Shown here: positions 1 to 64,000 of the stretch, one piece after another
Numbering within the stretch: position 1 is the stretch's first letter
How the letters are laid out: the number at the start of each line of letters is the position of its first letter
Source of the DNA: Podarcis bocagei
Lineage: Eukaryota
NCBI GenBank assembly: GCA_964188305.1
Contig: OZ076886.1
Reading direction: 5' to 3' (one strand)
DNA: 64,000 bases
Translations under genes and position numbers: made by a program
The notes under the pieces: model-generated
Seen by the model: the letters and a program-made list of their open reading frames with translations, nothing else
Told to the model about the DNA's origin: nothing
Database searches by the model: none

Positions 1-182
1 GAATAGTTTTACTCAGTTGTCATGGATCTTGAACATTAGCAACTCCTAAGCACCTAGCCTCTTCAAATGACTTCTTCTTAACAGGATACTTCGTTCCCAA
101 ATGTGCACAAATATCACACAAAGAGCTATAATCATTAATGGATTGGTTGCTGAATGCTTGGAATTTTATGAATTTTGTAGTA

Positions 183-413
183 CAGTGGTACTTCGGGTTA
201 CAGACGCTTTGGGTTACAGGTGCTTCAGGTTACAGACTCCGCTAACCCAGAAATAGTACCTTGGGTTAAGAACTTTGCTTCAGGATGAGAACAGAAATCG
301 TGCGGCAGCAGCGGGAGGCCCCATTAGCTAAAGTGGTACCTCAGGTTAAGAACGGTTTCAGGTTAAGAACGGACCTCCAGAACGAATTAAGTTCTTAACC
401 TGAGGTACCACTG
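183..413. mobile_element. Tc1/mariner (Tigger-like) MITE
   Basis: Termini CAGTGGTAC...GTACCACTG with TA on both sides (181-182, 414-415); a closely related copy lies at 35160-35389. Confidence 0.85.
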
Positions 414-1654
414 TATTCAAGAATTCCATAGCAAATCTCCCTGTTCTATGTAACTGATGTTTTAAGAATGTTACCTCTTTTGATCTATCCTGGTGAAACT
501 TTTTTGGCAAGATCCTGATCATATTTTTATGCTGTGAACCCCCCTGGGAAGGGTGGTATACAAATTTAATCTCCTCCTCCTCATCATCATAGTCATCTTG
601 ATTGCATAGGTAGGTGTGGCATATTTCAACTCCATAGTGGGTTGCCAACTTCTTTACTAGATCCCCACTCCTTTAAAAGCAGTTTGATCTGTGGACATTA
701 GCCAGCAATTTCTCCTCCGTGCCCTGAAAAGCTTTCTGCAGATCAAGCTGCTGTTAACGGCACATGAAAAGAACAGGGGTCCGGTCCCCCTGATCAGCTG
801 CAACCACATCTACATCAGGAAATGGCCATGGGGGGTTGTGAATAATTGTCCTGGCCCTACCCAGCTTTATTGACAAGAAAAGCCCTTACCACAGCTTCCA
901 CAGTGTTCTGGATACACGTGTACACACAATTCTAGCTTCTAGGCACTGTGGAGTAGTTGCAGCAACAGTGGGATCCCACCCCTCTGCCGTTTTATATACC
1001 CTCAACTGACGGGTTGCACACCCATAACCTGAGATTTCTCCTGCATGGTGATCACTGCTGCTCTTTTCTGCTTCCAGCCCTTCTTGGTTCTAGGAGACAG
1101 TGGGGCGGGGGAAAGTGGGGAATCTACTGTCTATCTTTCAACTAAACAGCCTCTTTTTTTGTCACATTTGGCACACCTTCCTTCAATACAGACTGCTGTG
1201 ACTCTCCCCCCTCCCCTGGCTCCTGCCTTGCAAGCAGTGTCAAACCCCATAAACCATTGCTCCCCTCTCTTGCCTCACACTCTTTGGAGTCCTGCCAGTC
1301 CCTGACAGCAATCCTGTTTTTTTACAAATTATTTCTCTACTGGCCTGCGTTCTGCAGCCCTCCTGGGTGCCCATGCATCCTGAAAACCCCATTACATTAT
1401 CAGCTGGACTTTCCTGTTAGCTCAGCGGACAGCATGGCACGGGGCTGTCTACCGTGTGCCTGACAGTTACCTGTTTTTTAATTAAAAAGTTAACTTTTAA
1501 AGAAATTAGTGCAGAAACATCTTTTGAAAAGGTTAAAAGTAAGGACTTCCCTTAAAAACAAAATCAGCGCACTCACTGATCGCAGGTGGTTAGTAGTCAG
1601 TCTTCCCAACTTCTCACAATTTAATCAAATCCCAGGGGAAGAAATCAGCAGGTA

Positions 1655-1911
1655 CCGTATTTTTTGCTCTATAAGACTCACTTTTCCCCTCCTAAAAAGT
1701 AAGGGGAAATGTGTGCGCGTCTTATGGAGCGAATGCAGGCTGTGCAGCTATCCCAGAAGCCAGAACAGCAAGAGGGATCGCTGCTTTCACTGCGCAGCGA
1801 TCCTTCTTGCAGTTCTGGCTTCTGAGATTCAGATTTTTTTTTCTTGTTTTCCTCCTCCAAAAACTAGGTGCATCTTGTGGTCTGGTGCGTCTTATAGAGC
1901 GAAAAATACGG
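1655..1911. mobile_element. Tc1/mariner-superfamily MITE (CCGTA termini)
   Basis: 23-bp TIR ccgtattttttgctctataagac / gtcttatagagcgaaaaatacgg (1 mismatch), TA on both sides. Confidence 0.85.
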
Positions 1912-2153
1912 TAATTCTTCCCATGGGGCTTTTACAGATCAGGAGGTACAAACAGCCTGGTGGGCTGCAGAGAACTAGATAAATGTTTAATGAAAAGAAA
2001 AAAACACACAGCCACTTTACAATGATACATTCCAGCCCACACCCACCACAATTGCAAAGCTATTCTGTTGTGCCCTGTCAGGAGCCTTTTTTTAGGAGAA
2101 GAAACTTGGAGGAGAGGTTTCAGCACTAGTTTGGATGATATTACAAGCTACAG

Positions 2154-2180
2154 ATAATAATAATGATGATGATGATAATG

Positions 2181-2235
<55 letters not shown>
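2154..2235. repeat. (AAT)n/(GAT)n microsatellite
   Basis: Directly visible trinucleotide array. Confidence 0.95.
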
Positions 2236-2236
<1 letters not shown>

Positions 2237-3281
2237 GTTAAAGCTTCTGAAGTCCTCCATGTGGCTGCACCAGATGGGGAGTCATTTAAGTTTGTTCCCA
2301 TCATGCTATACCATGACTTATTGTCACATCCAAACAACTAATTGCCACATCAGTACCCTCTAATTATTATTAATTTAGCTGTCAATACAGTTCACAAGCC
2401 GAGGAGGCTACTAATGTATTATAACACAAATTTGTTCAAATAATTCAGATTTTCCCCAAGAGCCTAATATGCACATTCCTGGCACATTTATTGATTCATA
2501 CTGCAATTCTATGTGCACTTACTCAGTAGGAAGTCCCAGTGAAGTCAAGTGTTACTTACCTTGGCAAGCATAAGATTGGCATGTCTTGTCGATTTGGAAG
2601 CTATGTAGATTTACATCATCTTAATATTAATTCCTTTGCAACAAGAAAACCTTGGTGAAGCCAAAGTTGTTGCTTGTCAAGCCAACCCCATATTCTAGGA
2701 AGAATGCCTAGAATAGCTTGTAAAGGAACAGGTGGTCCCCAACACCAAATTAAAACATCTAAATATGTATTGCCAAAAACTGTTATAATCTGTCATGGGT
2801 CTCAGTCCATCCTTTTCACTACCAAACTGCCAACACTCATCAGAGTCAGCCAAAATTTGATGTTTTAATTGTGATGGCATCTTAGGAGTATTTTTGTTGC
2901 ATTTATCTCTGTCCAGTATTTATTTAATGATGAAAACTGAGTAATGTTGAGAGTATCTTTCCAACGAGCTGGCTGAATGTCTCCTGTAGAATATTGAGCT
3001 CAATCCACCTAAGGAAGGAGCTGAGTATCTCAATTTCACGGTTTGTTGAACTCTTACTATTTGGTAAGATGAAATGTATGGCAGAAGTCCAAAGGATCAT
3101 GCAAAAAAACATTTGTTTAAATGGAAGCCTTGATGGCTCTCTCTTCCAACAACCACCCTTTGTGTATCCCCAACAAAGCCACTTCTTAGGGTGGGGAACC
3201 CTCCAGAACTAGATTAAATACGATGCAAGCAGCAGCAACTGGGAGGACATACCCAAGCATGTTCTCAAGACGCAAGTGGTA

Positions 3282-4130
3282 TTGTTATGAGTTTGTGGGG
3301 TACTTGGGTGCCCCTTTCTAATTCCTGGACTCCCCTTTTCATTCCTGAGTGCCAGACACCAAGTTTAGAAAGCCAAATAATATAATACAGGCCAAACCAG
3401 TTTTCTTCATGTTCAGGAAATTGCCTGGAGAGAGGTGCCATTAAATGAGGACAAAATGGAAGGGTGAAGACCCATTAAGAAAGTCATCAGGAGAGCTAAG
3501 GTCAGCCTGCAAAGGAGTAGAACCCCACCTCCTTCCTTTAAAAGGGAGCAATGGCAGGACTCTGGCTTCTCTCCTTCACCAGATGTTGTGGGTTTCCCCA
3601 CCCTCCTACCCCAAAACATTGCAGTCCTACCCAAAGGTGAGGGGGCTGGAACGAGTGAGGACCTTGCTATGGAAGACTCGGTCACCATATTTGGGGCCAG
3701 GGAGTCCCCCCCCTGCAGACTAATTAGCCGATCTGCGGGTTTTCACCTGCCTCATAGCAGTTGTCACAACTTTGGCAGTTAAGGCATTGGGTCTGGATCT
3801 TTAACATCTGAGTGCCCCATTAAAGGGCCCATGAAGGGGTAGTGCTGTCCCGGAGCCCACACTGGGGCCGATGGGTCATAGCTCCCCTTTGAGAGATGGA
3901 CCTAGACAGATGGCCACACTCAATGTATATTGGGGGATGGCTTCCTTGTCTCAGGGCCAACCCATACATTGTTAACCATCGGGCAGGTTGGTTAATCATG
4001 GATTTGGCCTTTGCCAAAACTGGTTTACATCTGTAATCATTAAATTTGTGACCTATTTCGCCCCAGTGCCAATGTCCTGTGTCTCATGCAATTCCTATCT
4101 CCTTCCCCTCCCCTCCTTCTTAATAGCACA
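3282..4130 (+). mobile_element. possible degraded solo LTR
   Basis: Begins TGTTATG, has ATTAAA near the 3' end and is GC-richer than its flanks; no clear TSD found, so boundaries are approximate. Confidence 0.25.
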
Positions 4131-7100
4131 CTGTTCTTATTGCTATTAGGCATTGTGTAAGATTTCTTCTCCACCCTCTGCCACACAAGCTGTGCATCTT
4201 ATCAACCGCCTGTTGTTTACACCTTCTTCCCTAGCAGTTAATATGTTCTGTGATATTAGAACATTCTGTTGACATCACAGTAACTCAGCCAACGTTGATG
4301 GACAATTTGCAGGTAACAAACAGGCATATATATTTGATTAAAAACCTGGAAAGTGCAGCCATCTTATGTCACTGATGTTTTTCTGCTGTTATTGTTACAG
4401 CAGCAAGGGGCTTTAATTCCTGGGAGTGTCATAATGGTTTTTGTTTGGCCGAATACCTACAGTATAGTAGTCTGTTTGTCATCTTCCAGTTTGTTTTTTA
4501 AAAAAGAAAAAGATGATGGAATTTAAATTTCAAGCCAAAAAGATTTTTCGTTGCAGTGAGACTGAGATTATATAGCACTGGGGTGTTGTTTTCCAACTAA
4601 AACTATGGAATAGCTCAGTGATATTCAAAAACAAAATGATTTCCCCCACATATAATCTGTCCCTAAGTTCGAATTAATCACTGCTGTCTGGCAAAGTGTA
4701 ACTTTGTTTTGAATATTGCCTTCATATATTTGTACCCTTTTATTCTGTTCTGCTAGTCAGAGCTATAACACTTCAAAAACCAAAGTTGCTGGAATTTCTT
4801 GACTTGCCTAGTTACAAGAAATGATTAAAGATATAGCTGAAGTGCTTATGAAAATGTCACAGGTTTGGAATCTGCTTAGAGGAACTTTGTTAAGAATATT
4901 CTGGCATCAAGGAGAGGCTGAACGGGGGTGGGGGGAGTATAGAGAATTTAAAAGAAGATAATTTCAGAATGGCAGAGTTGGCAGGACTAGTCAGAGGTTG
5001 ATTCTTTAAGAACAAAAGATGTCCACTTGTAAAAACACTATAGGTAACATTTGGAGCCAAACTGGCAAAGAACCACCTTTCCCTTAACTGTTTCTTCATT
5101 GCAAGAACACCAGTGGGAGCCATCTGCATCATCTTTTGTGCTGTGCTGCGTGTGTGTGTGTTGAAAAGCTATAAATGTGTTAGGCTGTGAACCATCCAGC
5201 GCCATTAATTATGGTGAATCTTCCTGCACAGTGGAACATGTTGTAGCAAATGTAGACAGTGATGGGGCACTCTCCAAAGGCATGTTTGGTTTATGCACAC
5301 GTCATTTTCAGATTTTACAATTTAGTTCCAGGATTCACTTCAGAGGCAATATGAGGTTTCATCAACTTAAGAGCTAACACATCAAGACAAAGTTAACCAT
5401 TATATGGAACTATTTAGCATTCTGCTAAACTAAGAGCTCTGCCAATGGAACATACATATAAATGTGTGATGAGGATGCTAGTGACAATGTAATTAAATGT
5501 TTATAATTAATGAAAGGTGTACAGAAATATTCACATTTTAAATTTCACAACCTCCAAATGAACTGCAAAACTCCAGATCTTTCAATAAAATATTTTTTAA
5601 CAAAAACTTTGCTAAAGTTTCACATTGACTTCAACAACCACTGGAAAATTTGTCAAATATAAATTTGTATAAATGCAATCTTTTAGGGTCAATGAGAGAT
5701 AAAACCAGGATTTGCTGTCGTTGACCAGAATACTGTGTTTGTGTGTGCATCCTGGTTCCATTCTATCTGCAGAATAGGCTAGCCACGTGAAATCTTTGGC
5801 AACTAGTCCCGGGGGGCAGGAGTGGTTAGATAACAGAGAGGGAAAGGTGAAACCTGAGTCATGAGAGAAATAGAGAAATGCCCAAATCACAGCATGAGAC
5901 CATATGTTGGAGTAGATTGGGACAGGATGGGTGGATGAGGGAGTTGGGTGAGGTATTAGAAGGGAGCAACTGAGAGTAGAGAATACCGTTGTCTGTGCAG
6001 TAGAGTGTAGGAGTGTGTGAATGTGTGAGAGAGAAATAAGGACAGGAAGATTAGGTAGAGAAAGAATGAGGTATTCAAGGTGGGAGAGTGATAACTCTGG
6101 GTCGAGAGGGATGGCTATGCTTATGTGAAAAAGAGGGAGAAGAAGAGTCTAGATGTGTGATGTGGTGTGTGTAAGTCTAAAAGACAGAGAGAGAGGTGGG
6201 TGGTCTATGTGTATCAATGAAAGAGATGATCATGGTAGAATCTGAGTCCAGGTGGGGTGGGGACAAAGTCTTTGCACAAGAATTTGAGGCGCACAGCTGC
6301 CACTTCTCTCCACCCTGGGGTCAGTCTTCTGAGAACCCAAGGGAGTATGACACAAGTACACTTGTTTATTTCTATCATCCTCCTTTTTCTTTGCAAACTC
6401 CCCTTCCCCCCACCAGAAATATCTGGTAGCAAAAAGCCCGGTATCCTACAAGTTACTCTAGTTTCACGGATAATAGGTTGCTATTACAATTCCAGCTTTT
6501 CTTCCTGATATTACAAGTGCCTCTATTTGCATTCTCTCATCTGTGTTTTCTCAGATGCAGAACATTATGTAATTAGTTGTGGGGTCTCATACCATCATTG
6601 CAGAGATGTTTCCCATTTACATTAAAGGCCTGTTCTTCTACCCAATAAGTAATTGTCTAGATGGCCCCAAATCTCTTTCAGCTTGATTTAATTGTTAAAC
6701 ATTATTGTAGCAGGAGGGGAAAGCCTTCAAAGGAGAGAGAGGAAAAATGAAATGCTGGAGGGGCAAAATATTAATAGGTGCTTAAAAGGAAAACAGTAAT
6801 TCTTCTCTTTCTAAGCCTGCAGCCCTACAGGCCTAGTAGAAAAGAAACAATTGACTGTATTACAGGATTATATAGGTTTCATTGACTTAAAATGAACTGA
6901 AAGCAGCTGTAGGGAGATTTACCTCAAGTCTTTATTATTAGCCATATGAGGACAAAAGAGAGAGAGTTTTGTTTGAATCCAAAAATATAATTTTTAGTGG
7001 TGGTTCTGAAAAAGCTCGATAAAGGCAGTGTTGATTTTCAACATACAAACAAAGAAGAAAAGGTGAATAGAAACACTCTGTTTTGCTAGCATTATAAGTG

Positions 7101-8285
7101 GTATAAAAGAGGTTAGCTCCTTAGAAAAAGAAAAATTACAGCATGCTGCAGCCTTTTTTCTTTAATATTATTTCATATGGATAAATGCTACCATACCAAA
7201 CCATCTGTTCTGCCATTGATCTGAGCTTGGAGCAGCAAAACTGCACCTCCTGAATTCTTTCTACCATGCCAAAGGAGGCAAAGATCAAAAGTACAAGCCT
7301 ATATACATTGGCTTTTATAGAAAAGAATGCTTGGGTTATGAGGCAGATTTCCCAAGGGAGCAGAGGGCATTACTAACCTATCCACCTTCGTGTGAAACTT
7401 GACTGGGCCAAGAGGCAAAATGAATGCTAGTTTCCCACATATTTATGAATTTGCTTGTGTCAGGGAAGTTGTGTGCCTTTTGAGTGATTGTTAGGTGGAA
7501 TGGCGCATCCTGCCAATTTTCTAACATTTTAACCTCAACATGCCAGCTGGGATTATCCCAATTTTCCCCTGCCCTTTTCTTCTGACTCTCCTGCAAACAC
7601 ACCATGACTTGCAACTTTGTGTCATGCCCAACCCATCCAGGTTCTTGGACAACAGGATGACTCTTGTTCAGAAACATTCGGAGAAAAGGTAGCTATAGGA
7701 GACCAAGCACAGGTTGTGCCCCTGAGAGCTTCCTAGGGCCCCAAATTGCGCAGAACTATTCTTGCAATGAAGGGAGATGCACCTCTCCTACTTAATAAAA
7801 AAGATGGAGATGGAAGTGAGTCAGAGAACACTGAGGAGAGGAGGCAGGAAGGAGTCCTAAACTCCTTAATCCAGTCTAACAAACCATGTCCAACTTTCCT
7901 CAGCTTGGTGCCATATATTACGTCAGGTGCAGGAAACCTCAAACTGTAGCTACAGGGAAAACGAATTGGAAGTATACTCTGTATGAGCTCCTGATTCTAC
8001 CTGTGGCTTGAATTCAAGCTGGCAATCTCAAGGAAACTTTTCTACAAGCATGGCACAAGCTATACACACAAAGAAAAAAGTGCTTTTGTGTCATCTGATG
8101 TAGTTGTGATGTCAGAGGATTGACAGATGGGTGATGCCACCCTAGGTCAAAATGGCAGACATGAAGCTCTGGCCTTCCATCTGGATCCTGTTCCCCATCC
8201 ATTCATCTTAGGACCTCTTAAGTTCTATCACTTGAGGGGTTTTCTAGGGAACAAAGCTTCCTAGAATACCAGTTGCATCTAAGTA

Positions 8286-9039
8286 CAGTGGTACCTTGAC
8301 TAAAGTCTAGTCTATTATAAGTCTGTTTTGGACTAAGTCCAATTGCAACCCGAAAATGAGTGATCCGGGTTGAGTCATTTTTTTGATATAAGTCGGGCCC
8401 AGCTGCTGTTTTAGGGGTTGCTTTTCATCGTCTGGTTCCTGTTGAGTATGTTTCGTTTGTTAATTGAGTCCCTCATTGCTAATCAGAGGCTTCCTGTTGA
8501 GTCTGCCAGCTGTTGAGTCCCAAGCACCCATGCAACACAAAAGTGATATTTGGAGGTTTTGTTTTTGCTATTTTCTTGCGTTTTGGTTTGTGTGGCTTTT
8601 TCGGTTTTTTGACTGTGACTTCGTTTTATGGGACAGACCTGTGACTATGGCTTGTGACTTCGCTTTTGTGACTTGCTTTTGTGACTGTGTGGAACCCAGT
8701 TCAGCTACTGGTTGATTGTGTGACTGCAGAAATGGATAAAAGCCCCCCCTCCATCCAAACAATGACTATCATCAGTGCACATAAGGGGGGGGGAAATGTA
8801 ATTTTTTTTCATCTACAATACTGTTTATTTTATCGTACAGTACATTGATTATTGCCTTCATTTTATGGATCAATGGTCTTGTTAGGCAGTAAAATTCGTG
8901 TTAAATTTCTGTTTTTGGGGGTGTTTTTCATTGTCTAGAATGGATCAATCCATTTTCAGTTACTTTCTATGGGAAACCACACCTTGTTTTAAGTCCGGAC
9001 TTCCGGAACGGATTACAGTCTTAAATCAAGGTACCACTG
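8286..9039. mobile_element. Tc1/mariner (Tigger-like) non-autonomous element
   Basis: TIR cagtggtaccttga / tcaaggtaccactg, TA on both sides, no transposase ORF. Confidence 0.85.
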
Positions 9040-9410
9040 TATGTGTATTTCGTTTACTTCATTTTTTTCATTTTTTCATTTAGCTTTTAAGTTGTATATC
9101 ACATTTCTATGTTATGATACACAAGGTGGTTTACAAGCTGAAGAAACAACAACTTATACAAAAAGGACCACACACCTTATAACAATCTGATCCAATACAA
9201 AAATTCATAATAAAAGCATAACTTTAAAATAAGCAACTTATATAAAATGAAATAATAATCAATAACCCATTAGATTATAATAGTACACAATAGAATTAAA
9301 TATCAGCAAATAATAAATAGAAATTCACTCTTAACCATTATATCAAATAATTACTAAACTGTAATCAATAAAAATAACAGCAAGTCACAATGCATAAAAT
9401 ACCACAATAC

Positions 9411-9561
9411 AGAAGAAGATGAAGAAGAGTTTGGATTTGATATCCCGAAGTGTGACTGGCCCAAGGTCACCCAGCAGCTGCATGTGGAGGAGCGGAGACG
9501 CGAACCCGGTTACCCAGATTACGTGACTACCGCTCTTAACCACTACACCACACTGGCTCTC
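9411..9561 (-). mobile_element. tRNA-derived SINE (Squam3-like), internally deleted
   Basis: Reverse complement matches the head and tail of the 13257 copy, with about 100 bp missing internally; (CTT)n tail. Confidence 0.8.
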
Positions 9562-10326
9562 CATGTAAAAGGAGCGCTCAACATGTAACATTATGTTTTA
9601 CCACAAGGTTGGCTGGCCCACACTCTCATTCCATCCCAAAGTGCTGCCCCCAAAAGGACGATTCACTTTGATGTTGTCCCATCGGTGGTGGCCCCATCGG
9701 TGGTGACTTTATAGAGCTGCCCCAGCAGCTGGTACATGCCCAGCTGGGGCAGCAGGTGTTCCCAATGCTACCTGCCCACCCAGGGTCCTATTCCTTACAG
9801 CACTCTCCACAGTCTTCTCTGGTGGAGGGGAGATGCCAGTCTCCAGGCTGGCTGGCTTTATAGAGCTGTGTACCTTTGGGATCTCTTTCGCTCCATGGGT
9901 AATGACTGCGAAAACATACAATGTGCAAATAAAGTTCCATGTGGAAATGTTGATCAGAAGTAGGTTAAATCAGGATGTGCTTGGGATAGCTTGGTTGAGT
10001 TAGAGGTCAGGCAGAAAGAGAAAACCATGTTCCTGAAGTACCTCTCAGCGTACATACTAAAGGAGGACCACATGTTTATTTGCATGGGGATTTCTATAGC
10101 ACCAAACAGTATTATCAACCTGTCACAGAGCATCTTCCCCTTAGCTCTCAAGTCTCTGCTTGATATACCACTCACAGGCAACATGGAGATTTCTGGAGAC
10201 AAGGTGCTAGGGCAGACTTCAGAAGGCTGATCTCCCCAGTAACACTAAATGCAGTCTTAATATTTCCCAGAATCACCAGCATTGGGATACCACATTGGTG
10301 GGAATCTATAACTAGATTTATTAGTG

Positions 10327-10834
10327 TCTAATGAAGAGAAGAACAACTACCAGACTTTTAGAAGACATTTGAAGGCAGACCTGTTTAGGGAAGCTTTTAA
10401 TGTTTAACAGACCACTGTATTTTAATATTTTGTTGGAAGCCGCCCAGAGTGGCTGGTGAAACCCAACCAGATGGGCGGGGTATAAACGGCCTTGGTCCTG
10501 TATACCTGAAGGAGCGTCTCCACCCCCATCGTTCAGCCCGGGCACTGAGATCCAGCACCGAGGGCCTTCCGGCGGTTCCCTCATTGCAAAAAGTGAGGTT
10601 ACAGGGAACCAGACAGAGGGCCTTCTCGGTAGTGGGTCCCGCCCTGTGGAACGCCCTCCCTTCAGATGTGAAGGAAATAAGCAGCTATCCTATCTTTAAA
10701 AGAGATCTGAAGGCAGTCCTGTTTAGGGAAGTTTTTAATATTTAATGCTGTATTGTTTTTAACACTTGATTGGAAGCCGCCCAGAGTGGCTGGGGAAACT
10801 CAGCCAGATGGGCGTCGTATAAATAAATAAATAA

Positions 10835-10835
<1 letters not shown>
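10327..10835 (+). mobile_element. two tandem L2-type LINE 3' fragments
   Basis: The 3' motif ggaagccgcccagagtggctgg...cagatgggcg occurs twice; the second copy encodes an L2 C-terminal-like peptide (GLGPVYLKERL...RAFSVVGPALWNALP...FKRDLK); A-rich/AAT tail. Confidence 0.8.
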
Positions 10836-10895
<60 letters not shown>

Positions 10896-10930
10896 GTTGT
10901 TGTTGTTGTTGTTTTCATCATCATCATCAT
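10836..10930. repeat. compound (AAT)n(GTT)n(CAT)n microsatellite (L2 tail)
   Basis: Directly visible. Confidence 0.9.
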
Positions 10931-11720
10931 TCCACATTAAAATTGTAGACTAACTCTTGAACAAATTTGTTGCAGCCTGTGTCCCATTTATAAGGAAAAG
11001 AGTTGTGGCAGAAAGACAATTGCTTATATTGACCAATGCTATTCACAAGCAGTCGAAGAATGGTTAATTATACCAAAGGTTTATTCAGAGGTCCTGGAAC
11101 AGGGAACCATTGAGAATGTTCATGTGGGGTTTTTTAAAGAAATAATAATTATAATAATAAGACAAAGACTGGAATTTTTAAAAAGGGAGCTGTAGGCCAC
11201 TTCTCATTGTTTCATAATCTGTTCATTCAACCCTTCTATACATATGGGATTAATGACTCTGAAATGTCAACCATATTTTAAAAATGGGAAAGGGTGGGCC
11301 AGCCTCATTGTTCCCCTATTCAGAAATATTAACTAATGGACCAGAGATCAAAAGCAAATGTTTGTACAATACATCTGTGTCACCCTTGAAGAGGAAGGAA
11401 GAACATGGTTTGGAGGGCAAACTTTGTGACAAAGAAAAGGACAGCCATAAATTCTCTAAGCGTCTTGACACATTTTTGAAGCTTCTTGAATGGATGCAAA
11501 ATTAAAGTTAAAAACTGTGCTCAGCTCTAATCCCCACTAGTCTTGTGGTTCACCAGTGTACAGCTGGAAACCTCCACATTCAAATGCACTAGACAATTTC
11601 AAACAGAGCTCTGTTCATTGTGGCTCTGTGTCTAAGTATTTAAGATCAAGGGTGCAATCCAGCCAAATTAAGCACTTCTAAATCCCTTTGATTTTAGTGA
11701 GGGAGTTAAACATGGGCTTA

Positions 11721-11853
11721 CAGGGTTGCCAACGTTTAAATCAACCTCTGTAGTTGCGCCTTTCATACAAATATACAGGAATTAGAAGGTGAAATTCTTC
11801 ATGTCCTGGAAATCAGCATTGTTATCAGGCTTGTGGAAGAGTTGGCAACCATG
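11721..11853. mobile_element. short hAT-like MITE
   Basis: Termini cagggttgccaac / gttggcaaccatg. Confidence 0.55.
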
Positions 11854-13256
11854 TGTGCTTAGCTCTTCCTCATGTAAATTAATCAGAGAAAATTAATGAG
11901 TTAGTGAACTGTGCCCCAACGTATTTCTAAAATATGAGCTCCCTGCTCCGAAAACAATAATTTGGAAACCTGGTGTGAAATATAATTCTACATAGAGTTT
12001 ATCCACACGTTCGTACAAAGTGTGCCCCAACCGCGTGCGCTTTTTCTTTGCCCAATCCTCCCAGTAAAAAAATTGCTTACTGGTTCCAGATGTTTTTGCT
12101 GCAGTGAGTTTACACCATCTTGGCACTGACAAACCACTGTAAATTTTGAGGGCAGGCAAGGCCTTCATTCTATTCATACGAAATGGAAGGTGCCTTTTTT
12201 TTTTTTTTAATAGCTGCATATAAACTGAAACCAGGGACATAGAAATGAATGGGGTAAATGATCAGTGGGTAGCGCGACAATTCTTGGGAGGGGAATAATC
12301 CTCTCTTTCCTTGGCACTACCGGCCAGCTATTATTTTATCAGCTGTGTGGAATATTCTGCCTGCTTTCACAGCAGTTTCTGTTCACAACTGGTGTGAGGC
12401 ATGTGTTCCTTCAAAGAGTTGTGTTAGTGATCAATGGGAGTTTTGAATTGTTGAAAATTACCTTGCCTTAAAGGCTTTTCAGCCCAGGAGCACACATAAT
12501 AAGGAGAGGCACATTTCTGTAAGCGAATACATTTCACTGAGCAGGTTACCGTTATTCACTTAACCAGCATTAAATGTAATCCTCCCTGAGTCTCTGTGGC
12601 CTCTCCTCCTCCCCTTTCCCCTGTCACTCTTCATCTCCTGCGAAGGTAGAAATCCTGCCTTCAAAAGCCTGTGGAGACAAGGGAACCTTGACAAACCCAC
12701 TGAATATATTAGCTGGAGACATTTGATCCGAGGAGTTTCTCTGGATTCACCGCAAACGATAACTTAAGTACTGTAACCTCTGATATATTACCTCACAATC
12801 CAAGTATTCCTAATTCGCCTCCTTTGAAATCATGTCTATCTCTTGAGCTACAGTCCGTTTAGATTTGTATCCGAGCTCTAATTTTAGTTTAGATTTTTTT
12901 ATTTCACAAGCAAGCAAATTTGCTGGACTTTTCGTGACTCTGGTCCTTTTCACCAGCTTTGACGTTTATTCTTCATTGTACCTTAAAGGAAGGGGAAACT
13001 TCACTAGACGTGTAGATTCTGCCTGTCCTAGAGCATAAGGAAGGAATCTCTTCGCTACTCACCTTCACTGGGCTTATCTTGCTGACCAGTTTATGCTACA
13101 CCGCGAAGAATTCCCCTACCCCTCCTCCACAGAGCCAGTTTGTGGGGAGTAGCAGCACACAGGGGAAGAAGAAAGCCCCATTGTGCTAGCGTAAGTCCTT
13201 CTATGGGCTTCCGCTGGCAGAGCCAGTAAAGTGAATTGGCCCAAATGGTTCTATTT

Positions 13257-13571
13257 GAGAGCCAGTGTGGTGTAGTGGTTAAGAGCGGTAGTCTCATAAT
13301 CTGGTGAACCGGGTTCGCGTCTCTGCTCCTCCACATGCAGCTGCTGGGTGACCTTGGGCCAGTCACACTTCTCTGAAGTCTCTCAGCCCCACTCACCTCA
13401 CAGTGTGTTTGTTGTGGGGGAGGAAGGGAAAGGAGAATGTTAGCCACTTTGAGACTCCTTCGGGTAGTGATAAAGTGGGATATCAAATCCGAACTACTCC
13501 TCCTCCTCCTCCTCCTCCTCCTCTTCTTCTTCTTCTTCTTCTTCTTCTTCTTCTTCTTCTTCTTCTTCTTC
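13257..13571 (+). mobile_element. tRNA-derived SINE (Squam3-like) with (CCT)n(CTT)n tail
   Basis: A box tggtgtagtgg, B-box-like ggttcgcgtct, core gggtgaccttgggccagtcac, microsatellite tail at 13497-13571. Confidence 0.85.
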
Positions 13572-15719
13572 TATCCAATGCTAGACTCATTGAATTTGAT
13601 GGACATGACTAACTTACGGTCATTAATTTCAGTGGATCTACTCTGGGTAGGATTTTGTTGGATACAACTCATACGAATGTATTCAGCTGAGTCTTCTTCG
13701 GAATAGATCCATTTAAATCAATGGACTGGAAGTTAATCATGACCGTTAATTGCAATAAGTTTACTTTGAGTACGACTAGCATTGGATACAACCCAAACGG
13801 CTGATTCTTTGCTTTAGGCTAGGGCTACTTGGGGGTTGGAGGAAGTGTGTGACATGCATTGACATATACCCAGGTATTTGTAGTGATGGTGGAAAGGAAA
13901 GCTTGGGGGGGAGGAAGGAAAAATCAGTTGTATTACAAATACTGTAACATAGGCAGTACTGGGGGAGTGGGGGCAGGCACACATTTGTCGCCTCCTCAAA
14001 CAAGTACTTTACCCCCTCCATCCCCATTACTGGACCCCTCTGGTTACTTGAAGGAAAAGCATTTTTTACATCCCCCCTTCCATTTTACCCAAACTTCTGA
14101 GCTTATAATTGCTGTGCCCCTTTACTGCCCAGTTCTGCAGGACAATCATGCCAAGATATAGCTGCATGCAACAGAATTATTATTAGTAATAATTTATTAA
14201 TCGTCTTTTAACCACCATCTTAAGGTGATTTGCACCTTAATAAGATAATTAAAAACAGTTTAAAACACAAATACAACAAACACATTTAAAACTGGCATTC
14301 TGCTTCCTGGCAGAACCAACCAGGCACATTCTGGTAAGTGGAATAATGCTCCTACACACAAACACAATGCTCACCTGGGCAGCTCTCTCTGCCTCATCAG
14401 GAAAGCCTGGGTCACACACTGAGTGCAACAGGCATGAGGCATTACAGAAAGGCTCTGTTGACATACACTTAAGATGACTGCATTTCAAAGAGCAGAGCCT
14501 AAGGAGGCAGGTGTCTCCAAAGGGTGCTGACAACAGTGAGGAAAGAGATCTGGGTGGTAATTCCTGCCTGCATACACGTGGCCTTTCTGATGCTCTTAAT
14601 TTCTCTTCTTGGGTTGGGTCCTAGTAAAGCCCACATTTCAAGGGCTTCAGGTGCCTGTTTAAATGGGAATAAATGCAACTAGAGACTGTAGCGTTATGTC
14701 TTGTGGAGCTTTTTTGCAGCCCATTCCTCAAAGCACTTGCCCTGGCACAATTCCCCCTGAAATTTTACCTTGTACATTCTGCACTATTATATGTTACCTC
14801 TAGTCATTTTATATGATTCGTTTTTCCGAAAAAGGGAAATCATAACATCTTTGCTCTCTGTTTAGCCAAAACAAGCTGTTCAAGAATGTAAAATATACCA
14901 TTTTATTGGCACTGGCTTAGCAGTGAGTCAGTAGACTTCTTTGGGGGGGGGGAACCCTACAACTAAAATTGGATTCTAAGCTTCAAAAATTTATGACAAT
15001 TGCTCCTTCTTGTGGCTTGACTGTTGACATATAATTAATTTGGGATTTTGTCTTAAGGTTTCCTGTCTAGGTTTGTACCTGTCACAAAAATATCCTTGAA
15101 AGTTTATCTAACAGCTGGAGCACTGAGAAAGTCTATTGAAATGTAGCAAAGCAGACTAATGTTTGAGGCAGAAGGAAGTGTTCATAGCATGATGGAATTA
15201 AGGTGCAGAAAGAATATAACTTTCAGCTTACATCTAGGACCTTGGGCCAATGGCCGTTTTGTATCAGTAATTTGGAGGAGATTTTATCAGATTTATTGGC
15301 CTGCTGAAACTGAAAAGTACTTACTAATAGTAAGTACTATTAGTGTGAAGCTACCAGCTGCTAATGACAGTGGTTTTAAGAGTGTTGATATACCACCATT
15401 TGTATTTGGATAGCCATTAATCTTATACCCTACGTCAATGGTTCTCAAACTTTTTTCACTGGGCCACACTTTCATAATAAATATTTGCTCACACCACACC
15501 AATTGTTTCATTAATAAGAAATACATTGGAAAATACAATTCAGATTGTCCCCATCACTTTATGTTTTTGCTTTCATTATGAAAAGATAATCTATCCATAT
15601 TCTGTAAATAAATAAATAAATAAATAAATAGATAAATAGATAAATAAATAAATAATACTACAGTATACTGCACTGAAATGGTTAGATGTTTCTTTGATTA
15701 TTTGTGAACCTTCCTGCCA

Positions 15720-16245
15720 CACTTGGCATCCTCTCCAGCCACACTGGTGTGGCGTTCCATACCCTTTAATATCTATACGAAGCTGCCGAGTGGAGTCATC
15801 CAGAGATGTGGAGTGTGTTGTGATCAATATGCTAATGACATGAAACTCTATTTCTCCTTTACATCTATAAGTGTGGCAGTGGATGTGCTGTATCAGTGTC
15901 TCACTGCAGCAATGGAGTGGATGAGGGCAAAAAAAACCTGAAGCTCAATCCACTGGTGCACAGTTAAGGGGCATAGCTGAGTGAAGTTCAACCTGTTCTG
16001 GAAGGGGTTGCATTCCCCCTAAAGGAATGGGTATGCAACTTGGGGATACTCCTGAACCCATGGCTGTCACTGGAGACACAGATGGCCTCTGTGATTCAGA
16101 GTGCCTTCCATCTGACCCTATCTGGACAGGGACAACCTAGTTTCTTTCCATTGTCTATGCTCTGGAGAGCTCTAGGTTAGATTATTATGCCTTTGAAATC
16201 AGTTCAGAAACTGCAGCTGTAATGCAGAATTCAGTGGCCAGATTA
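15720..16245 (+). mobile_element. old L2 LINE, 5' part (RT remnant), interrupted
   Basis: Degenerate RT peptide FNIYTKLPSGVIQRCGVCCDQYANDMKLYFSF (YADD-like); ends in a QKLQL..QNSVARL-like sequence; continues at 22941. Confidence 0.8.
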
Positions 16246-16654
16246 TTGTTGTTGTTTTTTTAAATCATATTTATTAAGAGTTTTAGAATTACAGAAAAAA
16301 CAGAGAAGAAAAAGAAAGAGAAAAAAAACAAAAGAGAAACAATCCACAATCAAACAATACAAATTGATAAAAATCAAAATAAAAAAATAAAAACAAAGCA
16401 CATAACACAACACAATCAAAAGGCAAAAATAAGCCACAAAAATTTAAAAACAAATCCAATATTCTCAAATCCTTATCTGTCATTACCTTCTTTCTTTGAC
16501 CTTCTCACTCCTCCCTTTTTTGTATCCTAATTGTTAATAGTCACAGCAAATCCTTTCCATTTTTCATAATAGAATCATAGAATCATAGAATCATAGAGTT
16601 GGAAGAGACCACAAGGGCCATCGAGTCCAACCCCCTGCCAAGCAGGAAACACCA

Positions 16655-19576
16655 TCAGAGCACTCCTGACATATGGTTGTCAAGCCTCTGCTTAAAGACC
16701 TCCAAAGTAGGAGACTCCACCACACTCCTTGGCAGCAAATTCCACTGTCGAACAGCTCTTACTGTCAGGAAGTTCTTCCTAATGTTTAGGTGGAATCTTC
16801 TTTCTTGTAGTTTGGATCCATTGCTCCGTGTTCGCTTCTCTGGAGCAGCAGAAAACAACCTTTCTCCCTCCTCTATGTGACATCCTTTTATATATTTGAA
16901 CATGGCTATCATATCACCCCTTAACCTCCTCTTCTCCAGGCTAAACATGCCCAGCTCCCTTAGCCGTTCCTCATAAGGCATCGTTTCCAGGCCTTTGACC
17001 ATTTTGGTTGCCCTCCTCTGGACACGTTCCAGTTTGTCAGTGTCCTTCTTGAATTGTGGTGCCCAGAACTGGACACAGTACTCCAGGTGTGGTCTGACCA
17101 GAGCAGAATACAGTGGCACTATTACTTCCCTTGATCTAGATGCTATACTCCTATTGATGCAGCCCAGAATTGCATTGGCTTTTTTAGCTGCCGCGTCACA
17201 CTGTTGGCTCATGTCAAGTTTGTGGTCAACCAAGACTCCTAGATCCTTTTCACATGTACTGCTCTCAAGCCAGGTGTCACCCATCTTGTATTTGTGCCTC
17301 TCATTTTTTTTGCCCAAGTGCAATACTTTACATTTCTCCCTGTTAAAATTCATTTTGTTTGTTTTTGCCCAGTTCTCTAATCTGTCAAGGTCGTTTTGAA
17401 GTGTGATCCTGTCCTCTGGGGTGTTAGCCACCCCTCCCAGTTTGTTGTCATCTGCAAATTTGATCAGGATGCCCTTGAGTCCATCATCCAAGTCGTTGAT
17501 AAAGATGTTAAATAAGACCGGGCCCAAGACAGAACCCTGTGGCACCCCACTAGTCACTCTTCTCCAGGATGAAGAGGAACCATTGATGAGCACCCTTTGG
17601 GTTCGGTCAGTCAGCCAGTTACAAATCCACTGAGTGGTAGCAGAGTCAAGACCGCATTTTACCAGCTTCTTTACAAGAATATCATGGGGCACCTTGTCAA
17701 ATGCCTTACTGAAATCAAGGTAGGCTATATCCACTGAGTTCCCTTCATCTACCAGGCTTGTAATTCTGTCAAAAAATGAGATCAGGTTAGTCTGACATGA
17801 CTTATTTTTCAGAAATCCATGCTGACTATTGGTGATCACAGCATTCCTTTCTAGGTGCTCACAGACTGTTTGCTTAATGATCTGCTCCAGAATCTTCCCT
17901 GCTATTGATGTCAGACTGACTGGGCGGTAATTATTTGGGTCCTCTCTTTTCCCCTTTTTGAAAATAGGGACAACATTTGCCCTCCTCCAGTCTGCCGGGA
18001 CTTCGCCTGTTCTCCAGGAATTCTCAAAGATGACTGCCAGTGGTTCTGAGATCACATCTGCCAGTTCTTTTAATACTCTTGGATGCAGTTCATCTGGCCC
18101 TGGAGACTTGAATACATCTAAACTGGCCAAGTATTCTTGTACTATCTCCTTAGTTATTCTGGGCTGTGTTTCCTTTGCTGAATCATTTGCTCCAAATTCT
18201 TCAGGTCGGGCATTGTTTTCCTTATCGGAGAAGACTGAGGCAAAGAAGGCATTGAGGAGTTCAGCCCTTTCTGTGTCCCCTGTTTGCATTTCACCATCTT
18301 CTCCTCTGAGTGACCCCACTGTTTCTTTGCTCTTCCTTTTGCTACGAACATACCCATAGAAGCCTTTTTTGTTGCTTTTAACCTCTCTAGCAAGCCTGAG
18401 TTCATTCTGTGCTTTAGCTTTTCTGACTTTGTGTCTACACGTGCTGGCTATTTGTTTGAATTCCTCTTTGGTGGTTTCCCCCCTTTTCCATTTTTTGTAC
18501 ACATCCTTTTTTAATCTTAACTCAGTTAAAAGTTCTTTAGATAGCCACCCTGGCTTCTTTAGGCACCTTCCATGTTTCCCTCTCATTGGTATTGCCTGAC
18601 GTTGTGCTTTTAGTATCTCCCTCTTAACAAACTCCCAGCCATCATGAACTCCCTTTCCTTTTAGTATTACTGTCCATGGGATCTCACCCAGCACTTCCCT
18701 AAGTTTTATGAAGTCGGCTTTCTTAAAGTCAAGAAATTGAGTCCTAGTATGCTTGGCTGCTCCTTTCCGCTGTATAGTAAACTTCAGAAGAGCATGATCA
18801 CTCGCGCCTAATGATCCTTCCACTTCTACCCCACTAACCAGGTCATCAACATTGGTTAGGACCAGATCTAAAATGGCTGTTCCTCTTGTTGCTTCTCCCA
18901 CTTTCTGGACAATGAAGTTGTCTGCAAGGCCAGTGAGGAATCTGTTTGACCTTATGCTCTTGGCTGAGTTTGACGTCCAACAAATATCCGGGTAATTGAA
19001 GTCCCCCATTACTACTATCTCCCTTCCTTTTGCATGCTTGGCCATCTGTTCCAGGAAGGCATCATCTATGTCCTCCGTTTGGCTTGGGGGTCTATAGTAA
19101 ACTCCCACAATGAGGTCTCTGTTATTCTTCTCTCCCTTAATTTTGACCCAAATGCTCTCACATTGGCTTTGAGGTTCTAAATCTTGGATCTCTTCACAGG
19201 TATACACATCCCTGACATATAACGCCACTCCTCCTCCTTTCTTGTCTGGTCTGTTTCTCTGAAATAGATTGTATCCCCCCATTATTACATTCCAATCGTG
19301 GGACTTATCCCACCAGGTTTCAGTGATGCCTATTATGTCATATTTAGTTTGCTGTACCAAGAGCTCAAGCTCATCTTGTTTATTTCCCATGCTTTGCGCA
19401 TTAGTGTACAGACATTGAAGTCCATTAATCATTCCCCCGTGTCTCTTATTTAAGGATTTTTTCCTCCCACCACTAGGTCCGCGTGCTGTTTGCTCCATTT
19501 GGTCTATGACATTTGGATGATCATCTTCATTAATTGATAGACTCCTACCTTCAGGAGCACTGTCTCCCTCCCCCAC
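16655..19576 (-). CDS. CR1 ORF2: APE-type endonuclease plus reverse transcriptase
   Basis: 973-aa uninterrupted frame. APE motifs YTNAQS, ITETW, GDFN, LDLVL, SDH; RT motifs [30 protein letters not shown]. The listed start is GTG; the first ATG is at 19498. Confidence 0.95.
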
Positions 19577-19581
19577 ATTAG

Positions 19582-20610
19582 TCAGTTTAAAGCCCTCCTG
19601 ATGAGGTTTCTGAGATTTTTGGCAAAAACATTCCTCCCAACCGTTGTGAGGTGCAGCCCATCACTTGCCAGAAGTCCATCTTCAAGAAACTGCAGTCCGT
19701 GATCTAAGAATCCAAACCGTTCCTGTTTACACCATTTGCGAAGCCAGCTGTTCACTTCCACTATTTTCCCCTCTCTCCCTGGGCCACGTCGTTCAACTGG
19801 GAGGACAGACGAGATGACAATTTGTGCATTTAGTTGCTTCAATTTCCTGCCGAGAGCCTCGTAGTCTCTTTTGATCTTCTGGAGGCTATTGCTTGCAGTG
19901 TCATTGGTTCCCACATGAACCAAGAGGAAGGGGTATTTGTCAGTGGGTTTTATGATTCCTTGCAGTCGTTCAGTTACATCTTGGATCTTAGCCCCGGGGA
20001 GACAGCACACTTCCCGAGACATCTTGTCAGGCCCACAGATCACTGCTTCTGTTCCCCTCAGTAGGGAATCCCCTATCACCACTACACGCCTCCTCTTGGG
20101 TTTGGTCGGGGTTCTTCCGTGAGCTGTCCGTTCCAAGGTCGCCTGCACATTCCCTGAGGACTGACTTTGCTGCTCGTCTTCATATACCTGATCGACTGTA
20201 ATGAGGGAGAGATCCTCAAATGGAGTCTGCTCTTCGTCTTCCATGCTAGGGGAGAGGACCTCAAAGCGATTGTGTATTTCTAAACAATCAGAGTGAACCC
20301 TGGGCCTCCTACTTCTTTGAGTCACGTTTCTCCATATATCTGGCTCCTGTGTTGATGAACTAGCCTCCTTCTCAGGGGAGTCCCCTGTCTCCTCCTTGGT
20401 GGGGACGGTGTGCTCTGTTGCTTCCAAGAAGAGCTCCAGCTCTCTAATTCTTTGGAGCGTAGCTACACGTTCCTCCAGTTGCTGGACTTTGTCTTTTAAA
20501 AGGGCAATCAACATGCAATTGCTGCAGGTGAAGCTGCCTGCAACCTTTGGCAAGATGGCAAACATTGCGCAGGAATCGCAGGCGACTGCAGCTGTTCCCT
20601 CCCCTTCCAT
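19582..20610 (-). CDS. CR1 ORF1: zinc finger/leucine zipper plus SGNH esterase
   Basis: CDSC-x14-CSNC zinc finger, heptad [26 protein letters not shown] motif, SGNH blocks GDSLLR, LPGA, HVGTND, DGLHL. Start is probably the ATG at 20610 (MEGEG) or 20655. Confidence 0.9.
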
Positions 20611-20936
20611 CTTGAGATCGTGTTGTTGGGGGTGGCTACAGAGGTCCTCCATCATAAAAAGCTTGAAGACAGGACAAATAACTTCGCCCACAAAAAAAAC
20701 CCTAGGTCTCCCCCAACAAACGTTTGAGACTAGCTCCCCTAAATCTAAAAGATGGATATAACTGCGCGCGCCGCTAGGCGCGCGCCGCTGCCCTACAAAC
20801 TCTGATAAGCTCCTCCCACAGCTAATCCCCTGCCTCAACAGAAACCCTGCCCCCTCTGACCTTTACACAGGGAAAACAGCTAATCAGCCACAAGAAACAC
20901 ACACACACAAGAAAACCCTTTTTGCTCCTTCTTCAA

Positions 20937-21024
20937 CTGCTGCCCTGCAGCAGTTGAATAATATTCTGTCATTACATTACCTGCTGCCCTGCAGCAGTTG
21001 AATAATATTCTGTCATTACATTAC
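20937..21024. repeat. perfect 44-bp tandem duplication at the CR1 5' junction
   Basis: ctgctgccctgcagcagttgaataatattctgtcattacattac occurs at 20937-20980 and again at 20981-21024. Confidence 0.95.
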
Positions 21025-21297
21025 CTTAATCTATTTTAACCTTATCTTACTATAAAAGACCCTAAAACTTAAAACTTAGATCTTATTTATACCAATTTCT
21101 CATAGCCATAAGATGTTCTTACATAATTCTTTTAACATTTTTGCTAAAGTCAAATAATTTCATTCCAACATTTTTCTAACATTCATCAATTTTATAGGGC
21201 AATCCTAATAATTTTTTCTTCTTCCAATTTTCATCCAGCGTCTCTTCCTCCTGGTCCCGGGTTTTGTCAGTCCTTTCTATCTCATCAATCTAGCGCA

Positions 21298-21930
21298 TTA
21301 ACCTGGTAATCTTATGTCTGAGGCCCTTAAGTCTCTTCCATGTCCCTTCCGCGGCTCTTCTTCATATTTATACCTGTACTTTACTTTGTCTCCTGCTCCT
21401 TTCACTCGTGGGAACTCCAACTTGACAGTGTTTTTGACCCTTCTCGACAAATCAATCCCTTTTCCATAGTCCACACTAAACTCCATGTGGTATTTAAAAA
21501 CATGTTTCAAAGTCCCTCCAGAATTAAGAGCCCCCACAACCCCAAACATCTCACGGCCCATTGCCAGACTTGAAAAGTCCAAACATTTCTGCATAGGGGG
21601 GTCTATCCAACCCCCCATTTCCAAACCAAACCAGACTTTATCTTTCCAAATCTGGCTTTTTCCAAGTTCATTTGTCAGCTCCAAGTACTCATGTTTCTGC
21701 TGGGCCACAGCTCCCTCCATCTCTGGCGCCCGAGGTTCAACAACATCCTCTTCCCTCATCTGATCTGTCAGAGCACACTCCTGATTTGATTCCTGGGTGG
21801 GCTCTATATAGTTACCCACTACCTGTCCGAAATTTCCGATCGCAGCAGTCATCAAGTCCATCTTCTCATGTAGCTGTTCCAGTAGGGCACTTGTTTTGCA
21901 GAAAGCACTCATCAGAGCTTCTGAATACAT
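21298..21930 (-). CDS. 210-aa ORF of the L1-derived element (ORF1-like N-terminal coiled coil; function unknown)
   Basis: ATG-initiated open frame in the element's sense orientation; heptad-like LLEQLHEKMDLMTAAIGNF; acidic linker. Confidence 0.5.
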   Translation of the reverse strand: MYSEALMSAFCKTSALLEQLHEKMDLMTAAIGNFGQVVGNYIEPTQESNQECALTDQMREEDVVEPRAPEMEGAVAQQKHEYLELTNELGKSQIWKDKVWFGLEMGGWIDPPMQKCLDFSSLAMGREMFGVVGALNSGGTLKHVFKYHMEFSVDYGKGIDLSRRVKNTVKLEFPRVKGAGDKVKYRYKYEEEPRKGHGRDLRASDIRLPG

Positions 21931-22940
21931 TGTTCTGCAAGGTCAGAAGTCTATTCCCACGATCGTAATCTGTTGCAGCTGTAGAGCTCCCCGATTCAGA
22001 TTTAATAACAGTTTCACAGGCTCCCTCTAGGGGAAGAACTTCTATTTGTTATTTTCTTTTAGAGGCAGATCTAACAACAAAGTTTCCTTTTTCAGATATT
22101 TTGTCAATATTTGTTCCTTTAAAATGCAGAGGGGAACAATGGAATCACTATGTTTCTCTTCTTTTAACTATCTGTCAAAGACGTTTGTCTCTGGTCAATG
22201 AGCTTCCCAAAGAACGTCAGTCCTGACACCCGCTCCCAGGATCAAGACGGTGGAAAATTACTTTGCTTTACACTCTTTCTGCAGGTTTAAACAGTCCAGA
22301 AAAAAATCCCCCCTCTTCTCCTGCTTCCGAAAGGGGTTCAACAATTTTGAATGATGAAAGTTAATCCTTTATAAGCGATTTTCTGAACTCCATATCTTTG
22401 CTTTTATCTATCTACAAACTACCATATAGCTTTAATCTGTCTGAACTACCATATCTTTGCTTTAATCTATCTACAAGAAACGGAAGGCTGACTTCCTGTT
22501 TAGACCTTCCCGTTTCAGTGCCAAATTGAGATGAATTTCTTAGTCCAATTTTCCTTTCTACTTGCAGATCATTATTCAAAGTCCAATTGTCCGAAATTAA
22601 AGTACTCACGGGTAATTGTTTTAAAAGCCAAATTGTCCCAGGAAAAAGGCAGCGCTCTCCGGCAACGGCTGTGCGGCTTCGCTCCACGGAAGAAGCAGTT
22701 GATTCTCAGCACCGCGCCACTTCCCCCTCTTCTCTCCGGAGCCCGTAAATGGGTTCCTTTACGGGTTGGGGGGCGCTAAAGGTGCCCGCCGAGTCCCATG
22801 GTCACAGGCTTCATCCGCCTGTGGTTTGTGAAAGGGTCCCCGCTTCGCCGTAGCGGGAAAGACCCATTTTCCGTGGAGCTGGTCCCTCTGGATCAGAGGG
22901 AGTCCGCCATTACCGATGGTGCCACCCCGGAAGTCCTCTC

Positions 22941-23300
22941 CAGTGGCCAGATTAGGACCAGAACCACTGAGCACTTTGCATTGATTCTGACCTACTGCAC
23001 AATTAGTTTCTGGACTCGGTTGAAAGTGCTACTTTTGACCTGTGAAGCCTTGTGTGTCTCAGAACCTCAATATCTCAGGCACCACCTCTCCTTATGTAAA
23101 CCAGCCCAGGCTCTGCAATCTTCATCAGCAACCCATCTCCCGCTGCCACATGCCAGGAAGGTGGGGAGGATGACTGCACAAGACCAGGCTTTTTCAGTGC
23201 TCCCCTCTCCTCATGTGAAATGCTCTCCTGGCACCAGGCTTGCCCATTTTTAGGTATCAGGATAGGGTGTTTTTATTTATCCAGGCTTAGATGGTTAAGT
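22941..23300 (+). mobile_element. old L2 LINE, 3' part
   Basis: Peptide ISFWTRLKVLLLTCEALCVSEPQYLRHHL...QAFSV is L2 C-terminal-like and colinear with the fragment ending at 16245. Confidence 0.75.
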
Positions 23301-26300
23301 TAGCCACCACTAGGGTGTTCATCTTTTAGTGAGGTTGGATAGGACTTTTCCTCCTTATTGGATATTTGGGTGAACATCTTAGGAATTTTGTATTGTACAT
23401 TGTTTTTCGTTTCTTAGTCACTTTTTACAAAAAAAAGTCTCAAACAAATTCAATCCATAATATAATAACACTACTAGTTTGGGAGAGGGCACAATCACAG
23501 GTATGTAGGATCTTGCAGGCTTTAAAGGTTACAACAAGCACCTTGCTTCTTAGATTAAGGTGGGATGAAGAATGGATTGTCTTGATCTTATGCCATCTAT
23601 GCTATCTGTCAGGTATATAGGTTCCTAGTACAGGTTGGCTAAGATCAGGGCAATCTTCTCTGTTTTTCTCACCCTAAAGCAAACACCCATTCCACTTATT
23701 AATGTGCTATATACCCAGGTTGCTTCTTGTTTCCCAGAGATCTATGGATACAACTCAGGAATTCATACACCTGACTTACACAGTCCTAATTACCCTGCAT
23801 TCCGTGCATCCTTGTTCTTTCCAGGAAGCAATTTGTAAAGAAGACTTAATGTGTGACTTGTCTTTTGCACTTGTACCAGCAACAGTTGCAAAATGGCACT
23901 AATTCCCAGTGTTGCCAAATTTTCAGAAATCAGGGGGAGAAGAGGAGGAGGAGGGAGCTGAAGAGGGAACAGGGTTTAGTGAGCAAACTGTGGCAGGAGG
24001 GAGTCCAGACTCACAGGAGAGGAGCTGGAGACAAGGCAGACTGCTAAAGAATCCAAGGAGTCCCCCGCCTTCTGCTGCAACCAGCTCCCCTCTCCCCTGG
24101 TCACCAGGACACACACCAGTCTCACCACCAATCCCCTGGCACTGAGCCTTCTTCCCTTGGGGATTCCCCAACTGGTGCCTCCCACCACTCCTCTGCAACC
24201 AACCAGTCCAGGACACATGTTTGCATATAATGTATCCATGCAGATTCAGTAACGCAGTCCAGATATACAGGTATTCTCCATCTGAAGAAATTAAATCGGT
24301 GACTCTATCCACTATCTCTTTTTCCATCTCACTTCTCTGGGTGACCTTAATTAATACAGATTCATTGGCTTTGGACCCTTAAGTTCTGCTTTCCCACTTA
24401 CGTTTTTCCACGCCAGAAATAACAGACATTGTTCAGTGGCAGAGTGCTAGGTTCAATTCCTGGCATCTTTAGTTAAAAGTTATCAGATAACAGGGCTGGG
24501 CAAGACCTCTGCCTGAGACCCACTTCCAGGTAGCGCAGACAATATTGGATGACATGGATTAGTGGTCTGGCTCAATAGGAAGCAATTCCATATAGTCATA
24601 TGTATATGACTTTCTGTTCCTGGAACAACTTCCACCTGATATAATTATCTCAGTTCAACAATACGCTATTTCTTAGACCAGAAACAAGCTGTGTGCACAC
24701 ATTCCCTCATCTCCTTTATCCTCCCATTCCCATCTTCCTTCTCTCATGCATCTTAATTCAATATTCATGGGGTTTGTTAAACCACAGTATTGCATGGCAT
24801 TGGAATCGGGAAGCTGTGATTTAAGCGGTCCCTACAAACCAGAAGATCAAACCACAGTGTGATGCTGAGTTGATACTCTGGTTTGTAGGAATTCCTTAAT
24901 CATAAGAAACTATGGTTTAGCAAACCTCAGAAGTATTAAATTGAGGTGCAAGAGAGAAAAGATGGGGGCATGTATGTCTGACTGTTACCCTGGGATCATG
25001 ACATCTAAACCTGGGTTGGAGAACCTGTGGGCCTCTGGATGCTACTGGGATACAACTTGCATCATTCCTAACTGCACACTGACTAAGGTGGAAGATGGAA
25101 TCCAAAAACATCTAGAGGCCATAGGTACTGAGCCCCTCGGTCAAGCAACCTTTCTCTCCTGCTTAAGAGCCTTCTTCTAACCACTTTCCTGGACCACAGT
25201 GACCTCACTTTTCCTGTGACGTCTGCTACAAGTTAATATTCCTCAGCTTAATCCTTCCTTTTCCATTTTGTTTGTTCCACGATTATAGTGCTAAGAACGT
25301 ACTGTTTTTAAAAATTAATGCATGCTGCGTTTGTAATGTAATCACCACTGGTTGTTTAAATATGATTTCTTTTTCCGTTGAGGAGCAAAATCTGCATGGT
25401 TTCAGTCCGCAGGCCGCTTTCTCAGGTTGTTGCATTGACTATCATCTGTTAGTCTGAGGTTGAATACAAATTCCCAGTGACCCACATTGATGCTGATTTG
25501 GCTAGCCAATAAATCAAACAATGGTGATAGTGAGAGTGTGAGTTGTTTCTGAAGCCAAAATGGCAGTAGAACAGCAGCAGGAGCAGGAAGAGGGAATGAT
25601 AGCAGTGAAAGAAAATGGGAACAGGGTACTGCAGGACCAGGAAGCTGAAGAGAGAGAGAACAAGCACCAAGGTTCAAGAGCGGTGAAATTGTGATTTAGG
25701 GAAAGGAATAATACATATGGGGCAGGTGGACTTAAGAACGCCTGAGCTGATGCTTTTGAAGTGGGTTTGAAGAACAGGGTTGTGACATGTAAGAGGTTCT
25801 TGTGGCCAAAGATGTCTTTGAGGCAGGCAGGCAGGCACTCTGTTGGCTGTCACTGGCAGCCTTTGCATAACCAAATTGGACGGTGGCTCCTTCAGGTGTC
25901 TGGTTCTCAAGAGTTTACAAAAACCGGGACAAAATGCTAGGGTATATCTGTTTTTAATGCAAGGAATCCTCCCTGTTTTTAGGAACTTGTGGTTACCCTA
26001 ATTGGCAGGTAAGAGAAACCTCACACCACTCCCAAGTTGCGTGATCCCTATGGAGGCTGGAAATAAGCATTTTCAAGTCAGCATAGCGAGGCCAGTGTCT
26101 GCCTTAACTGACAGGCTGTTTCTTATTTTAAAAGGGGAACACAATCTAGATTAGATTATTTCCTTTGTGAGTCCAGATCATTGTTTTACTGCTCCTTTCA
26201 CCCATTCTGAAATGCGTCCCTCTCCAAAGTCATCTATTTTGTACATATCTTTACAAAATCCTCTTTTGCTGAGCAATGTAGATTTGATCAATGCGCTACC

Positions 26301-28560
26301 CAATGAATGGGGTTGATCATATACGGGATCTGAGTGGGTTCGTGCCTCCTGTCTTTGTTTTCCTACACCTCTATGATCGCTTAGCCTTCTGAGCTTATTT
26401 TGTAGGCCATAAAAGGGAAACTATCCCTTAACTGCTGTTCTCCTTTTTTATTTATTGAACACACAGCAGGCATCACATTGAAACTGTGCAAAAAAGAAAG
26501 ATATCGATTCTGCCCCTCCCCGTCTGCCAAAAATAATTTGAGTATTAAGTCTGCCTCCTTGACAATTGCAACTGCATTTGTGATCTGTTACTGCTGCCTT
26601 GTTTCATTCCGCTCTTGCCCTATATTGAGAAATAAAACAGAAACACATTGAGCTCGCGTCGCACGCTGTTGCCACACTGCTGCTCTAATGGGCTTACTGA
26701 CCACAACCTACGGGGGCCAGAATGTGTCAACAGCAAAAGGGCCAACCTCAATCACTGCCTGTGCTTTTTTACTAAGTTGTTACATGTCTAATTCTTTGCA
26801 GCTTAGTGCTCCTGCTGCTCTGGCTGCTCCTGTCCAAGGCTCACATCTTGCAGCAGCCTTTCCTACCCCCTGTTGTGCCACAAAGGTCCCAGCAGGAAGT
26901 CTTTCAGTGGAGCAGACAAGCCACAGTCTAGAGCAAATAGGGCATCACAATTTCCTAATAAGATGACTTACCAGATTGCAGCCAGAGTGGGGTGGGGTGA
27001 CTCCGTACAGTTTTCATTTAACCACTTCCCTCCTCAAGCCCCAGGATTTCAACTTGTGTCGAAACCCTAAATCGAGCCCAAATCAAATGGCATTTTATTC
27101 CTTCACAAAGTGTTGAATCCTTAGCTTTGGCTGTCATAAAGCTCCATCTAGTCCTTTGCCAATCAATTAAATCTAGTAGTGACTGTCATCACTCCCTCCA
27201 TCGTAGGCCCCTTGGTGTCAAAGGGGACGAACTCTACTTAGAGTGGGGTGGGATGCGGAGAGGAAGTTCATTACTTACGATTGCCTGCTCAGGGCATTGA
27301 TTCTGCTTACGGAATGCCAGCGTCGAAGTGGTTAAATGACTTGAACATGGCTTGGTTTCCTGCCTGCACTTGTAGTGGCCTAAGGCGGTGCCTGCTGTTT
27401 AGGAGTGAAAGAGAGCGCCTTGCCTCGTCCCAGGTGGCAGACAGGCAAACCATGTTATTAAGAAGCAGAGATCGCAAAACCTTGATCTTCACAAAAAAAG
27501 GCCCCATAATTAGTCCCTAGCATGAGAATAAATGGCATTCCACATCAGCAAGGAAGGGAAAAAACAAGCCTCCTTCAGATTTCATTAAGTGATTGGTAAT
27601 ATTGACAGTTTTTAGGATCTCGCAGGGACCTCTTTGTTATTTGAGCCACTTCGGCTCCACACTTTCTCTTTCTACGGTGCTTTAAAGTTTAGGGACATGT
27701 TCCAGGAGCCTCACACTCTGGCTTTTAAGGGGAGATGTTGATGTCTTGATAAAGCAAGCCATATGGTCAAATGGAGCTGGGTAAATAAGTGCTTGTTTAC
27801 ACAGTGTGATCATCATCACTACCTTCTCTGAGCCTGATCCAAAGCTCAGCAAGCAGAAGCAACGCAGGACATTGCCTTTTGACAACCAAGGGATTTGAGG
27901 CAGGCTCATTCTGAACAATGTATTGATTCTGTAATGCCAGCTTCTGTTTTGCACTCAGGGGGGGAAATGACATATTGAAAAATATGCATTAGGCAAGCTT
28001 ACATTTCCACAATCTGTGTTTAGGGCTCTTGATATGCATATATAAATATATGAGACAGGGCAAATGTTGTTATGTGTGTGGTTGAGGAGCAGGAGTGGAA
28101 TCTATCAAGTCATGTCCATTTTACAGATTTGATTTACAGCCGTTCCCAGTAGGGACAGCATCCTGTCTAGGTAAGTCATCTAGCTTAGTCAAGAAATTGC
28201 TTGGTAACTTGCAAGGATACTCCTTCCCCCAAGAGTTTGATCCATTTCATTTTATGAATCTCCTGGGGCATCTACTGTTATTCCTAACTCAGATTAGTGA
28301 TTCTAGCCTTTTCTTCTTCTATTTTTTGGCAACCTGGGATGTTCATCAGACCCACAAACTAATTCAGGCACCAGCTGCAATTTTGCCTTTAGATCCTTTG
28401 TGCAGATGAACATAATAGCACAATGTATTGGAAACAAAAATAACAAGATGTGATAGAGCGTGTCCATATTGCCTCGTTGGGTGTGTTTTGCTGTGAAAAG
28501 CCTTTAAGTACTGCAGCCACCTCTCCCTTAAGAGGAAATTGTGAATCGTAGGCTGCGAAC

Positions 28561-28730
28561 ACACTGTACCTTTCAAACAGCTTTGAAGCACACTCTTTTC
28601 CTCAGAGAATTCTGGGCACTGTAGTTTACCCCTCACAGAGTTACAATTCTCTGAAACCCTTAACAAACTACAGTGCCCAGAATGCTTTGAGGGAAAGAAT
28701 GAACTCTGAAAATGCTTTAAAGATATAGTG
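28561..28730. mobile_element. palindromic MITE remnant
   Basis: Internal inverted arms ttctgggcactgtagttt / aaactacagtgcccagaa; related copy near 41195-41390. Confidence 0.6.
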
Positions 28731-31700
28731 TCGTAAGCATGATCTCTGTCTTTTATCTGTTTTTGTCTATAGGCTTTGAAAATGTCCTACCAATTTGCAC
28801 ACACCAAAAGCCTTATCTGGGGATTCTTTACCCTGCATGACTATGATCCCATGAGAGGAAGGTTGGGAGTTTTCTCCCTGGCCCTGCCTGCTTTATTGCA
28901 TCCCTGACAGAGTTTCCAGAGCTCTCCACTTCTGCAAACCCACCCTATTCATGTAAGCTTCCTACATGCTTTGGAACCCTAAAAGACCAGAGTTCTAAAC
29001 TGTGTGGACAACCTCCATGAGTTGAAAAGCCTCCCCACTGCAGAAGTAGACTCTTGAACACATGGATGGCTGCAAGAGCATCAAATGCAGTGCAACATAA
29101 GGAGTGTGGCCAGGAAATGCAACCCCCAAAAAGCTTCGCATTTACTGAATTGTTTTCACTAGAATCATATGAAGTAAATCCCCACCGTTCACATTTAACA
29201 AACAGTAAGTAAAGAAAAGTTGACTTGCTCAAGTCTGCTAAGCAGTCTTGTCTCCACTGAACCTCAGTTGCTCTTTAATTCTACAATGGCCTATGTTTCT
29301 TGTAAGTACTCTATGAAATGACATGCACTAGTAAACAAAATATTTCTATTACCGTATAATAATTTAAGAATAATGTTTTCTTTCTATAGTACATAAGTTT
29401 TAAAGCTGCCCCTTTTGAGTACAGATTGGTAATGCTGATGTACTAACATTTCCAAATACTGATGGAATTTATTTCATTTGTTTTTATTTGATGCATGCCT
29501 AAATTACCAAGCCTGTGTTGCTTTCCGGATTTAGCATTTTCTGGATAGAGCATGCCAAGCTTTGTGTACAATTCAAATGAAGAGATTTCCTTCACTTTTA
29601 CTTAAACCTGTGAATTTTTATTGATCTGAGAAGTAAAAAACAGGACACCCAAACTTTGGTTGATTTACTAGGTCTAAACAATAAAGACTAACATCAGTTT
29701 TGACAACAAACAAAACCAGTTTCTGTTCTATTGGTTATGTTTAAAAGATTTCAGTTTCAAACCAAACAGAACTTGTGGTTATTCTGTCAGATATTTATAT
29801 AGCCACGGGGGCGCCATAGTCATGCACCGCATACATCATTGTATTTTTAAAATGTACTTAATGAACATTTTTTTTTCTCTTCTGGTAACTACTTCATTGC
29901 CTTAAATGAATGCATTCCATTAGAATTTGTAACAAATGAGTACTTTGTGTTTGCATTAATGCCAAACACGTTTAACAAATTTTTAACAAGGAACCCTGGC
30001 AAGAAGCCAAACTCCTAGAGGGACACTGAAGGAATGCTATAAATTTAAACTGGATTTTACCTTTTCACTTAACTCAGCAAGTGTCTTAGGTGTCTTTGGC
30101 ATCTTGGTATTTGCTGCTTTTCCATTTCGAGTTAGCTGAAATTTTGTATTTGGGGGGGGGGGGCAGGTCAAAATTCTTTTCCATAGCTAGTTCTGTTTGT
30201 TGGATACTTTTTAACACACATGCAACTTGAAGAGGAATCCTTGGTTATTAAATTGGAACTTTGATTAAATGTTGTGCTTGCGCGGTTTTTGCACTTGCGA
30301 AACTATGATTTTGAGCAAACTTCATTCACAATGGGAAACCTCTGTATGTTGGGACCAAGACTGCTTTAAGTCACGTCAGATCATACACTGCCATTAGGAA
30401 AAAAATCACAGTTTAGATTTATTCAGAAAGCAAACCCAGTAATGGTTTTCGAAAACCTCTTGATGCTGTGTCTTGTGTTCACAGCTGGGTTGCAAATTTC
30501 TGATGATGTTTGCAACTGCAGTTTTCTTGGGGGAAGCCAAGAAAGCAGCCAAGCTGCTCCGAAGTGATGATGACATTGTTGGCTGGAATGGTGGGACTCC
30601 ATTCCACAGGGTCATGTCTTAAGTAGTCCCACGGGAATCAGGTATGCTGCAATGTGGGCTGGCGCTGTGAAGTTAATAGGTAGTTTCCAAACCGCTTGGC
30701 TACTTTGCAGAGAATGCTTCACGGAGAATTTCTAACATGCTGGGTTACCACACAGCATTTTATAGGGAAGCGGGGAAAGGAAGCACAGAGGCTACTAGGC
30801 CACATGCAAGGAATCCTTGCAACAGTGGGAGGGTGGTTAACAATGTGGCGGCCGGATTTCAGGCGTGTGGTGGGTGACCTGAAGCTGCCTGTTGGGATGG
30901 GAGGAGCAAGGCTCTTCAGAAGCTGGGAGACACGGACCACACTGTGAGGGGCCTGGTGGATGCAGCAGTGAGAATGGAATGTGAAGGGGGGACCAGCAGC
31001 ATCCACCAATCACAGTGCTGCGTAGGAAGAGAGCAAGGAAGCATCAGATAACTCCAGGTCAAATTTGGGGGACAATCTGATACAGGGAGTGGTGGTGCCC
31101 TTCAGCATAGGGATGGGGGAAGATGGTGGCTTTCCAGAAATATACTGGAGGGGGGTAGGAAAGAAAGAGGATAATGATGGTGATAATTATAATAAAAATG
31201 AACCACCTGTTCATTCCTTTCACTTCTTTGGGCTTTCGGACATAGGTTATGTGCATGTGCATGTGCATACAAAAACAGAACCAAAGAAGGTCATTGTAGG
31301 TCAATGTTGTTATTATTTTTTATAAAAAGCTCTTTTTCCCATTAGCAGTTTTGCACAAGACAACTAAATAATAATAAAGATTTGTGCATGCCTTGTGCTG
31401 GGCTTCCTACCCCAAGGAGTGAGGCAGCCTCCTAGAGAGCTGGTCTATCCGCTCTGCGTGGAGTGCTCACTGTAGAGCAACCCCTCTCTCACAGTAGATC
31501 ACTTTTATGGGGAGGAAAATCTGCAGCCTGCCAAGGAGTGTCTTGTCGTCATAAAGAACAGCTAGACAGAAGGAGGCATAGGTGCCTCCGATCTTCAGAC
31601 CCTTCCTCCAGCGCTGAAAGTTTTGGCTCTGAGAAGGTTGCTCTCAGCAATGGTTAGACAGTAGAAAGCAGCCAAGGAAACGTCACCAGACACGCAAAGA

Positions 31701-32488
31701 GCTGTCCACAAACACTTGAAGCTAATGTGTGCTTCAGTGCGTCCACAGCTGGGCAAAGTGTGAAGACTTGTAGGATTTTGTCCCAGATTGGTTTATGTAT
31801 GGATCAGCAGCTTGCAGATCCAAAGGCAAAAAAGTGCAGATGAGAGAATGTCATGTAGATGCTGGGGAAATCCCGCAGGCATGAGGAGCTTCAAATCCAC
31901 ACTGAACTGCCATGTGGAAATGGCCTAAGTCATGCTTAGCAATCAGCGCATTACTCCTTTCAAATATTGTCTGCTAATAATAGGGGGATATAAGAATTAG
32001 CAGTGGGAATGAACTCCTTTCAGGCAAGAGTAAGCTGTTGTTCTTGTGTCATCATATTCTTATGCCAGGGAAAATGCAGAACACAAACTCAGTGATTTTA
32101 CACTCCAAGCACAATAATGAATGTGCTTTCTTCAGTAAAGAGAGCTGACAGCAAATTCAGGTGACACATTTAAATATATTAAGACAAAATGACAATGAAG
32201 TAACCTAATATTGTATGAATGGTAGTTGGATAGTCCCAATGCTTAATTAGATATCAATTTCCCAGTAATAAAACCGTTGTTTATATTGATAAAATTATTT
32301 ATAGGACACCTTTTGGGACATAGCTCACCAGGGTGACTCTCATTGTCATAAACGCAAAATAAATATAATGATATGAAATAATCACAATTAGTGGCATAGT
32401 AATTTTTTTTAAAGACCAGTTAGAAGACTTAAAACAAAGACTTATAGAACAATTGAGCAGAACTATGCTTTAAACTAACTTTAAAATT

Positions 32489-32489
32489 A

Positions 32490-32546
<57 letters not shown>

Positions 32547-32812
32547 GAATTGGTTAGTTGCTTTATCTTGCCCAGGGCCACCCAAAGCAACTTACAACCA
32601 AACAGACAGTCAGACAACCCGCCCCCCACAAAGATACATTAATGCTAAGAGAAAAAGGAATACATTAAAAACATCCCGTCCACTTCAAAAAGGGCACAGA
32701 TAGTTAAAGGCCAAAGGCCTTATTATAGAGGAAAGTTTTTGCCTTGCACCTAAAGATGGACTGAATAATGAGGGCGCCAGGCGAGCCTCCCTGGGGAGAG
32801 CATTCCACAAAT
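32489..32812 (-). mobile_element. L2 3' fragment with (TAAG)n tail
   Basis: Minus-strand peptide LWNALPREARLAPSL; (TTAC)n array at 32489-32546. Confidence 0.7.
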
Positions 32813-35090
32813 GTGGTTTATGATTCTGGCTTGTTCCAAAGCTGGTAACCATAGTTTCCCAGTACATATGAAATGGGAAACTGTGGTTAATTAGAGACTT
32901 CCTGGTTTAATCCCAGGGCACTGAGAAGGGAGGAGTGAAGGAGCTGCAGGCACGGACAAAAGGATCATTCATTTCTTGGTTTATTAAATTCAGTTTTGAC
33001 TGCCCAAATGCAGAAATCTATCCCCTACCCCCTGCCCCAGTCTTTCGCTTACTTCCACGTCAGTTGTTTGCCTTCTATGTGGGCCCCATGTGTAATATGT
33101 CAGAAGAGGACACTTTAGAATTTTGTTAATGAGTTTCTCTTGCCGCAAACATTTGGAAAGCATCTGGAACAGAATGGACATTAACCCAGATGTCAAAAAT
33201 AGCCTGCATTTTACTACCGTTATTAAACAGCTTCCCCTTTCACCCGTTTGTGTTTACCCTATCCCTCTGCTTCCTTCTGCAAATCACTCTGGAAAGGAAA
33301 GGGATGGAGGTACCAAGTGGGTTCGTCAGGCAGCAGGTGTCTTTATTCCAAAGAAAAACGATCTGAAGAACAGCCGCAAACTATAGGACCCTTTTGCATC
33401 CTTCTGTTCCCAACATGCAGTATTTACTCCGCAGTGCTGGTGCTGAGTGTCAGTCGCTTTCACCAACGTCTCCTGAAGGTGTGCTGTGCTTTAGAACGGG
33501 GTCATTCTTTGCGCTTCCGTGTGGAAATCTGTTTTAGAGCCTCAGGTGTGCTCATGCACACAGGTTTGGGGCAACACAGGTATGGGGCCTAATCCAGAAT
33601 TCCAGCCTATGGAAGAGTGCCATTGCCCCTACATAGAAATATGTGGTCCTGGTGCTAGAAACCCTGAGCCCTGGCATACAGTCTTTCTCTGTACAACCAG
33701 GGTGGGGGAATCGATGACCCTTCAGATGGTGTGGACTCCCATCAGACCCATCCAGCAATGGTGCAGTTTCTACAGCAATGTCATACAGGTTGTCAGGCGT
33801 CTAGTTGCACACTGAGGGCAACTAGAGAGAGAGGAGTACTGGCAGTGGTACCTTGTGAACGGATGCTTCCCTCAGAATGTGACCCTAAGTTACTTACTAG
33901 GAAAATAGGTTCCCCTGAAATCACTGTATGAGTAGGTGCTTTGTTTATGACTGGAATGTGTCAGCGTTGTGTGTTCTGCATATACAGTAACCGGAGAGAA
34001 TGATGCAAACTGCATTTAGTTCTAGCAGGTGTTGGAAAGCAAGATTCTTCTTCCTCCCTCTTGCACTTCTCCATTTCTCTTTTTGTAGAAATGTGTGCAA
34101 TTTCTCGATGAGTGGATCAGCCGATAGAGAAGAGGTTCATTCAAGTATTTTGATATTGTTTGCTGAAGTCTGAAGGGGCAGCTAAATAACAAATCTGCCT
34201 TCTGCATTTTATTGCTCGTCCTCGTTCCTTTATCTGAGCAGAATGTTTGTTTCAACAGCCTCAGTGAGTGTGAAGGGATGCTTCAGCTTGTAAAACATCA
34301 AAAACATTGGGAAATTGCAAACTTGTTTTATTCAGCTCCCAACCTGGTGCAAAGGGGGGGAGGGAGGGGTCATAGATGGTTCTTATAGTTGGAACATGTG
34401 CTTCTTGTTAATTCACATGGGTGCTTCCTGTGTATATATATCTCTTGGAGTAATCCTTGGTGCCCAAAGAATGGGAACTATGTAGTTTGCAAAATGCAAA
34501 GTGTGTTACAGTTTTCATAAAAAGTTTGCAAAGGTTTTATGTGCCAGAACTAGTAACTTGATCTACTTCAGGAACTCCCAAACTTTCCAGCTCTGTGGAA
34601 ATCACTTCTTCTTGTGCCAGAGTTGGATCCAAACTTGTAATGAAGTCAATGGGAATCTCTCCATTAACATGAAAAGGTTTTGGATCAGGCCCCAACAGTG
34701 TTAAACAGTTTGCAGTTTTCATTTACTTCTCCAGTATAGATGATAAACCAATAATTCTGCTTGAGAATAACCTCAGCTAATTACTTAAAAGTACGTGTAA
34801 TTCAAATACTGTTATTGTTGTTGTTGTTGTTGCAGCAGCTGTTGTTTAATGTTTTAGTTTTGCAGGCTTTTACAGTTTTAACGGGATTGGATTAATGCAA
34901 AGGATTTAGATGTGCGAAGTATGAAATATTGGGACATATTGGTGGCAATTGTAGGGTTAGCACATTGAGTGTCAACAGGAGAGATAGGACTATACCAGCT
35001 CCAAGTTTCTATGACTCTTGACCTGGATTCATAGTCCCAAATAGTTTTCTTTCTGAGAATTCAGAAAATACTATTTACCGCATTCCATTT

Positions 35091-35093
<3 letters not shown>

Positions 35094-35131
<38 letters not shown>
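35094..35131. repeat. (CA)n microsatellite
   Basis: Directly visible. Confidence 0.95.
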
Positions 35132-35133
<2 letters not shown>

Positions 35134-35159
35134 CAGGGCTAGCAACTTGAAAGGTTATA

Positions 35160-35389
35160 CAGTGGTACCTTGGGTTACAAACGCTTCGGGTTACAAACAC
35201 TTTGGGTTACAAACTCCGCTAACCTGGCAGTAGTACCTTGGGTTGAAAACTTTTCCCCAGGATGAGAACAGAAATTGCGCGGTGGCAGCGGGAGGCCCCA
35301 TTAGTGAAAGCACACCTCAGGTTAAGAACGGTTTCAGGTTAAGAACGGACCTCCAGAACAAATTAAGTTTGTAACCTGAGGTACCACTG
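35160..35389. mobile_element. Tc1/mariner (Tigger-like) MITE, same family as 183-413
   Basis: cagtggtacct...aggtaccactg TIR, TA flanks, colinear with 183-413. Confidence 0.85.
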
Positions 35390-36259
35390 TACATCATCTC
35401 TATATTATGTAACCCGATGTAAATTGTCCTTGTATGTTGTCACATGTGTATTTTTTAGGACAAAGAAAAACTTTTAAAATAATCTTTTCAGACACATCAT
35501 TTATTAAAAACTACAGGGAGAAGCATGTTATTCTCAGTGTTGTACTATTCACAGACATATTGGAAATGCATTTTATAACAGCATACGGATACTGTTAGGT
35601 AATTCTATGGATAATGTCTGAACCGCAGACTTACTTTTAACGTGCTAATAAACTGTGAAGCATTCATTTTTAATTTTTTCCTGTGTGATGGAAGGAAAAA
35701 AGCATTCTAAATAAGACTATTTCCAGTACTGAAGTAATGCATATTGTTTTTAGAATAAAGAGGGAAAGACTATACCTTGATTTTACACTTTGCTGCAGTT
35801 GGTTAGGATCCAGATTTCTAATTTATGTCACTTATCTTTGGGGAAAGGCTGTGGAGTCTACAATAGTTATTGGCATAGGTAGTACAATACTGAACCAAGG
35901 TGTCTTTGAAGCAGAAATGTGCTTTAAATGTATGGTTTGTACACAGCCCTTGATAGAGCTGCATCAATCTCTAAAGCTATATCTATAGATGTGGTCTCCA
36001 TGGCCAAGAGCACAAGTCTTCAACTGTGCCTTTCCTGGACAAGGATAGCTTAGCCACTGTGCCTCATGCACTGAGTGACAACTGAGACTATTTTAGTACC
36101 TTCTGTGTGGAGCTTCCCTTATGACTGGTTTGGAGGCTGCAACTGGGGCAGAATATCATGACAGGTGATGAATGGTGCCCCTTACACTATCTTCACCCCT
36201 GTATTCAACTGGAGTCAAAATGTCTACAGTTCTGGCTTCTGATGCTTTACTACATCAGC

Positions 36260-36598
36260 TTCCCTACACCACTTTCAACTTGAATTTAGCCTGATCTTTT
36301 ATTCCCCTTCCTTCCCTCCCCCTCCCCTTTTTATGAAGATTACCCGCTCTGGGATCCCACAGCTAATTCTCCCCTGGCCTCCTTGCTGGCCCAGATAGGA
36401 CTAATTTAGCCAGCTAGCCCTGGTGATCATCTAATGTTTATTGGGTGGATTTTCCCCTAAATTGATTTTAGAACTTTAAATTTATTGTTATTCATTCTTT
36501 TATACTGGTTTTTGTTGTATCACAATTAAGTGTTTTAAATTTGTTGTTAGCTGCTCTGAGCCCAGTTTTCTGAACCGGGAAGGGCGTGGTACAAATAA

Positions 36599-36650
<52 letters not shown>
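36260..36650 (+). mobile_element. L2-type LINE 3' UTR with (TTA)n tail
   Basis: Ends ttagctgctctgagccc...gggaagggcgtggtacaaataaa followed by (TTA)n; 5' boundary approximate. Confidence 0.55.
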
Positions 36651-36651
<1 letters not shown>

Positions 36652-36813
36652 ATGGGCTGAATCCCAAGAATGTTCGACAAGTAGAATGACTTCTGCTCAT
36701 TCCATGCAGCTTCCTTTCCTCCTCCTCCAGGGGTTGTAGGAACCCCCCAGAGCAGGGGTGTTGGTTTTTGTTTTTTTGTTTTGTTTTTTTGAGGGGGTGT
36801 ACAGGCTATATTA

Positions 36814-37115
36814 GGGATGCGGGTGGCACTGTGGGTTAAACCACAGAGCCTAGGACTCGCCGATCAGAAGATCAGCGGTTCAAATCCCCGCGACGGGGTG
36901 AGCTCCCATTGCTCAGTCCCTGCTCCTGCCCACCTAGCAGTTCGAAAGCACGTCAAAGTGCAAGTAGATAAATAGGTACCGCTCCGGCAGGAAGGTAAAC
37001 GGCGTTTCGCCAGAAGCGGCTTAGTCATGCTGGCCACATGACCCGGAAGTTGTATGCCGGCTCCCTCGGCCAATAAAGCGAGATGAGCGCCGCAACTCCA
37101 GGGGTCCCTTTACCT
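36814..37115 (+). mobile_element. Sauria SINE with two internal deletions
   Basis: tRNA-like head (ggttcaaatccc), conserved body, ccctttacct tail, 13-bp TSD tacaggct(a/g)tatt at 36800-36812 and 37116-37128. Confidence 0.9.
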
Positions 37116-38345
37116 TACAGGCTGTATTGGGAGGAAGGAGAGGGAGAGTAAGTTCCATTGCATGAGTGGAAATCATACTGCTCATGCATTATTTTTGTTG
37201 GCTGCAACCCAGTACCCGAAACTTAGCCTTCCTACTGAGATAGCTCCAGTTTGCTGGTAGAAGGGATAATGTGACCCACTTCAGGTTCTTCATGAAAAAG
37301 CAGACTACCCCTCTATATGCATCTCCATTGCAGATAACTATAGATCAGGAGCCTCCACAGTTAAAATGGTGAAATATTCCTTTTGTCTGTTTAATCATCT
37401 ACCCATCACCTTTCTCTAAAACTACTCAAGATGGCATCTGACCAAACAGAAACAATACAATAAAAAGTGAAATGAAAGTGTGGCTGCAGGAAGCCTTTGC
37501 TGACCTGAACTGGGTCCTACTGTGTCTCCAGAAACTATGTGAGCTCACCATTTTGGATGGCTTCTTGTTTTGCTGCAGTTATCAAGAGGAGCTGGAGAAA
37601 GAAGCAAACACAAAGCAGCACTGCAGGACAATGAGAGACGAGAGAGAAGAGGATGATTTGCTGCAGTGGGGATCTGGATGCAGTCGCCACTCTTGGAGCT
37701 CCACCCCCCAAAAGATCACAGAAGTGGGCGGGGCACATGAAGGTTGCCATCAAACAATAAGCTGCACAAACGGGTGTCCTTCTCCATTATTTCTTGTAAT
37801 ACGTTACGAAGTCAGATACTTTGGAAAACAATTAAGGGGACTTGATTGGGAATTAGAAGAACTTCATTTCCTTTAACGAGGTCGTATGAATTATTCCAGA
37901 AATATTTTTTTTTAAAGAAAACTGAGTTACCATCTGTTCTGAACATTACTAAATGAAGTTAATTAAAGTGGGATCTTTAATTTGACAGATTTGTATTAAT
38001 TTTAATCTGTAGTTGAGGTTCCATTAGCTGCAGTATCGTTGTCTGCTGTTTCTGGTTAGTTTCTTCTAAAGTATCACTTCTAAAGCACTAGATTATTACA
38101 GGGACTAGCAAGCTGTTTCATAATGGTGTCGGCATTAGTCATACCCCCAGTAACGTGGGCTTTTCAGGGTAATAAAAACAAAGTCTTTGCCCTCCTCTGT
38201 TTCTTTACTGTTACTCAAGCCATTTTGATAATGCAACCAATATTAAGCTCTGGGCCAGGTTGGAAATGAAATCAATTTTTACTACTAATATCTGTTGGCG
38301 TATGAAAATATGGTGTGTGTCTCTGACAATGCATGGGGCATCTAA

Positions 38346-38432
38346 CAGTGCAATCCTATACATATCTAGTCAGAAGTAAGTCCCATAGAGCTCAGTGGGG
38401 CTTACTCCCAGGTAACTGTGTAGGACTGCAGC
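38346..38432. repeat. short imperfect palindromic interspersed repeat
   Basis: Fold-back gcaatcctatac...gtaagtccca...tggggcttac...gtgtaggactgc; related copies near 2500, 11650, 55340 and 61770. Confidence 0.6.
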
Positions 38433-39248
38433 CTAAAACGATTAGCAATTATTTGTATACAGTAGTTGGTGTATGTCTGGAAGATAAAAGCTTGACGCAA
38501 GAATCTATACTTGTATACGAGCGTCTATGAAGATGCATCAAACTTTTATCATCCAGATGCACAACAGTATTTAATATAAAAGCTGGGACTCTTGATTTTT
38601 TTTTCTAATTCAAAAGAATGTTGTGATTATTAAATATATGCATTGGGTCTCCTTTACGGGAATGGACCCTTCCTCATCGTTTTCTGAACAGGGAAACAAT
38701 ACGTACCATGGTTTATAATGTATTTTAGATGTTAAACAAAGAAGTATCGATGAATGAGTAGATAATTGAAAATTATCTCTGTCATCCAGCAAAATATAAT
38801 AAATGTGAACATGTTAAAAACACATGCCAGGGGAATAGACAGGTGTGGGGGGAGAGCCCTGGAGCTATTATGTGTAATGACAGACTATTATTGATGTTGA
38901 ACTATCTGCTGTTTCCCCAAAGTAAGGGTCTTCCCTTAGTGAGCATTTTCGTTCCATCTGGCATACGTGCTCAAAACAAGAGCTCAGTCCTGTGACTGGC
39001 ATATCTTTTTGTCAGTGAGAGGGGCACTTACAGGCTTGTAAGTGGATATTGACTTATCTGCACTTCTTAGAAGCAAACAACATGTGCAATCCACCAGACA
39101 CCTTCTGTTATGAAACCTCCATTCATTTTAATAAGATGTGAGCTGGGCTTTGTTTAAATGAATGGATGTTGTGGAGCAGAAATGGTAGGTGGATTGGCCC
39201 TCCCCCATAAAATTAAACATGTGTGGCCTTAATTCTTGGTACTTTATT

Positions 39249-39280
<32 letters not shown>

Positions 39281-41497
39281 TGCTGCTGTGGAAAAAAACA
39301 GTTTTTGAACAGGATATTCATAAAATCTTGCACTTAATTTAGAAATATGTCATTATTTTTGAATGGTTGGTGCAATTAATCTTGATCATCCAGTATGAGC
39401 CATACATATGAACCCCCTGGAAATTATTATTTGCCTAGAAAAGAGTAATTTATTAGTTGGTTGCACCATCGTTCTCGATGAAATTGAAGAGCCAGTGAAT
39501 GCAAGCAGAATTTCTGCTCAATGTTAATTCAATTCAATACATGGAATAATAAATCTGTATAAAATATGTATAGCATAGATTATCCATATTCATTTATATT
39601 TTAAAAGTTTGTCCTTTGACTTTCAATGGGGTTTTGAACCTTGGGTTTGTTTGTTTGTTTGTTTGTTCATTTTAAAATGGAAAGCTCCTGGGAGTTTCTT
39701 TAGCACATATGACAAATGTTGCACTTGTGAACTTGGACAACAAAACGTGTTACTTTTGACAAAGTTGTTGTCCTAGTAAGGGATGGCTGTCTGGGCACAG
39801 TCCACTGGGATGTTCTTTTGCACAATCTCCATTGAACTGAAAGGAGGAAGACTAGGATATGAGCTGTTGCAGAGCTCCCATTCTTTCCAACGGGGCTTGT
39901 GCAAGAGAGCTTTGCGGAAGATTGTGCCTTCTGTGTCTCTTACAGTCAGGTCTTTACCTTAATTCTGCAACTGAATACTTGAAGTAGGAAATAAACTAGG
40001 GAAACATAGGGTCCTTAAAAACAAAACTGTATAGTTAGATATTTATATGTATGTGCCAATTTTGTCACAGATATTATTTTGGGGGCATTTTTGTTTTATT
40101 TTTGCTCCTTTCATGTTGGTAAGAGCATTGAACTAAACTTTTATCAAAGCCTAAGACTTAGCCTCTATAGAAGAAAATTTTGTCTAACATTGCTTTTTCC
40201 CATTTCACATGATATATACTATGATGTTTGGCGGGGGAATCTTTTCATACACTAAAATAGAATCTCGGGGTTTACAATAAACACTGTGATGTTGGGCAAA
40301 CATTTTATTCGAGCAATGTTTGGTAGATTTCTTCCCCCTTGAAATGTAAAAAAGTCAAACAAGCCTTTTGGTTAACATTTAAGATGAGTATTATTTTACT
40401 GTGGGATCAAACTTGTACTGCACATTCTTTCATTTAAATGTACAGAATGAATTTTGTATTTAAATGAATTTTGTGTATCCAGTATGCACGTAAATGCACA
40501 TTGACTTTCATTTGAAAGTGGGTTTCAATTTCCTTTTTAAACAGTGTTTATGAAAAGATTTCAGATGTGTCACAACCTATACCTGCATTTTCCTTTGGTG
40601 TAGAGTGATTGTTTGAATGTGATGTTCTGCAACAATGGGTCAGCATTCCCTATTTACCTTTGACCCTCATTTGATAGTGCTTCTTGTAATAATTTTCTCC
40701 AAGTGAGTGGCATGTTCTGGATTGTGATCTTGACATGTGATTAAGGACATTGATATGAAACTAAGGAATCCTTAGAAATTACCAGTGGGCATGTTTTAGA
40801 ACAGTCATTGTAATTTTAATGTCTCGTAGAAGTGTAAAGTACCAAGGTATTTAGAATTCATAACATTGTTATCATGTGTATGAGAAGTGCTTGGTGTTGA
40901 TCAGCTCGTTTATATTCATCAAATAAATCTGGTTTCTTTCTGAACAATGTGTTGTATCGTTCAATTTAAGAACTGAGTATGATGCAGCAATAGGGACCTG
41001 TGAGTGAAGTCTGATTTTGTGCATGGAAATGCTATCGTGAAGCATCAAGTCCTGCAAGGAGACAAAGCAAACATCTGTGTCCAATAATGGATCTGCATGC
41101 CTGGCATAGATCACAAGCATGACTGCAGTGAACCTCAAATAGAAGGTGAGGTTCTTCAGTTTTGGAATACAACACTGTAGCTATATTCCCATCCACACTG
41201 TACCTTTAAAGCACTATCATACCACTTTAAACAGTCATGGTTGTCCCACCCCACCCCCAAATCCTAGGAACTATTCTCTGCTTAGGGTGTTGAGAATTGT
41301 TACAAAATCCCCATCGCACTTACACTGCTACAAGTCCCAACACGGTTTAACAATCAATTGCTCTTCGTAGGGAACTCTGGGAATTATATCTCTCTGAGGA
41401 GAGAGACTTTCTATTTTAGTAACAGTCAATAATTTATATGGTTTTGCAGCTCTTTTTAAGTTGGATTGTAAAGAGCTTTCTGCGTGGTTATCATACA

Positions 41498-41705
41498 GAA
41501 GGCCTTTTCGGTAGTCATGCCCGCCCGGTGGAACGGCCTCCTGTCGGATGTCAAGGAAATAAACAACTATCTGACTTTTAGAAGACCTGAAGGCAGCCCT
41601 GTATAGGGAAGTTTTTAATGTTTGATGTTTAATGTTTGATGTTACCGTGCTTAATTTGTTGGAAGCCCCTGAGAATAACTGGAGCAACCCAGTCAGATGG
41701 ACAGA

Positions 41706-41750
<45 letters not shown>
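41498..41750 (+). mobile_element. L2 3' fragment with (TTA)n tail
   Basis: Colinear with 10616-10830; tail at 41706-41750. Confidence 0.75.
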
Positions 41751-41752
<2 letters not shown>

Positions 41753-41802
41753 CAAAATCTGGCTTCTGGTGTGGAATCAGTTCCTCCCACAAATTATTGA
41801 GA

Positions 41803-41805
<3 letters not shown>

Positions 41806-41870
<65 letters not shown>

Positions 41871-41878
41871 TTGTGTGT
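41806..41878. repeat. (CT)n(GT)n compound microsatellite
   Basis: Directly visible. Confidence 0.95.
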
Positions 41879-42034
41879 AAGTAATGCTTGTCACCCTTAT
41901 ATTGTAAAGAAAGTCCAGCTAATGCATGGCTAACTTTTGCTAATGGTGTAGAAACCACTTTAGTGCTTCTCTTGCTGTTGGAGAATGGGGCATCCTACCT
42001 CCGATTTATGCACTGCCTCTTACTTACCTGAACC

Positions 42035-42219
42035 CTTAGAACCTCCATGTTTAGAAGCGGTCTACCTCTGAATAGCAGGTGATTGAGGGGGATGAATGAA
42101 GACGGCTGGCTCCATGTCCTTCTTGTATACTTCCCAGAAGCATCTGGAGAGCCACTTCTGGAAACAGGATGCTGGGTTAAATGGACTCTTGGTCTGATGC
42201 AGCAAAGCTGCTCTTATGT
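42035..42219 (+). mobile_element. old CR1-type 3' UTR fragment
   Basis: Ends acaggatgctgg...ttggtctgatgcagcaaagctgctcttatgt; related copy on the minus strand at 61866-62090. Confidence 0.55.
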
Positions 42220-45200
42220 GAAATCGCTTTCACTTGTTCTCCCACAATTCCTGGCAAAGAAAGAAGAATTTACAAGTCTTCCAAGAGGCAAATTGTGTAA
42301 TGAGATTGAGCATATGTAGAAAATATATTGGTAGACTGCCATAGAATGCTCCTTTGGGCTGAAAAAAAGGCCAAAGCAAAATAAATAAACAAACACGTGA
42401 AGTACAGAACAAAAAGGGAGTACATTTCATGGGTGGATAAATGGTTGGATAAATTAGTACCTCAGAGACACTGAGACAAGTGATAGAAATTAGTTCAATA
42501 GTAAGACAGCTTTCTGGTTTCAGGAACTGCAGCATTTTTAGTGTGAAATTGCAGCCATCCAACCATTTGTTAAGAAATGTGTTTATATGCTATCCATGAA
42601 GGTGATCTAAGGTCAATGTCTGTGATGCGTCAGTTTGGAACCTAGAAGCACTCGCTCCTCTGTCAGCTGTATCAAAGGGTCTTGTGAGAGAAATCTAACA
42701 ACTTTGGATAAACACAATGCTGGGCAAAGAAGCCGTATGTCCAGCTGTTTAAAAAACTGCTCCAGGTCCCCACCCCAAAGAACTAAGTGGGCTCCAGATG
42801 TTCTGGCAGCTAACGGCCACAGCAGGTCTTCAGCCTCATGACACAATGATGAACAATCATCCAACTCCAGATGGTGCCTCAGCCAATTAGGGGAAACAAG
42901 TATATGGAGATCGTGAGGCTAGAGGCCTTTGGAATGCCCCAGGTTCGCTCTGGATGGCCCCAAACTGCGCCTCTTGTAAATGTTTATAAACTAGTACGAC
43001 AGCCTCTTGGACCAGGGCTCATGAAGTAGGTGACAGATCTGGACCTCATGGGAGAGAAAGCGGTTCCACCCACCACCGCCTCTGCCATCACTGCTGCCTC
43101 CTCCTCCTCCCTCTCTCCTTTCATCCCCTGTTTGGTCAGAGACAGGGTACACAGTGCTCTCCAGGTGTTGTTTGACTCCATGTCCCATCAGCCACAGCCA
43201 GCATGGCCCAATGTTCAAGGATGAGGGGAGTGGAAGTCCAGCAAGACCTCTCTCTGTGTGGTCTATCATTGGTGGGGGGGACACCTCAAATTCCTATAGG
43301 CCACATATTTTTAATAAGAAAAGTAAAACGACTGTGTTGTGTAGGAGAAATGATTGTCTACTACTGATTATCCACTAATAGCAATGAGATTTGGTTTCAT
43401 ATCTCCTCTTAGCCCAGAAACTCGTTGGGTGGCAGCAACACATTTTGCTGCATGCAACAAAGCAGCAAATGGCACTGTCCTCACCTGAAGTTCAAGGTTT
43501 AGCGTACCCAAGGCCTGTCAAGTTATTTTGGTATCTGAAGCACCACCATTGCCTTACCTCTCTGGCCATAACAAATGCAACAATAATAAAATAACTAACC
43601 ATTTGCTACCCTTCCATTTGGCTCAGCAGAAACTGCTTCAGGCAGCCTCCCCACTCTGCCCAGTGTTAGGGCTGGTTCCTGTAAGGAGTTTTCAGATCTG
43701 AGAGCGGGAGGCTGGGAATCTGAGGGTGAATGTTGGAAAATGGAAGGGCTGGATCAGCCTATATTAAGCCTCACTCCAAAGTATGGGAGGGACATTTTAT
43801 TTCATATTTATTTCATAAAACGTATGTACTACTTGATTGTAAAAAACTTCAAATCATCAGACTTGTATTATTTGTCCTCACTCTTCTGAACTGAAGATTG
43901 CAAACAACAAGGGGATCAAGTCTATCATCATCATCATCATCATCAATGATTCACTTCCCATGAGGCATTCCAAAGTGATACACAAATACAATGAAAACAC
44001 GTAAGAAACAGCTGCATATTTGAAAACAGTTAAAGCAATTGGAGTGCTTGTGGCAGCAATCAGTTTTACTAAATAAAATAATTCATACCCATTTGTTCCA
44101 CTGTTCACTTCTGGTCCAAGTGCCATATTGTTTCCATATCTCCTGCCCCGCTAATTCCAGGTCAAAAGTCAGCGAGCTGAGCCTCAGAATCAATTCAAAA
44201 TCAGGGTGTCACTAGCCAGTTATGCCATGGAAATACAAAGAAGACAGCGTGCTTGTTAAATCGCAGGCCTTTCCAGATGACTGGCTCTTGGAGGATCTGT
44301 TTAAATTCTGACAGTGTTTCCCATGTCAGAATTATTCTCAGTCAAGTTAAACAACCAATTCCTCTATATCTGAAAGGTGAAGGCTGTAAATCTCCCTGGC
44401 GAACGTTGCCAAGGCAGAGAAGGAAAGACTTGCGTAACTACCACTTGTACTTCCTCAGAGAACACGAGCTCAAGTCTAAAGCAAGGAGGCTGGTCAATAA
44501 AACACTGTTGGGCTTTGAGGAGGGGGAGAGTGGAAATACAGGGGAAAGCCCTGCCCAGCTCATGTGATAAGAAACATGTTCCTGGTTAGAAAAACACAAC
44601 GTGACGAATAGGCCTCCATTGGAGGCTCCATCGCAGGGCCAGTGAATTAAAGAAGGATGACTGCTCTTCCTTTAAAGACTGGGAAAGGTCAGAGTAATTT
44701 GTACCAATGTGACATGAGATTCTCCACTGTCTTTTTACTGTCTGCTTTATGGAACTAATTACGAATACACTATAGATTGGCATTGGTGTAAAACGCGTGG
44801 GTGTTACAAATTCATAACGGGTGTGCGTATTCGCAACCTTATGTGGAATTGGTATTGCTTATTAACATTAATATTATACCACCCGATACAGTCATTAATT
44901 TACAAGTTAGCTGCCGAACTCTGTTCCTTCATAAGCAGCAGTCTGTCATGTTTATAACTAACAGCTGTAAAATTTGATGCTCCTCCTCCTCCTCCTCTTT
45001 TTTTATTATTATTATTTGACCTTTAAAAAAAAGAGCGGAATGTACCAGGATATTTATGAGAAAATGTTGGCCCGCATCTTGCCTCAGCCCAAGCGCTTCA
45101 ATAGAGGCAGAGAACCTTTCTCAGACTGAAGGTTGCCTTCCCTCAGGAGTCTACATGCCAGCAGTGGCTGAAAGCAAAAAGAGGGTGGAACAACTATTCT

Positions 45201-45989
45201 CTTAGCGCAATAGGCTACATTCAAACCATGCACAATTCACAGCTTTCTGCACACACATCCAGGCAGAGAAGAAGTGGTCAGTAAGGGGTGTGACATGGGA
45301 AGAATCCTAGACCATGCAGAGGGGTCTAGAGGACCATATTTACCTTCCAGATCTGTAGTTCCCCATCCTGGCCTAACAAGCCTAACAAGCACACTATGCC
45401 TGAAGCACACTATGCCTGTTAGTTACTAGCAAAGGGAGGCAAACTACTTGCAAATAATTTACTATTTGCATGGCCCTGGTGATCTCTGCTCTCTTCTCCA
45501 CCCTGTGAGCCTTCTACCCAATCCCCGGTACAGTGTTGCTCTTTTTGAAAGTTTGTTTTGTTAAACAATACTGCAATGACGGAATGGATAAACTCATGAA
45601 TAGGCATGCACCACTTCTGAAAATAAAAAAAAGATAGACAATCCACCCAAATTGGTGGATTGACAACACTGGTAGCTGAACCAACATTCATTTCTCCAAT
45701 ACGGGCATCTCTCATTTCATTTGCAGAGCCCATGGCTGAAGAATGTCACATGAGATCTCTCTTTATAGCCAACTTCACTTTCTAGATGTTTTTGATAGTG
45801 GAGACAAGGCCCTTTTTACTATTTTGTAAATCACATGACACCTGCATTAATCTCATATATGAGAGAGAGAGAAAGAGGGAGAGAGAGAGAGAGAAAATGG
45901 ACAGTACTACAAGCCATTACAGCCACAGCTGGCTAAGTTACTCAGGAAGCTGAGAATGAAAAACTTTATGCCACAGTATTGTGCTACAT

Positions 45990-46121
45990 CAGTGTTTCCC
46001 AAACTTGAGTCTCTAGCTGTTTTTGGACTACAACTTCCATCATTCCTAGCTAGCAGGACCCGCGGTCAGGGAGGATAGGAACTGTTGGCCAAAAACAGCT
46101 GGAGACCCTGAGGAAACACTG
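45990..46121. mobile_element. hAT-like palindromic MITE
   Basis: Termini cagtgtttcc / ggaaacactg and internal inverted arms agctgtttttgg / ccaaaaacagct; degraded relatives near 43150, 55990 and 58760. Confidence 0.7.
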
Positions 46122-46454
46122 TATATCCCACTCAGATCCTTGCCATATTCAGAATTCCCAAATGTCTGATGTAGTTGATCACAATGAACATACTTTGTTG
46201 GATTTTATATCTACAGAGAGTGAGTAGAGCTTATTCATGGCAAACATTCAGAAGATGAAAACAGTCCAGTCTATTGAAATGGGCACTGACTGTCCTGAGT
46301 GCAGCCTTCTTTTAGGACTAATCAGTGCATATTATAATGCATAGAAGATTAATTCATGCTCATCCTATCTTTTTTTTAAAAAACCAAAAACAAAAAGCTT
46401 GTCCAGCTATTCTGTCCTGCTGTAGAAACAGGGCTTAGAACTAGCTTCATGCCT

Positions 46455-47148
46455 GTTGTTGTTGTTTAGTCGTTTAGTCGTGTCCGACTCTTCGTGACCC
46501 CATGGACCAGAGCACGCCAGGCACTTCTGTCCTCCACTGCCTCCCGCAGTTTGATCAAACTCATGCTGGTAGCTTCAAGAACACCATCCAACCATCTCAT
46601 TCTCTGTCGTCCCCTTCTCCTTGTGCCCTCCATCTTTCCCAACATCAGGGTCTTTTCCAGGGAGTCTTCTCTTCTCATGAGGTGGCCAAAGTATTGGAGC
46701 CTCAGCTTCACGATCTGTCCTTCCAGTGAGCGCTCAGGGCTGATTTCCTTCAGAATGGATAGGTTTGATCTTCTTGCAGTCCATGGGACTCTCAAGAGTC
46801 TCCTCCAGCACCATAATTCAAAAGCATCAATTCTTCGGCGATCAGCCTTCTTTATGGTCCAGCTCTCACTTCCATACATCACTACTGGGAAAACCATGGC
46901 TTTTACTATACGGACCTTTGTTGGCAAGGTGATGTCTCTGCTTTTTAAGATGTTGTCTAGGTTTGCCATCGCCTTTCTCCCAAGGAGCAGGCGTCTTTTA
47001 ATTTTGTGACTGCTGTCACCATCTGCACTGATCATGGAGCCCAAGAAGGTAAAATCTCTCACTGCCTCCATTTATTCCCCTTCTATTTGCCAGGAGGTGA
47101 TGGGCCCAGTGGCCATGATCTTCGTTTTTTTGATGTTGAGCTTCAGAC
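46455..47148 (-). mobile_element. 5'-truncated RTE-clade (BovB-like) LINE
   Basis: C-terminal peptide ...VFPVVMYGSESWT...AFELWCWRRLLRVPWTARRSN...HGVTKSRTRLND*; (CAA)n tail; 13-bp TSD tagcttcatgcct at 46442-46454 and 47157-47169; one in-frame stop just 5' of 47071. Confidence 0.92.
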
Positions 47149-48695
47149 TACTGCAGTAGCTTCATGCCTACTGCAGCACAAACATTTTTATAGTATTATC
47201 CAGGGCACTATTTTTTATTAATAATAAAGTAAAAGCTTGCCAGGGTTGGGGGAATAAAGTGAATACAAAGTAATAAGAAAAGTTCATTTTATTTCCTTAT
47301 ACATCTTTCCCCGTGTTTCATAATGAGATATGACTTCCCTAGCACAGTGTGTGCTTGTGATGGAAGCTTTCTTTTGCAACCTGATGCCCTGATCTTCTGC
47401 TGTCAAGTTCTCTGCGTTGCTCTTCAGTGAAGTTTTCCCTCAAAACATCCCTTGTTAAAAAACCATTGGTAGGTGCTGCCACAAAATATTGCAGTGTGGA
47501 GCGATCACCCTTCAGGATCTCAAACGCTTGGTTCCACAACCCATCCTCCCAGTTTTCTGCCATCCTCGCCTTGTTATTGGTTCCTGCAACTATTTGGCTT
47601 TTATGGAATGGTCCCTGCCTGCACCTTTCTGCCACGTTCATCTTTGCCTGCCAGTTTAGGACTGCACTTCATGAATCAGATGAAAGCTTTGGCTGTAATA
47701 AATTGGATAAACTTTAAGGTGACACAATATGCTTTTTGTTTTAGTTTTTAACTTTGCTAGCTTTGCTACAAGGAAGTTTGCATTACCTTTTTACTGATAG
47801 GAATTTCATAGGGATTTCCCTCGCAGGTACAGACCCAGACAGTCGTTCCTAGTTCACCAAGAACAGAAGATTGCTTTAGCTGTGGAGCAAGCAACTGTCC
47901 GTTTGCACCTTGGAAAGCTGGCAGCTAACCCAGCTCTTTAAAGCTGGGCTATTAGCTGCCATTGGCAACAATGTGCAACCCTGGCTTCCAGGAACAATAC
48001 TGATATTCTGTTTCATGGGTTGTTGTTTTTTTACCTTGTGTGTTTTAACTGGAGTGGAAACCACCTTGTGAATTCCCCTTTACCCTTAGATATGGTAATT
48101 TTTTGGTTCATAGTTTTTCACTGCAAAATTTACAACTGCAATTGCAAAGGAAAAACCAGGGGGGGACAGGGACACTCCTACTGTAATAATGATAATAGTA
48201 ATGCCATGCTAAATTATATTTCATTATTTCATTAGGTTTTTCTTATACCAATCTGGGTCAGTAAGACACCCTAAGGTGCAACTGGAACCTTCACAATAAT
48301 CAGTTCAGTTCTGTCAATCAACAATACGAAAAGAGAGCCAAGCTGATATAATACTGATTTCACTTCAAAATTCTAAAATATCAGAAGCAAGATTCTGTTG
48401 ATGGTTTTCTTTCCAAAAATTGCCAAATAAAATCAACTTTGAAATAAAACCCCTTATGCTAGAAATCCTTTCCCTGTCTTCTCTAAGCTACAGCGTTAGG
48501 GCATTTCCAGTGCTCAATAAGAAATCTCAACAACCAATAACTTCAATGCCCATAAATTTAATAGCAGCACCAGTAGCAGCAGCAATAATCGCTGTTATTT
48601 ACACACCACTTTCTCTGTGACTAAAGCACTTCTTAAACATCATCTATGGGGACCTAACAACAACCCTGCGAAGCAGACAGACATTATTACTCTGT

Positions 48696-48857
48696 TCAGC
48701 CATGTTGGTCTGCCACAGACGAAATAAAATAAATAAATAAAATAATTGTCCAGTAGCAGATACTCTCTGAAGAAGTGTGCATGCACATGAAAGCTTATAC
48801 CCAGAACAAACTTATTTGGTCTCTAAGGTGCTACTGGACAATTATTTTATTTTATTT
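48696..48857 (+). mobile_element. Penelope-like element remnant with inverted ends
   Basis: Inverted repeat of about 24 bp (...aataattgtccagtagca / tgctactggacaattatt...), 13-bp flanking direct repeat attattactctgt, core ctgaagaagtgtgcatgcacatgaaagctta. Confidence 0.7.
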
Positions 48858-51800
48858 ATTATTACTCTGTGTTGCAGATGCATATCAAGGGATGCTGAAC
48901 AATGCTGAACAATTGACAGAGGTGAGATATAAAACAGGGTTCTGAGGTCAAACTCTTAGCCTCAAGCCAACACTAATTCTAATTAAGGCCATTAATGAAA
49001 GTGATGTGGTCCAAAAGGTAGACAAATATGCACATTTTTACCCAATTTACAAATATGGAGCGCAATCCAGCCTTCAAGTCCAAAGGGGTGAAAGCCTCTA
49101 TTTTGTCATGTTGCTTACGTATTGGCATGGGAGAGCCTGGCAGGAAAAGTGGAAAGAGGCAGCCAAACCACATGGGGTCTATCTGGTGCAGGACTGGATC
49201 ACAAGATCAACTGTTCTGCTTGTGCAGCTCCCTCATCCTCTTTCCAGAATCCTGCACCCCACCAGCAGGCATTCAGGTGGCTCCTATGGAGCTGTATGGA
49301 GATAGCATAGCATACATATTTGAACCCCACTGGACCTGTGTGCACATGATGATGCTCTCCGTGTACAGAAAAGCAGGGGCTAGTTCTGGTGAAAAGATCT
49401 AGCCACTTTTGTGGCATGTGCTTTTGTGACTGTTTGAGGAAGACATGTGTTTCAAGGGCCAAATTGCATCACTAGGGGGTGGGGTCTTACATTCAACCCA
49501 TGCTTCCTATCCAGCCTTTGGACAAGCAGCTGTCAGAATACTCTACTGTTTGCCCATGTCCCAGTTTAACTGCCTGCCATTTGTGGCCATGAAACCAATG
49601 GGCAGGTGGGTGGGATGTTCCGATGACCACTTTGCCATGCTTCAAAAATGAGCTGACAAGGTTAAGCCCGCAGAAACCGAATACAAGTCTGACATACAGC
49701 CTTGTGAATTGATCTTGAGGTTGGTTTTAGGGAGCACCTAGATAAAAACAAGAAATTGTGTTGTCTAATTTGAGTATATTTATAGCGACCACCATAGCGG
49801 TAATCCAGGAATCTTTGAGATATCCACTTATGCAATGATGTTAAGCTAGCATTTGCTATTGCACTAAAATTTCTCATACATACACACTCAGATCGCTTCA
49901 CTTTCTCCCCCCCCCCCCGGCGCAAGCACATTCTGCTCCCACTGTCGGGAATAGTAGGCAAGGGCGCTCAGCACCTCCCAAGGCTGGTCTCTAAGTACCA
50001 TGCCCGTTTGATGTTCTGGACAAAGGGATTATGTTCTATTTGTTAAGGTGTCTAAGATGATTGAAGCACATCACAGAATTCAAAGAAGATTATTCTGAAT
50101 GAGCCATTCTTCAAAGGATTCCATTTTCTAATCAGTTGGTTCTGAGGATTACATCCCCCACCCCACCCTCTTGCTTCTTACTTCTTCTAAATGCTCCCTG
50201 TGACACACATGACCTCGCCTGTTTGTTAAACTACAAATTCCTAAAGAGGAATTATGTAGAAACTGGCTGTTCTGAAAAAGCATCAACCCCAACCCCCCAA
50301 CCCCCGATAGCAACTTGTCAGATTGAAGATTGCATCCCAGTTCTGGTTAAGTAAGAGCACAATTCATTTCCAAGCCCAAGACACTGAAAATAGAGACAGG
50401 GAGAATAAGATAAATAACTGCTTATTCGATTTGGGTAAAACAGATGAAACCAATCAAGCATGATGCCTTGATGCAATGATAAAAGCCTTGTGCTTTTATG
50501 CAGCTCAGCCATGTGTAGAGTTAGGAAGTTTCTCAAGAAGGAGAGAAAAAAGAAGTCAGATCTATGTTTTGGTAACTTTCATCCTATCTGCATAGCCCCC
50601 ATGGCAGCTTACATGACCCACATGTTGCAAGGGAGTCAGTGGTCGGAGAGATAGTTTTGATGTTATGAATACTTTTATTTGCAACACAGGAATTGAGATG
50701 CAAAGGGGGCACTTGCCTTTTCCCCCAGTGCAGATTCTTAGTACAATTTTGCAATTACACTACAAAGGCGAGTTTAACAGTTATGATTAAATACAGGAGA
50801 TCGAGCCTAAATGAGTACCACATTGGTAGGAAGAGGCTTTGACCAATATTTCGAGCAATCTGATTTCACTTTGGGCTTAGATTCCAGCCTAAAGAGAGAC
50901 AGGGAGAAATGCAACACAACACTGCAGATTGTATCTCATTTTTTTAGTAGTGGTGCAATGGGAGAAAATGATAAATTATTGGCTGCTTTCATAAGCAACT
51001 CAAGCGGTCTCATCTTTTAGTGGATTTTATTCTCGTCTTTCTCTTTTCAAAGATGTATTGCCCCCAAAGGCAAATATGTGATCATTTACAGATTTGGTCA
51101 TGTCCTGCTCTGTCTTCTACCACATTTGGCTGTGAAGTATTTGGCTCTTCGCTTTCACAGTATGGGCACTCGCTTATTAGGGATGCAATCCAAAATCACT
51201 TCTGAAAGAGTACAGATGGGCATATGGAATTTGGGTTGGGCATACTCCAAGAGTAAGCGCTGTGTGGAGTGTAGTTCACTGTCATGGTGATAGCAATTCT
51301 CATACCCACCACCCACCAGGTGCCTCATTCATTCCTATAGAGAGAGTAAATCAAGCACACACAAAGAAATAGGCACATGAAGCTGTTCTCTCAGCTGAAG
51401 TAAATGAGGCAGCAGTACCCAAACACACACGCATGTGATATGCAAATACCTCTGAGTGGTCTCAAGACTAGAGTGTGCATGCCACTTATAGAGAATATCC
51501 TCCCTTTAAAAATAATAATATTGAGTTATAGAGTTATGGAACAACTTTAGGAGATGGTCTATCTCATCTTTGTGTGGTCCGGGATGCTAGACAATCAGCC
51601 TCCTATGGGTGGGAGTCATCTCACACTGCAAGACCCCTCCCTCCATCAATAGCCATTCGGTCAGCCTACAGCAAAGAGAGAGCAGGGATGCAGAGGAACG
51701 AACATCTCTGCTGAGAAGCCAGCTCCATCAGGCTCCTCCATCAGCTGTCACCTGCTCCAGTGAAAGCAGGAATAGAAGGAAAATAGAGCACCTCACTCAG

Positions 51801-54080
51801 CAGGTTATGGCTGCTCCTCTCATTGAACTGTTTTCCATTCTTGGTGTTTGTTAAAATAACTTTGTGACTAAGCATCTGTGCATGAGTTTGCTTTTTTTTC
51901 TCCTTCCTCCCTCCTAATCCCCTTTTCCTTTTGCATCGTGTCTTTGATCCAGCACTGGGCCACAGGCCAAGAAATGGCCGCCTTGGGAACCACCGTGTGA
52001 GGAGGTACCGGCAATTGACTCATGCCTCCGTGAGTATGTGCAGGAAGCTTCTCCAGCAAAAACCAGCGTCAGGCTGGAGGGCACAGCTTCTCTTTCAGTG
52101 TACAGGGAAAAAGCAGAAACGCTGAGAGGGAGGTGTGGGCTTGTGTGAGAAAGGGAAGGAAGTGCAGGGAGGCAGAGGTGGCTGCAGGAAAAAGCCCCGC
52201 AGCATTTGATGCTGACTACTGGAACACAGACAGACAGGCAAGGAAGGAGCGGCTTCCTCTACCTCAACACTGCAGATGACCAAAACACTGATAGGTGAAG
52301 ATGGCAACCTCATTTCCTAAAAGCCAAAGGGAGGGTGGTATTGAGGGAAGGAGCACTAGTACTGTCTGTGGTAATTCTGTACAGGGGTGAGCCTCGGAGA
52401 AGGAAAGGAAGGAACTTAAGCACAGGAATCTAGGCGAAGCCTATAGAGGTGTCCTATGATGAGCCAGGCTCCTACGTTCTGAGAACAAAGGGCTCACCAA
52501 GGCTTACTCTAAGGAAGAGTGGCCTGGCATTCTGAAGAACCTCAAGCAAGGTGGGTTAGAGACATGGCCAGCCCGCTGTGCCGTGTACCACAGAGATTCG
52601 GCTCAGGCTCTATGTGCATATGTGGATGCCATTACGATCTGCCCACCATGTCAGGGCCCCACAGCCTGCATTTTCTCCTGAGCTATAACGCTGATATTAA
52701 AGTCCTGGAGATTCTGGTTTTGATGTTTGCAGTTCCGCTGGGAAATAAATCCTATTATGCCTTCTTCCAAAGTCTTCTAGTGACCTGAGTTTTCTGGATT
52801 TTCTCTCATGTCTCTCTATATAATAGGATTGTTCATTTACATTATGTTACACAGTTTTAATAAGTAGGTTTCTTTTTTTTTATGTCCGTTTCTGTGATGA
52901 CTTCCAGTTCTTGGCTATAATATAATCATCTCGCAGCAGCAATCATATATTTTACCAAATCCATATGAGCCGGAGACACTGATTCTTTTAACAAACTCAA
53001 GTGACAGATAAAAAGCAACTGGGCCAATCTTTATGTAATAACATGTACAATAATATCTTAACACCAGTTCCCAAAAATTCTGTAACTTTAGTATAGGACC
53101 ACCACATATGATAAATCCATAGAGACCTGCCCACATATCCACTCATATTTCTACATAATCTTCATTCTGAGAGGTGTGAGGTAGATGGCGCCCATCTAAA
53201 ATCTTTGAACAGGTTGATTGCTTTGGCTCTTGCATATTAAATGGTTCTCTGTTCATCCGCAAACAAATCTGGATATGTTCTTGGCAAAGTTAAGCTTTAA
53301 TGTCCCATCAATTTTACACAGAGGGTCAAATTTTCTCATTGAAATCTGTGAAACTTACACTCGCTTAACTTTGGCTGGACCATGTCCTTTAGTTTGGACC
53401 TGTTCCCATTTATGTTTAATGGGTTTGTGCTCAATTCACAACCAACTCAAGCTCCACAGGTTTCATTTGGATTTCAACACATCTAAAGTTCTCTGGGCTC
53501 AGTAAAAACTTAGCTGACATAATGACTTCTAATTAATTTTGCCATATATTTATTTTTAGTTGGGGTGGTACTTGCATCTTTTGTTGTATTTATTTATGTT
53601 TCTTGGTTGGTTTTAAATTGTATTTGTATTTTGCATTAGTTGGGGTAATCATATCACACACTTCTGCAATCTTTTGCTGAATGGCTGTTAACATTAGGGT
53701 GTGGAAAATAAGATCCTCTACCCCACAATGTTTAGCAAATGCTGTCAAGGGACCATCTCCAGGAAAACTTCATCATAGAGGTAAGTGGGATGCAAGAATT
53801 GCAAAGTACAGAGTCAGTGACATTTTAAAAATAGAAAAGGAACAACCATTACAGAGTTTGTAAGCAACAAAGAGAGCTGTGTGAATGGCATTGAACACCT
53901 TGAAAAAGTGAGATGCTAGATAAAACAGCAGCTTGCCACAGTTGATTTTGTAAAGAATAGAAAGGAAACTTCTATCGTTTATGGTGGAATATCCTAAGGC
54001 ATAAGGATTCTGGAGTATGATGGTTGAAGTTACAAATGAAAATTTCTGGTGTATGGTATACCCACCAAATACAAGACATA

Positions 54081-54438
54081 CCGTATTGGCCCGAATATAA
54101 GCCACATCCAAATATAAGCCACACCTTTAAAATTGCAGGGGGGGGGGTATTTGAATATAAGCTGCTCTATTCCTCGCTGCTCCTGGCTGCATACTGAGGG
54201 GGGGGGAGCAGTGCTGCATTTCTGGAGGCCTTTCCCCTTCCTCACTCTCTCCCTTCCTGACCTTTGGGGGAGAAGATAGGGGACTATGCATGGGGCAGGC
54301 GCTGCTTTGCTGAGCTCCTGGCACTGTTTGGCCCACGTTCCTGGCTGCATACTGTAAGGTCGCGAATATAAGCTGCACCTTAACTTTTCATGGTCAGAAA
54401 TTGGGGGGAAAGTGATGCTTATATTCAGGCCAATACGG
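54081..54438. mobile_element. Tc1/mariner-superfamily MITE
   Basis: 22-bp TIR ccgtattggcc(c/t)gaatataagc, TA flanks, repeated subterminal aatataagc motifs. Confidence 0.85.
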
Positions 54439-57400
54439 TAGGTGTGTTGTATACATACCTTCAGGAATGGTGGAAGTGGTAGGGCAGTGCTGCAGAGGTG
54501 CCACCTTCCTGAATGATGTGGCAGGATGGCAGGAAGGGACCTCGACCCCTAGGAGTTAGATCCTATGCACTTTACTATCAAATTACCCATTTTGCATGTT
54601 ATAATATCTGGGGGGTTTCCCCCATAATTATCTCTACTGATGTTTGAAATCTATACCTGTCCCTATGCATCTCACACAACTTTTGTTCAAAGACATATTA
54701 CCAAATGGTAAACTGTCTTTTTAAAAAAATCTGCCACCTGTAGTAAAATCTTAGGTTTCATTTCAGTTTAGTTTGTAACTGGAAAATGCCCTATACCCTT
54801 ACTGCTACCACTGTAGCAAATAGAGGTTATTGTGATAGGCAACTAACAATGCAATCCTAGTCAATTTTACTCAGAAGGCTATTTAAACGAATTCATGGAT
54901 AAGCCAAATATGAGCCCGATTATTAGCAGCTAGAATGTTTGCTGCTGCCAAACAGAAGACAGATAATAAATTATCCTCAATGATGGAGTGGCTATATAAA
55001 ATGTGGAGTGTAGCCAAAATTGTTTATAAAAGAGATAATTTTTAATATGACATAGAGTCCTTTCATACAATATTGGTTGGTATACCATAAATCAACGAAG
55101 CTAGGGTTTTTTACCATATAGATGGCATGATTTTTTAAAATTATTTTGTATGCTACTATATGTTTTGTAGGTCTTTGTATTATTACATTTTTTTATTGTT
55201 ATTGTATGAGGGCATCACCCACGTTTAGGAGATTTTGTTTGTATTTTATTAAATATTAATAGATTTTTGTTTCATTTTTATTGTTGTTAATTAAAGTATG
55301 GGGAGACTGTGTGCCCTGATTTAGGCCTCTTGTCAAGCAAAGTTGCAATTCTAACTCCACTTACATGGGAGTAAGCCCCATTGGATTCAATTGGACTTAC
55401 TTTGGAGTAGTCATGGTTAGGATTGCAGTCTAATAGTCCAGTTTACTAAGGGCCCTCTATAAACGAGTGACTTGAAACACCTGGAGGTTGTTTCCCCCTG
55501 TTGTGTTTCAAGTTGCATTATTATGTTGCGGTGCAAATCAGTTGATCAGATCAAATTGAAGGAGGCTTGTCAGTCTGGTCCTGTTGGATTCAAGAAACCA
55601 AGAGTCGGAGGATTCCATTATCACACTACACCTGCATTTAACAGAGAATCTTGCTGGCAACTAAACTGATCCATCAATCGCAGGCACAGTTTGCGTTGCC
55701 ACAAGCCACTTGCTGCTCAACTCATATGAGGAAGCACCGGTGTACAAAGTCAAGGTTTTGGTTTGCTATCAAGGATCCACATTTCTCATCCACCATGTGC
55801 ATAGATTCCTCAGTCTGCTTTGTGTTGCTTTGCATTCCCTGTGAACATCCTATTGATGGGTGGGATTTCAAATCCATTTGATGCTTGGGAAATTGGACAA
55901 AGCAATTCTCAATGCCAATTCTGCAGGCTGATTGCTGTTCCCTCTTTGTTCTCTCCACGTGACCCATAATGTGAGCCTTCCCCAATCGAGTGCCCTCCAA
56001 GTGTTTTGGACTGCCTGAGGTTGATGGGAGTTGGAGTCCAGCAACACCTGGAGGGCTCCACGTTGCTTACTCTGGCAGCTCTCCAGAGTTTCATGCAGAT
56101 GTTTTTCCCATTTCTCCCTGGAGATTGCAGGGATTGAACCAGGGACCTTTTGAATGCAAGGGATGTGCTTTGCTCCTGAGTCAAGGCCGGTCCTATCATT
56201 AGACCAACTTGGCAACTGCCTTGGGTCCAGACTTCAGAGTGGCACATCACTGACCTTGGGGGGGGGCACAGTTTTATATAGTTTTTGTTATAGCTTATAA
56301 ATTTCTGACAGATGGATGCCAACGGCCTTGTATGTCTGATCTTTTACTTTTATATTTTGAAGAAATTTATCATGTTTGAAGGATTTCATGCAACAGAATT
56401 GCTAACAATTTTTGCAGGGGCATGCAAGAAGTTAACCTTGCGTAGGGAGCAAAATAACCTGGCAGAGCCTAGGCTCGAATTGCAAGGTGTCTTCCCACTC
56501 ATAAAAATAAGTAACATTTAAAAACCAAAGACAGCACACAGGCAATATGTCTTCCGGCTGCAGGGTATTTTAATCAGCATTGCCTTTCCGCTGGTGCAAA
56601 CATTCAGATCGCTTGTAGTTAAACCCAGGAAAATCAGTCCTCTGTCAGGCCAGATCTCAGTTCCCCCTCTTTAATAAAAACCAGTGGAAAACAAAAGCAG
56701 CAGAAACCTGAGTGCCTTGCAGCCTGGTTTTTGTTTTTTTTTTACCCTTTCTCCTCCGCCCTCTTTTGCCTCCCCAGCTGTTTTAATGGCTAGGGAACAG
56801 GAGAGGGGGAAAGCTTCCAAACATTGCAGGAGGAGGACACCTTGAATTGCTTCTTTTTTGGGGGGGGGGTTATTAGATGCATTTTCCTCTGCGTCCTCAT
56901 GCTTTCGAAAGACACCTCTTGTTCACAGCAACCATCCTTTCTTCCAGTGTTTGTTTTTAACCCTAAAAGAGGAACTCCAGAGGCCCAGAGGATGCAGCCT
57001 GTGCTTTGATTTCCTTAATACCTGCGCCTGCCTGCCTGCCTGCCTGTTGATGACCTCCCCCTCTGGAGGCGGTTCCCTTTGCCCAAAGACATTGGTCAAT
57101 TACACCCTGAGAAACATCCAGGCAAACAACTTGAGGGACCCTTCCTGGGTTTCTTTCAGGCAGGCTAGCTTGTTTTACTGCGCTGCCCCCTCCCCCGCTT
57201 TACAGTTTTCTGCTATTCTTTACTAATGCCAGTGATTTGAGAAATGACCTTTAACCTGTGCAGTTTGCAGACTCCTAAAAGGGGATCATTGAAATGCCAC
57301 AGTAAACCAAAGGCAATAAAATATTTACTAGGCATAAAACCCAGTTGCTCTTCCTTTAAAAGAAAGAAAGAAAGAAACAAAGAAAGGAAGACTACTCTGT

Positions 57401-57739
57401 CTCTCTCTCTTTTTTCTGGAACCGGGCGTCTGCAGAGAGCTGTAATTTATCCATTCTTGATCATGATTTCTGCTGAATGAATCAAAGTCCAGGTTAATAT
57501 GGGGCCTGATTTATTTACCATGTAACTCGTACCGAGGGGAATCTTTCCATCCAGTAATAGAAGATTCATAGAGACAGGGTGAGTCTCTGCAAATGTTTCT
57601 GCTCCCCCAGAATTACACACTGGGATTCAATATTTCTCAAACACAAGTGTCTGCATGTGCCAGGCACACCATTCATTGCAAGCGGTGTGTGTGTTTCAAA
57701 TAAAAGCTGCTGATTCTTCAGGAACCATTCACATCTGCT

Positions 57740-57950
57740 TATTTTTATTTATTTATTTACTTGTGGCATTTATAGCCCATCTTTCTTTGCCAAGCAGCTC
57801 AAGGTGGCATATATGGTTCTCGCCCTTCTCATTTGATCCCCACAACAACCTTGTGGGGTAGGTTAAAATGAGACACAGTGACTGGCCCAAGGTTACCCAG
57901 CGAGTTTCATGGCCAAGCAGAGATTTCAACCTTGGTCGTATTCTAACACT
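57740..57950 (-). mobile_element. old tRNA-derived core SINE
   Basis: Core cacaacaaccttgtggggtagg...agtgactggcccaaggttacccag with (TTTA)n at the left end. Confidence 0.6.
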
Positions 57951-58065
57951 CCAACTGCAATTGTTTGTAGAATGTTTTTCTACCCCACCCAGACTAGTAG
58001 GGTGAATGCATGCAAGGAGGACAACAGTAGGTGGCAACAAAGTCAATAAGAGACAGAGCCTACTA

Positions 58066-58421
58066 CTGTATTTTTCTGTGTATAAGACTCTGTTTTTTGC
58101 TACATTTTTAAGGGCAAAAATGGGGGGGGTCATCTTATACATGGATAGTGAATGCAGAGGCGGTCAGGTGAGCGGTGTTGGTGAATGATTTGCTGTGGTG
58201 GCGAGTGGTCAGGGGGACAATTTGATTCAGCGGTGAGCGGGCAGGTGGGCAATTTGGTGCTGAGGTGAGTGGCCGGGGGGATGATTTGCTGTGGCGTCGG
58301 GCAGGCAATTTGCCGTGGCTGTGAGTGGACGGGTGGACGGCAACCTTTCTCAAGAAAGCTCAACAACTCAAGAAATACTGATTTCTTAATTCTGGGGTTA
58401 TCTTATACATGCAAAATATGG
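58066..58421. mobile_element. Tc1/mariner-superfamily MITE (degenerate)
   Basis: Imperfect TIR ctgtatttttctgtgtataaga / tcttatacatgcaaaatatgg, TA flanks, internal short repeats. Confidence 0.7.
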
Positions 58422-59364
58422 TAATTATAGTTTTGTCCCCATCCACTTCTCTGTGGAATTCTACAAGGCATCACTGAGACCAATGAGGAGGAGGAAGAGG
58501 AGGAGGATAGCAAGGAGGCAGGCAGCTGGGGGCTGTCTGAGGGCAGATTGAGGCTGGGGGGGACAATGCCGCATTTGCCCTGAGCAGCCACTGGTTCAGA
58601 TATAGGACTGCTTCCATCTGTTTTCCCATGGAAAACAGAAGATGATGTGAAGCCCTCAGTTTTTGTCTTAGTCTTGCTTTGGTTCTGTGTGTTTTGCATC
58701 AGATCTATATGTATTTACATCAGGTTGGCAACGCTGTCAGCACCCTTTTTTCTCAAACCGGCACCCTTCAGATGTTTTGGGCCACAACTCCATGGCCATG
58801 CTGTCTGGGGCTGATGGGAACTCAAGTCCAATATCTGGATAGGAAAAGGCGGGTTTACTCTGACTGGCAGTTTTCCAGGGTCTCAGGTAGAGGCCTTTCC
58901 CATCTACCTTTTAACAGGAGGTGCCAAGGAGTGAACCTGGACTCTTCCGCCTGCAGAAGAGGTGGCCTACTCATGAGCAAGTGGCAAATTTCTGCTGAGC
59001 CAAATGGCTCTAGATTAAATCAAGTTCAGCAGTAGTTCCATTCATTTTCATGGCAGAAGTAAGTGAGCACTTTTCACTCTCCCACTGAATTTGGTGGGAC
59101 TTGGGTAGTTCATTCATACATATCACATGAATGAGCCACTGGATCATGCACTAGTGGTTTGCTTACACATGGCCATCACTACTTGATTTCTCATCTCCGG
59201 GTGATGGGTGGCTGCATCTGTGTGACCTGCCTCCACCTGACACTCCTCCTTGTGTTTTCTGCTGACGGGAAGGTGTGTGGCGTTTGATCCTTGAGGACTC
59301 ACACGAGGGTAATCCCTTGTGCATGTGTGAACCAGGCCTCAGATACACCCTCCCATAAATACAA

Positions 59365-59514
59365 GGTAACTCAGCTGGTAGAGTATGAGACTTAATCTCA
59401 GGGTCTTGGGCACCAGCCCACGTTGGGCATCAAGATTCCTGTGATGCAGTGGGTTGGAGTGGACTGCATGACCCTTGTGGTTCCTTCCAACTCTACTATT
59501 CTATGAGTCTATGA
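59365..59514 (+). mobile_element. tRNA(Lys)-derived SINE with CR1-derived tail
   Basis: Head resembles tRNA-Lys (ctcagctggtagag...cttaatctcagggtc...ccacgttgggc); tail cccttgtggttccttccaactcta...ttctatga matches the 3' end of the CR1 in this window. Confidence 0.75.
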
Positions 59515-59599
59515 AGATTGAGAAGACGAGAAACCAACAATGACAGGGCTATGATTTAGAAGGAGGCCTCTGGCGCCTCTGGCAAAGGGCCCATTCTTT

Positions 59600-60102
59600 C
59601 ATGGGTATAGCCAGGATTGGGGGGGGGGGGGGTTTAGGAAATCAAAGTTGTTGAGCTTTTCTGGGGAAATCAGCGGTATAAATAGGACATTGCTGAGGGG
59701 GGGGTCAGGCTTCTGCTGGGGGGGGACACAGAACCTCAGATAACTGAATATTTTTAATGCTTTTCAATAATATTTGTGGATCTGGGGGGACTACCCCCCT
59801 ACAGTGGTGAAGCTGTATGTTCCGCTACTGGGGGAGGGGAGCAGGCGGGGGCATGACGCGTGCCCTGGGGGCATGATGTGCATTCTGGGGGCATGGCATC
59901 CCGGGGGCGTGGTATGCGTTTTGGAGGCGTGACACACCACCTGTTGGGGCATGGCGCCTGGTGCGCGTGGGGGGGGGTGTGCGTGTCGGGGGGGCCGCCG
60001 CGATGGCACCCTACTGGAATAGTGGTGCCGGGGGCGATCCGCTCCCTCTGCACTCCCCTTCCTCTGCCAGTGCCCCCCTGCTCCCCCTTGGCTATGTCCA
60101 TG
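59600..60102. mobile_element. hAT-like MITE (outer), containing a nested MITE
   Basis: TIR catgggtatagcca / tggctatgtccatg (12/14), 8-bp flanks cattcttt / gattcttc. Confidence 0.6.
59802..60072. mobile_element. GC-rich hAT-like MITE (inner)
   Basis: Termini cagtggtgaagc / cctctgccagtg, 8-bp TSD ccccccta / cccccctg, internal repeats of gggggc(a/g)tg. Confidence 0.6.
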
Positions 60103-60109
60103 GATTCTT

Positions 60110-60585
60110 CACTTGCGCGTTATTTTCTACTTCCCACGTACCCATCCCACGTATCTTCCCGGGTGTCGCAGTGCGTGGGATTGACTGAACCTTGCTTGGC
60201 CTGGCTCTCGTTCTGTTTTTCTGCCCCGCCTTTGCTTCCTTCTCCGGTGCCGGCTGGCCAGCTTCCCTCTCTCGGTTGTCTCCCCACCCCACCCCCGAGA
60301 TGCCGCAGATCCACCTCCAAAGTGCCGGGAGAGTTTCTAAACCACACACCCCAGCAACCACGAGGAGCCATAAAAGGCCCCGAGAGCGAGCCGCTCTGGT
60401 GGTGCGGAGATCAAGGCGGGGAAGCGCTTCATTGCATCGGGAGCCTCGTCCGGAGAGGAGCAGTCTCCCGGCAGGCTGGCTGCGTCGGATCCTGCACTTG
60501 CGAGGGGGCGCAAACAGACGAGGAAGCTGTGGGGCTTCGTCGCAGACAGGCCTTTCTCCGGCAGCTTCGGTCGCCTGCATAAGCA
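60110..60585. promoter_or_regulatory. CpG-island-like segment
   Basis: High GC and dense CpG, not explained by a recognisable repeat. Confidence 0.5.
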
Positions 60586-61865
60586 TCTCCTTATGCAGCC
60601 TGTTCCTTTAAAAATCGTCTTGACTGAGTTTCCAGGAATGTATTGCAGGATCTCTAGACGGGGCAGAGGGTCTATTTTGCATGCACATGCTGCCCGGTTC
60701 AATCCCCAGCATCTTCCAGTTGGGCTGGATGTGGGGAACTCTGATGGAGAGTCATATATAAATTTAATTAATAAACAACAACAACTACTACTCTGATCAG
60801 AAGCCTTGCTATAACTTAAGAAAAGTAGTCATATACAATAAATAAAACACTAAAACTACACAACCAAACTGAACAATTTCCACATAAATCACAAGTTCTA
60901 AAATAAAGATAAAAAGCCAGCAACAACAGCAACACCCCCAAACAACGCCCCAGCCCCTTTTTACCTTTGTACCCCTGGCTAGTTAGTTACTTTCTGCACA
61001 CACTCACACAACCCTCTCTATCCTCTATCCAGGAAAGCAAGAGGCATGATAGGACACTTTCCAGTTAGGCAAAAGCATTCAAGGAGGGTGCGAAGCAAGG
61101 CTAGCTATGGGGCAGGGGTCTGAGGAAAGAGGGTGTGGCCTGGAAGAGTCCCGAGGGCCAAACAGAGAGGCTTGGAGGGCCTTATGAGCCTGATGTTTCT
61201 AATTCCTGCCTTCAACTTCTTCCTTGCAGCCAGGTCTTAGCTACCCCACTTGTCACAGTCAGGTGTCAGTCACAGAAAACAATGTTTTGGGTAATGAACA
61301 GAGTGTGTGTTTCCCACTACAAGGGAACAGAGCCTCGCAAGGTAACCTGAAGTGGAGCTTACTCTTCATGCCTCCCACAATTAAGGCAATCTGGTCCACA
61401 CTGAAGAGATGAGCAGCTGATCCTCTGGAGCACATTTCCCAGAATTGTCCCATTGTATATCTTATCTCCCAGGGGGCACAAATATCCTAAACATGTTTGC
61501 TTGGAAGTAAGCCCTGCTGATACGAATGGCCCCTGCAGACAGGGAAATGTGGTTTTGCAGGATTGTGCCTTTGTTCTGCATATATAGTTGCCGGAGGCTG
61601 AAAGCCAAGAGGGCCACAGGTAAGTCTCAGTAAATCAACAGTTCCATAACGTGAATCAATATTTTTAAATCTCCTTATCGAAGGTTGGGCTGGGCAAGGT
61701 GGGGTTGAGGTCGAGAAAGGGTAGTGTGCCTAAGTAAGTTTGTGGGTGGGTGAGAAAATTTAGCCATGTTCCTATCCACACTTCCCTGAGAGTTGGACTA
61801 ATTGAAATCAGCAGGGCTTGCTTCTGAGTACAGATAGGATCGTGCTCTTCATCCAGGTACTTTGC

Positions 61866-62090
61866 AGAACATAAACATACAAGAGCCTTGCTGGATCAGG
61901 CCAAAGGCCTATCTAGCCCAACATCCTGTTCTCACAGTGGCCAACCAGATGTCTGCAGGAAGTCCACAAGCAGGGCAAGAGTGCAACAGTATTCTCCCCA
62001 CTTATGATTCTTAGTATCTGGTGTTTAGAGGCATAAAACAAATCCATGATGGCTTGTAGCCATTGATAACTGTATCCTCCATTGATTTAT
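61866..62090 (-). mobile_element. old CR1-type 3' UTR fragment
   Basis: agaacat...agagccttgctggatcaggccaaagg...catcctgttctcacagtggccaaccagatg. Confidence 0.6.
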
Positions 62091-62134
62091 CACAGAGCTC
62101 AAAGTATATAGAGCCGTAGTTTGATGCACCTCAA

Positions 62135-62489
62135 GGGATGCAGGTGGTGCTGTGGGTTAAACCACAGAGCCTAGGGCTTGCTGATCAAGAAGGTCGGAGG
62201 TTTGAATCCCCATGACGGGGTGAGCTCCCGATGCTCGGTCCCTGCTCCTGCCAACCTAGCAGTTCAAAAGCATGGCAAAATGCAAGTAGATAAATAGGTA
62301 TCGCTCCGGCGGGAAGATAAATGGCGTTTCCGTGCACTGCTCTGGTTTGTCAGAAGCGGCTTAGTCATGCTGGCCACATGATCTGGAAGCTGTACGCCGG
62401 CTCCCTCGGCCAATAAAGCGAGATGAGCGCCGCAACCCCAGAGTCGTCCAGGACTGGACCTAACGGTCAGGGGTCCCTTTACCTTTACC
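62135..62489 (+). mobile_element. Sauria SINE, full length
   Basis: tRNA-like head, body colinear with the 36814 copy, RTE-like 3' part, (ACCTTT) tail, 12-bp TSD ttga(t/c)gcacctc at 62121-62132 and 62490-62501. Confidence 0.9.
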
Positions 62490-62519
62490 TTGACGCACCT
62501 CCTATTCCCACCAGAGTCA

Positions 62520-63170
62520 TAACTGAGAGCAGGCTACGGTGGGGAGAAGTTGGATTGGATCACCTCCGGCAAACAGGAAGAAGGGCTCTTGTGCGAGCTG
62601 CAGAGACGGCTACCCTTCCCACCACTGTTCATTTGGTCTCCCTTTGCCAGAGATCCTCTCCCAGGACGCGCGGGAAGGGGAGGCGAAGGCGCGCTCCAGG
62701 TCTCCTGCTCCTCTTTGCTCTTGGATGGCTGAGCCAGAGCCGGAGATGTGGGTGGGGGGAGAGAGGGAGGGGAGCGGGGGGGAGAGGCAGCCGCCAGCCC
62801 GAGCGACGGCTTTGGCGGAGCCCTACAAAGGCCAAGCAGGACAAAAGCTCCAGCAAGCCTTTCATTCAGATCCTGCCTGATTTAACCGACCGTGGCTTGT
62901 CAACAACCTGCCAAATTGACAACGGAAACACACACCGCCGAAGGAGGAAACCGACCTGCCAGGGCTTAGTCATCCTTCAAGGGGGCTGGGCTGGGCTGGG
63001 TGGGAAGTCTCATCCCACAACTACACGTGTAATCGCTGTGTGTGTTTGTATGCGTGTTCCCCGACGGCGCCGACCGGCAACCCAATCCAAATCGAGTTTA
63101 GTAGGAAGTAAGATCGAGTAAGATTGGCTTGCAAACCATAGAGGGGGCTTAGCCTAAGGGGGCGGGGGGG
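62520..63170. promoter_or_regulatory. CpG-island-like putative promoter or first-exon region
   Basis: GC/CpG-rich, with G-tracts, a GC box (ggggcggg near 63160) and GGAA motifs; the gene was not identified. Confidence 0.55.
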
Positions 63171-64000
63171 GGAGAGGTGTGCAGCTCAGGAACCTAAGGA
63201 CGTCTGCTCAGAAATAAATCCCAATGGATTTCAATGAGACTTCTACGATCATAAAGCTTCTTGGTTAACCTGCTTAGGGTTGCAACCTAGTATGCGTGCT
63301 TAGAATTGCAGCCTTTAAAAAGTTTGTCGTCGCCATCAAGGTATAATCTATCTATTATCTATCGTTGTATCTGTTTATATATCGTATCTTTCTGCGAGGT
63401 GGATGTGTGTAAGTGATTTGTGCGAGAAATAAAGTTATTCAAAACGTCGTAATTTATACAGTAATGTGTTTGGACTGCAATACTATCTTTACTGAATTTC
63501 AACCACAGATTGCATATGCTGTAATACTACTTACCTCAAGTATCGATCCTATGAATCGTTTTGCTTGGTTTGTTTTTTTAACTTGCAGATGCAACTGGCG
63601 AATAGCATGTATACTCAGATGGCGAGTCTAAGACTTTGTCTAGCCAAAGTCTACAGGGCCCCTATCCGGCAGAGACTTAGGCACGCTTCAGCCCACTGAA
63701 ATTATCAGTGTGGTTGACGTTGCATTGGACAGCGATATAGAATTAACCACGTTGATAACAGAAGCTTTATGATTATTATGATTTCGATGGGGCATACTAC
63801 TGTGTAAACGTACTTAAGATCGAGGTGAATAGATTATATGATGATCCTTATAGGCTGATCACTATTAATAGGGGCTTGAAGGACTGGAAATTGCCCCCAC
63901 CATATTTAAGCAGGAAATTCTTCTGACGTGGGGGGGGGGGAGAGCTTTTCTGCAGGCAAAGGGAGTTTCTGGTGCCATTTCTTTAAATTGCCCCTTTGAC

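What the first reader, a model, noticed from the sequence alone, without database searches (positions are those of the whole stretch)
19530..19660. Correctly phased U-UUA-AAC -1 frameshift signal at the CR1 ORF1/ORF2 junction
Seen (minus strand): ORF1 ends GCT TTA AAC TGA, so the heptamer T TTA AAC (19591-19585) is in X XXY YYZ phase directly before the stop. The -1 frame (TTT AAA CTG ACT AAT GTG GGG...) is the ORF2 frame. It is open from 19660 (79-nt overlap) and has no ATG until 19498. Downstream lies TGGGGGAGGGAGACAGTGCTCCTGAAGGTAGGAGTCT, which can pair GGGAG/CTCCT plus AGAC/GTCT (pseudoknot-like) or CTCCT/AGGAG (hairpin). Established: UUUAAAC is the coronavirus -1 frameshift heptamer, whereas LINE ORF2 translation, where studied (L1, SART1), uses reinitiation or coupling. 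Inference: this CR1 may produce a gag-pol-style ORF1-ORF2 fusion of about 1318 aa (from ATG 20610), joining the esterase to the endonuclease-RT. From memory, amniote CR1 ORF1s often end in ALN*, which would mean the heptamer is conserved. I cannot confirm that, or whether this has been tested before.
Basis: partly seen in the sequence, partly recalled or inferred. Interest (0 to 1): 0.8.

Follow-up and report, generated by a model that had tools for sequence, protein, structure and literature searches.

The report
Conserved frameshift signal in CR1 retrotransposons
An intact lizard CR1 jumping gene carries a ribosome "slip" signal (U_UUA_AAC plus a stop codon) at the join of its two genes; the same signal is kept letter for letter in CR1 elements of rays, frogs, turtles, snakes and birds, so the reverse transcriptase is probably made as a frameshift fusion, as in retroviruses.

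Summary
On the minus strand an intact CR1 LINE ends ORF1 (esterase) with GCT TTA AAC TGA, and the EN-RT ORF2 lies in the -1 frame.

The interpretation (-1 programmed ribosomal frameshifting) is strongly supported by comparison:
- Eleven CR1 junctions were fetched: lacertid lizard, turtle, snake, two birds, three frog elements, a stingray and two ray-like elements.
- ORF1 proteins were compared for nine of them and share only 28-58% identity.
- All eleven carry T_TTA_AAC in phase, directly followed by a stop codon (TGA, TAG or TAA). ORF2 is always in -1.
- Of 30 invariant degenerate amino-acid columns in ORF1, only the two heptamer codons use one codon in all nine elements compared.
- The third base of the preceding codon is always T, although the residue varies (A, Y, T, G, C).
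- In four lineages no AUG precedes the endonuclease catalytic motif.
- RNA-seq reads show no indel or splice at the site.

No conserved or unusually stable structure follows the site. What is conserved is a linear G-rich tract 9-11 nt downstream.

No paper in the held library describes this, but the 1997-2003 CR1 papers were not readable. The scan noted the same heptamer on two other pieces of this genome. No experiment was possible.

The parts
16569..20930 (-). Full-length, apparently intact CR1 LINE (lacertid lizard). The 3' end is well defined; the 5' end is approximate.
   Evidence: ORF1 and ORF2 are both open. Pfam finds esterase, EN and RT. The 3' tail is an 8-nt microsatellite. ORF1 is 95% identical to a Podarcis muralis protein.
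19582..20655 (-). ORF1, 357 aa from ATG 20655 (alternative ATG 20610), including the TGA stop. N-terminal Cys motif and coiled-coil-like region plus an SGNH/GDSL esterase at about 19636-20004.
   Evidence: Translation. PF13472 E = 1.8e-9. Matches the ZfL2-1 ORF1p esterase structure 4c1b, E = 2.5e-23.
19585..19591 (-). Slippery heptamer T_TTA_AAC in X_XXY_YYZ phase. It spans the last base of the Ala codon and the last two sense codons of ORF1 (Leu-Asn).
   Evidence: Invariant in 11 of 11 CR1 lineages. 2.0 bits at every position. The only synonymously invariant codons in ORF1.
19582..19584 (-). ORF1 stop codon directly 3' of the heptamer
   Evidence: A stop sits at this exact position in all 11 lineages, as TGA, TAG or TAA.
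19563..19574 (-). G-rich purine tract GGGGGAGGGAGA, starting 10 nt after the heptamer. It reads Gly-Glu-Gly-Asp in the ORF2 frame.
   Evidence: A GGG run starts 9-11 nt after the heptamer in all 11 lineages. The first Gly codon is GGG in 10 of 11.
19542..19572 (-). Weak and lineage-specific.
   Evidence: MFE of the 60 nt after the heptamer is -10.8 kcal/mol, z = 0.10 against 200 dinucleotide shuffles. Not conserved in other lineages.
16655..19591 (-). ORF2 reading frame (-1 relative to ORF1) from the shift site to its stop: 978 codons. EN is at about 18794-19402 and RT at about 17306-17956. The frame is open upstream as far as 19660.
19496..19498 (-). First AUG in the ORF2 frame, 31 codons after the shift site. 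It is the possible alternative start in this element.
   Evidence: No AUG is conserved at an equivalent position in the other lineages.
16569..16597 (-). CR1 3' terminal 8-nt microsatellite, (GATTCTAT)n on the element strand
   Evidence: Tandem Repeats Finder: period 8, 3.6 copies, 100% matches. Sequence.

Best explanation
This is a programmed -1 ribosomal frameshift site at the ORF1/ORF2 junction of an intact CR1 LINE. It appears to be ancestral to jawed-vertebrate CR1 elements.

Proposed mechanism (inferred, not measured):
1. Ribosomes translate ORF1, the esterase protein.
2. With tRNA-Leu on UUA in the P site and tRNA-Asn on AAC in the A site, most ribosomes move on to the adjacent stop codon and release ORF1p.
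3. A minority slip one base back (UUA to UUU, AAC to AAA) and continue with CUG/CUA in the ORF2 frame.
4. These ribosomes make an ORF1p-EN-RT fusion with junction ...[13 protein letters not shown]... It is 1333 aa from ATG 20655.

The adjacent stop codon and the G-rich tract 9-11 nt downstream are conserved parts of the signal and probably set the efficiency. How they act is unknown.

The outcome would be a gag/gag-pol-like ratio of ORF1p to RT. Each RT would be tethered to an ORF1p that can co-assemble with free ORF1p on the same RNA.

Shown here: the anatomy, its conservation, and the lack of a usable AUG in several lineages. Inferred: that slippage occurs, and how often.
For: (1) Anatomy in the window: an in-phase heptamer followed by a stop, with ORF2 in -1 and open across the site.

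(2) Eleven junctions were fetched, selected by ORF1 protein similarity and not by the heptamer: window lizard, Chelydra, Erythrolamprus, Calypte, Pygoscelis, Dendrobates, Hyla, an anuran-type contig, Hypanus and two ray-like contigs. All have NNT TTA AAC plus a stop, and ORF2 runs in -1 into the EN domain.

(3) Synonymous-site control on nine ORF1s with mean identity 37%. Of 30 invariant degenerate residue columns, only the last two (TTA x9, AAC x9) use a single codon. The other five invariant Leu columns use 3-5 codons each. TTA makes up 32 of 306 Leu codons.

(4) The codon before the heptamer encodes Ala, Tyr, Thr, Gly or Cys but always ends in T. NNT codons are about 22% of ORF1 codons.

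(5) Positions -7 to 0 carry 2.0 bits each, while most flanking positions carry less than 1.1 bits.

(6) All three stop codons occur at the same position, so a stop as such is kept there.

(7) In Pygoscelis, L007 and L008 a -1-frame stop lies 3-6 nt upstream of the heptamer. This confines any shift to a 13-16 nt window that holds the heptamer.

(8) The first ORF2-frame AUG lies after the catalytic YTNA/FANA motif of the endonuclease in turtle (aa 95 vs 53), Dendrobates (64 vs 58), snake (93 vs 50) and L006. AUG initiation cannot give a complete EN in these.

(9) RNA-seq raw reads cover the junction at a depth of about 40 per run. They show no indel or joint at the heptamer at the 5% threshold.

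(10) A more distant PHD-esterase CR1-like element (L090) lacks the heptamer. It has separated ORFs and an AUG-started ORF2 instead.
Against: - No direct evidence of a frameshift product: no reporter assay, ribosome profiling or junction peptide.
- No conserved or unusually stable 3' RNA structure, and no canonical G-quadruplex motif in any lineage. Efficiency may therefore be low.
- The stimulator spacing (9-11 nt) is longer than the usual 5-9 nt.
- The G-rich tract keeps the ORF2 phase, so it could be conserved as the peptide G-E-G-D and not as RNA.
- In this lizard copy an AUG (19498) does lie upstream of EN, so independent initiation is not excluded here.
- The lineages are related by descent. 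Horizontal transfer between distant hosts cannot be excluded, so the eleven are not fully independent.
- Several fetched copies have a decayed ORF2 (for example, the snake ORF2 stops after 383 codons).
Confidence: 0.8

Rival explanations
1. ORF2 is translated separately from ORF1, as proposed for L1 and SART1, by termination-reinitiation, non-AUG initiation or internal entry downstream of the ORF1 stop. The heptamer-plus-stop block would then be conserved for another RNA-level reason, for example a termination context or a binding site.
For: Where LINE ORF2 translation has been studied, it is reinitiation or coupling (SART1 UAAUG) or an unconventional AUG-independent mechanism (L1), as summarised in PMC3708506 and PMC5009743. 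No strong 3' structure follows the site. The lizard copy has an AUG 31 codons downstream. The conserved G-rich tract could serve reinitiation.
Against: No AUG overlaps or neighbours the stop in any of the 11 lineages, and the first AUG position is not conserved. This model gives no reason for the exact X_XXY_YYZ phase, for the invariant T before TTA, or for TTA and AAC being the only invariant codons. Known reinitiation motifs lie upstream of the stop, while the conserved tract here lies downstream.
Confidence: 0.13
2. The heptamer is a by-product of a conserved ORF1p C-terminus (Leu-Asn) plus shared ancestry and codon bias, and has no translational role.
For: ORF1p ends in xLN in nearly all homologues. 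The elements are homologous. Many old bird copies keep the heptamer simply by descent.
Against: Other invariant residues in the same proteins have scrambled codons, including five invariant Leu columns. The residues just before LN vary, yet their third base stays T. Only 2 of 48 codon combinations for N-Leu-Asn are slippery. The ORF2 phase and the adjacent stop are also invariant.
Confidence: 0.03
3. The frames are joined at the RNA level, by transcriptional slippage on T3A3, by editing or by splicing, and not by the ribosome.
For: T3A3 is a short homopolymer pair. Some mobile elements use transcriptional slippage (review PMC5009743).
Against: In two raw RNA-seq runs (depth about 40 each at 19480-19623), no insertion, deletion or joint is listed at or near 19585-19591 at the 5% threshold (tables 4 and 5). 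Runs of three bases are too short for efficient polymerase slippage (my own knowledge).
Confidence: 0.02
4. Sub-claim of the first reader: frameshifting in this lizard element is stimulated by a pseudoknot or hairpin formed by GGGAG/CTCCT/AGGAG and AGAC/GTCT.
For: The pairings exist in the sequence. The MFE fold uses GGGAG:CUCCU. Bird and ray-type elements have a GCTCC...GGAGC-like hairpin 25-35 nt downstream.
Against: It is a 5-bp stem with a G-U end that starts 12 nt from the heptamer. Energy equals that of shuffled sequence (z = 0.10 for 60 nt, 1.17 for 100 nt). Frog, snake, L006 and L007 have purine-only tracts with MFE of -0.9 to -4.7 kcal/mol and nothing for the G tract to pair with. ViennaRNA cannot score pseudoknots, so this is not a full test.
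Confidence: 0.12

Closest known systems
Coronavirus/arterivirus ORF1a/1b -1 frameshift signal (U_UUA_AAC, G_UUA_AAC)
   Same: Identical or near-identical slippery heptamer in the same phase, giving a minority C-terminally extended polymerase fusion (heptamer identity from papers found; mechanism from my own knowledge).
   Different: Those signals use an H-type pseudoknot 5-7 nt downstream, and the 0-frame stop is not directly adjacent. Here there is no conserved structure, the stop codon abuts the heptamer, and a linear G-rich tract lies 9-11 nt downstream.
Gag-pol -1 frameshifting of retroviruses and LTR retrotransposons
   Same: A retroelement makes its RT as a low-abundance fusion to the upstream structural or accessory protein by -1 slippage at a heptamer. 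In a 2003 survey, 28 of 51 animal LTR elements had pol in -1 (PMC5009743).
   Different: CR1 is a non-LTR LINE. The upstream protein is a coiled-coil/esterase ORF1p and not Gag. No protease is present to separate the fusion. For non-LTR elements the review lists only HeT-A, TART and L1.
Luteovirus/dianthovirus-type shift sites directly followed by the 0-frame stop (e.g. BYDV G_GGU_UUU UAG)
   Same: The slippery heptamer is immediately followed by the 0-frame stop codon (recalled from my own knowledge, not checked here).
   Different: Those depend on adjacent structures and long-range pairing. Nothing comparable was found here.
Protein-stimulated frameshifting (arterivirus nsp1beta/PCBP on a C-rich linear motif; cardiovirus 2A)
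   Same: The 3' stimulator lies further from the shift site than usual and can be linear RNA. The review notes stimulators 12-15 nt 3' that are associated with trans-acting factors. The CR1 tract is linear, purine-rich and 9-11 nt away.
   Different: No binding protein is known or tested for CR1. The motif is G-rich and not C-rich. The resemblance is in layout only.
LINE ORF2 translation by coupling or reinitiation (SART1 UAAUG; human L1 AUG-independent reinitiation)
   Same: The same biological problem: expressing ORF2 from a bicistronic LINE RNA at a low level.
   Different: There is no stop-start overlap and no conserved start codon. Instead there is a perfectly phased slippery heptamer with ORF2 in -1.

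Membership tests
Canonical -1 programmed ribosomal frameshift site (tandem slippage) | X_XXY_YYZ heptamer in the 0-frame phase | tested here: met
   T_TTA_AAC at 19591-19585 in ORF1 phase. Same in 11 of 11 lineages.
Canonical -1 programmed ribosomal frameshift site (tandem slippage) | Downstream ORF in the -1 frame, open across the shift site, encoding a functional product | tested here: met
   The EN-RT ORF2 is in -1 and open from 19660. Same in all lineages compared.
Canonical -1 programmed ribosomal frameshift site (tandem slippage) | Heptamer conserved beyond what coding requires (synonymous-site conservation) | tested here: met
   Only 2 of 30 invariant degenerate columns are codon-invariant, and these are the heptamer codons. 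2.0 bits at all seven positions.
Canonical -1 programmed ribosomal frameshift site (tandem slippage) | 3' stimulatory element (usually a stem-loop or pseudoknot 5-9 nt downstream) | tested here: inconclusive
   No conserved or stable secondary structure and no canonical G-quadruplex motif. A conserved G-rich tract lies 9-11 nt downstream. Pseudoknots and protein binding were not testable.
Canonical -1 programmed ribosomal frameshift site (tandem slippage) | Frameshift product demonstrated | not testable with these tools
   Needs a reporter assay, ribosome profiling or mass spectrometry.
CR1 LINE (canonical vertebrate CR1 with esterase ORF1) | ORF1 with an SGNH/GDSL esterase domain | tested here: met
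   PF13472 above the gathering cut-off. Matches ZfL2-1 ORF1p 4c1b.
CR1 LINE (canonical vertebrate CR1 with esterase ORF1) | ORF2 with an APE-type endonuclease and reverse transcriptase | tested here: met
   PF03372 and PF00078.
CR1 LINE (canonical vertebrate CR1 with esterase ORF1) | 3' end with a short microsatellite and no poly(A) tail | tested here: met
   8-nt repeat, 3.6 copies, at 16569-16597.
Termination-reinitiation / translational coupling (SART1-type UAAUG) | Start codon overlapping or adjacent to the ORF1 stop | tested here: not met
   No AUG at or near the stop in any lineage. The first AUG lies 16-94 codons downstream and is not conserved.
Coronavirus-type frameshift element | H-type pseudoknot 5-7 nt downstream of UUUAAAC | tested here: inconclusive
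   The sequence 3' is purine-rich, with no partner for the G tract in frog, snake, L006 and L007. No dedicated pseudoknot predictor was available.

The most novel reading that the evidence does not exclude
Vertebrate CR1 LINEs have expressed their reverse transcriptase as an ORF1p-ORF2p fusion by -1 frameshifting at U_UUA_AAC-stop since before rays and tetrapods diverged. The stimulator would be a structure-less G-rich tract at the edge of the mRNA entry channel, not an RNA structure. That tract would act through a bound protein (a host G-tract binder, or CR1 ORF1p itself with its Cys motif), so that the ORF1p:RT ratio is self-regulated. This would be a third, distinct solution to LINE ORF2 translation and a new type of eukaryotic frameshift stimulator.
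Probability: 0.2. Interest if true: 0.88.

Novelty: new variant of a known kind. Interest (0 to 1): 0.78.

Why it matters
How LINEs translate ORF2 from a bicistronic RNA is a long-standing open question. It has been answered only for SART1 (stop-start coupling) and partly for human L1 (unconventional reinitiation).

CR1 is the dominant retrotransposon of birds, crocodilians, turtles and many squamates (PMC4316615, PMC13343379). A conserved frameshift signal would have several consequences:
- CR1 uses a retrovirus-like gag/gag-pol strategy. This predicts a fusion protein that tethers esterase/ORF1p to RT, which suggests a route to cis-preference.
- The element gains a simple sequence marker of coding competence: heptamer, stop and G tract.
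- Genome annotation is affected. ORF2 is currently called from arbitrary internal AUGs or merged into host gene models.
- The 7+3 nt block plus G tract is a compact cassette that is directly testable in reporter assays.

Tried and rejected
- RNA structure. MFE and z-scores were computed for 60 and 100 nt after the heptamer in 15 junctions. Nothing was conserved, so the pseudoknot idea was dropped as a general stimulator.
- G-quadruplex. No canonical four-tract motif within 70 nt in any of 11 lineages. Two-tetrad motifs appear in only some.
- Transcriptional slippage or splicing. No support in RNA reads.
- Wider sampling. Scans of genome contigs and viral contigs with ORF1 profiles found no relatives.
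- Metagenome scan. It gave 80 loci, nearly all from one sample (Ga0065711) whose junctions look avian. They are many old copies of a few families, so I used them only as family representatives and not as independent counts.
- L2. The ZfL2-1 ORF1p structure entry matches the esterase, but its last residues were not shown. Whether L2 shares the signal is open.
- Literature. Ten full-text searches and several targeted reads found no description of CR1 frameshifting.
- Papers not held. Haas 1997 was not requested. Kajikawa 1997, Kapitonov and Jurka 2003 and Burch 1993 were requested and are not held. Earlier mention there cannot be excluded.
- Pfam scan of the 210-aa ORF upstream of the element gave no hit.
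- The large representative protein search, structure prediction and complex prediction were not used. None of them bears on the claim.
Full report
**What is in the window**

On the minus strand lies a full-length CR1 LINE.
- ORF1 (19582-20838 as an open frame; ATG at 20655 or 20610) encodes a protein with an SGNH/GDSL esterase domain (PF13472).
- ORF2 (stop at 16655) encodes an APE-type endonuclease and a reverse transcriptase.
- The 3' end is an 8-nt microsatellite at 16569-16597, as is usual for CR1.
- ORF1 is 95% identical to a Podarcis muralis protein and 82% to one from Zootoca, so the host is a lacertid lizard.

**Check of the observation**

- ORF1 ends GCT TTA AAC TGA. The heptamer T_TTA_AAC occupies 19591-19585 in X_XXY_YYZ phase and the stop occupies 19584-19582.
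- ORF2 is in the -1 frame. That frame is open from 19660 (79-nt overlap), and its first ATG is at 19498.
- A tandem slip would give ...[13 protein letters not shown]...

In a single element, one in-phase heptamer in a 79-nt overlap is only mildly improbable. This ORF1 also has two other in-phase heptamers far upstream. The case therefore rests on comparison with other lineages.

**Comparison across lineages**

I searched for ORF1 homologues by protein and fetched the DNA behind diverse hits. The selection was by ORF1 similarity and not by the junction.

| Locus | Source | Junction |
|---|---|---|
| L001 | Chelydra (turtle) | GCT TTA AAC TAG |
| L002 | Dendrobates (frog) | GCT TTA AAC TAG |
| L003 | Erythrolamprus (snake) | GCT TTA AAC TAG |
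| L004 | Calypte (bird) | GCT TTA AAC TAG |
| L005 | Pygoscelis (bird) | GCT TTA AAC TAG |
| L006 | anuran-type contig, 63% to Xenopus ORF1 | TAT TTA AAC TGA |
| L007 | ray-like contig | ACT TTA AAC TAG |
| L008 | ray-like contig, 56% to Hemitrygon | GGT TTA AAC TGA |
| L089 | Hypanus (stingray) | TGT TTA AAC TAA |
| L092 | Hyla (frog) | TGT TTA AAC TAG |

With the window this makes eleven junctions. All have the same heptamer, the same phase and a stop codon directly after it, and all three stop codons occur. In every case the EN-RT frame is -1 and is open from the heptamer into the endonuclease. Most full-length ORF1 homologues among the 123 proteins retrieved end in xLN.

**Is this more than shared ancestry?**

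- The nine ORF1s compared share 28-58% amino-acid identity (mean 37%).
- Among 30 alignment columns with an invariant residue that has synonymous codons, 28 use two to five different codons. This includes five invariant Leu columns.
- The only two columns with a single codon in all nine are the last two, TTA and AAC.
- TTA is a minority Leu codon in these genes (32 of 306).
- The residue before the heptamer varies (Ala, Tyr, Thr, Gly, Cys), but its codon always ends in T. NNT codons make up about 22% of these ORFs.
- Per-position information is 2.0 bits for the seven heptamer bases and the first stop base, and mostly below 1.1 bits on both sides.
- The heptamer lies at distance 0 from the stop in 11 of 11. 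Other in-phase heptamers are scattered and not positionally conserved.

The conserved C-terminal Leu-Asn of ORF1p is therefore better read as a consequence of an RNA-level constraint than as its cause.

**Evidence on how ORF2 is reached**

- In turtle, Dendrobates, snake and the anuran-type element, the first AUG in the ORF2 frame lies after the endonuclease N-terminal catalytic motif (YTNA/FANA). An AUG-initiated ORF2 would therefore lack it.
- Where an AUG does precede EN, as in this lizard, its position is not conserved.
- In Pygoscelis, L007 and L008 a -1-frame stop lies only 3-6 nt upstream of the heptamer. Any change of frame must then happen within 13-16 nt that contain the heptamer.
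- No stop-start overlap of the SART1 type exists in any lineage.
- A more distant PHD-esterase CR1-like element (L090) has no heptamer, separated ORFs and an AUG-started ORF2. The signal therefore goes with one arrangement and not the other.
- A decayed copy (L091) shows the same layout with one substitution in the heptamer.

**RNA-level alternatives**

Two raw RNA-seq runs carrying the same species label as the best DNA holders cover the whole element. Depth rises toward the 3' end, as expected when many 5'-truncated copies are present. Depth at the junction bin is about 40 reads per run. No inserted or deleted letters and no joints are listed at or near 19585-19591 at a 5% threshold. Transcriptional slippage or splicing is therefore not indicated, although a rare event would be missed. 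The reads come from many near-identical copies and both orientations occur, so they show that family RNA exists. They do not show that this particular copy is active.

**The downstream element**

In the lizard the best fold pairs GGGAG (19572-19568) with CUCCU (19557-19553). That is five pairs, starting 12 nt after the heptamer, with an energy equal to that of shuffled sequence (z = 0.10).

Across 15 junctions, z-scores cluster around zero. The frog, snake, L006 and L007 sequences are almost pure purine with MFE of -0.9 to -4.7 kcal/mol over 60 nt, so the G tract has nothing to pair with. No lineage has a canonical four-tract G-quadruplex motif.

What is conserved is a linear tract of the form GGGG-N-AGGG-N-GA that begins 9-11 nt after the heptamer in all eleven junctions. 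It keeps phase with ORF2 (peptide G-E-G-D). Its first Gly codon is GGG in 10 of 11, while the second Gly codon varies freely at the third base. I cannot separate RNA-level from peptide-level constraint.

[quoted passage not shown] The 2016 recoding review notes that the few stimulators at 12-15 nt are linear or structured RNAs that work with trans-acting proteins. That is a lead and not a result.

**Comparison with what is known**

- The heptamer is that of coronaviruses.
- The strategy, a minority polymerase fusion, is that of retroviruses and many LTR retrotransposons.
- A stop codon abutting the shift site recalls luteoviruses (from memory).
- For non-LTR elements, the comprehensive review lists only HeT-A, TART and L1. 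A 2013 paper on recoding in CR1-clade elements states that the mechanism of ORF2 translation is unclear.
- Four open papers centred on CR1 or its ORF1 contain no mention of frameshifting, overlap or slippery sequences (2013 NAR, 2014 Mob DNA, 2014 GBE, 2026 GBE).
- The original CR1 descriptions from 1997-2003 are not in the held library, so an earlier remark cannot be excluded.
- Two other first-stage notes report the same heptamer in other CR1 copies of this genome. I did not inspect those windows.

**Verdict**

The frameshift interpretation is strongly supported by comparative evidence (confidence about 0.8) but is not tested experimentally. The proposed pseudoknot is not supported and is replaced by a conserved G-rich linear tract of unknown action. 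I class it as a new variant of a known kind: a classical -1 slippery site in a new class of element, with an atypical 3' context.

Noticed in passing
window 20937-21026: Perfect 44-bp tandem duplication (2.0 copies, 100% matches) just upstream of the CR1 ORF1 region. It is unclear whether it belongs to the CR1 5' UTR or to the flanking sequence.
   Followed up: no
window 21301-21930 (minus strand): A 210-aa ATG-started ORF upstream of the CR1 has no Pfam match. An earlier first-stage note (s1-352327) reads the 16246-22940 region as a HAL1-like L1 derivative. The 16569-20930 part is clearly an intact CR1, so that reading does not fit the bulk of the interval.
   Followed up: partly
window 19663: The -1-frame stop that limits the ORF1/ORF2 overlap (TGA at 19663-19661, minus strand) reads CGA in essentially all RNA reads and contigs from other copies (plus-strand A>G at 19663). 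In the rest of the family the overlap is therefore longer than 79 nt, and this stop is private to this copy.
   Followed up: partly
window 17582-20786: Five RNA-seq reads in run X24 join 17582 to 20786, skipping 3203 nt with non-canonical ends (TT..GC). This suggests an internally deleted CR1 derivative elsewhere in the genome and not splicing (table 5).
   Followed up: no
L009-L088 (sample Ga0065711): A JGI 'metagenome' sample supplies nearly all 80 loci. Contigs reach 79 kb and are full of CR1 copies whose junctions match the penguin and hummingbird type. The sample seems to be largely vertebrate (bird-like) host DNA.
   Followed up: partly
proteins P0046, P0092, P0032, P0039, P0062: CR1 ORF1 sequences are filed in public databases as bacterial 'SGNH/GDSL hydrolase' (Klebsiella pneumoniae, Pseudomonas aeruginosa; short contigs, probably contamination). 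Others are merged into host gene models (NUBP1 isoform, steryl-sulfatase isoform, 'Replicase polyprotein 1a' of Varanus).
   Followed up: no
L090:2380-2658: A PHD-plus-esterase CR1-like element (assembly GCA_037975485.1, host not identified) has no slippery heptamer. ORF1 ends GGG TTC TGA, and ORF2 starts at an AUG 62 nt further on in another frame. This is a contrasting solution within esterase-bearing LINEs.
   Followed up: partly
window 16250-16560 (minus strand): Directly 3' of the CR1 tail lies a T-rich stretch with low-complexity A/G repeats (16293-16339) that ends in an A-rich run near 16250. It is probably the remains of another retroposon into or beside which the CR1 inserted.
   Followed up: no
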